Of a stretch of DNA of 64,000 nucleotides, positions 1 through 64,000 are shown in pieces (position 1 is the first letter of the stretch; every line of letters starts with the position of its first letter). The notes beneath the pieces were generated by a model, which was not told the DNA's origin, did no database searches, and was given only the letters and a program-made list of their open reading frames with translations. This stretch comes from Ophelia neglecta (taxonomy: Eukaryota): the NCBI GenBank assembly GCA_965285935.1, contig OZ260662.1, positions 80,290,001-80,354,000 on the forward strand. The letters are read 5' to 3'. Both the position numbers and the translations under genes were made by a program.

Positions 1-2534
1 TGGGGATTGAGACTAACTGGGGTAGCAGCTGAGCATAACTTATTTTATGCCAGTTCGATATTGGGAAGATAAATAGTATATAATTCAAATGATGAGTTGA
101 TTCTTCTCTTGCACCATTTACATCTCACCATACAGCATCCATCTTGCCAGAGGCAGAAAGCTAACTAAATATAAGTAGCTGTATACAAAAGGCCCTGTCA
201 TTGGTTCATCAATATAGTACAAGGTTGATAAAATTGATTACAGCAATCCACTCTCACCACCTTGTACACAGAGTATGGCAAAGGCTGTTTCAGATGTAGA
301 TATTAGAAAATTAGCTCCTAAATTTTGTTTTCTCACCAGACTGAGAAAGGAAAGGCATTTATTAAGAACAGAACAACCTACAAAAAAAAGCAAATTATGT
401 TTTTTTTGTAATTGTTACCTTTTTGTAACACTATTTATGCCCAAATACACTCTTCAGACTTGTCATACAACCAGTCTTCTTATCTACAGCTAATATAGTT
501 TGTTGCATGGTCCCCACCCAGTTTATTATGGGAGAATCCTTTTTATTGACAACCAACATTATTGTCAGAAATTTATTTTTCGCAGGAACTAATTATCTCA
601 AAAATTAAGTTTCTCAATGTGGAAAGTGATATTGTGGCAATTTAAATTTCATGATCAAATATCCTGAACTAATTTTGCAGCCCTAAATGATTGTGTTCTT
701 CTTAAGATCAGCACAATTATTCCCCATGTAGCAGCTGTTCATTTATAGGTTAATAGTACAAATTTTTTTTTGTCTTTTAATGGCACTAACTTTTAGTCCA
801 ATGTTTTTCCTACATGTACATGATAAATGTGTTTGGCAATTGATCCATCCTACAGAGAAGATATGGTTAGTTGCAGGCTGATAGAAATTAATAGTTCCAT
901 CTAACAAAAATTGGCCATTTTCACAGGCTCGAGTAGATATAATAACCAGAATATCCTCTGGATGGACAAATTTCAAATGGGTTTGGCACTATGGCTTTAT
1001 AATAAACCCAATGTGTGGTGAGCAGGCTTCCAACCTCGCCAGTGTTAGACAAAACAACCCACCAGTGTCAGAAATTATCACCTAGCCTGACCATGATGAC
1101 AAAGCATGGCCATGATGAATACTAGTTGGGAAGACAACTGATTAGAAATATAGCCTTTGGCAGTTTCAGCTTCTTCAGCTCCTGTAGCATTTAAACATGC
1201 ACAATGCACCCAGTTATTACAACACATTGCCATATTCCTGCAAAATGATGCTCTTTTTATCATTGAGACATGCAATAAAAACAAAATGATAGCATAGCAA
1301 GCAGGATCAGGTGACAGGGTCATGGTTTTCCATATCCATATGTCATAGTCAGTGATTAGCTCTTGTCAACAGGCCTGGCCTCCTCAACCCCTCCTGACCC
1401 CTCCATGGGGGCAAAGTAAGGGTTGGGTAACCTAAGAGCACCACACTAGCTTTTAACTGGTATTAAATTATTGTACTGCTGCAAGGCATTCAGCAGGGGA
1501 GCCTAGACTTGTCAAGGGATGGCAGAAGCACCTGACAGCCTACCAGCTTGTGCAGGCTGACATGTATGAAAGAAAATATGCCCTACAGAAAGCTGCCAGG
1601 ATTTCAATGTATTAAGCAGCTCTCTTGGTGTCTGAGCTCATAACTTGTCTGATAGAACAGGCCAGGCTGCCACCTCAGATGTGAATTACATTGGTGTACT
1701 TCTCCAGCTCTGCCAACCCCAGCTTACTTGTTAATGGTATTGCTAGGAAAACAAGTCTGTTCATTTTCAGACTCTGCTAGAACTTATGGCTCATCTAGAA
1801 GAAACTTCACAGGATCTTAACCCACATGCCACCGCGTGTGTGAATGAGCAGGATACTCATTGCATCTATCCTGCATATTGCTCTAAATAGTGTTTGGAAA
1901 TTCAGAATGAAAGTTTCATCAGAATACCTACTCTTTCATTAGAATGCTGAAATATAAACATGTCTTTGTTTAAATAAGGAAATGTGCTAGGGGAAGGAGG
2001 GAAGACACAGAAGAATTATGGGAAATTAAAGGAAGATGAGTTGAGGAGTGACAGCAGGCAATGGCTGTGATTTTATTAACATTGGGGTAAAGCTATGCAA
2101 ATCAGCAGTATTAGATGGTCCAACAGCATCCGCTGGGGAACAAATACTTTCATCCTGGCCTTGAATGTAGTCTGACATTGTTATCAGCCAGCAGGCAATT
2201 GGGAAGTAATCTGCCTCCAGCCATCCGATAATGACCACCTTTCAGCCACAAATATCAGGATATAATAAATTTGATGCAATTCTCAACTCATTCATTTGAT
2301 AAAATTCTATTTGGCACATGTGGATTAGGTAAATTTCATTTTCTGTGAGTCCTAAGACCAGTAATATTAGTTCAGAGGAAGAGCTTCTACAGGAGACAGA
2401 CTAATTTGGTTTACTGCAGAAACTATTTTGCACACTGCCAGCAAACAAGTCAAGGTACAATGGCAGACTGTACATTGGAATGTCAGATGATGCAGGCACT
2501 GAGGGTAGTAGTACAGTAAGTTTTATATATGGCA

Positions 2535-2555
2535 GGGGGGGGTGGGTGGGGTGGG
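2535..2555 (+). repeat. G-rich tract with G-quadruplex potential
   Basis: GGGGGGGGTGGGTGGGGTGGG; other homopolymers at 8420-8436 (G17), 13139-13151 (C13), 42828-42852 (G run with one C), 59383-59396 (G14), 60203-60217 (C15). Confidence 0.7.
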
Positions 2556-3059
2556 TGTGGCTTGCTTTTGTATGCACAATTTATTCTGGGTGGCCAGAGT
2601 GAAAGCAGCACCTTTGTTGTTCCAGTTTTTGTGGCAGGTATAAAATAAACTTTATAAAGCACTTTTCCAAATAATTGTGACATTTCAAATAATTTTATAA
2701 CCCTGCGCTAAAGGATGCCCTATACCAACACAATATCATAGGCCAGGCCAATAACAACCTTTACAAAAGCTGTCATAAGGTGTAATTGCCAGACTCATGT
2801 AAAGCCTAATTTAGGGCCATGCAAGGCACTTCATAAACATTAAACCGAACTTTGCAGGCTCTTCATAAAATGGTTACTTTTCACAATCTCCTAGGTATGG
2901 CACTTTGCAAGTGTTTGTGAACCCTCCACCTTGGAGCTTCTGAAGTCCTAAGAAGGACGTTAACCTGACTACAAAGAGAAAGCCCTGCTAAACAATACAC
3001 CAAAACACTCCTGTTTGCCCAGCACTCTGGCACATCAATACTAACGCAAATTTATAGGA

Positions 3060-3400
3060 GACGATTTCCGCTCTACATGCTCCTTAGTTCCTGCATGGTT
3101 GTGAGTATCCCATAATTCCTATTAGCCCGTCACTTCTGCATGTTGACACACGGGCGGCGGCGGCAGCCATGTTCCAAAGAACAGGAAATGTAACACGGTG
3201 CGATTTAATCACCCGCTATTTGTTCTTCATTGGCCATAGCCTGCGGTGAAACAAGAGGCGCGCCATTGATGGGATTGTTAGGTTGTTGGAGGCTCTCACT
3301 CACCGGCCCATTTCTGCCGGTATATCCGATCAGGAATGCTGGCAGAAAATCAACCGCCCTCAAAGCAGCCAGAGGGTATTGATTGGGAAATGAGGTTGGT
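3060..3400. promoter_or_regulatory. Intronic CpG island, promoter-like
   Basis: GGC repeats, YY1-like AACATGGCTGCC (minus), ETS CAGGAAAT, CCAAT boxes, GGCGCGCC; strong minus-strand donor CCG|gtgagt at 3303. Confidence 0.55.
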
Positions 3401-5010
3401 CCTCCTGATCTGTTAATAAAATCTCCTCATGGCAGACTTGAACAACCTTAGATAAGAATAAACTTTGCTTAACCATAGAATTACTTTAGCCTGCTCATGC
3501 TGATTTGGGCTGAGTGATCTGAAGATGATTTTAAACTTATTCTGTGCTGGAGATTGGCAGAAAGCTCCCATAAAGCAGTTTAGAGCAGTGCCTATGGGAA
3601 CCAACAAGTCAGGCACACATGCCTCAATGGTAGTTGTGCATGCATGAGGTCATGTAATGGCTGCCATTGATATTTTCATGGCCCCTCTTCTCATGATGAT
3701 GAAGTTCAAAGCTAAATTATAGTCTTGCCAATGACCACTAAGGAGGAATTGCCACAATGGGGGCTCATTACGAATTCCACTCAGAGTGTTCAGGTGGGAA
3801 ATTAAGGCTGATTTTATGTCATACTTTGGAGGGCATGATTTCTCTTTATAGTCCCTAGTGCAAGAGAACATTGCATATTTTCTCACACATATTGCGATAT
3901 TGTTTGCCTTACTTTCTTTTATGATTGGCAAAATCCAAATTATTATTATAATACATAAACTTAACTGGTCTCATTATTTTATGAAAGGTAATTGAAGCTA
4001 TCAGCAGAATAGAAGATGACCATTAGTCTTGCCCATTCTACTAGTTTCTACTTCCTGAGTAACCTTTCAGTCTTTATTGCTGTGTGTCTGCTATATTCTG
4101 ATCAATGAGGGCAATCACCGCCAGTACAAAGAGCCCATGTCAGCACAAACTGTTTGAAATACCGGAAAAGTGATAAAGTCTCAGGAATCTATGCCAGATA
4201 AAGGCAGTGTCGGTTCTTAATTTACATTTATCAACTCATCTCCAAAAAAATATTAGCATTCATTAAATGATCAAGTGAGAAAATTTAATAGCTAGGTGAA
4301 GAATTAATACTTGGAAAGAGCCAAGTTGATTGGCTCTAGTATCCAATCTGGCCATCTCAATAACCTTGCTGATTTGAATGGCAGTAGGTTTTGTTCTGTG
4401 CAGTATTACAGACAAACAGCAAGTCATGAGGATGAAAGCTACACTGTAACTGAAGCCCAGTCTATTGATAGAACAACAATAACTGAGCTATCTCTTACAC
4501 ACAGTGGAGGTTCTGGCTGTTATTTTATGCTCCACAGACTGGGTACACCATCTCAAGAGTGGAAGATCACTTACAAAGATCACACATAGTGTTGGCCATA
4601 TAGGAACATATTCTGTACAACTCCAACTGAGTAATATAATAGCCATACTCCTTACATCCATAGCATATCCCAAATACCACATACACTAAAGTGGACTAAA
4701 TATGATATCATATATGGGTAAACAGTCTGACATCACAGTATTTCATCTGCATGATGGAACACAAAAAGTATAATATTCACCCCTTGAACCCATCATTTAG
4801 ACATCAGTCAATATACCAGAAGTAACCATAAAAACTTAAAATCTTAAAGCCCTGCTTTGCAAAAATCACTTCATAATTATCACCCTTAAAACATATTCCA
4901 ATTTGACTTTTTGTTGTGTTTTAAATGAAAAAAAAGATGGAAAGTGCCTTATTATTTATTTCCAGTTATGAGCTAGTCATTACAGAAGTTGCCCATGGTG
5001 GGAGACTTAC

Positions 5011-5109
5011 TTGTGGTGAAGCAGTGCCTGCAGGCGTAGCCACTCAGCTCCCTGCAGTCGCTCTCCTCGGAATCCTGGTCAGACGCTTCACTGGCCGAAC
5101 TCAAGTCCA
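5011..5109 (-). CDS. RERE: RERE exon, acidic linker plus first CxxC of the GATA-type zinc finger: (L)[32 protein letters not shown], 99 nt
   Basis: Acceptor ctgaatttcag|TG, donor A|gtaagt; [10 protein letters not shown] motif. Confidence 0.96.
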
Positions 5110-8100
5110 CTGAAATTCAGAAAAACAATCTAGTTTTAATGTCTATAGGCTTGGACTAAACAAAATATGAATTAATTAGATTTGACTTAACATAAAATAA
5201 AATAAACAACAAATTCTGATGGTGTATCTTAATTAAATTTGAACATGGAGTTGAACATGGAATCTATCATTTACTTGATGGAGTCTACTTAAAACTAATA
5301 CTTCTAAAAATGACTATTAGCTATTCCCTCAGGTACCGGTAGGTATAGAAGCATTATTTTGTGTAAACTTCTCTCTTGATTGAACATTATCATACAAACA
5401 CCTGTTTAAATAGACCCACTTGATTCTGTCTCCTTAATAAATAGTGTGTATAGGAAATTGTTTGGGAGGTTTAAACAACTGTGTGTACTATGCCCGAGTT
5501 GAATTACATGCTAAGTGTAAAGAAGTATCCCCCAAATAACAAATCACTATGTGTCCAAGCCTGGAGCAAATACCCTGTGAACACAATCCTATTTAGAAGA
5601 ACCAGGCTTAAATTCTTGTGACTATTGACACAGTAAGACTTCTGTATATAGCCCAATCACTCTATTGATGGGCTCCAGATAGTGTACAACACATAAAGCT
5701 CTTTGAAAGAGGTTCAAGTGTGGCCGGGGACAATTCAAAGGTGATGGTATAATATAGAGATTGGCTGTTGGGAAAACCAAATAAGGTCCTGCTAACACTA
5801 AACCAAAAGTGGCAAGATATCCATCAGAGAATAAATGGGATCACTCAGGCAGAACCTCCATCTGATGAATTATTAACCCATAAGGCACATCAACAAATCT
5901 GCCATGAAAATACAATTTTTGCTTTTCATTGCGGCCAATTTATGTATTGTTAGGGAAAGTCAAAGTATTCATTTTGCACGAGGCTAAACATTTTATGGAG
6001 GTGAGAGTGAATTTTGAATGTGTTGTAATTACATTGAGTGAGGCAAACCATCCCCATGCCATGAACGGGATATGAATATCTGTCTCCACATTGAACAAGA
6101 TGGATGAATTTACTAAATGCTCAATGTCCCAATGGTGTGTGATGGTGATATTCAATCTACTTGTCATAAAATCTGTGGTGTGAAGAATGGCTGTAATGGG
6201 TTTCATGATATCATGTGCAGATTCATGTGCAGAAATCAAATCACACACACTAGCAATGGGCAATAAAACTGAATAATATTGCAGTCTGATGGTATTGGTT
6301 AGCACTCAGACCTGTTTTGATCAACAAAGAGTAAAACTTGGGGATACCAGTATTCGAGAGATCTCGTTTGTGCAGAGTGCACACCTTACTAATAATAAAA
6401 GATGGTGGCAAGCTGCCCTCATGGGTTTCTAGTTTTAACAGACAGCTGTGCAAAGCTTGTTGTCAAAAAACAAAGTGTTATTCAATTGTTTTTGTCAGTA
6501 AAGAGGTCCGAGGACTTGAGAGCACCATCCAAGTCAGGCAGGCGCTGATGTCTGATTACGATACAAGACTAATGAATGCTCCCTTTTCACCTACAAGCCA
6601 ACAAGCATTGCCTGCAGCAGGGGAGATAATTCTAATGTGGTGGAAATTAAAATTCAATGCCACATGCCTGTAATGATAATAAACATGACAGAGTTGATTC
6701 TGTGACCTGGGGCTGAGTGATTGCGTGGAGGCCTGACAAAGTGCCCAGCCAGTCAGCCAGAATTGCAAGGTGACGAGGAGGGCCAACAAGCCACAGTCAA
6801 TTATGAGCGGCCTGGCTTGGCCAATCATCAACCCCTTTAAATTTCAATAGCACTAGAGCTGGGGAGCATTATGCTGATGATTGGGCTGCTGGCAGAAGGC
6901 AGCAGTAGGTGCACACAGCACACATGTCAGGTCTGGTGTTGTGTATGACTACCAAGCTTGTTGCCAATGGTAACATCCCAAGCTGGAGGCACATTGATCC
7001 TTCTAACCTCTTCTTAGATATACTGCATTGTGGCATGCAAGGAAACATTTGATCAGTGGGAGAAGAGGATGATAGTGGAGATCAGGCCCTCCTTCAGAAT
7101 AGCCAACACCCAGCAACATCTCCATGGCAAGGCAGTGCAGGCTGTATACAAACCAACTTCGACACTTAGACTACCTTTTATCTATCTATCTTTTCTATTT
7201 AGACATCCGTATCTTCTGATGATGGACTGAGGTACAGTTATGAGGCCAAAACATTCAAATATGCAAGAGCTTTCATCTTACAAGACTGCTGGCTCCAGGA
7301 CATGTATGTTTCACATGTTTTCAGGGCTAATAAAGGACAAATTTTGCCTGCAGAGGTATGTAAATGTCATGAAATTAAGTCTGTATCCAAGTGTGATGGC
7401 GAGATGGTTGCTGGAGGCCTAAACATAAAATGGATGGAACACTTGCTAAATGCTTGGAAAGGCTCTGGGTTTTGCACCACTGATCACTTTCAGAGGGTTA
7501 GTTTACAATTATAATGTGTGCATGCTGTTTGCCTCAGGGCAGCGGTTCTTGTCAGGGGTATCTGTTCACAAACCAACTACCAACAGACAAATACTAACAC
7601 AGACACATCTAGATAGTGGTAAAACTAGTCTCCTACTTTAATATAAACAGTATAAATACATCATAAAATGTGTCCTGATCCAGATACTGGCAATAGACTT
7701 GTTAAATATTCACCTGCAGTGGAATTTTTTTTTACCATGTCATTGTACAGTCAATGGATTGCAACTAAAAATGTTTTCGAAACATACCTTCCTGCCAATT
7801 TTAACTGCTGACTTTGAAGATGTTTTGTGGATCATAGCAAGCCAGCAGTGTACACTGTTCCTATTCATTCCCATTCAAGGAATTTCTTAATTGGAAGAAT
7901 AGGGCGTCAGAAAGCTGCAGGTAGTTTTCAATGGTGAATAGTTTTCTGAGGGAACCATTTTATCTCCCACCGCGATGAGAACCACTCTGACTATGTGATA
8001 CATGTGTACATGCTAGCTCACAGTGAAACACTGTAACTTTATCTTATTGGGGAGTCCTACCATTTGGGGTGATTTTCCTTATAATTATAGACAGGGGTGA

Positions 8101-11100
8101 GCAGGGCAACAATAAAACCCCACGCCACGGTTTGAGAGTTTAAAAGGCTTTGACAGCTCCTTTCAGGACAACATCAAAATTTGGTGCATGTTCACAGTAT
8201 TAAATAGTTCTTATCAATGATAATTACCACCTGTGTATTGGAGAAAACTGAAGACTGATTGCAGGGGTCTTATTGATAAGAATGATGATTATTTTGATGT
8301 GGCTGGGTAGCAGGTAAGGAAAAGTTGTGTATCAGAGATCGAGGTCTAAAAGAAAACCAGTCTATTCAAATTAGACTGTGGCAGTTGACTGGATGAGCAT
8401 TAAGGAGGTCATAGAGCCTGGGGGGGGGGGGGGGGGTCAGTCAAGGCACTGCGTAGAAGTGAATTATATTGATAAAACATGTGCATATGCACTAGTCAGT
8501 TTCTTGGTTGATTAATGACAAAATATTTATTAGTTTGAATAAGGAGTCACCAATAATGTTATATAAATATAAATACAAAAACAATACATTGCCCTCACTT
8601 GGCTGATTCCTGAATTTTATTAATTGACTAGTGGCTACTTACATCCATGAAACTCACGATATTCAGCCGAGGGAGGTCTTGGAGTAGCTCGAGCGTTTCT
8701 GCGGAAAACGTTAGTGCGGCGGTGGCGCCGGTGTGGACGTGTGTTTGCCGAGGCAGGAGTCTTTTTCCAGAAGTAGTAGTATTCTACCAGCTGACCCTGT
8801 AAAGTACAAAACACCCTGTCAAATTTCATTTCCCATATTCCCAATAACAACAAACATCGACCCAGAGCATTAGAATTTAGATTGAAAACCGAGTAGAAAA
8901 ACAGCAAGAGGAACAAGACACATGCAAAGGTTATAAAGGATAGCATTAAGGAAAGTACTACAAAGTCATGATGAGTTACGATTTGGCAGCCAGAAGCTTC
9001 TGGGTGACTAATGTTTTAATGAAACAATGTTGTTGCCATGACAACCAGCCCAAGCCAGACTGTGAGGAGTGCTATGGTGTACACCAGGGAAGAGATTGAG
9101 GCACAGTTCTACAGAGCAGATAAGACAGCCACTGTTATCACTGGCCTGCTGCAAATTTCAGGGTTGTCAGTCTTTAGATATTTGATAGAGCTGACTCCTG
9201 TACCATAACAAGCAATAGCTGAGAAAACCCATAACAATTGTCAGTCAAAAACACTGAGTTCTGGTGAATCAGGATATGAAATCTTGTGATTTCTCCTGAA
9301 TTCTTACATTATCAAGGGTAATCTCATTACCATATCTATTGAGCTCTTTAGCTGGCCTAAGTTAATTATTTAGGTTAAGCTGATGCTGCAGGCAGGTTGA
9401 GAAGAGATAACCTGCCAGTAAGCTAACCTATTCACCAAGCTTATAACACTGTAAAGCCCCAGTTAGACAGCTATCTCCAATGCCAGAGTTTTACAGAGTT
9501 GTCACTTGAAACTGAGCTCAGGATTATGTATCTGAGGCAGGCATACCATATGACACTTTCATCAGCACAACTCTTCAAAGAAGGGCTGACTCCACTGCCC
9601 AGATAATAAAACTACAGTTGCAGTGAAAACAACTCTACATTCCTAGATACCAATCCAGAATGCATCAAGATGTCTGCCAACCAAACGTGTTGTTATGAGC
9701 TGGAGAACAATCAGACCTGATGTTAACTCACTACAAGTCAGCCAGGAGTTTGGCCAGTCAATATAACCTAAAGGCTGTAATCGGAATATTATCACCATGG
9801 TTATGCCAAGTATGCAAAGTGTTCTCTGACAATTAACTCCTTACTAATTGTCCAAGTTGCTAATCAATTAAACCATGCAAATGAATGTTAACTGATGGCT
9901 TGTTAATGGGTTGTTTGATATGCCTGACCAAGAGGCTTAGACTTTTTGAAAATAGTGTAATTGTATTACTCAAATAAATGAAGAAAGACCTTTAAAAATA
10001 TCAGGTGCCTTTAAACCACTGATAAGGAAGCCATGAATATAATAATTTTGTCACTTTTACATTAACATTAAATCAAAAGGATTTTTATTTAGCAGATTAT
10101 GTTCACAGAGGAAATAAGTTCTTTGTGTAGATAATGAGAAATTAACTATATAAGGTTTGCCTAATAGGTTGGGATGATAAACTGTCATTATATAGTCAAC
10201 AAACATTGTGAGGTAAATTGAAAATAACGATCGCATTATGCCCATCATCAAATGGTGGTAATGCCCATCATCACTGAGAAAAATATCATAAAATTCCAAT
10301 ATGCCGGCCCATTATGCTGTGTGGACAATATCATGGTTTTGCAAGTTGTGTGCTAAATTAGATATTGCCTCAATAAAGCTCTTTGTGTCATGAACAACAC
10401 CAGCATACAACACTTAGATCTTCAGTGGTGTCTCATGAAATTCAACTTTCCCAATGGGATGACTTCTTGTGAATAGTTTAATCGTCACAATTTGGCAGCA
10501 AGTTGCAAGCACTAAAGCTTCATGTAAGCCTTGAAGATGACTGGCAATTGACCATTTCCCTGGACAAAGTCAGGGTCTTAGTAACATTTGGCCTTTGAAT
10601 GATTACTGTAGATAACAATTTTTCATGAGGCTCTCATCATTCATAGACATGCAGGGTGAAGTATGGGGATGTATATAAATGAGAGTTATCACTTATTCAC
10701 AATCCACCACACAAAGACAAATGAAAACGAGGTAAATCCCAGAAAGGCAATGTTTCACTTGTCCTTGTAAGGTCACTTTTGTGTGTTCCTCATTCTTTAA
10801 GAAATGTTGAAAGATAGAAACAACATGTACCTGACTCAGTGAATATTGTTCACCTGTAAAAGCTTTTCCATTATGCTTAAGTTTAAACAAATTTGAAACT
10901 GGCAGTGAAATATAAAGTGTCTTGTATGCTGTGCTGTGAACCGCACACCTGGACTCTCAATCCTCCACTATCCTGGTAACAATGGCCTCCTATAGCCAAA
11001 ACTGGGGACAAGAGAGGTTTTAAAAACCACCAGAACACTCAAGGGTTAACTCTATCCAGGCCTACCACATGTGTATAACATGGAAACCATATCGGGAGTG

Positions 11101-14100
11101 GTGACCCCCTCACAGGCCAACTGACTGCACAAGGCTTCAGAAGGGTGGGGCACAGCCCATATTATTCATAGCCTGTAAGACTCCATCAAAGTGAATCTCA
11201 CACAACATAATTTTGTCCAGACACTCTCATAAATAGTAAAATCTACCACATCAATAGCAAGGGCTTCAACAAATTGCTAGCTCTTCAGAATGAAATACTG
11301 ATACTATGTAGAACACCTGGCTAATATTGAGTGTTGTAATCATTAAAACCTGAACAGCACTATAGTCACTAGATGTTGTTCCTTTATTTCCAGATACTTT
11401 TCTAAAACTCTCTTAAAATACTCTGCTCAAAGAAATAGCAGAACACTAAACTCCTATTAAATGTGACAATTCAGATAAACATACACCTGACTTGGGAATT
11501 ACTGTAAAAAATAACAGGTTTCAGTTATTATGAGTTCACCTTAACGAAAAATGATACACACCTTAATACTTCCCTTGCCAAACAGGGATAGAAACTTGGA
11601 CAGAAACTCATCAGCTATAACATGACTCCCAATTCATTTCACACCACTGAATTTTAATGATTATCCAGATTAAAATTAATATCACTGAACATGGTGCTGT
11701 AATGAGCTACACCTGAGCTGAGGACTTATCTTCTTGGTGTTAAGAGAGACTTCTATATACATCCTGTCATGAATGAGCAAGTTCAATTGGACAGAATATT
11801 TAATTGGAAGATTAGCAGAACAAAATTAAGCAGCTAACTGGCAACACAAGTAAGATTAAAAAGTTAAAAGTAGCAATCTGGTATGATTAAAAGTGTAGTT
11901 CTATGTAGGAGGGCCACCTTCCTGGAGTATGAACACATTGCTGTCAAACTTCTCAAGTGTTCAAACCTTTAATAAATATGTTGTATTTATCAATAATCTG
12001 TCTCAAGAACAGATAATAAGCCTTCAATCATTGCAGGTAGTACATAACCATCAGTTTCACTACCCACTTCAAGGAATCACAAGTTAAATATGCAGCCATG
12101 GTTGTAACTACTAACTAGCAGTGCTACAATTTTGTTACAATGCACACATGGTAGATCTGTACACAGACACGTCCGCCATTACTGTTTACACGCAGGGCAA
12201 TTCACCATCACAGACAATGCCGAAACCAGCCCCTTTAAAAACAAAAATACCAGTATTATGCCAATATTTTACCCAATTCTGACAAAACTTCCACAGGAGG
12301 GCATGTATATTTCCATGCTGATGACATTCATATGGTATATCACTTGTCACAACTAAATGTTGAGCTTAAAACATTAAAAAATCAGTTGGACAGGGAGGTA
12401 ATTTCACCTAGCAAGACCCCTTTAAAACATGCAATGGCTCACTGAACAGGAGAGCAACACAAATATCCTACGCAAATTCACTGATTTCAAGCGATATTTC
12501 ATGAATAAAGCATATCTACCTGTTGTCTGATGTGTTGTCATTCACCCTTTATACTTTGTTCAGGTTAAATATCTCTGATTTTCACTATTTCGGTGGTTCT
12601 TGTGACAGGATAGTTCACATACGCCATGCCAACATGGGAACGGGAACTGCAGCCTTCCCATAGTGCACATGGTGAAGTTGCCCAGCCAATGCCTGCGATG
12701 AATGAGGCTGACCCAAATAGAAATGGCTGGCGTGGTGGAGTGGTGTAGTAGACCATGGGCTGGGTGGCAGAATGGCTGTGTGGCTCTGTTGGATAGGCTG
12801 GTTTGGCTGGCCACAGGAAGGGGGAGCTGCTTCAGCCAGCCATGGCTGGTTCCTTGTTGACAGTCGAGATAGGACAAGTACAGGCAAGAGGATACACAAC
12901 AGGGCGCACAAATTTACCTGGCTGATATCTCTATCGATAATAACAAAACTTTTAAACTAGTATACAATGTGAAAGTATTATAGGAAAGTTATCCAAATAT
13001 CACAGAGAGTAAAATGGTATGCTATTCAATGATCAAAGCATAATATGGGAGTATTCTATCTTTTCAATTAAGATTTATGTTTTGATTTATTTAGCAAGAC
13101 ATAGCTACACGAATAAGCAGTTGAAAAATTTGTTTCTTCCCCCCCCCCCCCTTTTTTTACCTTATGGTGAAAGATTTCTTGCCTTCTTAAATTACATTTC
13201 CGGGATAAGATTGTTGATGATGAGAGGTAGCGCTGCAGGAGTAAGGAACTTTGATTTTTGCTAGAGTGTACACTCAAAGGTTATCTCATAAGTGCTACGC
13301 TCACAGAGCTGTGAAGTTGTAGAAATTTCCACCAAGGATGATTTTACTGCCTGTGTGTTCCAACGGTTTAAGTTACTGTTTTGGCCTTCTCCAAGGTATC
13401 CTGGCTCAACTACAAGCTGCCAGATTCAGTATGTGCAAAGTACAACAACTTTCTTTGTCAGACATACTAAGTTCTGCCAATGATAAGCTGGTGTGTGTTA
13501 ACATATGCTGAAAACACAGATTTTAATGCAGAGCTTTCTCTAGCAGGCAAACTTTTATTTAAGAGGTTGGTGGAAGATAGAGGAGGGGAAAAGCTCCACA
13601 GCATGCGACAGTGGAACAACTTGCCTGTCAGCAGATGCCATGAAATGACCTGTCGGCAACTTGTATCTGTATACCTAACTCAATCTCAGCTCACCACTGT
13701 CAATCAACCAATTCGTCTCAAGCAAAAACAGAAGAATGCTGCAGAAGAATTCCAGGTATCTATCTGGCGGTAGTCTCTTAATCAAGTGAACAGGTACTGA
13801 TCACACAGAGACTACCATCGTGTAACAATATCAAGCTCATCCCAGCAATGTCTTAAGGTTTGGAATTTCCAAATCAAGAGGCTGAATCACCTGCATTTTC
13901 TCCATGACAGAACATTGAGTGCAATTATCACACACCATCAGCATTCACATTTGATAAATGGTAATTAATTCAATTTTATATATATGATGGTGGGATGGAT
14001 AAATTTTCATTTTCCTTAATGAATAAAACAGAACTCCTGCTAAGTCCATTGAAAGTTGATGTAAAAACCTGAAGCCATTACCATACACTGAAATGTTGAT

Positions 14101-17100
14101 GTAAATTAGAATACACTGGGTGAGGAGGATCACCTTCAGGTTCACTAAGTTTTCTGGTTCAAAAACATTGTTTTCTCTCTGAACCAAGGAGCTCATTATG
14201 TTAATTTACAGTCAGTATGCTAATCAAAACCTATTCAGTAGAAAAACTGCTGAGGTTCAAATAACAGCTTAGTCAAGTGACACAAATATTTTAAATGAAT
14301 TGTCAGTATGCCCTGCAGTGTAAACTTGGTCCATCTCCAATTAATAATGAAAAAAATTCAATATTTTGAGAAGGGATCCCCCTGAGGTTATGGCCTACAA
14401 AGGATAATGACAATATTTTGGTGAGTGTCAGGTGGCTGTATTGTTATATCAGTTACACGGTTACACGCTGCATGCTGGCTGAGCAGGAGTGGGATTGATC
14501 CCTTGGTGGAAGTAGGCTGGACTACACTACTTTCTCTTTAGCTGCAGGCCTGGCCACAGCAGCGAACAGGGCAGAGTATATTCAAGATGGCCGCTTTGTG
14601 TAGCCAGTTGGCAAGTAGGCGAGAAGGAGGAAGCCGGGAGTGAAGTGAATTGAGTGGGGAGTTGTGGCAGTGCGCTCCTCGCGCCCGCCCGTGGTGAAGG
14701 GCCTTCCACCGACAGCCAGGTGGGCCCGGCAGCGGGCCCACTGCCGCACACACATATGCACCCACATACTCTGTGTTGTTTTCCCCGCTCTGATGAGCCA
14801 AGAGTACTGTCACTCCTAATCTAATCACGTTAGCACCGATTGCTTGTATTGACAGTGATCAAGTGCTGCAAATAAGCCAACTAATTGTTAGTGAATAAGC
14901 ATGGACATTACCCACAATGCCTGACCAGCTGTCAACCCTGCCCATTGGCACTTCATGCGGGCTAGAAACAAACCACATAAGTGACTCATCATAATTATGC
15001 ATGCTTAAACCATCACTTTATATTCCGTCACTGACAAGATATAGCCAAACAAGACAAAAGTGCAAACTATCTGCCTATAATACAAGCAAGTTTGCCATTT
15101 CAGTTTAAATCAATTGGTAACAAATTCAGTGCTGAACAATCCATTTTACAACACTAATTCATCGTTGTACTGAAAAAGTGTCTGACAATGTACAAAATCA
15201 CCTTGGTTCAATTCCTCATATCACTGGCATTCCAGCCTATTATTTACTTGGCGGAACATACAACGTTCTGTATGTGCTACACCAAACACCTGCTGAATAT
15301 CATAGCAATGAGGGCCCTTCTTAAGTTGTTCACATCAAACAAAGACAGCTTTCAGGTGATAATGTAAAATCAATACATGCATCTAGGCTTACCACTACAG
15401 TCAGAAAAACTTAAAAGTTCAAGACTACACAAATTGTAAAGATGAATAAATATGCGCCAAAAGATGCACATCAACAATTTTCTCAATACAAGAGGGTTTG
15501 CATAAGCCAAGTTTTCCAGTATTCATAGACATGAAGTTCAACACCTTCCTATTATGAATATTTAACACGTTAGCTCTCAAATTGTCAAATCACACTGAGC
15601 AAATCAAGAGTGATTGATGTACATTTTCCAAAGTTAATAAAAGAAGAATAACAATTAAAGGTGTCAAAGATATATCAAGCTCTTTAAACTTGAGATTTCT
15701 TCAATAATTCATGCAGTCATGTACATAACAAGAAAAAACATCTCCAATGAAAGCTTGAGCTTAACTAGAACCAGTTTGATACACTCCTATCTCAAGATGA
15801 AACTTTCAGATCGTGTTGAAACTCAGTCAGAAGCATACCTAAGTCTCACAGAGGCTTCTCAAGGAGTTGAAACAGCCTAATTTGTTCTTGTTTTTATGAT
15901 TGTTAATCAATCGACTATGACTTGAAGTGTTCTCGTTCGGGGCAGTCAGATAACCCATGGAGACATTAAGGCCGTTCAGGTTCTCAGCATTCCATTAATA
16001 ATACACTCAGAGAATATACAACAGCCCTTCAAAGCTCACCACTGACTATTGACGGGCAATCAGCCTGATCAAATCAAGTCAGTGTGCAAAACAATAGCAG
16101 CCGCCTGCAGCCATTCTACCTACTTAGTGTTGCCACAAAATCTACTATATCTCACCAGTTTTGTCATTTCCCTGGTAATGGAGCTTCTGGCAAATAATGA
16201 TACAAAACTACATTTCCCACAATCACTCCCTATATGTAATGAAGATAATGTAGTGATTTATACTGCACATTTGCAAGTCAATTTCCAAAAACAATACGTC
16301 ATGGGATGTATATCTGGCCAGTTATTTACAACCCTATCTTTGGAAGGGACTGGTTAATGGGCTAGGCTTTTGCCATGTACATTATAAACAGAGTACATGT
16401 GAATAGGCAACAACTCTTCAGGCATGCCAATGGTGGGTGTTGAGGGTGTATCGGTTGACTGACTGTGCCCAATTTACCTGGTTGTACAGAGAGAGAGTGT
16501 TTGCCCCACACCAGGTACAAGCCAGCACCCCTTTGAAACCCTACACTGCTAACCCCAGACGCACACAGGGAGGTCACCAGCTTGGTTCTAATTTGTACTC
16601 CGACATTACAACCTTTTGGGCCAGCTCTGCGTGACTTGCCCAAGTAATCACTCTACTTCACCTCCATCACAAAGGACTTCCCCCCCAGGCGATTGAAAAA
16701 GAAGATCGGAAGGAGTGTTTCACTCTGTCTGCAAGTGGGCATACAGACAAAGCATCGGCTATGGATTCAATAAAGAATGCAGAGTTTTTGTTAACTGGCT
16801 GCCAGTTCTACTGTGCCTAACATTAGAAACCCTACTGATCACAATAGGAGATAGGAAAGCAGCAGGCAGGCAAATTGTCTGACCACGATATATGGCCAAT
16901 ATGGACCTCTGTAACTTAATTTGTTGGATAAAATGAACATCTTCTTTTCAAACAAGGCATTCTGCACTAATAAGGCAATATTAGGAAGCATAGGGGTGAA
17001 GATGATGATGCACTGAACATCATTTCACCACTCCTATTTTATCCTGGGCTGTACAGGATGTTATTTCTATCCTTAGACACTTCTATTATACAGGCTACAA

Positions 17101-20100
17101 AATGGTATCCACTTAAAGCACAAATGATTGACATAACATCTGCTCTAAGGGCTTGGCAAAGCAATCTGTTAGACCTTAAAAATATATATGAATATAAAGA
17201 AAGGCAGAAAGTCATATTTGCTCCGAGTGAAATGGAGAAAAAGAAGAGAAGAAAGTGCTGGCACCTTGTGGGTCAGCCCGGCCAAATGATAAGACAATGA
17301 ATGTGGGGAGGTTTGATAAACTTCAAAATGTATCTTCTCAGTGTATTGTGACATTACTGCCCTAATCAGCTGCTATATTCAATATCAAGCCATATACCCT
17401 GAGTATGGGTTAACACATATCCATTATTAATGTCTCCCATTATACAAGTTAATTGAGTAGTTTGTATAGATTTCATCACCAGCAAGCATACTACATGTAT
17501 ATATAATGGTGGTCACAGAGCACTTTATCAATCATTTATCCAATTTCATTACAAAGACACAAGAGGACTTTGTGGCAATTGATCTACACCAGCTCTGTTG
17601 GCAGGCTGGCATCATTTTAGCGGCTGAGCATCTGACTCCAGTCAGGTACTGTTTGGTGAACTGCCATGATCAGGGCGCCTCTTGTCTGGGGAGGAGGCTG
17701 GCTCACCAAATAAATATCTGGCTCCTTTCCTAGCAAGCATACGGGTGTTAGTGTGGGCAGTTAGGGTCACAATTATCTGGCTGCTCAGCCATTGCCATGG
17801 TGCTTTATGGGGTTATGGGTCATCAGAGGGCAGTAGTGAGGGCACCCCACTGACAAATGGGACATTATTAATTAATGCATTATGTATTTAGAGGGGGTCA
17901 CCAGTGCTGGGCTTTATGTGTATGGTTTCAAAATGGTCGTTTGTTGCCAATTGAGGGTTGCTGGAGTTGAAGTATTGGTCATAACTCCTCGGCTACAAAT
18001 CATACCAACACACAAAGCTCCACTTCGGAGAATTATGGTGCTTTTTGTAACATGCTTTATTTCTTTCCTCCTAAAAGTCTTTCAATCCATTCCCGAAATG
18101 GGGATTTTATGCAGAACTGTTTGAAATCAACTAGGTTATTCTGTCCAAATTACCAGCCAATGAATGGCTAAAATGTGCGGTTCAGGAGGCATGGCTGCCA
18201 TTAGTGGATAATCAACAGCAAGCAGTGGGGATATAGCAGATAACTAGAGGTGACACCTCCATTTCCCTTCTTCACAAAATGAAGCATAAAACATTTAATG
18301 TGCGAGCAGCATGCGTTTACCAGGTGAGCAGTTTTCAGAGATGGACTCGCATCATGGTAATCCCTTGTACTCACTACTTCTTTTCTACTGCAGACATCCT
18401 TTAGCAAGTTGCATTAAACTTGGCATATTACAGGGAAGTAAGGCTAAAACACTTTCTTCCTAATATTTTTATACTAGGACTGATTATGGTGTAGTTACCC
18501 AAGAGGGTATCAGAGAAGATGTTTCTGACAATTAAAACAACTCCTCTGTATGGCTGTCAATGATGAGCGGATATGATGACTCCCAGCAGTAATCTTTTAA
18601 TTAACACTCTAAGTCTGAGACACTACACAGAAACACTTTTATTTATCCTAAAGAGGCCAAACTAAGTCAATAGAAATTTTGCATTGTAGGAGTACAAAGT
18701 TTGAATTATTATAAGTAATATATTACATTAAAGGTGAATTGAAAAAGTAATGATTATAAACAGACTGAGTTTCGTCTTAAGTAGTGAATGGTGGAAGAAC
18801 ATGGCAAATTCATTATTATTTCAAACAGGCCACACTGGTAAGCCAGGTTATGGGTGTTTTCAATGAATATTGGCAACACGTACGTGCTGTAATTCTGCTG
18901 AAAATATCCTGGTAATGCCGCTGCGCACATTTAATAATCACACAGAGGCCCCCTGTGACATCAAATCGCTCCACCATGCAAGAGTTAACTGGCAGCGCCC
19001 ACCACTCACAGTGCTGTGCCAAATAATTCATGTGGCGCGGCTGTCACGTCGCCAAATCTGGCCATTACTGTGAAAACTCCATCTAATCCGAGTAGGGAGA
19101 GTTTACCATGTCAGCGGCGATCCCCTCAGCGCTCGCTGACAATGAGCTGTGCAATCTTTTTCAGTGGCGGGTCGAGTTATTGACGCATCAATCAGGGTAG
19201 GCAGGGTTGATCGGAGGAGATCGGGCCGCGCAGTGAACACTATCAGCAGGCTGCAGATCACCAACAGAATTCTCTACTGCAACCGGATGAAAAGACCAGA
19301 CATCGCAGAAATATGAAGTGCGCTCTTTGTGTGCAGTGACAGTTGTCTCACAGCAACAAGAGGAGAATCGATGAAGGAATCGCTGATGGAGATGGAAGGG
19401 GCAGAAGGCGAAGAGAATCAAAGGAGAGGGATGAGAGGAATGTGATTACCAGAAGCCAGTAACAAGATGGCTATTTATAAGGATATGAGCACACAAGAAG
19501 GAGAAATCACTGACAGAGGACAGGAATTGGGTTTTGGCTATACACAGGAGTGTAGATCACACATTCACACCAATTATAAATATGTACTCTATGCTCCATC
19601 AACCACTGTGCCTAAAAGCAGTGGTGTAAAAACACAATGAAGTAGGAATGCTGGGTATTGCTACAATCTTTGAACCCAGTTTATCAAAGATATTTAGGAA
19701 ACAGGGGCATTTACACACAAATACAAATGAGTCAAAACCAAATTATACTTACAGTTTGCTTGTTAGGTAGCAGTTCTTTTCTGATTCTAAAAAAATTCTT
19801 CCCATATTGTCTTAACCCTTTGACAAACTTTTTCTACAAAGAAGAAACATTTACATGATAATAATATTGAATAAGTTTCTAAATGGCCACAAATTGAGTG
19901 ACCAAACAGTATTACAGTTTAAATAAAAAGTAAATATTGTCCTTAGTTGGGAATTTCAAATAAATATTTCACCTAGTATGTATGGTCTCTCTTAAACTTC
20001 CTTTGCAAAGAAATTAACAAAATTTACATGAAGTTTTACCTAAAACTGTGATTGAAATAAGCATGATGTATTCATGTGCTTTATTTCCACACCAAGGGCT

Positions 20101-23100
20101 TATTTTTACAAATGAAAGCAGCACAAAACTGCTATTTCATCTTATACATGGAAACATCACTCTCAGGGGGTGGTAATATACAGACCATGAATAATGCTAT
20201 TCATTGCTGTGTCACACCAAGGTTATTCACCTAGGAAGAACACCAAAACTTGGCTGTACAAGTAAGATCCCTGCAGTCTACCACCCATCACCAAGCTTAG
20301 GTGAGACTGGACTGGTTAATACCAACATGAAAGCTACAAATGACGGTGTATGTTTAACAGACACCCTCTAGGTAAATAACCCTAGTTGAAGCACACTATG
20401 CCTTTCCAGTACTATTCATTGCACTGAAATCCTACCCTTTTCAAGAGAACATGTTGTTGACATGTCATTGCACAGCAAATGTATTGAAATCTCACGCTTG
20501 TATGGAAAGGCTCTCAACTAGGACCAAGTAGGGGATTGTAGCTTGATGAATAAATAAACAAATAATAGATTTCAATAAACCCATCTAAAGGCCACATACA
20601 AGGTAGAAGTAGACGTTTTGTTGGGAATTACTTAAGCTTTTGGACTTTATCGGTATTTAGGGTATGATTATATGGCCACATAGGCTCAAAGTGTAAATAA
20701 CTAGGGGCTAATTACTACATTTACCAAAGTCAAAACCCAAAAAAGCTTTTAATACTGACTTGGCTACTTTAAGTGGCTTTGTTCTCCGACACTGGGTGAG
20801 ACCGGGTGTGAAATAGGCTTGCAGTGAATGGGTCAATTTGGCGTGAAAGTTTTCGATTGTGCATGCCTGATCTTTTAATATCAGCAGCTTGACCCTAATT
20901 CAAAGTGGATTGGGAACCTCCCCAATGCCTTAATGGGAATAATATGCTGTGAAGGATAGGGGATTGTTCCCTGGCTGGTTCTGAACATGAGCTGAATACT
21001 TCACCATCTGTGTCAGGCCAATCTGGCTTAACCCACTCATTTCAATCTCTTAATACCCTTCACTTTCCAGGCCAGAAGACTGAGAAACACCAAACAAACT
21101 GACTTTCAGATTCTCAATCCAATTTATAATACTTCCATTTCTCATCTATCTTCAAAGAGGTAATACAAGCTGGGGTGATACAGCAATAATTGAAGGGTCA
21201 GTGAACTGATTGTAAAGAAACTGCATATGATAATAAAGAAATACACCAGGAGTTGCTTAAGGGCAGGTTAGATTACAGAGCAGACACATTTTCCTTTAAT
21301 GGCACATGTTTCTTTACAATGGGATAGTTTTGTACTTCGACTGTGTATGTGTTGACAGGGAATGTTATTTTAGGACAAGGCTTTTTTCTTAAGACTAAAA
21401 TGGCCTCCAAGTAGTATAGATTGCCTACTTAACAATCCATCTTGTCTAAGAGTAATGACATGGAATGTCTAGTAGAGTAAATACTTACAGCATCTTCTTC
21501 TGACCACCTTTTATCTATGGTTTTGGGGTTGATAGTCTTGACAAGAGACTGGAGAGACTCCCCTGTGTCATACTGATGTTTGTGAAGCTTAAAGAAAAAT
21601 AATGAGATAATAATTTTAAAAAATAAATATGGTGACCTTAATCATATGTGTATAATGAACTTTCATTTCAATAATAATCCACTCGACTTTTAAAAGACAA
21701 AGTATATTTTTTAGATTTGTTTGTTTGTGAATTTGCTATCAATGTCAATTTACTATTCAAGCCACATAGTTCGAAAAAATTGTACCAAGAGCAGCACTTC
21801 AATTAAAAAGATGAAAAACAGCAGAGCATGCCCTGGGTGTTTACCATGTCTAGAGCTGCTATGGTGGTCTCATCCATGGAGGCTGCAGTACAGCCATCCT
21901 CAGGTGTGCCCCCATCACACATCCCAACAAAGGCTGCCATACTCCTGTGAAAATGAAGAGCAAGTTCTAAACGGGTCAGTATGGTAAAACTATTGCTTTC
22001 TATTGGTGCACATAACCTGTATTTACCACAGCAATGTGTTGAACCTGGCTACAATTAGCAGTATTTAACTATGTTTATGTCATGTGCAAGGGGCATAATA
22101 ACCAATACATATTACATTGTGTCATTTCAGAGTTAGCGGCCCATCAGACAGCTGGACTGTCATACATTAAACCCTGTTCACATACTGCTATAATAGAGCA
22201 GTCATGCCACACTCTTCAGCAGACTGCTACATTAGCATAACAGTCACGCAAGAAAAAATGTTGCACCCAATTTATGATGACAAGAAAATTACAGTGCTTG
22301 TGGGTATAGATGGCCTAAAGTAAGCACAAGGCAAACATCAATATATACATACTAGGTTCACCCAATCTCTAAATTATACCTCATGGTCACCAATTACAAT
22401 GGTCCACTGTCTCAGACAGTATCATAACCCTCGTGTATCTTATTAGACAATGTTCAAAGCACACTATTCTGTAATTGTACATGCTTGGTAATACATGCGC
22501 AGCATAAATTAATATAGAGAGCCTGCATTTTCTAATAACAACTTGTGATGCTTGGAATATGAAAAGCAAATGTCAGTAGACAATTAATATGGCCTAGATG
22601 TGACAGAAACAATGTCTAATATCATCTGACCTGGCAGCCCTGAGGAACATGATGAGGTCTCCATCACCAACAGCCGATGGCTTCCACACCAGACTCTCCA
22701 AAGGCTCACACTTCTCGGGCATATCATTGGGATCCACATTGGCTTTGTACTCGGGAAGGCGAGCCTGTGTAAACACATAAACATCATTATATAATACACA
22801 CCTGAAATCTCAACCAACATTATTTCTTCAAAATCATCCATAAACATAATTTACTGATGAACAGCAAGTGGTCATTGTAAAAATCATCATATGGGGAAAC
22901 ATACGCTAGACATTTTTTTCTAATTAATAGATTGTTAATGTTTTACTATATTCATTACACTGAAGATTGTGCCACAATCCATTTTACTTTGACCTGTGAC
23001 ATTTGTCAGGTCCAGTTGTCTGATGGAGGAGAATTGTTTGGGAGACAGCAGGTCCTTTTGTCAGGTAACCAGGTGTCACCACTGAAGACACCATCAGAGA

Positions 23101-26100
23101 CAGTAGCAGAGGGCGGCCAATCCAATTACTATCCAAAGGCTGGTAGAAAATGGTTGAGAAATACTTCTAACGCACATAAAGCATTCATCCAATATTAGAT
23201 TGTGTGTCATATTATGTGAGTAAGCAGACTGCTGTGGACAAAGTAGCAAACTAAACTGGCTGCTTGTTTGTACTGGCATGGCAGTGGCCCCTTAGGTAGA
23301 GCCTACTCTAAACAAATGGTCCCCAAGTGTGTTTATGAAAAGCAGAGTAATATGGTATCTTTCTAAACCTATCAGTTAGTCCTTGCTGTTCTCTGTCTTA
23401 CAGTGTTGACATGAGTGTTCTATCCTTGCACAAAGTAAAGTTTACATTGCTATTTACATAAAATCCAATATAATGTACATATATATATTTTTCAGTATCT
23501 CCCTTGCAATGAAACTTACTATACCTAAAATGGCTTTGATCTGTGAATTGATTGCACTGAAATTTGAATCAGGCTATATTAACATGTTAGAGTTGCATAC
23601 CTTGAAATATATTCAACCAACAGGTAAGATGGCTTGAGAGTGACAGGCGTATAATGGGAGCAATGTACTGTGCAACCAACTGCACACGTCAATTCAGCCG
23701 GCCCTTTAAAACATGATGGGAATGGCAAAGGCAGTGCATTCCAGTCTATGCAGTTGTAAATTGAAATGTGTTAAATACCAGAGGGTATAATGAGATGATT
23801 TAATTGTCAACTCAACTTAAGTCATTCCCTCCACCAGCCCTCAGGTAGTCAGAAGTGAATAAACATGAGGTTTATAGATCAGGCTAGAAATCAATTTACC
23901 AGAACAGGGGGCCTCATTCCAAATAAAATGGGTTCCAGAGCTCAGGGTGCACAGCATTACACAACATATATTACCAGTGGGGAGGTAAGTTTGCTTACTG
24001 AAAGAAGCTTAGTGAGAATGTGGAAAGTGCCCAGCACTGCACCCATCACAGCAGCCATGATTTGTGTATGTTCCCATGTTATGGTGAGCATGTCTGGTCT
24101 GAACACCACACTGTTTCCTGTAGGCAGCTCACATGGCATACATCATGTCCCCACCTTGCTGATTATACCAGATACTCTAACTAACATTTTATTGGTGATG
24201 AAGGTCAAAACCCCTGCTCATAAAAAGATCTATTTGTTCTTGAGCTTCATTCCAATGTTTCTGAAGCAGCCTCCTGTGTTGCTGTTAAACGTTCTGCTAT
24301 CAGACAAGCACCATTTTTGGATGTGGAATAGGACCTGTAGGCTGTATACAGCAATAAATTACTCCTGGGGTCATGACATGTAGATAGAAAACTGCCAACC
24401 CCGCTAACATGTAGAAATAAATAAACAGCACTGAAGTAGACTATCAAAAACTAACAAACAGGGTCGACTGGGAGTCCAGACATGGCAGTAACACACACAG
24501 TTCATTTAGACAGCTGTTACTGCAGGCTTTGTTGATGGTACACACCACCTTCACTTTCAAGTTGTTGGTGATATTAATTTGCCATGTCTAGAAGTTGGGA
24601 ATTCATGTGCCCCAGATGAATTGCAGCCTGTTGGTAGCTTTTGGCATTAGGTGCTGATGGAATTAAATTTCTGTCATTTCTTGAGTGTTTCTTCCAAGTT
24701 AGTATGAGAGAGATCCTCACAGCAAAATAATGTCAGAGGGTTTTGATGCTGCAGAAGGCTGAAGGGAGTGAAAAATCAATACCAGCCAGAGAGCCCATAT
24801 GAAAATCTCGTTCAATCATGGCATGTCGCTTCCCTCGGGTTCCTTCACTGGCGAAATGTCAAATGGATGAGCGGAACACTGCAATGGATCATGGCCGTGT
24901 ACGATCGCCCAGATTAAAATCTCTCACACTATGACCTGCTCACCAATGTACCATTATCACAATTTAGTGAAAAATAGATTGCTTAGTCAGAACCCTTCAA
25001 GCTCCATTTATAATGGCTGGTTAACATGGCTGCCAGAAGAGTGCCTATTGCAAATAAATAGCTGTTGTTCCCTCCAGTCCCATGGTGGAGCCTAAAAGTC
25101 ACCAGCACACATGATTGGTGGCTGGTGACATACCTGCCCATGTACAACTCCCTTAATTCCAGACTAGCCAGGGGCAATATTTGCATCACACCTCTTTTCC
25201 TAAGGATTCTGCATCTTCTAACAGTCTTCTTTCACGAAATAAATTACTGCTTATATTTGCCATGCCCTCAGAATGAAAAATGAAAATTTCGAATCATAAT
25301 AACATCTGCTTTTAACCAATGTTGGTTTCCTTGTGCTTTGATGACTGTATATAAGCAAACAAGATTGTTACATGATTCAAGATAAATACTTAGTCACATC
25401 GACCAAAGGCTAAAAGATCACTTTACTTTAGGCCAAACCGTCGATGCAAATACATATACATTCCTCACACAAGCTATGTGTTAGAACTCTGGTTTTACCT
25501 CAGCTTACATGTTGAAGTGATTATCTTACCTGGTGGCTGGATCCAACCCTGATTTCTCCCTGTGTGGTCGCCAGCCTCTTGGTTTCGGGGTTATACCCCA
25601 AGATATTGAAGAAACAGTCTGGTAGAGGCTTGAAATCTTTGGCTTTGAATATGTCAGTATAGTGAATCACCCGACACTTCCCTCTGAAATGAGTTAAATC
25701 TATCCATTAGCAAATATATCATTATTGTCAATAAAGACATAAATAATAAATTCTTCTGAGGAACAGAATGTTAAACCATTTATAACACAAATAGTTACTC
25801 CTACAAGGGTTAGGAAGCATTTGTCTTATTAATTTCTTCATAGTGGTTTGTACCATATCAACTTAATTATGTGTACTGGTTTTTCAAAACTAGTACATCT
25901 TTTTAAAGTACCATGGATGACTTATTTAATAAGTTTACAGGAAATGGTGTTTCACAAAGCTACTGTTTTATTTTAAATGGTTATCATTATTTAACAATTC
26001 TTTCACTGCTAATTTCAAGGTTTCATAAACAGGATTGATGGCCTTTTTGGGTAATTTGGTTAAAATCAACCAAAGAAGGACAGGACACAAAACTGTGGTT

Positions 26101-29100
26101 AAGCATACAAATAAAATGGAGGATTCCAAGCTTAATTTGTTCATACAATTAGTTCATTGAATTTTTTTTTTCTTTTTAGTTAACACACTTAATATACATT
26201 ACTGTTTTTGGTAGTCACAATACTTTTTTTTATACATATTATATCACATTTTTGCATCTCTGCTTGAATAATTATTCTTTTCAATTCATTTGTTGTTTAC
26301 AAGTAAATCATTTCAAACAAAATAAGCAAGATATGAGACTGGGTGTCCAATGGGGATGTCAATGAAAAACGGTTAGTAAGTAGGATCCAAGCAGGCAAAT
26401 AGAACATTAGCATATCATTGGGTTTGTGTGAACAAAGCAAATCATTAGGTAAGAAATTAAACCTAAAACAGTGTTTTATTTTTCTGCTGACCAACAATAA
26501 ATGACAACATAAATCAAAGTTATCTGCTTGTTCTTGTAACATTGCCATTACAGGGAATGGAATAGCTACCATGACTGAAATGATTGACTATCTCTTAACA
26601 CAGCAGTCAGTACAGGAAGGGATTTTTTATATGATGGTGTGTCTAGAAATCCAAATCATCAAGACAATCCTTGCACAGCTAGCTCCTTTGAGAAGGAGTC
26701 TACTGATAAAGTTAAGTTAAGAAGGTTCAGCGCTTTTTGTAATAAGATTACTTTGGTCAGAATGAACTATTACTCTTTTAAAAGACCAACATATGACAGC
26801 ATTTTTCAGTGGGGTGAACGGCCAGCTAATAAACAAAAGCTTATTTGCAGGTTTATAATTCCAATGAAGAACAGCACACTTAAGCTGCCAGGTTAGCCAC
26901 TGTCACGGAAAATGTTAATTACTGACTTTAAGTAATCATCATTTATTCACTCCAGCATTATATTATTACTAATTCATGTATTGAACCAAGACCTGCATGC
27001 CAATAGCCCACCACAATCTAATTAAAAGTGTTATCACACTGGTAGTGTTTAAATCACCCACTTACAGAGACAATGCATGTAACTGACTTTAATACCCAGT
27101 TGTCATGAGGTAATCCAGTCAACACTATACTAATTATCTGTCATGGGGTACAATGCATGTATGTATTAACATTATGATTTATTGCATTAAAAGAAGTTTT
27201 AATTTGATGGAAGGCACTGGACTGGAAGATGACATTCGAGCTTGGTTCAGAAATTGATTCCCTTCCTCTTGAAATGTAGATTTCCGTTTCACCTGGTGTA
27301 AATCAATCTTCAATTTTTTATGATTCCCTTTCCCCTGTAGCATTTGGTTTGCATGCCAAAATCTGACATCATGAACAACACCTAGCATTGCCAGTGTGTA
27401 AACTATAGTAAGCCTGCTAGCAACAACTTTATGGTACATGCATTGGTGTATAAAGAAACAGACCTACTTCATGGTAATATAGAATGTTGCCTTTTTGTTA
27501 TCACTTTAATTCTACTTGGTGTTTTAACAGCTTTTTATTTCCATCAGCTGTGGTAAAAGCTTTGTGGCAAAGCCATGGGGGATATTTTATAGCATCTTGG
27601 AAAGCACAAATAATTTAGCCAATGATTTTAGCCTGGCTGAGTCCTGCCATACCATTCAGCTAGCAGCAGAGGAGATATCACTTTTATTAGTCACTGTGCC
27701 ATCAGCAGAACAGCACATCTTGGGGAGTTAATGAACACCATGGAATCGGTGATGGTGTAGTTTTCTCCACATAATTACAGGGTGTTTTGTGTGGAGCCGT
27801 CGCAAGCGATCACCCGCAATCTGGCATTATGGGTAATCAATGGAGATAAAATGGTAGTAGGGTTGACGGAAAATGAACGGAACTCGTACATATTGGATTT
27901 TACATTGAGTGTAAAGTGGCAGGTTTGCATTTGGCCAGATTATGGGTTAGGGGGACAACAGCACAGCCATTTCATTGTATTGAAAACTGTCATTGCAATC
28001 TCATCATTTCCTTGCAGTTTGATTGGATGAACAAATTGAATTTTCTTTACTGACTGCCCAGGGCTTGAATTGTTGGCGTTTGTCACCTGCTCTTTATGGC
28101 TTTGTCAAGGTTTAATGTTGGGAAGACTCTTTAATGCTCTCTCTGATCTCCATTGATGTGCTTTTAAACATCTCAAGTAACCCAATAGATAAATTTATCC
28201 AACTCTGAATTATACTCAAATATTAATTTACTACTGCAATAGAATGATTATGGAATATTTGGGAATAGTGAAAAGAAAAAAGAAAAAAATATGGCTATAA
28301 AAATGGCAGAAGCTTGTTGAATGCTAAACTTTTGGGAAAGTATAATGTCGACTTCTAATATACCATGTTCTGTCATACTGCCAGCCAGTAAGTCAATCTG
28401 GAAGGTGTGCTCTAATATGCAATTAGATGGGTGGTTGATCTCGTTAAGAGATGGCTGTATCACTTGCAATATCTTGTCCCAGCACCCCATCAAAATGCTG
28501 GCAATCTATGACTTCTGCCTTCTCTGACCCTTTCTGCTAACTCATCCAGCTCAACTGCTCAGATAAGGTTTCTCATTTCTCCCTCAGACAGCCCACTGCA
28601 GGGAATATGGTGGCCATGCAGACAGCTCCTATCTCAGTTATATGGGCACAATCATCTGTCTATTAGCATCAGAAGAGGTCTGGTGGCCAGTCACACCCTA
28701 CACAGGCTAGCCAGCCTAGATCTGTCTACACACTTCTACTCCTCTCTGATAATTGATGGAGCCAGGGCAAATTCACTTGGGTTGCTGTGGTTATCAAAAC
28801 AAACTCCAAAATATGCTGAAAATTAGCACACTACTGGCACTGTTGGTAACACTCAAGGTAACCCAATCTGGGAGCTTTCATTTCTCACTGACTACACATT
28901 TCAACAAGCAACATATGCTATGAATTTATCGCAAAAAAATTGCAGAACATAGAGGGTTTGCCACACATGAAGCTGAAATATCACAGTTAACCCAGCCTAC
29001 ACAGGACTGAATTCTGGCTTGGTGACTACACATAGATAGTTGTAGATTCTCTCATCCTGCTGAGCACTGCTGTCTGAAAACTCCCAAATGAATTGCCGAT

Positions 29101-32100
29101 GGGCATTGCAGCTAACAAGTAGATTACAATTCCCTGAGCTGGTTGCATTCCTGGCCTTGCCAGCCGGCAGAGCAGCAAGGCTGGCTGGATAAGACCGGAT
29201 GGTAGGAGTGGATTGCCTGTGTCTGCTGCTTCCAGTCTGAACACATTAGCAATAGCCTGGCACATTACAGTTGTATCTCAGGCAGCAAATTAACAATCAA
29301 TACCTCATCCTGGATCACAAACCAGCCACCATAATTAACCACTGGTGAATATTGCACTGGGGGTCAGGCAATGGTGATAAGACTGATGTGCACTGAGGTC
29401 AGGGGTCAGCTATGACGGGTGGTGGGGTGAGGACATCAGAGGGAAGGGCAAGGGGCGGGAGCATGGGCACTAGGCAGCTGCACAAACCACACACCGCTCA
29501 CCACATTCAACATGGCCTCCAGCACCAGCTTACTCTTTATAGGCTACAATTTGTTTGAAAGCTGAATACTGAATGACCCTTAGCAAACAATGGGTCAGAG
29601 TCTTAAAGGTGCCTGTCAGGCTGTCTGAAGATAAGGAAATTGACAGAGCAAAACATCCCAATCTGTGTCTAACACTATACCCAGATTGATGTAAATATAA
29701 ACATGGCAGTGAAAATCAATTCCTCAATCAGAGCAGTAACCTTCAGACTGTGTCAGGAGCTGGTTGCTGGCTGCCGCCAGTGGTGAACAATGGATGTGTG
29801 GGGAGGCATATGGTATTGACAAGTGGGTATGTAGGAAGTGATCGAGGAATGCACATGAGAGTGCCCTGCTAATCTAGATCAAATCAAGATGGATTTCAAT
29901 CACAATATCACAAGCAGAGTACAGCAGCTTCCTGAAATATTTCCGCAAGAATTTCCATTATATTGATTGATTGTGGCATTAGTTGGCTTTGGGTGGAGTG
30001 GGGTGTTCAGCTTGGGCAAGATCTAGTAACAAAATACACTACATTAACTTGCCCTTTTACCAACAGTTCTGGGACAAAAACCCTAATTTTTGCCTTCAGT
30101 TTCTCCAATTATGAGTTAGTAACCAATTATGAGTTAGTAAGCAGTTGAGTGTCTTCTGGAAATTCCAATTTGCGTGCACTCTATTTCCAGACTAGACAAA
30201 TATCACCATCTTAAATATGCATGCTTCAAAGCGTTTTTTTTTTATCACAGAAAAAGCTCACTTTGATCTGCCCCTGCATTAAGTACTCCGACAACAGAGG
30301 CTTGAAATGCCAAATCCTTGATAAATATTGAAGTCCATTTGCCATATTTTTCTATTACCCATGGCAAATGTGTGCTCCATGCCCTGTTAATATTGTGAGC
30401 TTCATTGATGGGGTTTTATTATGTAGATCTGTGTAAAAGCTCTAAATAATAATTGGTGGTGTTTAGTTATATAAAAACTGGTAATTTATATAGCATGACT
30501 GTATTGAATAAAGTGAGCCAGTACTATGAAATTATCAGCACATAGACAAGATTTCCTGACCTTTAAACAAGTGTTTTATTATTAGAAAAATGTTCATGTA
30601 AATCAGTATAAAAATTAACCCTCTCTTAGGTTTGGTTTCACTAGCAAACCACTCCAACCAAAAATTGCTACAAAGGTTGGCTATCAATCTTGGGATTTTT
30701 TTGTTCCACAAAATTGCATTAGTATTGATCAAGTGGCAAATGAGCTCAGCTGTAATATATGTCTGATAATTCATTTATGCCAAATCACTATGCAGAATGG
30801 CCAAGGCACATCAGTGAGGAGGGTTATCGACAGGGATGTCAGGGCAACCAAGACCAACTTGCCACTGGACCAACCCCCACAGTTATCAATAATCAGGCTG
30901 AAATCAAGCCTGAAACCATTGTGTCTACTAATGTAGACATCTCTGAACAATGCAGCCTCTCTTCCCTGCTGTGCTGCCCAGCCACTGTGAGCCAGAGGCA
31001 TGATTTGTCAAGCTCTTACCTAATCAATAACTAATATCATTTAGCATATTAGGGTGATATTCCTCCTGACTCAAGCAGCACATTGATAGGGCAGCGAAGG
31101 ATTGGAATCAATACCAAGATAAATAAGCGGATCAGAAAGAGCTGCCTAAACATGAAAATCATGTTCACTGGCGTGCACTTGTGGGGCAATCAACTAGCGA
31201 TGGCAGGCATTGCACAGCAACCCAGGTTCTGACTACCACAGCAAACTGCCCAGTGAGCTAGCCTGCCACAGTCAATCTCCTAGAGTGAATTCACCACCAC
31301 AGACTAGCTGGTACAGTGGATAAATGCCGAGGCCAGTTAGGCTGAACCATGGCAGGGGTAAACCTGCAATGGGACTATGGCGGGTAAAAGCTGCTGTAAT
31401 GCTGGCTGTCCAACACTGGTGGAGATCAACTACCACGGGTGAAAGGTGCTCCACATCCCTACAAGGGCCACCTCATTTATATGCTTGTCACAAACAGAGG
31501 GGAGAGTGGCTAATTCAATATATCCAATACATGTGGATGACCTGGCAGTGGGGATATATTAAACAGATAGAACCCATCTAGAAATGTGTATGGGAAAACA
31601 TTCAAAAGTGGCATTCAAAAGTGATGGTAGACAACTGAAGAAAAGCCACTGTCAGGAGTGACCAGTAGTATGCAAGAATCAATGCCACAATGTGGAGGTG
31701 GTCATTTGTTGATAGTGATATTGAGGCAGTCAAGAGTTATTATCGATTCACTAATGATGTTCAAGTCTGCCTGTTAATTAAACTTTATAGGCTTGCATTT
31801 TTATTATTAATATGGGGATAAAAACTAATAAAATTTAATCAGCATATACAGAAAGTCATTTAGTAGTTATAACTGTTGCCATGATGCTTGTTCAGGAAAT
31901 ATGAAGCCATTGGTATATTTGATGGGGATAGAACATTTGATGGGTCTTTTGACTGTATGAGTAATTTGAGTTGATGGCTATGGTGTGAATATGATATGAA
32001 GGTTTATTAAGCTAGTGGGTGTATTAATTCCTGACATGAGGTTGTAGTGGCAATCTGATAGTGAGTGGAGACACCAGGAGATGGGGGTTCAGCAGGGAGG

Positions 32101-35100
32101 ATACTTACTTCAGTGAGGACACTGGGAAGGTGTCAGAGACATCTGAACTGAACAGCTCACGTTCCTTTATCACCGGGTCCTTTATCACCAATTCTTGACC
32201 AGAATCTGTAGAGAAAAAAATCAATTCATTAGGCATAACAACTTAAAATTCAAACAACACAATAGCAATAACATATGGGTATTGTCAGTCATGTCTTATT
32301 ACACTGCTGGTAAATGGTGCTATGTCACTGCAGGTTAAATCACTCTAAAATGTTTTGGCATGAACAAGTATAAACCTTGCATGCAAAACTTACTGGTTGG
32401 CACATATATCCACCTGTTCTTGGGATTGTTTGCAGAGAAATCTTGGCAGAGGCTATGTCAGTTTGAGAAGAACAGATTAGAGTGTTAGGTGGGCCTGGTG
32501 AGGGATGAGTGAGGATAGACAGAGTGCCCAGTATCTCATTAGGACCATCTCTGGGCTGACCTCCAGGCTGCCTTTGGGCTGGCAGCAATATGCAGTGATT
32601 TATTCACATGGTCCTGCCCACAACCAAGCAGCATCCCTCACATCCTTGCTGATAAAATCCCTCTGCCATAGGGTGAGAAGCTCCCACCCTGCATGTTTTC
32701 TCACCAAAGCAGGAGAGTAGGATAGCCCAGTGAAGATTAGAAGCTTTATATTCAACATTGTCCTGTTTATATACATGTATATTCAAGAGAGTCCGGATAG
32801 GTTTCAACTGGCTACATAGTGGTAGCGCTTGTTATGTATGATCATGGCACATAGACTCCTCACGTTTTCATTGGCTGGCCTATCATCTTACTTTACACAC
32901 ACTCTCGCAGTAAACCTAACATTTCCGCCAGCTCCTTGTTACTGGAAAAGAAGTCTGGTGAATTTCTTCATCTGAACAACAGCAAAGGAGAGAGAGCATA
33001 ACACGCATACACACAGCTAGTGCGGCAATCACAGGAAATTTTAAAGGAACAAACGGAGGAAATGGCAAGCTGGGAAGGCAGCAATGGCTCAATAGCTCAG
33101 GGCTGCTGCATAACAAGGAGGCCTTGATTGACAAGCCTCCAGTGAATACAGAAAACACATTCATGCTTAAAATGTCCGATCAGGCTAAATTGGATTATTT
33201 TCTCTCTGTCAAACAGGCAAATTCATCTCTGCAGAGAGTTGGAGCATAAAATCAACCACAGATCTCTCAGCAATGATTCAGATGAATACACACAAAACAT
33301 CAGGGGTAGACACCCTTTGGCAGGCTAGCAGCATGATGGAAAAAAATCATTCTCTGTCACATCAATTAGGGAGCTCTGTGTTTTAAACCGAGCTAATTTC
33401 CAAGAAAAATGGCAATAAATCATTATTTTAGAACTACCTAAAAGAGGTTGGATTAATTTCATGTCTATTTTATCATGGCCCCAATCTACCCATCAATAGA
33501 TTACACATCTCTGCCCAACCATAGAGGGCCACTTGACAAAGAATAGGCGTCTATTGCAAGCACCTTATGCATGCAGCATTATAACACTTCAGGCAAAGTT
33601 CAAATATTTGACAAAATCTCCACTGTGTCAGTAACTGGTAAAGGTTATTTAGCAAATTGCACCGTCATAGAACAGCCCTTTGAAAGTGATGTCAATCAGT
33701 ATGCCTCTGAATTAAATCTGAGTTAGTTGTTTTTCTGTTGATTTACTATACATACTTGTTCATGTAAACAGCATTCAGGTCTAACAGGGTCAGAATCAAA
33801 CACTGACTGTGGTATCATGACTTTCAAATTCCACAATTCTTCAAAACAGAACCATTTCAAATCAAAAAATATATTCAATATAATTTTGCAAGAGCAAATT
33901 TCTATTGAGTATTTAGTAAATGTGTGTATGGCATGGTGTTGACAGGGGAGTATGTGCTGTAAGCTAGCTAAATCCATTAAGCTATTACTGAGAGCCCCTA
34001 TTTCGAAGCTGAATGGCCATATTGAATATTCCCAACCCAAATAGAAATCAACATTTAAAATATTATCATATCATATTATGCTACCAATACTTTCTTTTTA
34101 TATTCTGGCATAATACATTGTGGTGTAAACAATTTGTTGGGGTATACAACAAAACTGACATCTATAACATCAAAAGCAGATATCACTGATAGAATTTTTG
34201 TTTCTGGCTCTTATTGAAATAAGCTGGCAATCAGTTGGATTGATGGCTGATGCATGGACCATAATAAATACATTCAAAAGACACACAGTTAAGATAGTGC
34301 TATGTGGCTAAATAAAAGGTTATGCCTATATTTCGTATTCTGAATGTAAAAGATTAAATGTCAATCTGTTTGAAAGAAAATTTTGGCAATGCAGGTGTTT
34401 CTTATCACAAAACAAAGTTTTTGCTTGGAAGAGCTTCTTGTCAGTAAAAGTGAGCCAAAGAAATCACATCCAATGTTTTTAGTGCAAAATTGTTTTTAAT
34501 TTTTTGTTTTCTTTTTGATGTCATACTGATACCAATGAAAATACAGCTTCATTAGTTCGAAAGGTTATCCTCGGATGCAGTGTAATTCCTATACCTAAAA
34601 ATGCATGTTGTTGATTAGCATTAGAAAGTTCAGCACACATTCTTCAACCATAAAATATATAGGAACACTATAGACATGATTCTACCTCTATTAAGACAAC
34701 CTTACTTGATTATTGGGAAAATAAATGCACATATATATTTTTTTGCAAATAAGGTTACTTTTTTAAGGTCATTTTTTTGGTATCTTATAAAATGTTTTCA
34801 GGAAGTTTGTGCTCTTTTTCTATTTAGTAAGTTACAATTTATCATGACTTGTGTCTTTTTCGATCAATGTTTTGATCAAGTGTAATGAATTGAATATCTG
34901 TTTGTAGGGCACTCATGGGCAACTAGATGGTCCCGGGAAATTGCCAAAGTACCTAAGGGCAGTAGTCTGAGATACAGTTTTTCTGCCACTTAATACTTCC
35001 TTGTTTAAAAGCCCTGGTGGTGTCTGAATTAAAATGTTCTTACTATTATCAATGCTGGCAATGATGCATGTACAAGCCATCTTCATCTTTCTAATGAGTA

Positions 35101-38100
35101 ACAGGTTGCACAGGAGTAAAATAATATAAAAAATGGTTACACAATGGGTTTTTTAAGGATGTCACTCGCAGGTACATGTATGTTTTTGTGTATTACATTA
35201 TGTATAACACAAGTTTGGGCTTTGAGGCAAGTATAATCAGAATATCACCCCTGGGATTTTCTGGAGCGTGCACTCATTAGGCACCTAAATGTACATGTAT
35301 GTGTTGTAGTCGTGTACATTTACAGTGCTGAATGTGTAAAAAAAAAATCAAGTTTTCTATACTTAACGACATACCAAACACTACATAACCAGTGTTATCT
35401 TCACATAACAGAAAGAATTCAAGGCTTAAAGCAGGGAACACATTAAGAAAGGTTCAATTCCAGAGGTTAATTCATGGTTTAAATGAACAGTGGTGTGATG
35501 ATTAGAAAAATGCCCTGCTTTTGTTCTATGATACTGAAGTGTTTAATTATTAACAGTGGATCGATGGCTGATGGTGGGCGGCATGCGTGGCCATTGTAAT
35601 CCTATTAGGCAACACATCACTCTGTGTCATTTGTAACAAGTGAATAGGAAAGGGTCGACACTCTCCGCTATGCCCATTATTTACCAATTCATAGGGGCCA
35701 TTGCAGGCATGCCAGCATTTAAATTAAATATCCCTATTATTATTCAGAGTACTTTCATAGATGTTTTACATTTAAGTTGATAAATTGCTTAAAGTATAAC
35801 ATGTCTCATTTGGTATGTCTTTGAGGCTTGATGAAAGTCACCACTATTCTTAAGGCATGTATGATTGTCCCAGTAGTATGTCTCCAAAATTAACAGGAAA
35901 GAAACACTTTTAAACTGTATAGGTGTTGGTGAGCCAAAGCGGGAAGACAAAAATCCTAATATCAGAAAATACTAACCAAAGATAATATTTTGAAATGGTA
36001 AATTATGTTAAATTTATAGAACTGAGAATCAGCTGCAATGTTATTCATTCTACTATATGACAGGCCAATAAATTAATTGTCATGAGAGTATCATTGTTCA
36101 GATCTTGTTATATTGTACAAAATGTTTTATAAATTCTTGTTACATTTCAATTTATTCACAGTGCATAATAAAATGTACAAATCACTATGAGGACTCACCA
36201 GTTACCATAGAAGAGGACTAGTTTACAGTAACATAACAGGTACAATGGCCTTGTTCACCTACACTCCAGCACTATGCACACAACCTTGCAACTCATGTCC
36301 TTGTTAAGCAATATAATTGACAAAGCTTTCTTTCAAAAGATAGTTTATAGTTTTTGTTGGTGGGAACCATCACATTTAAGTGGTGATATTATGGATATTA
36401 CATATTCTGTTGGCATATCATTCAACATAGACTCTTGATCAACCTAATCAAAGATCACAAAATAAGTGCTATCCAACAAGACCATCTTGCCCCCTTGTAG
36501 CCCTGTCAACACCCACATAATGATATATCAGTGAGATAAAGTGCTAGCTGGCCCTAGTCTCAAGCACTAGATTTATGAAACAATACTCTATCCATTTCAT
36601 CTTCACAGCAATGCAATGCTATCAGGCTATCAGCAAAGGCAAGAATGATAATTTATCACTACTTTTATTTATCAACTCATGTTATCAGTGTTTGGACTAC
36701 TGTCTGTATCTCTGCTATAGGTCTTTGGGCACACAATACCAGGGTTGGATGAGGCCCACATAGCTTAGATACACAAGTATGCTGGAGCACTGTCCCATAA
36801 AAAACCAGACTGATAATGCTTGGGAGTTGTAGCAACTAATATGATATGTTTATCAATGTCTATCTCTGCATCTCTGAGATCATGACATCAGGCATCACAT
36901 GTAAAAGGGCAAGCTACTCAGCTGAGAGGTCAAAGAAAAACAGAAGACTAATCTCTTGGCAAGCATGCAATTATTAGGTAGGACATTTCAGAAGTGATTT
37001 GGTGCATCATTAACAGAGAGGTATTAAAGTGGCGTGGAAAATCCCAGGCCATTCTGCAGACAGGTTAATGAAGAGGGGGAGGGGCAAATAAATAGGCCAG
37101 AGGCTGGCAAAATGGCAAAGTGGAATGAGAAAACATCCAAAATGTTCGCCCCGGATGGATGTCAGTGGCCTGCATAGCTACCACACACTGACCTTCCACT
37201 CTCTCAATCTTACTAAATCATCATCACCCTATTCAATAGCAACACACAGCAATAAATGCTGCCAAGCTCCCTCTCATGAAACAAGGTCTGGTGAAGGCAG
37301 TTGGATCTTTTTTACACATTAGCAGAACATTTTCTCAACAGCATTTCCTGCATCTCCCTTGGTAAATCAGAGTGAGCTAGGTCAGTACAGTAACCCATAG
37401 GTCACACAAAAATCTTGCTAGCATAACTGGCAGGGAAATCAGAACCACACACAGCAGATTAGAAGCAGAGATTGGCTCCCCAGTGGTATTTGTAGAGGCT
37501 GGCATAGTGCTGGCATAATGGCAAGTTACCACCATAGTTTCCAAGCCACAGTAAACATCAGCTCACAGTGTGTATTCTGATAGTGATAAGACAGCTCTGC
37601 CTAGCAGCATACAGCTCTGGCTGTTACCAGCAGGTCAGGACTGAGCCACACTTGATTTCTAACCTGTGATGAAAATGATGTACAACACATGTTTCCTGGC
37701 TATTTTCATGGACATGGAAAGTAGCTAATAAGGACCGAAACAGGCACTAGACTCCTACATTAATGTTTACAGCATTAGATGTTGATATCTTAGTGCTGTA
37801 AGTACATTTAAATGTTGGTGCATAGCTCAGGGCAAATTGGTGGCTTCTAAGTAGAAAGGCCCACATCCATACATCTTGCAACAAATGAGAGAGTGCCACT
37901 GAGAGTGATATGTGAGCACAACAATGAGATGGCTGTTATATGGCCAGCATCAAGGAAGTGAGATGGCCAGCATCAAGGGGTCATTTGGAGCAGGGCTGAC
38001 ATGGCTGCTGTTGGTGGGCAGGAAGAAGGCTGGATTGCTGGCAGACTTCTCTGCAAGGGGGCACAGTGGGTCATCACCCAGTTGATCCAGCATTACTCAA

Positions 38101-41100
38101 CAGCAATGACATTGCTGGCACTAGCCCCTGGTGCATGGCAGGCCAATGAATATTTCATCACTACACAGACAATTGCTCGCTCTGGTAAGGTAATTTCAGA
38201 CTAACATTATTTGGTTGATAACAGTACAATGGGATGTCAAACTACCTTGGAATGCTGTACTTCAAGACATGTTGACTTACACATTCACAACCAGGAATCA
38301 TAGAGCAATCTGTTAATTGCATTAGCAACTTTGGACTTCCCAATCAGCCACCAACTCATTATCAGCTCATTAACAAACACCACACAGTCTATAGAAACAA
38401 ATCTGCCAGTCACAATACCTAGTGTGTTTGATTAATCAGACAATGTGTAAGCAGTCCCTGGCATAAGCAATCATTGATATTTGTTTAATGTACTTGGTGT
38501 GTTGAACAAAAGGCCCTAGTAAACAAATAATTCATTCTAGTAAACAGCCTGATCACAGTGAGGCTAAGTAAGCTGATGACTTACCATCAAACTTATGTAG
38601 CTTTTATAAAACCATTATGAGTTTTAGTGGCACACCTGTATAGTTCACTGAATAATTGTTTATACATATAATTCCAGGTAGTCCAATCCACAGGCCTTTG
38701 AATGTCAATTTGAATTCACCTCCACCCATTATTCCTCAATGTACTGAACACATTCCCTGGTTGTGTGGATTGTATGCAAAGCAAATAAAGGGTATGTGCC
38801 ATATTGCCAATGAGATACAGACAAGGTATCCACCCCATTCTAATTTCCACTTCGACTAATAGTGTATCCAGTTGACATTATCTTTGTATTGTTTTCACTG
38901 CTTTTCATGCATAAAGAACAGGTTTTGCCATAACATTTGAAAGAGTTTCATGCTTGTGGGCTATTTATTATCTGTTTTAATCATACCAGTGTGGGAAGCA
39001 TGATGGGGACAAAATTGTTATAGTTGACGCTTGACTTGTGTGCTTTTCTCTATGCGTATATTCATTTCCTCTTTTCATAATACTACATGAACATCACATT
39101 ACTTCCATTACCAATTTATACCTTTGTCATCACTGACAATTTGCTAACAAGTAAAAAATACTGGGAGAAACCAGAAAACCAATTTATGAATTGCTCACTT
39201 GACAAATACTCCTAGGTTTTGAGGCAATATTCTGGACAGTGTGAATGCAAAACAAATCCCTGTAGCCTAAAGTGCTGGTGAATTTTGGCAATTGGCAATC
39301 TTCGTCTGACCTTTTCTTTCTACATACAAACCCAGTCTGGTCTCGTCTGGGATGTGATGCACATTCCAACCAGTAATATAGTGAATGAATGTACCTGTGA
39401 TATCCCCTTCTACACTCAGAGCTTTGAGTATACACACTCATCCTATCAATTCTAAAACGATCTTATACAGACGGTTATAGAGAGGCTACCAGTTTGCAAG
39501 GCAGATGTCACAGATGCCACACCACATCAATAAAATAACCATATTAGACGAATATCTATGCAGTAAGTTTGCTCTCATGTGACTTTTTGTCATTTTTCTC
39601 TTCTCCGGAAAGGCCTATGAACAATGTGATAGCACACTACAGGGCATTAAAGCAAAATCAATACACCGGTTGAACATGATCCAATCTACTGAGCTATGCT
39701 CTCAATAGGCACCAATGTGAAATCCCACTTAGCTTTTTAAATGAGTTTAGGTCAATACCTAAATGAACCACAAGTGACAGACAGTCATGCTACCATAGGA
39801 AACAAAGCAGCCAAATTTAAGGAAATTACGAAGCCTATTAGCACAGGTTTTGCGTTAAAAGTTGACGAGTTGGCAAGATCCGGTGAACACAAAATGGCCC
39901 CTATCATTATCTATGGCCAGCCTGTCTCTCCTAGACTCACTCAAGCTTGAGTGTGATTGAAGAGCCTTGGGTCCCACATTCAAATTAGCAATGCTCTCTT
40001 GCTGTTAGCTTTACATTCAAATCACAGTGCTGCTGGCAATAGACTTCAGGTGCTATGGGGAGGAAATATATCTTTAGAAGGACATAGATGCTGCCTTGAA
40101 GTTAAGTAAATCAGGATGTAAGGCTGACACCCCAACCGGCGTTTTGGAAGGCAGTGGCAAGCAGCCACCATCTGTATCTGTACTGGTCTATCACTGTATT
40201 GACAGGCAGTGCACAAAGCAATAGCCTTACTTGCCTACCACCGACTACCCTCCGCTAGGGATAACAATTTCAACATAAACTCACCTCTCAATAGATTTCA
40301 CTTAGCCTGACCAAATCCATGGCCAAGACACACCCTTCCGACTACCATACATTGTGATGGGAAAGTTCAGAAACTCTTTGATTGTCAAAAGTCAGCCATA
40401 GAATTTCCAACAAAAATCCTACAAGAAGGTTCATATTCAAGCTACCGCCATGATGCCACAAACCAGGCCATGTGTCCGTTTGTAACAAGTGCTTTCATTG
40501 GTCCACTGGTAAGGGTTTTGCACCATTGGACCAATGATAAGCCACATAACACTTAATACCACTTCACAGCGCAGACTTCACTAGACTATGTTTACAATAG
40601 GGATCTATATAAATCAATGTGCTGATAAAACCGTATACTCCACTCTACACATGTTTGCCTAAACATCTTACAATGGCACATGATTAATTCCCCAAGCTGG
40701 TTTTCCAACATACTAGGAGAGAAGGTAACATGACCTTCCACTGGCATTCTATCCAACAAAAAACCACCAACATTTATATTGTACCAAACTTGTCCGCCTA
40801 CAGTGCTAAGAAAGACTAGCAATGCTAAATGGTGATTCACCTGTGAATATTACCTCAAACTGGAGACAACTCTGAAATTTCCATGTAAAAGTTATGATGT
40901 TTGTAGATAAAACTGAAGGAGTGAAATAAACAATTTTCACTCCTTCAGAAACCTACAAAAAGAAGTTGAGATGTACAATGAAAAACAGGCCTGCAACTGA
41001 TTAACCAGTTATAAGTTTCCTGCTGTGATTGAATAGAAGACATACTATAGCCCATGGTTGACTGTGCAAAGAAGATGTAATGGGTCAAATGATCAGCACA

Positions 41101-44100
41101 ATGTGCAAGTGTAGGCTTGTTACTTGACTCCTCGTTTTTTATCTCTCTAAAATCCCATTTTGGTCATATCAGGCCATTCAGTGATAGTTTAGAGTAACAT
41201 CTACTGCACATACCAGCAAATAAACATCTACATGCACACCTTATACCCAAGGAGGTGTTTTCTTATGAAACATCCTAGCTATTAAGTGATCCTTAAAAAC
41301 AAAAAAACCACGGTAGGGTAACCGACATACTGAGATATCACCCAATACAGTAGTACACCAGGAATCAAGATGGACTCAATGTATGATGGAAGGCTAGGAC
41401 AAATACAAACAAAAGCAACCAAATTTTAGTAGCTGGTATTTGTTATTGTTAGCCATCTTTGTATACAGAGTTTCTTATGAACCAGGTTATATTGCACACT
41501 ACTCGACAAGGAATCATGAACACAAACAAAATTGAAGACCTTGTTTGGGACAAATACCAATAAAAATCACAGGCCATTGAAAGGATATTGAACCATACAT
41601 TGACCCACACAATGCAACATGCCATAGGTGGGAAATGAATTGCCTTGCTGCTCAACAACGAGACTGTAAGGCTTCAGCTCCGCCAGAGCAAAATCTTCAT
41701 GCCACTTAGGTAGCAATATCTTTGTCTGATGCAAAGTCTGGAATAGGCCCTGCAGGTCAATTAGGGGAACATGGAGCTAGGATCAATAGTCTGAGCAGTG
41801 GCAGGCAGAGATGGCTTGGTGGGTTTGTATAACATCACCAACAGAGGGCACCAGCACTGCAGGCTGAGGGCTGAGGGAGCAGTACTTTAGAATACTATGT
41901 ACTATATAGGAAAATACCATGTGTATGTATTAGATCCAAGTCAAAACTATGTGGTCCACTTTAAATTGAGTTTTTCCATATTGAATAAAAAATTCAGTAA
42001 ACTAATTAGTACATGGGTTGATTCGAGTGTACAATTAATAGGCCTCTGTTATTCCACAATAACTGAACTGAGGATAAAATCACTAAATGAGGATGTTAGA
42101 GTGGATATTGCCATAAGGCATTTTCAAAAGTGGAAATTTGAGATATTTTGAGCTAAACTTTAAACAAGGCAATTCCAAACCTCATGCACCCCAAAAGGGA
42201 AAGGGATATTAAGCCTTTGAGCAGGTTTAACCGATTACTGAAGTTACAAATGAAATACCACATTATATTCAATTTGAAAAACTCAGGAAATCATCTGAAC
42301 TGTGAACAAAAACTTAAAAAATGAAATTTTCATTACCACCCCATTTTTGTTTCCAGGTTTAAGCTTTCAAAAAAGTTCTAGTAGGTCTAATTTGAAGACA
42401 CAACTACAACTGCCTTTTATGGTTTTATAAATCTAGGCTATAAATTTCAAAAGCCCAGCTGTTAAAATTAAGTAGTTACACTGAGGTACGGAAATACTTT
42501 TTTTTCATCACTGTTCTTATGGAAACTAATTATATACACCTCAACCCTCAATTTTCAGCCTCCTAGCTATACAACATTCCCAAGTCGACATCCTTTTTTT
42601 GGGCCAACTAAAGTAGTATACCTGACTGAATCTCAACCATTAAGTAACGGAAATATGCAGGCCTAAAATGCATACATAATTTGCATTGTAAAAATGCTCA
42701 AAACAAAACCGATATGAATGGAAATACAAGCTGCTGAAAATGATCTCTGGGCAAAATAAATTGAACTTGAAACTCATTAATAGGAGTGGCTGGGTTAAAA
42801 GGTACAAAATTTGAAAAAAAGTAGGAAGGGGGCGGGGGGGGGGGGGGGGGGTTATAAGCAACATAACATTAAAAAAGTAGGAGTGGGTGGGTTACAGGGA
42901 ACAAGATTTTTGAGCTTGGTCTTAGTTAATATATTGTATCATTTTTCTTTTTCCTGAACTATTTAACTAGGTATTACTATTTTGTTCAAGACAAGTTCTT
43001 ATTTTTATCTTCCATAGTTATCAATTGATAAGTAAGATGGAGGGGCAGTTCTTGATTTTTCAATTGTCAAACATGTAAAATCTGAGATAAAACAAAGGAC
43101 ATACCATATTAGGCAAATACATGCATCCAATGTTCCTGACTTCTTATTTTCTCAGTCAACATTAATGCCTGAACCTAACACTTGAATAAGCTATGGCTTA
43201 CAGAGATGACTAATTATCTATCTACAAATACACATTTAAGCTATATGGCTGGTTATCCCATCTAAAACAAAAACAGATAATTTTGATATAACAAGCATAC
43301 AGCATCATGAAATGTGCAGCTTATCAACTCCATAAAATCATCATTTGTATTTGCTATATCTGTTCTGTTCTAAACCAAATACCATAATGATATATCTTTA
43401 TACTGATAATTGAGTGTAGTGAACCTACCATTTTCAATGTGCCTGTCTTGAACCAGAAGAGCATAGACACTGTCAGGAACCTCTGAAGGCCGATAGTACC
43501 ACTTGATAGTGACTAGAACATTATCACGGCGGTTCTGAAACAGAAAAACAAATCAATTTTATAATTCAACTATTCTGTTGCACATGATTCCCTGTATGTC
43601 CATCTGCATTATTATTTTCAATAGTGTACAAAATAGTGTGCCTTTACGGTGAAAAAACAGGTCACAAAATGTGTACTATCAGTCAAAAACTGTCTTTATT
43701 TTATGCTGTTTCCCAAACAATCAATGTGTGCAACAATCAAGTGCACCTGAATTTTGACTGGTATTTTTGTTTGTATTACCATAGGAACAAACAGTTATCT
43801 CTGAATTTTAATTCTAATTAAACGCCAAAGTGTTCTATAAAACACCAAGTTCCTCCATTTTGTTTGTGTTAAGCTGTTTTATTTGCTTCACAATACAGGT
43901 CACAATTTTCAACTAGGCCGCTTCAGAATTCCCCATGTCATGTTCCTTCAATCCAATTCGAAAATAGCAGTTCTCAGCACCACAGGTACATTTTAAGGGC
44001 TAACAACATCCTTTTCAGAAAAAATGCTCCCAAATCTGATCTGATCCTGTTGGTGCTAAAATGTTCCTGAGACAACAGGCCATCTTTTTGTCTGCAACCA

Positions 44101-47100
44101 GCAGTCTCTAGAAGATCCGAAAACTTTGGAAATTAGCCAATATTTTAAACAGAACTAGAATTCTGAAATTTTGCACATGTCATCCCTGGTGCCAAACATC
44201 ACACAATGCTAAATTTCAGAATTTTTAGTGCACAGGCACCAGCTACAGAGCCTCTGATAAATAGCACTTAAAAGTCAGTATAGTCAGTTCAATCTGCTGC
44301 CATATCACGAAAGGGTCGCACAAGAAATTTGCTTAAAAAACATGGATAAACCCTTGGTGCTATGCCGAATTTTGTCCACTTGGCCCTATGATGCTTAGTT
44401 TTTAAGATTTGGCCCAATTTAAGTTTAAGAAATTACTTGCCCTAGGCTTCGTTATTTTTCATGGAACTGGGGTGGGGGTGTTTTCAAGTCATCATTTTAT
44501 TGACCTTGCAGAGCAGGAAATAGATGTAAATAATCTTTGTTCATATATCTTTAATCCAAAGGATCAAGAGCATGTGAGATGACTGGGAAATAGTAGATTG
44601 ATTCTAGATGCATTGTATCATGTGTATTGATATCAAGATATTAATTATCTTCATCTGTGGTGATTGTCAACATCTACATAGTGGTATACATGTGACTTGT
44701 CAGCACTTCAAACTAGACAATCAATGCACAACTGAATGTACACTCCAGTTGACCTGGGTCATGCTAGGCTAAAGGTATAAGTCAAAAGGGTGACAAGCAA
44801 AGCTTGCCTACATCATAATTTAGTGGATCTTAAATTGGGCATATAAATAAGCTTCCTACACCAATTATTGATTACTGCTCACAGATCAGAGTCATGCTAT
44901 CCTCATTTCCCCCTAAACAAATATCAAGACAGGCTGTGCTAACATTTTTTCCAACTGGATAACATGCAGACCTGATGGTTAGTCATCAATATCAGTATTA
45001 CATTAGAACAGCTACAATCAAACGATGCTTAATTACACTGGCTGTTATAACTATTAATAGGTTAGATTGCTGAAAACCAGATTAGCAGTAAATCTTGGGT
45101 GAGAGCAAGTTCAATCATGTTGATGCACTGTCCTAAGCTACCAAGAGCCCACTACTCCTAGCCAAATGGATAGCCCCACCAGATAAAATGGATAGTCTCT
45201 CAGCATTAACCTTCAGAAATGTGTGACCCACTACAGGCAATGTAGACCTTACTGTCATGAACGCATGCCATTCACCATTGAACGATGCATAAAACGATGA
45301 CATTTATTTCCACAAAAGGAAGATTTACTTCAATGGGGCAGGGTTATGATTAAATTACTGCTGTGCAACACAGATATCTAGCTGGGATGTAATAACACTG
45401 GATCTGAACAAATCCAATGCCTCCAAGATCTTGCAATCATGTCTGATGGTTTTATGGGAAATATTGTTGCGCTTTCGGTTAGCTAAGGGTATTAAGCCTG
45501 TCTATATTAGCTTACCATGTGCTATGAAGCCGCAACATAGTTTATACATTTGCCATGACAAACATAATGAATGTATGATGGTAAATGGCCTCGATACACT
45601 CTATGCCTGCAGTGGGGACAAATTTCACAGACGCTGCGTATTACTTACTCATTTTTCACAAATTTGTATAACCAGAAACATATCAACCATGACAGGGTTG
45701 GAGCTAGCAATAAGCAGGGACTGCTGGCAGTCTGCATTGATAAATGATAACATCAGTGGATAAATCAACTACTAGCATGAATAACAGAGCTTGAGGCTAT
45801 ATAAAAGTAAACAACATTACCAAATATTTATATCATTTTCAACATACACACATGTTTCTTCCTCTGGTGCTACCTTCTTTTACCTTATTAGTAGTAATAA
45901 ATTTAAAATATTGTTAGATAATACATCATCATTTATATACAACAAATAAGCCTTTATTTGGGGGAGTAATTGGGTTTGTTCGTATTATCAATTATTTAGT
46001 CTGATACAAATAACTATAAAGCACATTATTATTCAGTCTGCTGCCAGTATGGGCAACAGTGGGACTGCAATTCAAAAACCAATTTATGATAATTATTAAG
46101 TTGCATGATCAATTCACTGTGGCCATAAATTACAGCCAGATAAAAATCAGTTCCAACTTTATTAGGAAATTTGGTTGAAAGTCATAAATCAATTGTGATT
46201 GTAAAAGCAATGTTTAAGGCTGTAAGAGCATTGCAACAAGACACCAGCTTAAAATATCTATCGATGAAAACACTCAGGCTCAATAGGTTAATTGGTAGGT
46301 GACATGTTGACTAGATTCTTTATCCTGTGAATGTTGCAGTCTATCAAGTCAATTGCCAGTCAGGCAGAATACAATTTGTTGACATTGGCTGCCCTTCAGT
46401 ATGTAAATTATCCTGTTCTGTTCACATATTGATCTGTAAGTTCTACTGGAGGCAGTTCACAATGGTAAACACAGCTAAAGCCAGCAGATTGTAATAACCT
46501 AATGCCAGAATGGGACATATTCCACACTGTTGAAGAAATGTGGAAGGTTAAGCATATTAATACATGAGCTGGTGTGCAAATATTGGCACTTTTGAATAAA
46601 TTTTCATTCTTAACCAAATGATTTGTATTGCGAGGGGATGCCTAAGCCAGCACTTTGATAATATTATTACCTCTAACTGAAAACAGTGTATTTAAATTGA
46701 ACAGGCAATGCTAAATTAGAGTATACCCTTGAGAACATGTTATAGGTTAACTGTTACAGCTTGATATCACAACATGTAAGACTTCTTCAAACTTAATGGT
46801 ACAGCCTCTGACCTTTCTAACACTGTGCTGCTTAGTTTGAAGTTGGCATGTATAGAATTACTGGCAACTGCCAGGGAACACTTCTCAACTGAAAAGCAGT
46901 GATACCCTCATGTATACTAACACTAAGCTAGGATAGAAGGCTATTTCAGCTTGCACAATATTCACATGATAAACATTCTGAGTCTTGGTTTCTTAATATC
47001 ACACTTAAGATGAAGCTTGCCTGTCAGATTCAATCCAGAATTTGTCAAACTAATTTCGCTGTATCTTCCCATCCAGTACGTCTATCTAGGACAATAGTGA

Positions 47101-48765
47101 GCCATTAAAGGCTCCTGTTCAGTGTATTTTAACTAAATTACCCATTCAGAAGGCGACTGTATCTCGTTTCGCCACATGACAGGTCTAATCGCCCCGTGGC
47201 AGCGTTGAATACATGGGGGCAATGGTTGAAATTTACAGTGTGCCTCACCTGTGACCCACCTCAGAGGTATTCCTTTGTGCAGGAGGCCATACCTGCATGC
47301 ACATAATAATGGTGCAAAGCTACTCCAATTAAATTTCATACATATATTAAAGCCTACCAAGTAAAGCAGTTATCAACAAGTTATCACTGTATTTACTCTG
47401 CACCAATGTGTCTCTCATCCTTCAGTGTTCAAGTGTCACTTGTTCGACCTTATCATGAGGAGTTGTTTTAATACCAGGTCTTGAAAGGGTGATAAACAGA
47501 ACTAAATGCTCCCCACAGATAAGCAGTTTCACTCAAAATCTAACATTCATCATATATATTAACTGATCTGAGATATTCAATAACCCTTTGGAAACAGCAT
47601 AGCTATTTGTGAACAAATATGCACCCCTGCGGGTCACGTTTATCATAGCTTACAGTTATACTTTATAGAGTACTTATGTGTTGTGTGTCAGAAAACTTTT
47701 AGGGCCTGTTCAATTTCTTTGCCTGCCACATTACTCTATTTCAATGTGCCAAGTACTAGTATATATAAAAAGTATGCACTTTCCAAATGAGAAACAAACA
47801 CAGCTGCAGCCATAAAAAAAGACAGGAGGACAAATTGTGACTTGGAGTGTGGTGAGTTACTTAATGAGTAAACTGTTAAGGCTATAGTGTTTTGCTTTCA
47901 ATAAATATCCTGCTATTGAACACCCCCAATCAACAGGTTAATTATTCAAGGTAAATATTAATTACAGGTGATACATAAGTGACTTAGCTGATTAATAGCT
48001 TACATAGGCATATAAGATACTTACATAAACACCCATTAAACATAAGCACCCACTAAATAGTTTATTAATTGATATTCTAAGATCATCAACCTATACACAT
48101 ATATGCCAAATGGATCAAATAAATCTGTTAAAAAGGTGATTTACTTCTGTTACAATTTATTGCACAGAAGAGGATGATGTCACAATGACATCATAAATTT
48201 TTAAAGAGTTCCAGTCATTCTTTTCATTTGGTGCATACACCTTATTGCTTTAAGCTTTCACTTTAGACAGATTTTTAGTAAATAAGTATGCATAAATAGA
48301 CACTGTAATAGCACTAATGAAATGTCAGTACAGGGAAATATAATGATTTTCTAATACTAAACTTATAATTTCTTTTAATGTCAAACCATCCCAGAGTTAT
48401 ACAGTAAAGTTCAAGTATCATATCCATTTATATATATACATACAAGCACATGCACACATTATTAATGAAAAATGGATCTGCATTGTCTATAAAATATGGA
48501 TCTGAGATAATGTAGTGCAATAGCAATGTACAATGTAATGCAACATTGGAAGAAGTTCTGTCTATCCATAGCATCAAGCCACCATTGAGGGCATGTTTAC
48601 AAGCCAGAAATGTGTAGCTTATTACAGGTGCTGTGATAACTTGTGCACACTAAGTATATGGTTATCAAATATATGGTGATAGACCAAGACTTACCACTCT
48701 AAAATCTTGAATTGCACAGATGAAGTAGGGCTGCTCAGGCCGGTTGTTATCCACATACACAGTAT
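5011..48765 (-). CDS. RERE: RERE/atrophin-family corepressor, partial spliced CDS: 10 exons, 1080 nt, BAH-ELM2-SANT-GATA ZnF start; 5' and 3' ends not located in window
   Basis: Manual splicing of exons 48695-48765, 43429-43534, 32109-32205, 25530-25683, 22631-22764, 21845-21944, 21489-21587, 19753-19833, 8658-8796 and 5011-5109 gives one open frame. All introns are GT-AG with matching phases. The peptides match remembered RERE motifs ([14 protein letters not shown], [15 protein letters not shown], SMAAFxGMCDGG, [21 protein letters not shown], YYx[23 protein letters not shown]). Confidence 0.97.
8658..8796 (-). CDS. RERE: RERE exon, SANT helix 3 plus basic linker: [46 protein letters not shown], 139 nt
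   Basis: Acceptor tactttacag|GGT, donor C|gtgagt; overlaps ORF-track entry 8635..8946. Confidence 0.96.
14520..14840. promoter_or_regulatory. Intronic CpG island, promoter-like (YY1 motif AAGATGGCCGC near 14584)
   Basis: Dense CpG and GC content against a CpG-depleted background; YY1 motif; minus-strand Inr-like TCAATTC/TCACTTC near 14640-14655; donor AGA|gtatgt at 14769. Confidence 0.55.
19107..19480 (-). promoter_or_regulatory. Candidate internal promoter and alternative first exon ending in ATG (short atrophin isoform)
   Basis: TATAAATA at 19479-19472, Inr-like TCACATT near 19443, CpG-rich pyrimidine-rich leader, ATG at 19109-19107 directly followed by donor GTAAAC; phase 0, compatible with the exon at 8796. 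Confidence 0.6.
19753..19833 (-). CDS. RERE: RERE exon, SANT: [27 protein letters not shown], 81 nt
   Basis: Acceptor ttcttctttgtag|AAA, donor ACT|gtaagt; almost identical to the RERE SANT core. Confidence 0.97.
21489..21587 (-). CDS. RERE: RERE exon, ELM2 end / SANT start: [33 protein letters not shown], 99 nt
   Basis: Acceptor atttttctttaag|CTT (AAG type), donor GCT|gtaagt; LH..YD and WSEED motifs. Confidence 0.94.
21845..21944 (-). CDS. RERE: RERE exon, ELM2: [33 protein letters not shown], 100 nt
   Basis: Acceptor cattttcacag|G, donor ATG|gtaaac; near-identical to SMAAFAGMCDGG. Confidence 0.96.
22631..22764 (-). CDS. RERE: RERE exon, ELM2: [44 protein letters not shown](R), 134 nt
   Basis: Acceptor tgtttacacag|GCT, donor AG|gtcaga; overlaps ORF-track entry 22594..22776. 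Confidence 0.94.
25530..25683 (-). CDS. RERE: RERE exon, BAH end / ELM2 start: [51 protein letters not shown], 154 nt
   Basis: Acceptor ctcatttcag|A, donor CAG|gtaaga; LGYNPET and TQGEIRVG motifs. Confidence 0.96.
29396..29408 (+). promoter_or_regulatory. Consensus DR1 element AGGTCA g GGGTCA in a GC-rich intronic patch
   Basis: Direct motif match; nearby GC box GGGGCGGG near 29452 and a further GGGTCA near 29361. Confidence 0.35.
30105..30140. repeat. Exact tandem duplication, 2 x 18 bp
   Basis: CCAATTATGAGTTAGTAA repeated twice. Confidence 0.9.
32109..32205 (-). CDS. RERE: RERE exon, BAH: (D)[31 protein letters not shown](K), 97 nt
   Basis: Acceptor ttttctctacag|AT, donor AA|gtaagt; matches DSGRELVITDPVIKNRELF. 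Confidence 0.95.
32892..32971 (-). other. Candidate 80-nt cassette (poison or non-coding) exon
   Basis: Acceptor ctctctctcctttgctgttgttcag|ATG, donor AAA|gtaaga; stop codons in all frames. Confidence 0.4.
37940..37978. repeat. Direct repeat ATGGCCAGCATCAAGG x2, period 23
   Basis: Copies at 37940-37955 and 37963-37978. Confidence 0.85.
40489..40545. repeat. Inverted repeat / hairpin (16-bp core with 1 mismatch, 11-nt loop, extendable to about 22 bp)
   Basis: TCATTGGTCCACTGGT (40495-40510) pairs with ACCATTGGACCAATGA (40522-40537). Confidence 0.8.
40913..40948. repeat. Perfect 14-bp inverted repeat with 8-nt loop
   Basis: CTGAAGGAGTGAAA ... TTTCACTCCTTCAG. Confidence 0.85.
42601..42924. mobile_element. 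Possible degenerate non-autonomous DNA transposon (MITE) containing a poly-G tract
   Basis: Right end AAAAAAGTAGGAGTGGGTGGGTTACAGGGAAC...TTGGTCTTA resembles, from memory, a CpG-decayed TAGGGTCGGTCGGGTTACAGGAAAC...TTGGCCTTA terminus seen in marine invertebrate MITEs; left end is weak. Confidence 0.3.
43429..43534 (-). CDS. RERE: RERE exon, BAH: [35 protein letters not shown], 106 nt
   Basis: Acceptor ttttctgtttcag|AAC, donor G|gtaggt; strong match to the [14 protein letters not shown] motif. Confidence 0.96.
48695..48765 (-). CDS. RERE: RERE exon, BAH N-part: (D)[23 protein letters not shown], 71 nt
   Basis: Acceptor tgttacag|AT, donor GTG|gtaagt; similar to RERE [24 protein letters not shown]. 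Confidence 0.93.
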
Positions 48766-49254
48766 CTGTAACACAGCAAAACAAACATTAGTATACACAT
48801 ACCTATGCTATGAAAAGTATTGGTATGAAGAGAGAATTTCAAGTGAAGAAAGTATTATCAGTTTAAAGTAGCTACAAGTGAGTTTCCTTGATGATGTAAG
48901 ATGGCCTATGAGTCTTCGACTATTGATTACCAGTACTTACCAAATGGTTTATGTTATAAATCTTAAATTAAAACATGTTCATTTTACATGCATGTTAATG
49001 AAGTGAGTTAATAACGGATATAATAGCATTACTGAAATCATCAATATCCACTGCCTGAAACTTTCTGTGCCAGAAGCTGCAGGTTTAAACACCTCCCCTT
49101 AGGAGCTTACATGACTTATCAACACCCACTCATAAAGCAACCAGCTAGGTGTATCAAACACTAGGTTTGCTCAAATTATCAGTAATGTGCAAGTAAACTG
49201 AGGCACACCAAGCTTGCCCTATCTTGCCCATGACAGATGGGTTGTGCCCATGTC

Positions 49255-49288
49255 AGGTCATGGGCCAGAGGGCAAAGTTGAAAGGTCA
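49255..49288 (+). promoter_or_regulatory. Array of five nuclear-receptor half-sites with 1-nt spacers (chained DR1)
   Basis: AGGTCA t GGGCCA g AGGGCA a AGTTGA a AGGTCA, exact 7-bp periodicity. Confidence 0.5.
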
Positions 49289-50658
49289 GATTTGATACAG
49301 GTTACCAGGTGGTACATAACATGGGCTGGCAATAAGAGGGAGATTACTGAAGAGGATGGGGCTTACAATTTACAGGCAATGCTGTTATGGATACCAATAT
49401 AGTATCATGTATTCATCTGTGATTTGTAGGATATTATTTGTCTAGTCTGATTTACAGCTCATTCAGTACAAGTACTGGACTTGCCTGTTAGGGCAGGTGT
49501 CTGATCTTAGTTATTATGGGCTTTATAGTGCTTGGTGGCAGTATTGCCCCTGGCTATAGCAACTGGGCAATCTATTGGCTGCACATGATGATGTTGGGGA
49601 AATTGCCAACAAGGGACTGCCTTTAACTATTATTATCTAATGGACCATTAAAATGTCCACTGTGTGGCCAAACTTGCTTAAATTTCCTCTATGTACAAAA
49701 TAAAATTCAAAACCTACAATAATAAATCTTTCCTTGTAGATGTAGGAGGACCTATTAACAACTTAACCAAGAAAAAACATTGTAATGCAACTCATTTCAA
49801 TGCACCTTTAATGCTTGTCAACTAACAGGATGCCAGCCAACACTTCCAATTCAATTAATTTATTCCACAGCAGACAATGCAGCCTGCAAATGGCAATCCA
49901 ATTCATTTCAGGACCGTTGGCACACCTAAGGTGCAGAGCAGATAGCAGCATTCGAGCTCACTTGGCATGAGTATGCAGTAAAACACTCTCCACTCTGCCT
50001 TCAAACCACCACCGAACATCTACACAACTCAGTCAGTTGGAGGTCAAATGGATTTGGCTGAAACTCCTCAGGCACATGTGCTTTTTGTACCCTGCTTGCT
50101 GATCATCCTGGTGGGAATTACAGATATTGTACTAATATTCCAATGTGATATGGAAATCTTTCAAGCCAAAAGCTTGCGACAAATCCACACAAGATTAGGA
50201 TGACTGCGGCCAGTGTCTGGGGCACCTTTAACGCCAAAATTGACTTTTAAATTATGTATCACCAGGTCAAATCTGCAGCTTTGGTTAATCTTGGCAGACA
50301 AATCAATAGGCAGACTTCTGCTTACTGATACTGCCAGCCTAGATGCAGTGGCAGAGAATGCTTCTCCTCACAGCCTAGGATGATCATAAGCATGCTAATC
50401 AGGGCTGACAGATGATCTAATACCACCAAAGCATCAAATGCCATATCAGGAAAATAGGTGTGAAATAGCTCACTAATCATACTGATTAAGCAGATAGCAG
50501 GGTATTAGTATTCCTGTAGAAAATGGAGGCCGCACAGTAAATGCTAGTTCTTACAAATGAGTGTATAATCACTCTCATATTTCGACAAGTGAAGGCAAAT
50601 CATTCTCAAACGTAGAGGTGTTCAAAACCAGAATATTCACACACTTAACACATTTCAC

Positions 50659-50694
50659 CTGGTCTGAAACTCTCCACAAACGTCCTAGCAATAG
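50659..50694 (-). other. Candidate 36-nt phase-1 exon (x)IARTFVESFRPG upstream of the BAH exon
   Basis: Acceptor tttttctgtctgtgatcattcag|, donor CAG|gtgaaa; ends FRPG|D like the RERE YRPG|D junction. Confidence 0.3.
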
Positions 50695-53600
50695 CTGAAT
50701 GATCACAGACAGAAAAATGGCAGAAATTTACCACTGATTGATAGAAACAGTGGCGTGACTAATTTCCCCTTCATGATACTTTCTGCATTACAATTCACTT
50801 GTAGGCAAACAAGCAAATCTGAAATTACCTCAGTTTTCTCATACTAGTGGTTATCAAACAATGCATGGAACAAACATGAACATTGGAGCTTTTATGCAAT
50901 GAGCTAGAAGTGAGTTATGGCAGAAACATTCAATGATATTTGATACCAGAAGATATAATAATCACAATTGGTGCCTGCACTGGTACTTCCCAAATGCTCA
51001 AATTGGCAAAATGTCACAATGAAGCGGATGGTTAAGACAGCACTTGCCATTTAATTGTGACATAAATCAGGAATGAGGCACCAGGAGGCTTGCTACCTTA
51101 CATTACATGCTGAGTTTGTAGATACATTGAGGAGAAAGGAGCCCCATGGCGACAATGCAACAGCCCTGACAGAGGAGAAATGAGAATGATCCGCACTTGG
51201 CTAGATAAAACCCATTCTGCTAAGGCACACCAGAGCCTTGGGGAAGCTATGAGAGCAACCCAGTGAATCATAAAAACTGAACTCTATAACATAAGCTGGT
51301 GGACAACCTCTACTAATATGAGGCAAATATACTGTTAGGAAGAGCAATAAATATTAAGTGTTGCTGTGCAATTTGCAAACAGAACAGTGGCCAGGATAAT
51401 ATTGCTCAGCTACGAGACAAAAAAATGGTTGGATTTCATTCCATTATGTATACATGCAAATAATGCCCTAGCACAACTGGAATAAGAGGGAGTGATGGTG
51501 GTAGGATACATGGATATGGCTACACACTGCTGCTTTACTGCCTTGTATTACACCATAGAGTGAAAGAGATACCTCTCAGGAATCTGATGAAGAATGCACA
51601 AAATGGTGAGCATTACTCTTCATGGGCCAAAAAAATGATGGGACCAACATGATCCACCATGAGTGACCTGGATCCCATAGCAGTGTTCTTCACAGAGCTG
51701 ATATGACCAGAAAGTGGATATGGCCAGCCCTGTTACAGACAGAGCCCAACTCAGTGCCACAAAAAATCACCAAAAACTCTTACCCAATTTTTTTTTGTCA
51801 AATACTTTAAAGGAATATATAATGATCCCAAACTGTACCACTGACTAGGTCCACTATAATTTTTAAATTATTGGAGGTTTCCCCAGAATGTAATTTCCTC
51901 CCATAACCTCTCCCTGCACTGCACCCATGCTGTGTGGCCTTCTCTGGGCTGCCAGGATACACTGGATGGAACACTGCTTTTCTGGGCATGTGTTGATTTG
52001 ATTACCCAGAGTAACAGCCTTTCATTTGCTCTACACTAGCTAGTTCCTACACAGATCTACCATACATGTACATGTCAGCCACTTCACAGTGGTTTATTAT
52101 CAATGCTATGCAGTAAATTGGGACAAAACAATGTGGCATTCAGAAATACATTTAGCAAAATTTCACTATCGGTTGAATAAATTAGAACTGATTTATCGGA
52201 AAGTATACAGATAGAACTATCTTGTGATATCCAATAACAACTAGTATTTTTATAGAACTGATGATGAACATTGTGAGGATGGAGAGGGACAGACAATTTA
52301 CCCCAGCCCAGCAGCTGGCCAATCAGAATGTGCCTCATGAAGGTAATGTAACTGCACACCTGTCAATCACTCTAAAAGCTCAAGGGCGGAAAGTCAGGAA
52401 AAGTCACTGTTGCCTGCCAACATTTGGCAGCATTATAAAGGATAGAATTACAGCCAAGTAAATTTATAACTGTGCTACTTAGGAAGCCTGAGAACTAAAA
52501 GTCATGTACCACACAAAATTCTAGAGACTGATACAAAAGTCTACAGACAAACACAATGTAGCCCTGATACCCCTTTCTCATACCCAAAGCTGGGAATGAT
52601 TGATGTGTGTTAATGTGTTTCAATATATTTTAATAAGTCCCCAATAGTACTAACAACTGATATCAGTAAACCATGAAGCTTTCAAAAGTAACCTGGCTGT
52701 TTATAGGTATTTAGATTCTGTTGTAACTTATAAAGACAGCTCTAACAGCTAGTTAGCACAAGCTACTGTAGGTATTATTACTCGCTTAGCATGGCATAAC
52801 ATCTCAAACAACATCTATAATAACAGTCAAATTGAATTTTCTGAAAATAGAAAGTATCTGCTGGCCACCCTCCATGGTGTTTTGTCAGCAGGTGGAGCCA
52901 CAATATGGAGTTGGTAACCTTATATCCGATAATCACCAGGAGAGAGAGAGATCAGTGAGGGGCATGGACACACAGAGGTGTCAGTCTGCTGCTACAGTGT
53001 AAATTATTCATGCAGAGCTAAAGCCAAAATGCAAACTCGAGTGGTGGAAGGCTTTAGAACAGCAGTAAATTAAATCCAAATCAAATGCATGTTCAGCAAA
53101 TAATACCCCACAACAGACTGGTAGCTACAGTCACATACACTGCATTTTTGGCCAATAATTGCATAAAGAGCTAATTTTCCAGTAGAATTGGCATGATTAT
53201 ATGCTTTACTGAAATAAAACACAACTGTGGATGCTGACACCCTTCGACCCGTCTACTTCTATAAAGTGCTGCAAAGTTTTAAATAATGATGTTCCAAAAA
53301 CATTCGAACTAAGCCTTGTCACTTTTAACAGTTTGAAAATTGAGGACAGCTATAAGGAAGCTCATGTGCTAATGCCATAGGATTTCAGTTGCCACAAAAC
53401 ACCACCCTTTTCCAGAATGAGCAAACAAGCTACAACATACTAGTACGGTACATGCAAACATTTGTAGCTGACTGCTTTCCAGCAGGTTGTCTGCTTTCCA
53501 GCAGATATACCAAATGACAGTGAGTGGGGGTCAAACATTGCAGGAAATCCTCATATATATTAGAGTGTGAAAGTCTGCTTATAATTGCAATGTCAACAAA

Positions 53601-56600
53601 TAATACAGAGCTGTCCCAAGGTCTGCCTGCAACCCCAATGGACAAATAAAATACAGTGCTCAACACAGTTCAAGGCTAAACAAAGGGAAATCCTTGGATG
53701 CCACTATTAGCATTAAGGAATTACCTGCAATAGACAGACATGTAGCCAAGTGGGAACGGCATTTGAACCTGCAGCTTTTACTAACTCTGGATCAGAAACG
53801 CTGACACATTTGTCTTGTGAACTGTATTTTGTCCTTGAGTTTCTTAGCTAGTCTAGGAGACAAAATAAGTGACTGAGAGTGGAGACATGTATGAAGATTG
53901 ACCTCGCTTACATGGTCTGCCCACCTTCTGCAGACCCTATTGATTTTGGACTGGAAATCCAAGATTAAGGTTGTTGGATGGTAGGAAATGCATATTATAG
54001 AGAAGTAGGCACTGTTAGGTCAAGTAAGGAATCAGTCTAACCTATAATTGAGATATGAACAGGGATTGCACCACAATGACTTAGTCAATGATTATGTTTT
54101 GAAGGAAGAAGTAGGCTCCCTCAGTAACATTGTGTATTAGGTTGATATTGGCCAGGTTGACCACATGAATAGTTAACTGCTTCCAAATCATTGGAAGCAC
54201 AGTGCTTAGTCCACAGGTTCAGGATCAATAGATACCTCCAAAACTAGGGTGAAACCAACCAACACAAATGCTGGAAAATGACACTATGGCTGTTTTATTC
54301 ACATAGACAAGTCTACATTTACAATGTACATGTACACACGCATGAGGTGATTTACACTACAGGTTTGATACAAATCAAGCTTAGCACATTCTGTTTTACT
54401 CCCATTAACTGTAATTTTATTAATGTCCATCTATAAATACCTGTAACATAGTTGTCTGAAGACTGATAAATAGACCTGTTTTCCTCTGTGTTGGTCACAA
54501 GCCCACACACAGAAAAAGCTACATATTTTTGGATGATCAGTCCACAAGATCCCTGTATTATCATTATCCCCATTGAATATTAGTATATAAATTGATTTAT
54601 TATCCTCTAGCAAATGAAATAAATGTACTGCTGGTAGACAATCTATCAGAGGGCAATGATCTCAATCCAGTTTAGCAATTGAATGTGATCCTATGTGGTG
54701 TGATGTCTGCTCTTGATAGAACAGTATAAACATAAAACATACACTGTACATGTACACTACAGGAGCAAAACTCATTTATGACTTACTTGAAATATAAGCA
54801 TTATATTTTAACAATTCTTAGAAAACATTACTACAATTAGACAGGCATTCATGAATACATTACACCAGATAATATAGATAACAAAGAGAAGTGTTTTGAA
54901 ATAAATTCCCAATTAATAAGTAAGAGCAGACCATCCTGCTTTCCATAAAAATCTGCTCCAAGCTCCTGACTGGTTCAATGTTATCAACAGACACTGAGAT
55001 TAGATACTCTCCAAAACCATGAGGTTCTTTGGTGTTAAGGTGGACTTCTGGGAGTCCACTTACCATAACATGTGGGTTCTCTGGACAATATTGAATTCAG
55101 CTACATGGCACATTCTATCAATAACTAAGAAAGCATATAGCATGTCCCATTTCAACCTACTTTTACAGACAATAAAATAAAATCCATTTCAAACACATTG
55201 CATAGGAAATTGCCTCAATGGTTGAATGTTAGTACATTGCACAGAGCCGGCTCTTGATTAAATGCTCGCATCATAAGTTCATTTGTGTACATCTTGCATG
55301 CACTTGTCTACAAAGACCCAAAGAAAATTTAAATAAAACTGATAGCAAATACACAAAACAACATCTGGCCTTGAAGTCATTTAGCTAATATTGCTCCAGG
55401 ATTGAATTATCCTAGAAAAAATGCTGGCAAGTACAGTATAATAGTGGGGAATGACAAGTGATGGGAACATAATCTCTCACTTTCACCAGGCAAGGGAGCG
55501 CCAAGCAGATGATCAGATATGTGACTCTGCTTTATTGTTTTAATGGATATAAAAGATAACTACCAAAAGAAATCAACACAATTTTGAAGAGGGAGAAATA
55601 TGAGACACCAGCCATTCAGTCAACCCATAGTCACCAAACATAACTTATTGCAATATATTTGACCAAATTAGTTATGCAATCCATAGGTCTCTATAGAGGA
55701 CTTTAAACAAGCAGGCTAACAAGCCTGACAGTATTTGAATGACATGCAGCAGCAGGGCACAGTATAGCCACACTGGAGTATCACCTGCTGCTGTACTCCA
55801 TTTAATGGCAATAGGACCTTTCACATTAAACAAGGCACAGCACCAGGTGTTAAATATCCTGACATGAAAGAATCACTTCAGCCTGGCCTGTGGTACATGT
55901 ACCATGTCCTTGTCCGTAGTCCCTCAAAATTCAACAAGCTGCAAGCTTTCTATTGAATATTCATTATCGAATAACTACATAAATATTGACAACTATTCTT
56001 TATTGTCAAGGTATATCTCATTTTTAGTCTTTAGGATATTTACAATGCACATGAAAATATATAGATACACTGTCTGTCATCATAGTGTACACAAGTGTGC
56101 TGCATGCACCTTACATAAAAGTGCAGTGTTGGCAGAAAGATATTTTGTGATAAGAAGTTTCTTGAACATGTTTCATAAAGGTTCCCTTTTAAGGCCAAAA
56201 AAAAATCATACAAGAAAGAATGCTTCTATCCTAGGGAGTTGTGTGACAGAATGTGCATGAAGTCAAAGTCAAGCTAAAAACTGATGACTGGTAATGAGTG
56301 TCTGCTGTGTGTGGCCCTGCCCTCAGTACACAATGGCCAAATTCACAATGGTAAAAGAATGTTATAGTGTGGTCTGAGTCTCAGGGCGAATCACCCTAGA
56401 GTGAAAACCCACCTCTCACCTTGTAACACTTGAACTGGAAGGCCAGTATGTATTTCCATATGGCATTTCTGCATATGCATCTTGTTCTTTAGGTTAGAAT
56501 TGTCCCTGTGAGAATACAAGATAACTATACCAGTATATTTATAGACCACATAATCATGTGCATATAAGCATTGCATCTCAAATTCATTATTTATTAAAAT

Positions 56601-59358
56601 ACACACAAGTGTGTTGAAATTTCTCAGGTTAATGTGGTCCAACGCAATTTTTATAGCACCAGTTGTTCTGCTGCTACCATCTTTAACTTAATAAAGTGGT
56701 TGTAGAAATGCATATGCACACTTGTGTACAACTTGAAACAAAATAAATACATACATGTACATATATGAGTTGTCTTCTCAAGAAAACATGTAGTCTAGCA
56801 TGGGACTTAACCTCAAGTATCAAATGACACACTAGGACAACATCTGCTAGAACAATAATCAAGCCAGGCTTTGTCATCACACCCCATTGGTAAATTAACA
56901 CTCAGCACCCTTTACACTTCAATACTCATTGTCTTAGCTTAGTCATAACTATAGCAAATACAGGCCACGCTCTTAGCCAAAAAATAGGAACATGTGATAT
57001 GATAATTCACATTTTGAAGAGGCTTGTTTATACAAACATGAGCTGTGGCATATCATATGGGGAAATGCCAGCTCTCAATGTTCTCCTGATACCTGAGATA
57101 AAGAGACACAAGGCAATCAGGCAAAGAACCCAGTCATAGCAGACGGATTGAATTAAATTTGCTTTCATGAAGCATTTAATCTTTAATAATTCTATGTATT
57201 GATTGCGGCCTAGTCTTCTCGTCACTTCTCCTTCAATCTGTTTGAGTATGTACAAGGATTTCAAATTCCGACCAGGTCAACACATTCAGCCGAAAAAGGC
57301 ATAGTAAAGAAGAGTGGTGGCTTTTAAGTCAGACAGTGACATTAATCATTGTGGTCAGGGGTCATGGCTTGTAACCTTCACCTACTGAAGAGATTACTCA
57401 ACACACCTTCAGCTCTCTGTCTTAATATTTCAGCTGACCTCTGTAATACTGAGCTCTGTCTTTGCCACTCATTCACACAATTGTAATATTCAGGACCATT
57501 TTGAACCCAATTTAAAGTTAGTTTTAGCTCAATAAAATTATTCTCTAATAATAACATGCATGTCATAGGAAATTCAGATTGTATCCTTGTACATTAACTT
57601 CATTTAATTGGTACATATTTTGATATGTAAACAGGCTATGTAATTACATATTCATATTAATAATTCAATGAAAGTTGTTAATGTGACATGTCATTCTAGT
57701 ATTAACAAAATAACAATTTTGAACCCAATCATACATATTGCTAAATTGCCATCATCAATGTAACACACACTTCAATTGACACGGTATGACAAGAAAGCAA
57801 TCCAAGTCAACCCAGCATCAAGATCAATGCTGCTTCAATGACATCTGAGTCAAACATCATCTTCACAGTCTCAATATTGTCAAATGATACCAGAAGAAAT
57901 CCCCCATGGCATGTTCAACTGCAGCACTGGGAACAAATGGTACGCTTTATTGGCCTGGGCAGTGTTTCTGTTAGTGAGTGTTATGTGGTACAGTCTTAAT
58001 GCCTAAGCTGATATAGTTTGAGATGCAGAGATATGTCCAGGGTTTCACAGAAACTGACACTCCCATTATTAGGCAAGCTTAAGGTAAAAGATTCATGCCA
58101 ATAGCAACCTTTTTTAATTGCTCTCTGGACTAATTGTACAAGATATCTGCTTGGTTATTATCTGGGCGCCACCATGATTATTTACAGTTAAACATCACTG
58201 AACTCGTCTACACCTTTATATGCAAGCATTTATGCCAGTCACAATTTTTTGGCAAATGAGCGACAATTTGAGAGGGGTATAAATTATTTATTATTATGTC
58301 TTGCCTAATGCAGTCTGTCTCAGGTAGACTGCAATGAAATAATTTATCCAAAGCAATGAAGAAATAAAAGCTATCAGTATATTTACTGTCCTATAACTAA
58401 TGTACACAGCTGAATATGAAAATGGCAAAAAATAACCTGGATGACAATAAACATCCAGGTATCATTTGAAATTTTTGTGTTGAGATCTCTAAAGTAGAAG
58501 GTTTCAACACAACTTGAATTTATGGTTAAGCAGTGAAATCAAACTCAAAATTACATGCAAATATGGTCCTTAATAAATTACCAACACTTCAAAGCTTGGA
58601 ATATTAGCATTATCAAGTGTAAATACTTTGCATTCAATGCTTTGTTTCAGAAAACCAGGACCTTCATATATCCTTCAATATATGTAAATAATCAATGTAG
58701 GCAAAGAGATTCTGTCCATACAATGCTCTTGAAATTGTTTACTGTTCTATATAGATAAAACTTGTTGCCAAACATTGCTTATCATTATTCACTGTCATAG
58801 ATGAAATATGCAGGTATTACCTAAATTGCATATCAATGTGTGCCTATGTAATAATGTAAGTCTTTTATTTCAGACATGTTATATTAAGCAGTTAAAAAAG
58901 AAATTTTCTGATTGTTTCATGGGAGTTAATTTTACAAGACAAACTTTGTTGACATTCAAGATATGCGCAGAGGCAGAGCAACGTTTATCTTTGCAGAACT
59001 TTTAATTCAGAATAGATGAGAGGGGATGTTTTTGAGTGACAACACATAATCCAAATGCATTTTTTCCCTCATAAACCTATTCCATAGAAACAGACATGAA
59101 GTCTGTCAGTGGACCTTTTTTTCTCCCGCACAACCGGACAAGAACTCTCTAACTGGACTGATGGAAGGTAAATAAATAAACAATAGAATAGGTCCTGTGA
59201 TTGGCTTTCTTTTCTTTACATTTGCGAATATCATCTAGCCCCTCTCAGGTCGCCAGAATACAGATTATTATATGGATGAGGAATCAATCATGACAGGGTA
59301 TGGATTTCGAAACATATCTTTCAGGGACTACTGTTGAATGCCAGTCGCTTTATATGAA

Positions 59359-59428
59359 GGCTTTTCCAGAATTTATTCCGCAGGGGGGGGGGGGGGTAAG
59401 CTGGGGGAGGACAATTTTTGGAAAAGCC
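59359..59428. repeat. Short inverted-repeat-bounded element enclosing G14 (mini-MITE-like)
   Basis: GGCTTTTCCA ... TGGAAAAGCC, 10-bp perfect terminal inverted repeat. Confidence 0.5.
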
Positions 59429-62400
59429 AAAAGCAAATATGTGGTCCCAGACATGAAGCTCCAGGATAGAGTAACTTAATTTATTTTTGTGACCAAACAT
59501 TTAATTTAGTCTATATCACAGTCAAATCTTAGAATTTATTTCCTGCATTTCATTCCCACAATTTTGGTAAATTTGCACAAATTTTCAAAATTTAAGTTCC
59601 ACAAAATAATTTTTTTTTATAGTATAGGGAATCTTACACAGGTATAGATCTATTATTTTCTTTACATGCCTGCACTCAGTGTGTAAAGGGAGATTTCTAA
59701 GTAATGACCCTCAATAACCTGTTGTGCAAAAGATTGTATACTTGTGTGTGATTGGTACATAACCCGTCTGAAATGGTCTGATCAATTTTTGTTTGGGCTA
59801 TCTTCATGAAGACTTTTAATGAGGTTCAATTCTAAAAACACAAATATAGCAGCAAACACTTTCTGAATTCCTGTCTTTGATGATGGTAGCATGAAAGTAG
59901 TACTACAATGAGTTTGTTCCCTGTAGTCACAAGAAAATCTGGTTAAAACACAATGTAACTTCAATGTCTACATTCCAATTGTTAATGATGTTGTTTTTCT
60001 CTCAAGGCATATTTAAGAAACTAGTCTAATAACCAATGAATACTAGTTGCATATAGCACTACTTTAAAAACACTTCAAAAAAGGCCAGAATGATCACTCA
60101 TAATAGGCAATAAATTGGTTGGATAATTAAGCTAGTGGTTTTCTTAATATTTCAAAGATTGGATTTTAAATAAATGTGTACCGCTCTTGTTTGTAATAAT
60201 AGCCCCCCCCCCCCCCCTGGATCAATTCATTACACTTCAGTTTCATACAATTCAACTTATTTATTTACTCTAAACAATTATCCCACCTACACAATTAACC
60301 TATATGAAGGGTATGAACAACTATTAATTCAAATAATAAAATTTGTGATTTTGCCTGTCATGATTCACCTGGCAATACTAATTAATTTTGGCTTAATGAA
60401 TTATTATAGGCATTAGAATATATTTTAATTTGTCTCAAGAACCCAGTCATAATAAGTCTTCAGGCCTGATTGGCTCAATAGTGTATCCTGATTTTCCTGC
60501 CAAAGCAAGGAGTAAGGTGCATCCCATTACAAAATCTTTATACTACACTCATTGGTGGGTCAATTGACCTAGGGTGAAAAAGGGATACAGGGTCATTACT
60601 TATAAATTGTATTGTACATGTAGCACTGGTAAGCACTAGTTTCCCTGCTGTTAGGTCTATAGCCAAACATATACATATACATGTACATATACTCATGTAA
60701 TACCTGTGTGTAGTAAAACACGTTCACTAAAAGATAACTGAAGCCAGAGCAGGCTGAGTGAGATAAATCACTAAAGACAATTAATTTGCCACTGTGGCAC
60801 ATTACTGACTGAGAATACGATGGCCATCAATTTTACATGTTAATGATGATGAGCAAATCCCAGGTGCATTACTCAGTCATAATACACAAGTGTCCTGCTG
60901 CCCTGTTTGATGCCTGTGTTTGCCTATGGAAACAATGCATAAAGATTATGAACATTTCATCTGGCTATCATATTGACAAAAATGAAATGAGTACATATGT
61001 TAATGTATAATGTACGAGATACTTTCATTGATCGTCCTTGAACAGTATGCAGGTTTTAAAATTTACTTAGCAAAACCAAAAGTGGTTAAAAATGTACACA
61101 ATGGCATGTATGTAGCTAGCATATATTCACCTTTTAAGTAAAAAATTGTCAGGTTTAAAAAAGTGCAAATTGACAGAAAACAGAATATTCCTTTTCTGAT
61201 TTAACTAATTAGTGATATCAATGATAAATAATAACTGGTGACTTCAAATAACCTCAGCCAACTGTCATTTCCCAGCAAATCATCCGTGAGAATTTATTCA
61301 TGTTCCAACAATGGCCACTAATTCAAATTCAGCACATGCTTGCTACTTTAAACCTGATTAAACCATAGTGATAAGGGAGGAGCAATCAAATGTTCTGGCA
61401 AAAGCTGGTCTCCCAGGATGGGTATGACAGAAAGGAATATGAATCATTTCCTTTCTAATACCATGAGCCTTTACTTGCTAATACATGACTGGCACAAAAT
61501 ACAACAAATGTGCTACGATTTGATCAAATGTAACTGAATCTGCAGAATACACTCAAGTACCTGAACACTAGCCCAAGCGCCATTGATTAGGACACAATGA
61601 AGGAATATTCAGCCTTCCTCCAAGGCTCCACAAAATAGCCCCATCGGGGTGGTGAAGCACTTACAAAGAAGGGGTGGCTGCCAGGGTAATGAGAAAGGCA
61701 GCAGAGCAGCCACTTGCACATATTGATTCTTAACAACTGAGACCATCAACAAAATTAACAACAAATGGCTTTAAACATCATAAAACAGTAGCTAAATGGC
61801 ATTCACTAGACTATCTAAATTACATTATATTTTGCTAACTTCTTTTTACATCAAAAACACTTGTATTCTATTGAAAATGTAAAACTCAAACACTCTTCTT
61901 TATAATCAAGAGTACCATTTTTCTTGGGATGAACATTTTTTCTTTCACAAAACCATATTGCAGCTAACCTTGCTTTTCCATCCTAAACCAATATCTGTGT
62001 GTAAAGCTGAGCACACCAAAGAATGTTTCCATGTTTCCTGTAGCTAACTGTGATGAATTAACACAATCAATGATTACCGAGCTTTGTACTTCAGAGCCAG
62101 AAAGACACTGAATGATTTGGAAGAAAATGTGAGAAAAAGCTGGTAGCAGACAAGAATGATCAAGTATGGAATGGAGAATGGCTTCGAGAGATTAATGTGA
62201 TGTTGTATTGAAAGGCTGTTGAGAGTGATTGAAATGATCAGATTCAGTCTGGCTCACACAGCAAAGGTCTGCAGAGTAGTGGAAACACACTATGTACAGT
62301 TTGTTAATAGATCTTCCATTATAAATAAATATACATACAGTGACAGCACAGGCAGAGATCTACCGATATTATGTCTCCCAGCATCCTGGGTTTATTTGGT

Positions 62401-64000
62401 TAATTTTGAGGAGTGAGTTATCCTGCCACAGCTCTCCAAGGCTTAGTAATGCCTCCAGCTTAACCCAAGGCTGATGTGCAATGAAGGAATCATCACAGGC
62501 CTGTAAACTCTCTGGAATAAAGAGTCTGCAGCTAGACTGACTTATCCTGATAAACTAGCAATGCAACCAGCTTGTTAGCAATATTAGGAGTAAAGACTGC
62601 ACTTTAGAAGTGGCGTTCATTTTTAAAATGGACTACCAGACTGCTAGATGAACTTGTAATGCACATATATATTTACATGTAAAACATGCACTTTTTCAGT
62701 GTGCAAGAACATGAACACGTACATTGTATGTGCAGGCTTTGCATCATTTTAAGGGCCTTATATAAATAAAAGAAATTGGGTTGTAATCTGTTGAATTACA
62801 GTTGCATGTTCTGGCTTTGGAAGATGTGAAAATTGACAATTAATGGAATAAAGTGGTTATCAAGATAATGTGCGGACCTTGTGTCAATGAATAGAATGTG
62901 CATGGCATCTGACAAGGGTCAGCCCTACAGAGCACTCCTATGACCAAGAGAGAGAAGGCAGAGTCGCAGTGACAAAGCGCTGAATCATGAACGCATCATC
63001 ATTACTTTGACGCCTATCCATTTAATTTAAAGGGGATGAGACTACTTGCATTGCCATTTCATGCAAATTTATCGGTGCTTTATTTGCCAAATAGCTGACT
63101 TAACAGATAAATGTAAAAATGGAAGCATTGGCAAACATTCACCTTCTGAAGTGAACCTTGATATTAAAACAGCCAATAAGGCAAACAGAAATTGATACAA
63201 GCATGAGTGGTATTGTCCTTCTAAAAAATAATCTCTACCATTGATTTGTAGGCCCAGTATTAAGCTCTTTGTGCCCATAAGCTCATTTTAATTTTCAAAT
63301 ATATATTGCTGGCTAATTATAAACTGTAGCAACCTCAAAAAAAGCACCTGAAATGAAATTACATGACTGATGCTCACAGGAAGTTGACTTCCACAATTAT
63401 ATGTACTGTTTATGTAGATGTACCTCACTTGAGAATAATATGCTGTTAACTGGAATCTATGTACATGTACATGAACATGTACAAGCAGGTATTGCTGTTG
63501 AGCCTATACTTTACTATTTGATATGCCTCGGACTATTTCAATTTGAAGGTACACAGTCCATGCTTTCCCTTTTATTCCTTCCAGTTTTCTTAATTCACTT
63601 ATACAGTGCTCTGGATTACAGGCATATAGCCAGGTACATATAACTGAATTTATAAACAAAATTTTCAATTCTAATAGAATAATTTAGGAACAGACCCAGT
63701 TATTCTGAACAGTTAAAAGGACAAGTGTGTACAAAATGACTTTGTTTTAAGTGTATATGAGTGTATGTTTGTACAATCCTACAGAGCTTTATTCAGTTTT
63801 AGAAATTAGGTTATGAATATACTTCAAACAGATGCCTGAGAAAACATACAGGTCAGAGTTGTGCTCTTGTTCCTGGCTGTTGCTGGAAAAGATTGCTGTT
63901 TGATTATAATTTCTGGTAAGGGTTAGGTTTAAGCTGATAACACAGCCAGTTAATTTGTGATCTATAGGGTGACAACTGCTATCTTCAATAGGTATAAGCA

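Follow-up and report, generated by a model that had tools for sequence, protein, structure and literature searches.

An intronic CpG island in the RERE/atrophin-2 gene of Ophelia neglecta as a candidate promoter-type element

Can an invertebrate atrophin gene produce a short protein from a promoter within one of its own introns? The question is raised by a 64-kb stretch of DNA from Ophelia neglecta (hereafter the window), in which an initial annotation proposed an internal promoter followed by a first exon with ATG as its only codon, predicting a short atrophin without the HDAC-recruiting module. Positions are those of the window and run on beyond its ends where needed; the features under discussion are collected in Table 1.

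Compared exon by exon with RERE orthologues (tblastn), the locus matches them collinearly from 48766 to about -17 kb, in the order BAH, ELM2, SANT, GATA and Atrophin-1 found in RERE, and on this sequence evidence the host gene is a RERE/atrophin-2 orthologue. The domain order was read with Pfam from the oyster orthologue, the exons within the window being too short for Pfam; none of the window's large ORFs contains a Pfam family reaching the cut-off. The transcription unit extends over ~108 kb. The SANT exon (splice sites ttgtag/ and /gtaagt) has an 81-nt counterpart in the equivalent place in oyster, Glandiceps and Lineus, and is followed by an 11-kb intron, which interrupts the SANT domain; in the oyster orthologue the SANT Pfam match covers residues 356-400, and the exon equivalent to the acceptor exon at 8796 begins at residue 391. 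The GATA finger is encoded by exons 5110-5009 and -250 to -468, and from 8796 onward no in-frame Met is reached until after this finger.

Table 1. Features of the host gene and of the candidate internal first exon (window positions)
Feature	Position	Strand	Details
RERE exon with the shared donor	21845..21970	-	Real exon, just downstream of ELM2 Pfam match; donor GACATG/gtaaac
SANT exon	19753..19833	-	81 nt, 27 codons; mid SANT domain (helices 1-2); tblastn to RERE orthologues
TATAAATA (TATA box)	19472..19479	-	274 bp after SANT exon; inside CpG-free stretch 19410-19752
GCCATCTT, YY1/PHO-like core	19464..19471	-	Directly after TATAAATA
Proposed first exon (leader + ATG), hypothesis only	19107..19445	-	339 nt, GC 0.52, 17 CpG, CpG o/e 0.79
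Intronic CpG island core	18773..19409	.	29 CpG; densest non-coding CpG cluster of the ~108-kb transcription unit
uORF 1, MSGLFIRLQ-stop	19274..19303	-	Upstream ATG at 19303
uORF 2, MRQ-stop	19177..19188	-	Upstream ATG at 19188
Candidate start and donor, GACATG/GTAAAC	19101..19112	-	Candidate ATG 19109-19107; candidate donor GT 19106-19105
Alternative donor, ACT/GTGAGT	19004..19009	-	In island, ~100 nt downstream of candidate donor; nearer consensus
Acceptor exon	8658..8796	-	Phase 0; last ~10 SANT residues (helix 3) + basic linker

The most distinctive property of the intron is its CpG content. CpG o/e is 0.20 for the whole window and 0.14-0.2 over the gene body (about -20 kb to +91 kb), where TpG/CpA are in excess, while values of 0.6-0.85 are reached beyond +124 kb; the locus thus has a mosaic CpG pattern, which we read as a signature of gene-body methylation. 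Beginning ~340 bp past the SANT exon lies a CpG island that a sliding window places at 18751-19550; its GC is 0.52 and its CpG o/e reaches 0.84, the composition of a CpG-island promoter when this is defined by a CpG o/e of at least 0.6, raised GC and a length of several hundred bp. Its density of 28-29 CpG per 640 bp compares with a gene-body mean of 5.3 (5-6 times; Poisson p < 1e-8), only 16 islands are found in 264 kb, and a CpG-free stretch of 343 bp (19410-19752) marks its edge. The canonical promoter of the gene is probably another island, at about +91.5 kb. The 661-bp island stretch has just one copy in the 762-Mb genome and carries neither direct nor inverted repeats, and an origin from a transposon or repeat was rejected on these grounds. 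A small RNA gene was likewise rejected (no Rfam match at E <= 1, no tRNA), and as for a nested coding exon, the six ORFs of the island lack any Pfam match at cut-off, the sole match being sub-threshold (E 0.03). GC skew flips sign near 19150-19250, with G in excess on the plus strand at 19300-19499; such a change of sign is typical of divergent CpG-island promoters, a rule drawn from vertebrates.

A CpG island within a CpG-depleted gene body is what would be expected of a germline-unmethylated, promoter-type element. The reading we tentatively prefer, at somewhat short of even chances, is that the region is such an island, serving as a promoter-type regulatory element in the methylated body of the RERE/atrophin-2 gene, where its composition would have been kept by freedom from methylation; both the hypomethylation and the promoter activity are deduced from base composition. 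Transcription would then be likelier to start close to the middle of the island (about 19100-19250) than from the TATA box at its margin, and the island could fire in the sense direction, in the antisense direction or in both. That there is any sense internal promoter here at all seems doubtful. If the island did fire in sense, and the transcript were joined to the exon at 8796, the product would be a RERE shortened at its N-terminus, with BAH, ELM2 and most of SANT missing. Counted against a promoter reading are the lack of cross-phylum similarity and of a conserved island, the chance-level motifs and the position of the oyster alternative exon outside any CpG island, all described below, together with the consideration that a CpG-rich patch could persist without a promoter role.

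The individual promoter motifs are where the initial annotation had put them, all on the minus strand, with the TATA box in its stated place past the SANT exon, then the YY1-like element and then an Inr-like TCACATT. Neither the TATA nor the YY1-like motif is commoner than chance predicts: the 64 kb hold 11 copies of TATAAATA over both strands (3 on the minus strand and 8 on the other) and 7 of GCCATCTT, both strands together. Over 264 kb the YY1-like motif has 19 copies, and the idea that it is enriched in islands was dropped, with 2 observed there vs ~1 expected. With its flanks TATAAATA reads TTATAAATAG, which also fits the MEF2 site consensus. The A of the Inr-like motif lies at 19443, so that the TATA box, starting at 19479, is spaced at about -36 vs the usual -31, and no DPE match at +28 was seen on reading the sequence.

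The leader, too, is as CpG-rich as had been claimed, and it contains exactly two upstream ATGs, each opening one of the two short uORFs. The candidate ATG has G at both -3 and +4, and without splicing it would open an ORF of 8 codons. The identity of the candidate donor with that of a real exon is confirmed: the 12-mer GACATGGTAAAC has just two copies on the minus strand of the 64 kb, the candidate site and the working donor of exon 21970-21845, 2.7 kb away (p roughly 3e-4 for a second copy at that distance). Similarity between the two sites ends at the 12-mer itself, and the idea that the common donor arose by exon duplication was rejected, the local alignment score being 24 vs a shuffle mean of 19.2 and maximum of 27. 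The 12-mer was also rejected as part of a dispersed repeat, since its 176 copies in the 762-Mb genome, of which many belong to two satellite arrays, compare with 144 copies of the reversed sequence taken as control. The join of 19107 to 8796 is in frame, as proposed, but any ATG/GT would be automatically in frame because the acceptor is in phase 0, and ATGGT occurs 91 times on the minus strand of the 64 kb, or about once per 800-bp island by expectation. As a donor, GTAAAC has neither G at +5 nor T at +6 and represents the weakest donor type of the host gene, whose remaining well-defined donors are GTAAGT or GTGAGT. An exon ending at the alternative GTGAGT donor (19009) would have no in-frame ATG. 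Since 19107 is the only donor in the island with an in-frame ATG, only a splice from it would keep the GATA finger; from any other donor the first in-frame Met would come after the finger.

Comparison with other species gives partial support for alternative 5' ends in this intron and none for the island as such. Two oyster (Magallana gigas) models, A0A8W8KBY2 and A0A8W8KBW3, have extra 5' exons (at 42799-42861 and about 46370-46419 of the oyster genomic sequence), which fall past the SANT exon at 39970-40050 and before the acceptor at 48994, and an assembled mollusc-like transcript (L002) has an unrelated leader of ~500 nt joined to the same acceptor. Like the candidate, these have alternative 5' exons, within the homologous intron or in its place, and use the same phase-0 acceptor, with products containing only GATA and Atrophin-1, and they may be taken as a partial precedent. 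They differ from it in that the oyster models use two extra exons, encoding 37 residues and lying outside any CpG island, while in L002 no ATG precedes the junction in frame, and the residue called as 'M' is a TTG right after a TAA; the short form is absent from the NCBI oyster models. Among ~250 retrieved RERE orthologue sequences no M-G-x-L start was found, and the short N-termini MIER, MVEFYY and MEYYY that some begin with look like artefacts of calling TTG, GTG or CTG as start (the DNA was checked for MIER). All sequences returned by the full HMMER search stayed at or below 82% identity, and the acceptor exon (46 residues), used as query in a word search for close relatives, gave no hit. 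Neither intron nor island shows sequence similarity to the oyster, Glandiceps or Lineus introns or to the L002 leader. A CpG island in the same position past the SANT exon was sought in other phyla and rejected: Glandiceps has a GAT/GAC microsatellite there, Lineus a high CpG background, and oyster lacks one. A metagenome scan with an exact 22-mer of the leader gave a single match, of those 22 letters only, to a GC-rich, bacterial-looking contig, and was put down to chance. The locus was found in three public sequence runs, all of them sets of whole-genome contigs and none of RNA, in which neither joints nor loose ends were seen.

How far, then, can the proposal be followed in its exact form, with a TATA/Inr start near 19445, a leader of 339 nt and a one-codon exon spliced to 8796, predicting a short atrophin of SANT helix 3, GATA finger and atrophin domain? 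All of its motifs are present, its ATG has G at -3 and +4 and stands in the middle of the CpG island, its donor is identical over 12 nt to a working one, it provides the sole island splice that puts a start codon in frame before the GATA finger, and other invertebrates have isoforms from the homologous intron. We nevertheless consider it very unlikely. An ATG/GT in frame is to be expected in each island by chance, and identity over the 12-mer, its consensus AA at +3/+4 aside, is about equally improbable for a working donor and for a chance site, with no duplication linking the two. The TATA box is at -36 from the Inr-like A and stands in the CpG-free stretch outside the island, the donor lacks the G at +5 and has a GTGAGT ~100 nt further on, two uORFs precede the ATG, none of the retrieved RERE sequences has an M-G-x-L start, and the island shows no conservation across phyla.

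The island itself could also have a role other than that of a sense promoter, as an enhancer, an insulator, a Polycomb/PHO-type element, or a promoter for antisense or non-coding RNA only, and no short RERE would then be made. This we regard as unlikely, if worth serious attention: two GC-rich patches in introns of the host gene (19471 and 14591) contain a YY1/PHO-like GCCATCTTG, several CpG-rich patches (19.1, 14.6 and 3.2 kb) are grouped in the part of the gene from the SANT to the GATA exons, and an antisense start would be suited by the YY1-like motif as read on the plus strand, AAGATGGC, and by the G excess on that strand. Yet the motif is not enriched in islands, elements active in the soma only would not be expected to shield CpGs over evolutionary time, and the Pfam and Rfam searches gave neither an ORF with a match at cut-off nor an RNA family on either strand of the island. 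Still less probable, to our mind, is an island with no function, a neutral CpG- and GC-rich patch left from older sequence or produced by local mutation bias, with its motifs there by chance. It would agree with the chance frequency of each motif taken singly, with the missing cross-phylum conservation and with the ease with which matches such as the bacterial 22-mer arise; against it, such a CpG density has persisted in a gene whose TpG/CpA excess speaks of long-term CpG decay, the single-copy state leaves no room for a young transposon insertion, and genomic contigs differ from the assembly at 0 positions in 18778-20024 vs 15 in 5.8 kb overall, a weak and post hoc contrast (p ~0.04).

The mammalian parallel on which the original proposal leaned holds in part. 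RERE-S (Atr2S) likewise derives from a promoter inside a gene of this family and is truncated at the N-terminus, without the HDAC-recruiting ELM2-SANT (PMC10676324). It keeps only the atrophin domain, with GATA also absent (PMC10676324), and its internal promoter accordingly lies at another position in the gene, starting downstream of the GATA exon, whereas the candidate lies upstream of the SANT helix-3 and GATA exons. The predicted product, containing the exons from 8796 on with those of the GATA finger, would therefore be more than an atrophin-1 domain freed of BAH, ELM2, SANT and GATA. Nothing shows common descent of the two promoters, and the suggestion of an ancient switch is weakened by the difference in position. 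A likeness to the island as we prefer to read it is offered by the orphan (intragenic) CpG islands of vertebrates and the unmethylated promoter regions of invertebrate mosaic methylomes, which are likewise short, GC-richer patches of preserved CpG in a CpG-depleted unit; the present one is recognized by its composition.

What is new here is the RERE/atrophin-2 host with its CpG-depleted body and, within it, a single-copy island that forms the densest non-coding CpG cluster. Alternative promoters are common, and the proposed promoter with its one-codon exon is a fairly ordinary prediction, an annotation hypothesis rather than a discovery; a firmer by-product is how clearly the locus is mosaic in its CpG content, a few intragenic islands standing out with sharp bounds. 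It is a long shot that a short atrophin is made from an unmethylated intragenic CpG-island promoter by way of an ATG-only first coding exon, keeping GATA and atrophin and losing BAH-ELM2-SANT. Were it so, the short form would have the same binding partners by virtue of its atrophin domain and would contact DNA or chromatin by way of GATA, but would not bring in HDAC1/2. It could therefore serve as a natural antagonist, or else as a co-regulator in its own right, as has been proposed for mammalian RERE-S. The split between long and short atrophins would then not be confined to vertebrates, and, taken with the oyster and transcript precedents, it would point to a recurrent and possibly old long/short atrophin switch, placed differently from the mammalian RERE-S promoter.

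The feature of this region that rises above chance is a CpG island. CpG o/e is 0.20 for the window as a whole; over the 264 kb around it (G000:C2 80.19-80.454 Mb, -100 kb to +164 kb) the body of the RERE gene (about -20 kb to about +91 kb) has values of 0.14-0.2 and a TpG/CpA excess of 1.3-1.48, and beyond +124 kb the ratio is 0.6-0.85. Gene-body methylation gives such a mosaic in invertebrates, and this sharp pattern, judged from composition, is the one that would be expected of it. Within the depleted RERE body, 18751-19550 reaches a CpG o/e of 0.84 at a GC content of 0.52. Its 28-29 CpG per 640 bp (the mean is 5.3) make it the densest non-coding CpG cluster of the transcription unit, where only the C-terminal coding exons exceed it. 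The island is single-copy in the genome, no repeats were found in it, Rfam and tRNA searches of it gave no match, and its open reading frames matched no Pfam family at its cut-off. On the simplest reading it would long have been exempt from germline methylation, as promoter-type elements typically are. Three whole-genome contig sets from one sample cross the RERE introns without joints or loose ends; they differ from the assembly at 15 positions in 5.8 kb and at none in 18778-20024, a weak hint of constraint, being post hoc and from a single sample. The likely canonical RERE promoter is an island at +91551 to +92450. The introns from the SANT to the GATA exons contain two more CpG- or GC-rich patches: one at 14400-14800, with GC up to 0.59 and a near-consensus YY1/PHO site, GCGGCCATCTTG, and one at 2851-3550, in the intron right before the second GATA exon, containing TATAAA and a GCC repeat.

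On its minus strand the window carries part of an orthologue of RERE/atrophin-2, its exons collinear in exon-by-exon tblastn with those of molluscs, a nemertean, a hemichordate and fish, at about 50-80% identity per exon to every orthologue retrieved. Splice sites were read directly from the DNA, and an additional exon probably lies upstream at 65690-65637. To judge from the orthologue matches and the mosaic CpG pattern, the genome is of invertebrate type.

Exons of the O. neglecta RERE gene and landmarks of the oyster (Magallana gigas) RERE locus, L024; negative values lie beyond the window
Feature	Position	Strand	Basis
RERE exon	48766-48695	-	tblastn
RERE exon	43543-43412	-	tblastn
RERE exon	32206-32123	-	tblastn
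RERE exon	25697-25524	-	tblastn
RERE exon	22767-22627	-	tblastn
RERE exon, donor GACATG/GTAAAC	21970-21845	-	tblastn
RERE exon	21587-21489	-	tblastn
RERE SANT exon, 81 nt	19833-19753	-	tblastn
RERE acceptor exon, phase 0	8796-8658	-	tblastn
RERE exon	5110-5009	-	tblastn
Second GATA exon	about -250 to -468	-	tblastn
Large low-complexity RERE exon	about -5.2 to -7.2 kb	-	tblastn
Atrophin-domain exons	to about -17 kb	-	tblastn
Oyster SANT exon, 81 nt	L024 39970-40050
Oyster extra 5' exons, between SANT exon and acceptor	L024 42799-42861 and about 46370-46419		Ensembl/UniProt short models
Oyster acceptor	L024 48994

The initial annotation had placed here an internal promoter with an ATG-only first exon, and the elements it had read are present on the minus strand: a TATA-like TATAAATA at 19479-19472, 274 bp past the 81-nt SANT exon, with a YY1-like GCCATCTT immediately 3' of it; an Inr-like TCACATT (A at 19443); a 339-nt leader that contains 17 CpG and just two upstream ATGs, opening MSGLFIRLQ and MRQ, each closed by a stop; and GACATG/GTAAAC (the slash marks the splice point), in which the ATG occupies 19109-19107. 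This 12-mer recurs as the donor of the exon that ends at 21845, and the minus strand has no third copy in the 64 kb. Joined to the acceptor at 8796, the 19107 ATG gives the N-terminal peptide that had been predicted. With its flanks (19471-19480) the TATA-like element reads TTATAAATAG, which we take to match the MEF2 consensus YTA(W)4TAR as well.

Motif by motif, this is little above chance. ATGGT occurs 91 times on the minus strand, so that about one would be expected per island, and an ATG followed by GT and joined to a phase-0 acceptor is always in frame. The counts of TATAAATA (11) and GCCATCTT (7) in the window are unremarkable, and in the CpG islands of the 264-kb neighbourhood the YY1-like motif shows no enrichment (two matches against about one expected). 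The coincidence of the 12-mer is rare: with 176 copies in the 762-Mb genome, the probability of finding another one as near as 2.7 kb is about 3e-4. The genome count is inflated by two tandem-repeat arrays (G000:C1:134896871-134898849 and C1:144337574-144338564), which hold dozens of copies of GACATGGTAAAC spaced about 15-30 bp apart. The coincidence hardly discriminates between the hypotheses: beyond the consensus AA at +3/+4, identity at the remaining five free positions is equally improbable for a working donor and for a chance site. GTAAAC is used once in the RERE gene, the other well-defined donors being GTAAGT or GTGAGT. No duplication connects the 19107 and 21845 sites, and that origin for the shared 12-mer was rejected. 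A 22-mer of the unspliced leader had a single, exact match among metagenome contigs, in a GC-rich, bacterial-looking one (L025, 3868-3889); the likeness is confined to the 22-mer and was dismissed as chance.

The CpGs of the island span 18773-19409, centred near 19100. No CpG at all occurs in the 343 bp between 19410 and the SANT exon, where the TATA box and the start proposed near 19445 lie. GC skew changes sign at about 19150-19250: below this stretch the minus strand is the G-rich one, above it the plus strand. Such a change is a mark of divergent starts in the CpG-island promoters of vertebrates; by that vertebrate-derived rule it is a weak hint of them here. Together, the CpG distribution and the skew favour a start near the island centre over one at the TATA box. 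A sense transcript from the centre would meet the 19107 donor and then, about 100 nt on, ACT/GTGAGT at 19009, which is closer to consensus. Only the 19107 splice supplies an in-frame ATG: exon 8796-8658, which by Pfam holds no more of the SANT domain than its final ~10 residues, and exon 5110-5009 both lack a Met codon, and the first one in frame beyond them comes past the GATA finger. A short protein retaining GATA therefore requires the 19107 ATG, and other first exons would at best yield an atrophin-only product.

With the 46-residue acceptor exon as query, a full HMMER search retrieved 120 sequences, at up to 82% identity; a word search with this exon gave no sequence of comparable length. 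The closest relative of the exon (82%) is P0002, a 473-aa JGI metatranscriptome contig. It is a spliced BAH-ELM2-SANT transcript in which the donor homologous to 8658 is read through and a short tail with a stop follows; a retained intron, or an isoform of the N-terminal part alone, may explain it. An M-G-x-L start is absent from all retrieved sequences. Two kinds of seemingly short N-terminus occur among them; MCIFQ-GEL, for example, reads as translated intron, and MVEFYY, MEYYY and MIER look like TTG, GTG or CTG starts called Met, as checked on DNA for MIER only. Three other forms make a start inside the SANT-splitting intron plausible. The oyster models P0130 and P0131 (UniProt A0A8W8KBY2, A0A8W8KBW3) take their first 37 residues from two extra exons in the intron homologous to 19752-8797; L002, an assembled mollusc-like transcript, has an unrelated leader of ~500 nt joined to the homologous acceptor, with TAA directly before its called TTG start; and at this junction the whitefish model P0082 carries a different N-terminus. 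By Pfam, these short forms keep GATA and Atrophin-1 only. The L002 junction is not that of an AG-ended retained intron. NCBI oyster isoform X3 begins immediately upstream of the ELM2 exon, and BAH is the one domain that it is missing. The precedents are real, yet the models are minor or computational; none has sequence in common with the window, and the oyster extra exon lies outside any CpG island.

Nor is the position of the island conserved. Glandiceps (L026) and Lineus (L027) have CpG clusters 350-900 bp past the 81-nt SANT exon; the first is a GAT/GAC microsatellite, the second one of ~45 'islands' in 90 kb, and the oyster has no CpG island at the corresponding position. In none of the three was any sequence alignable with that of the window. 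At L026 56980-57480 a long GTT tract precedes the microsatellite, at an offset as in the window. Lineus carries GCCATTTT and GCCATCTT (L027 44233-44240 and 44354-44361) 130 and 252 bp past its SANT exon; the offset resembles the window's (+282), but shared 8-mers are expected by chance and the likeness is marginal.

Mammalian RERE-S does come from an internal promoter, as the initial annotation had stated, but it has the atrophin-1 domain only, without BAH, ELM2, SANT or GATA (PMC10676324, citing Shen et al. 2007). Its promoter must thus lie past the GATA exons; the candidate in the window precedes the exon for SANT helix 3. Positional homology between the two is unsupported, and so is the suggested ancient switch. 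From sequence, the island is probably a methylation-free regulatory element, and the chance that it is of promoter type, on either strand, seems close to even. That it would be a sense promoter feeding exon 8796 is rather doubtful, and the exact model, in which transcription starts at the TATA box near 19445 and the ATG-only coding exon ends at 19107, is possible, though unproven and, in our view, improbable. A short atrophin would be better framed by convergence, or by long introns being put to use recurrently, than by an ancient switch, and for now the finding is an annotation hypothesis of modest interest.
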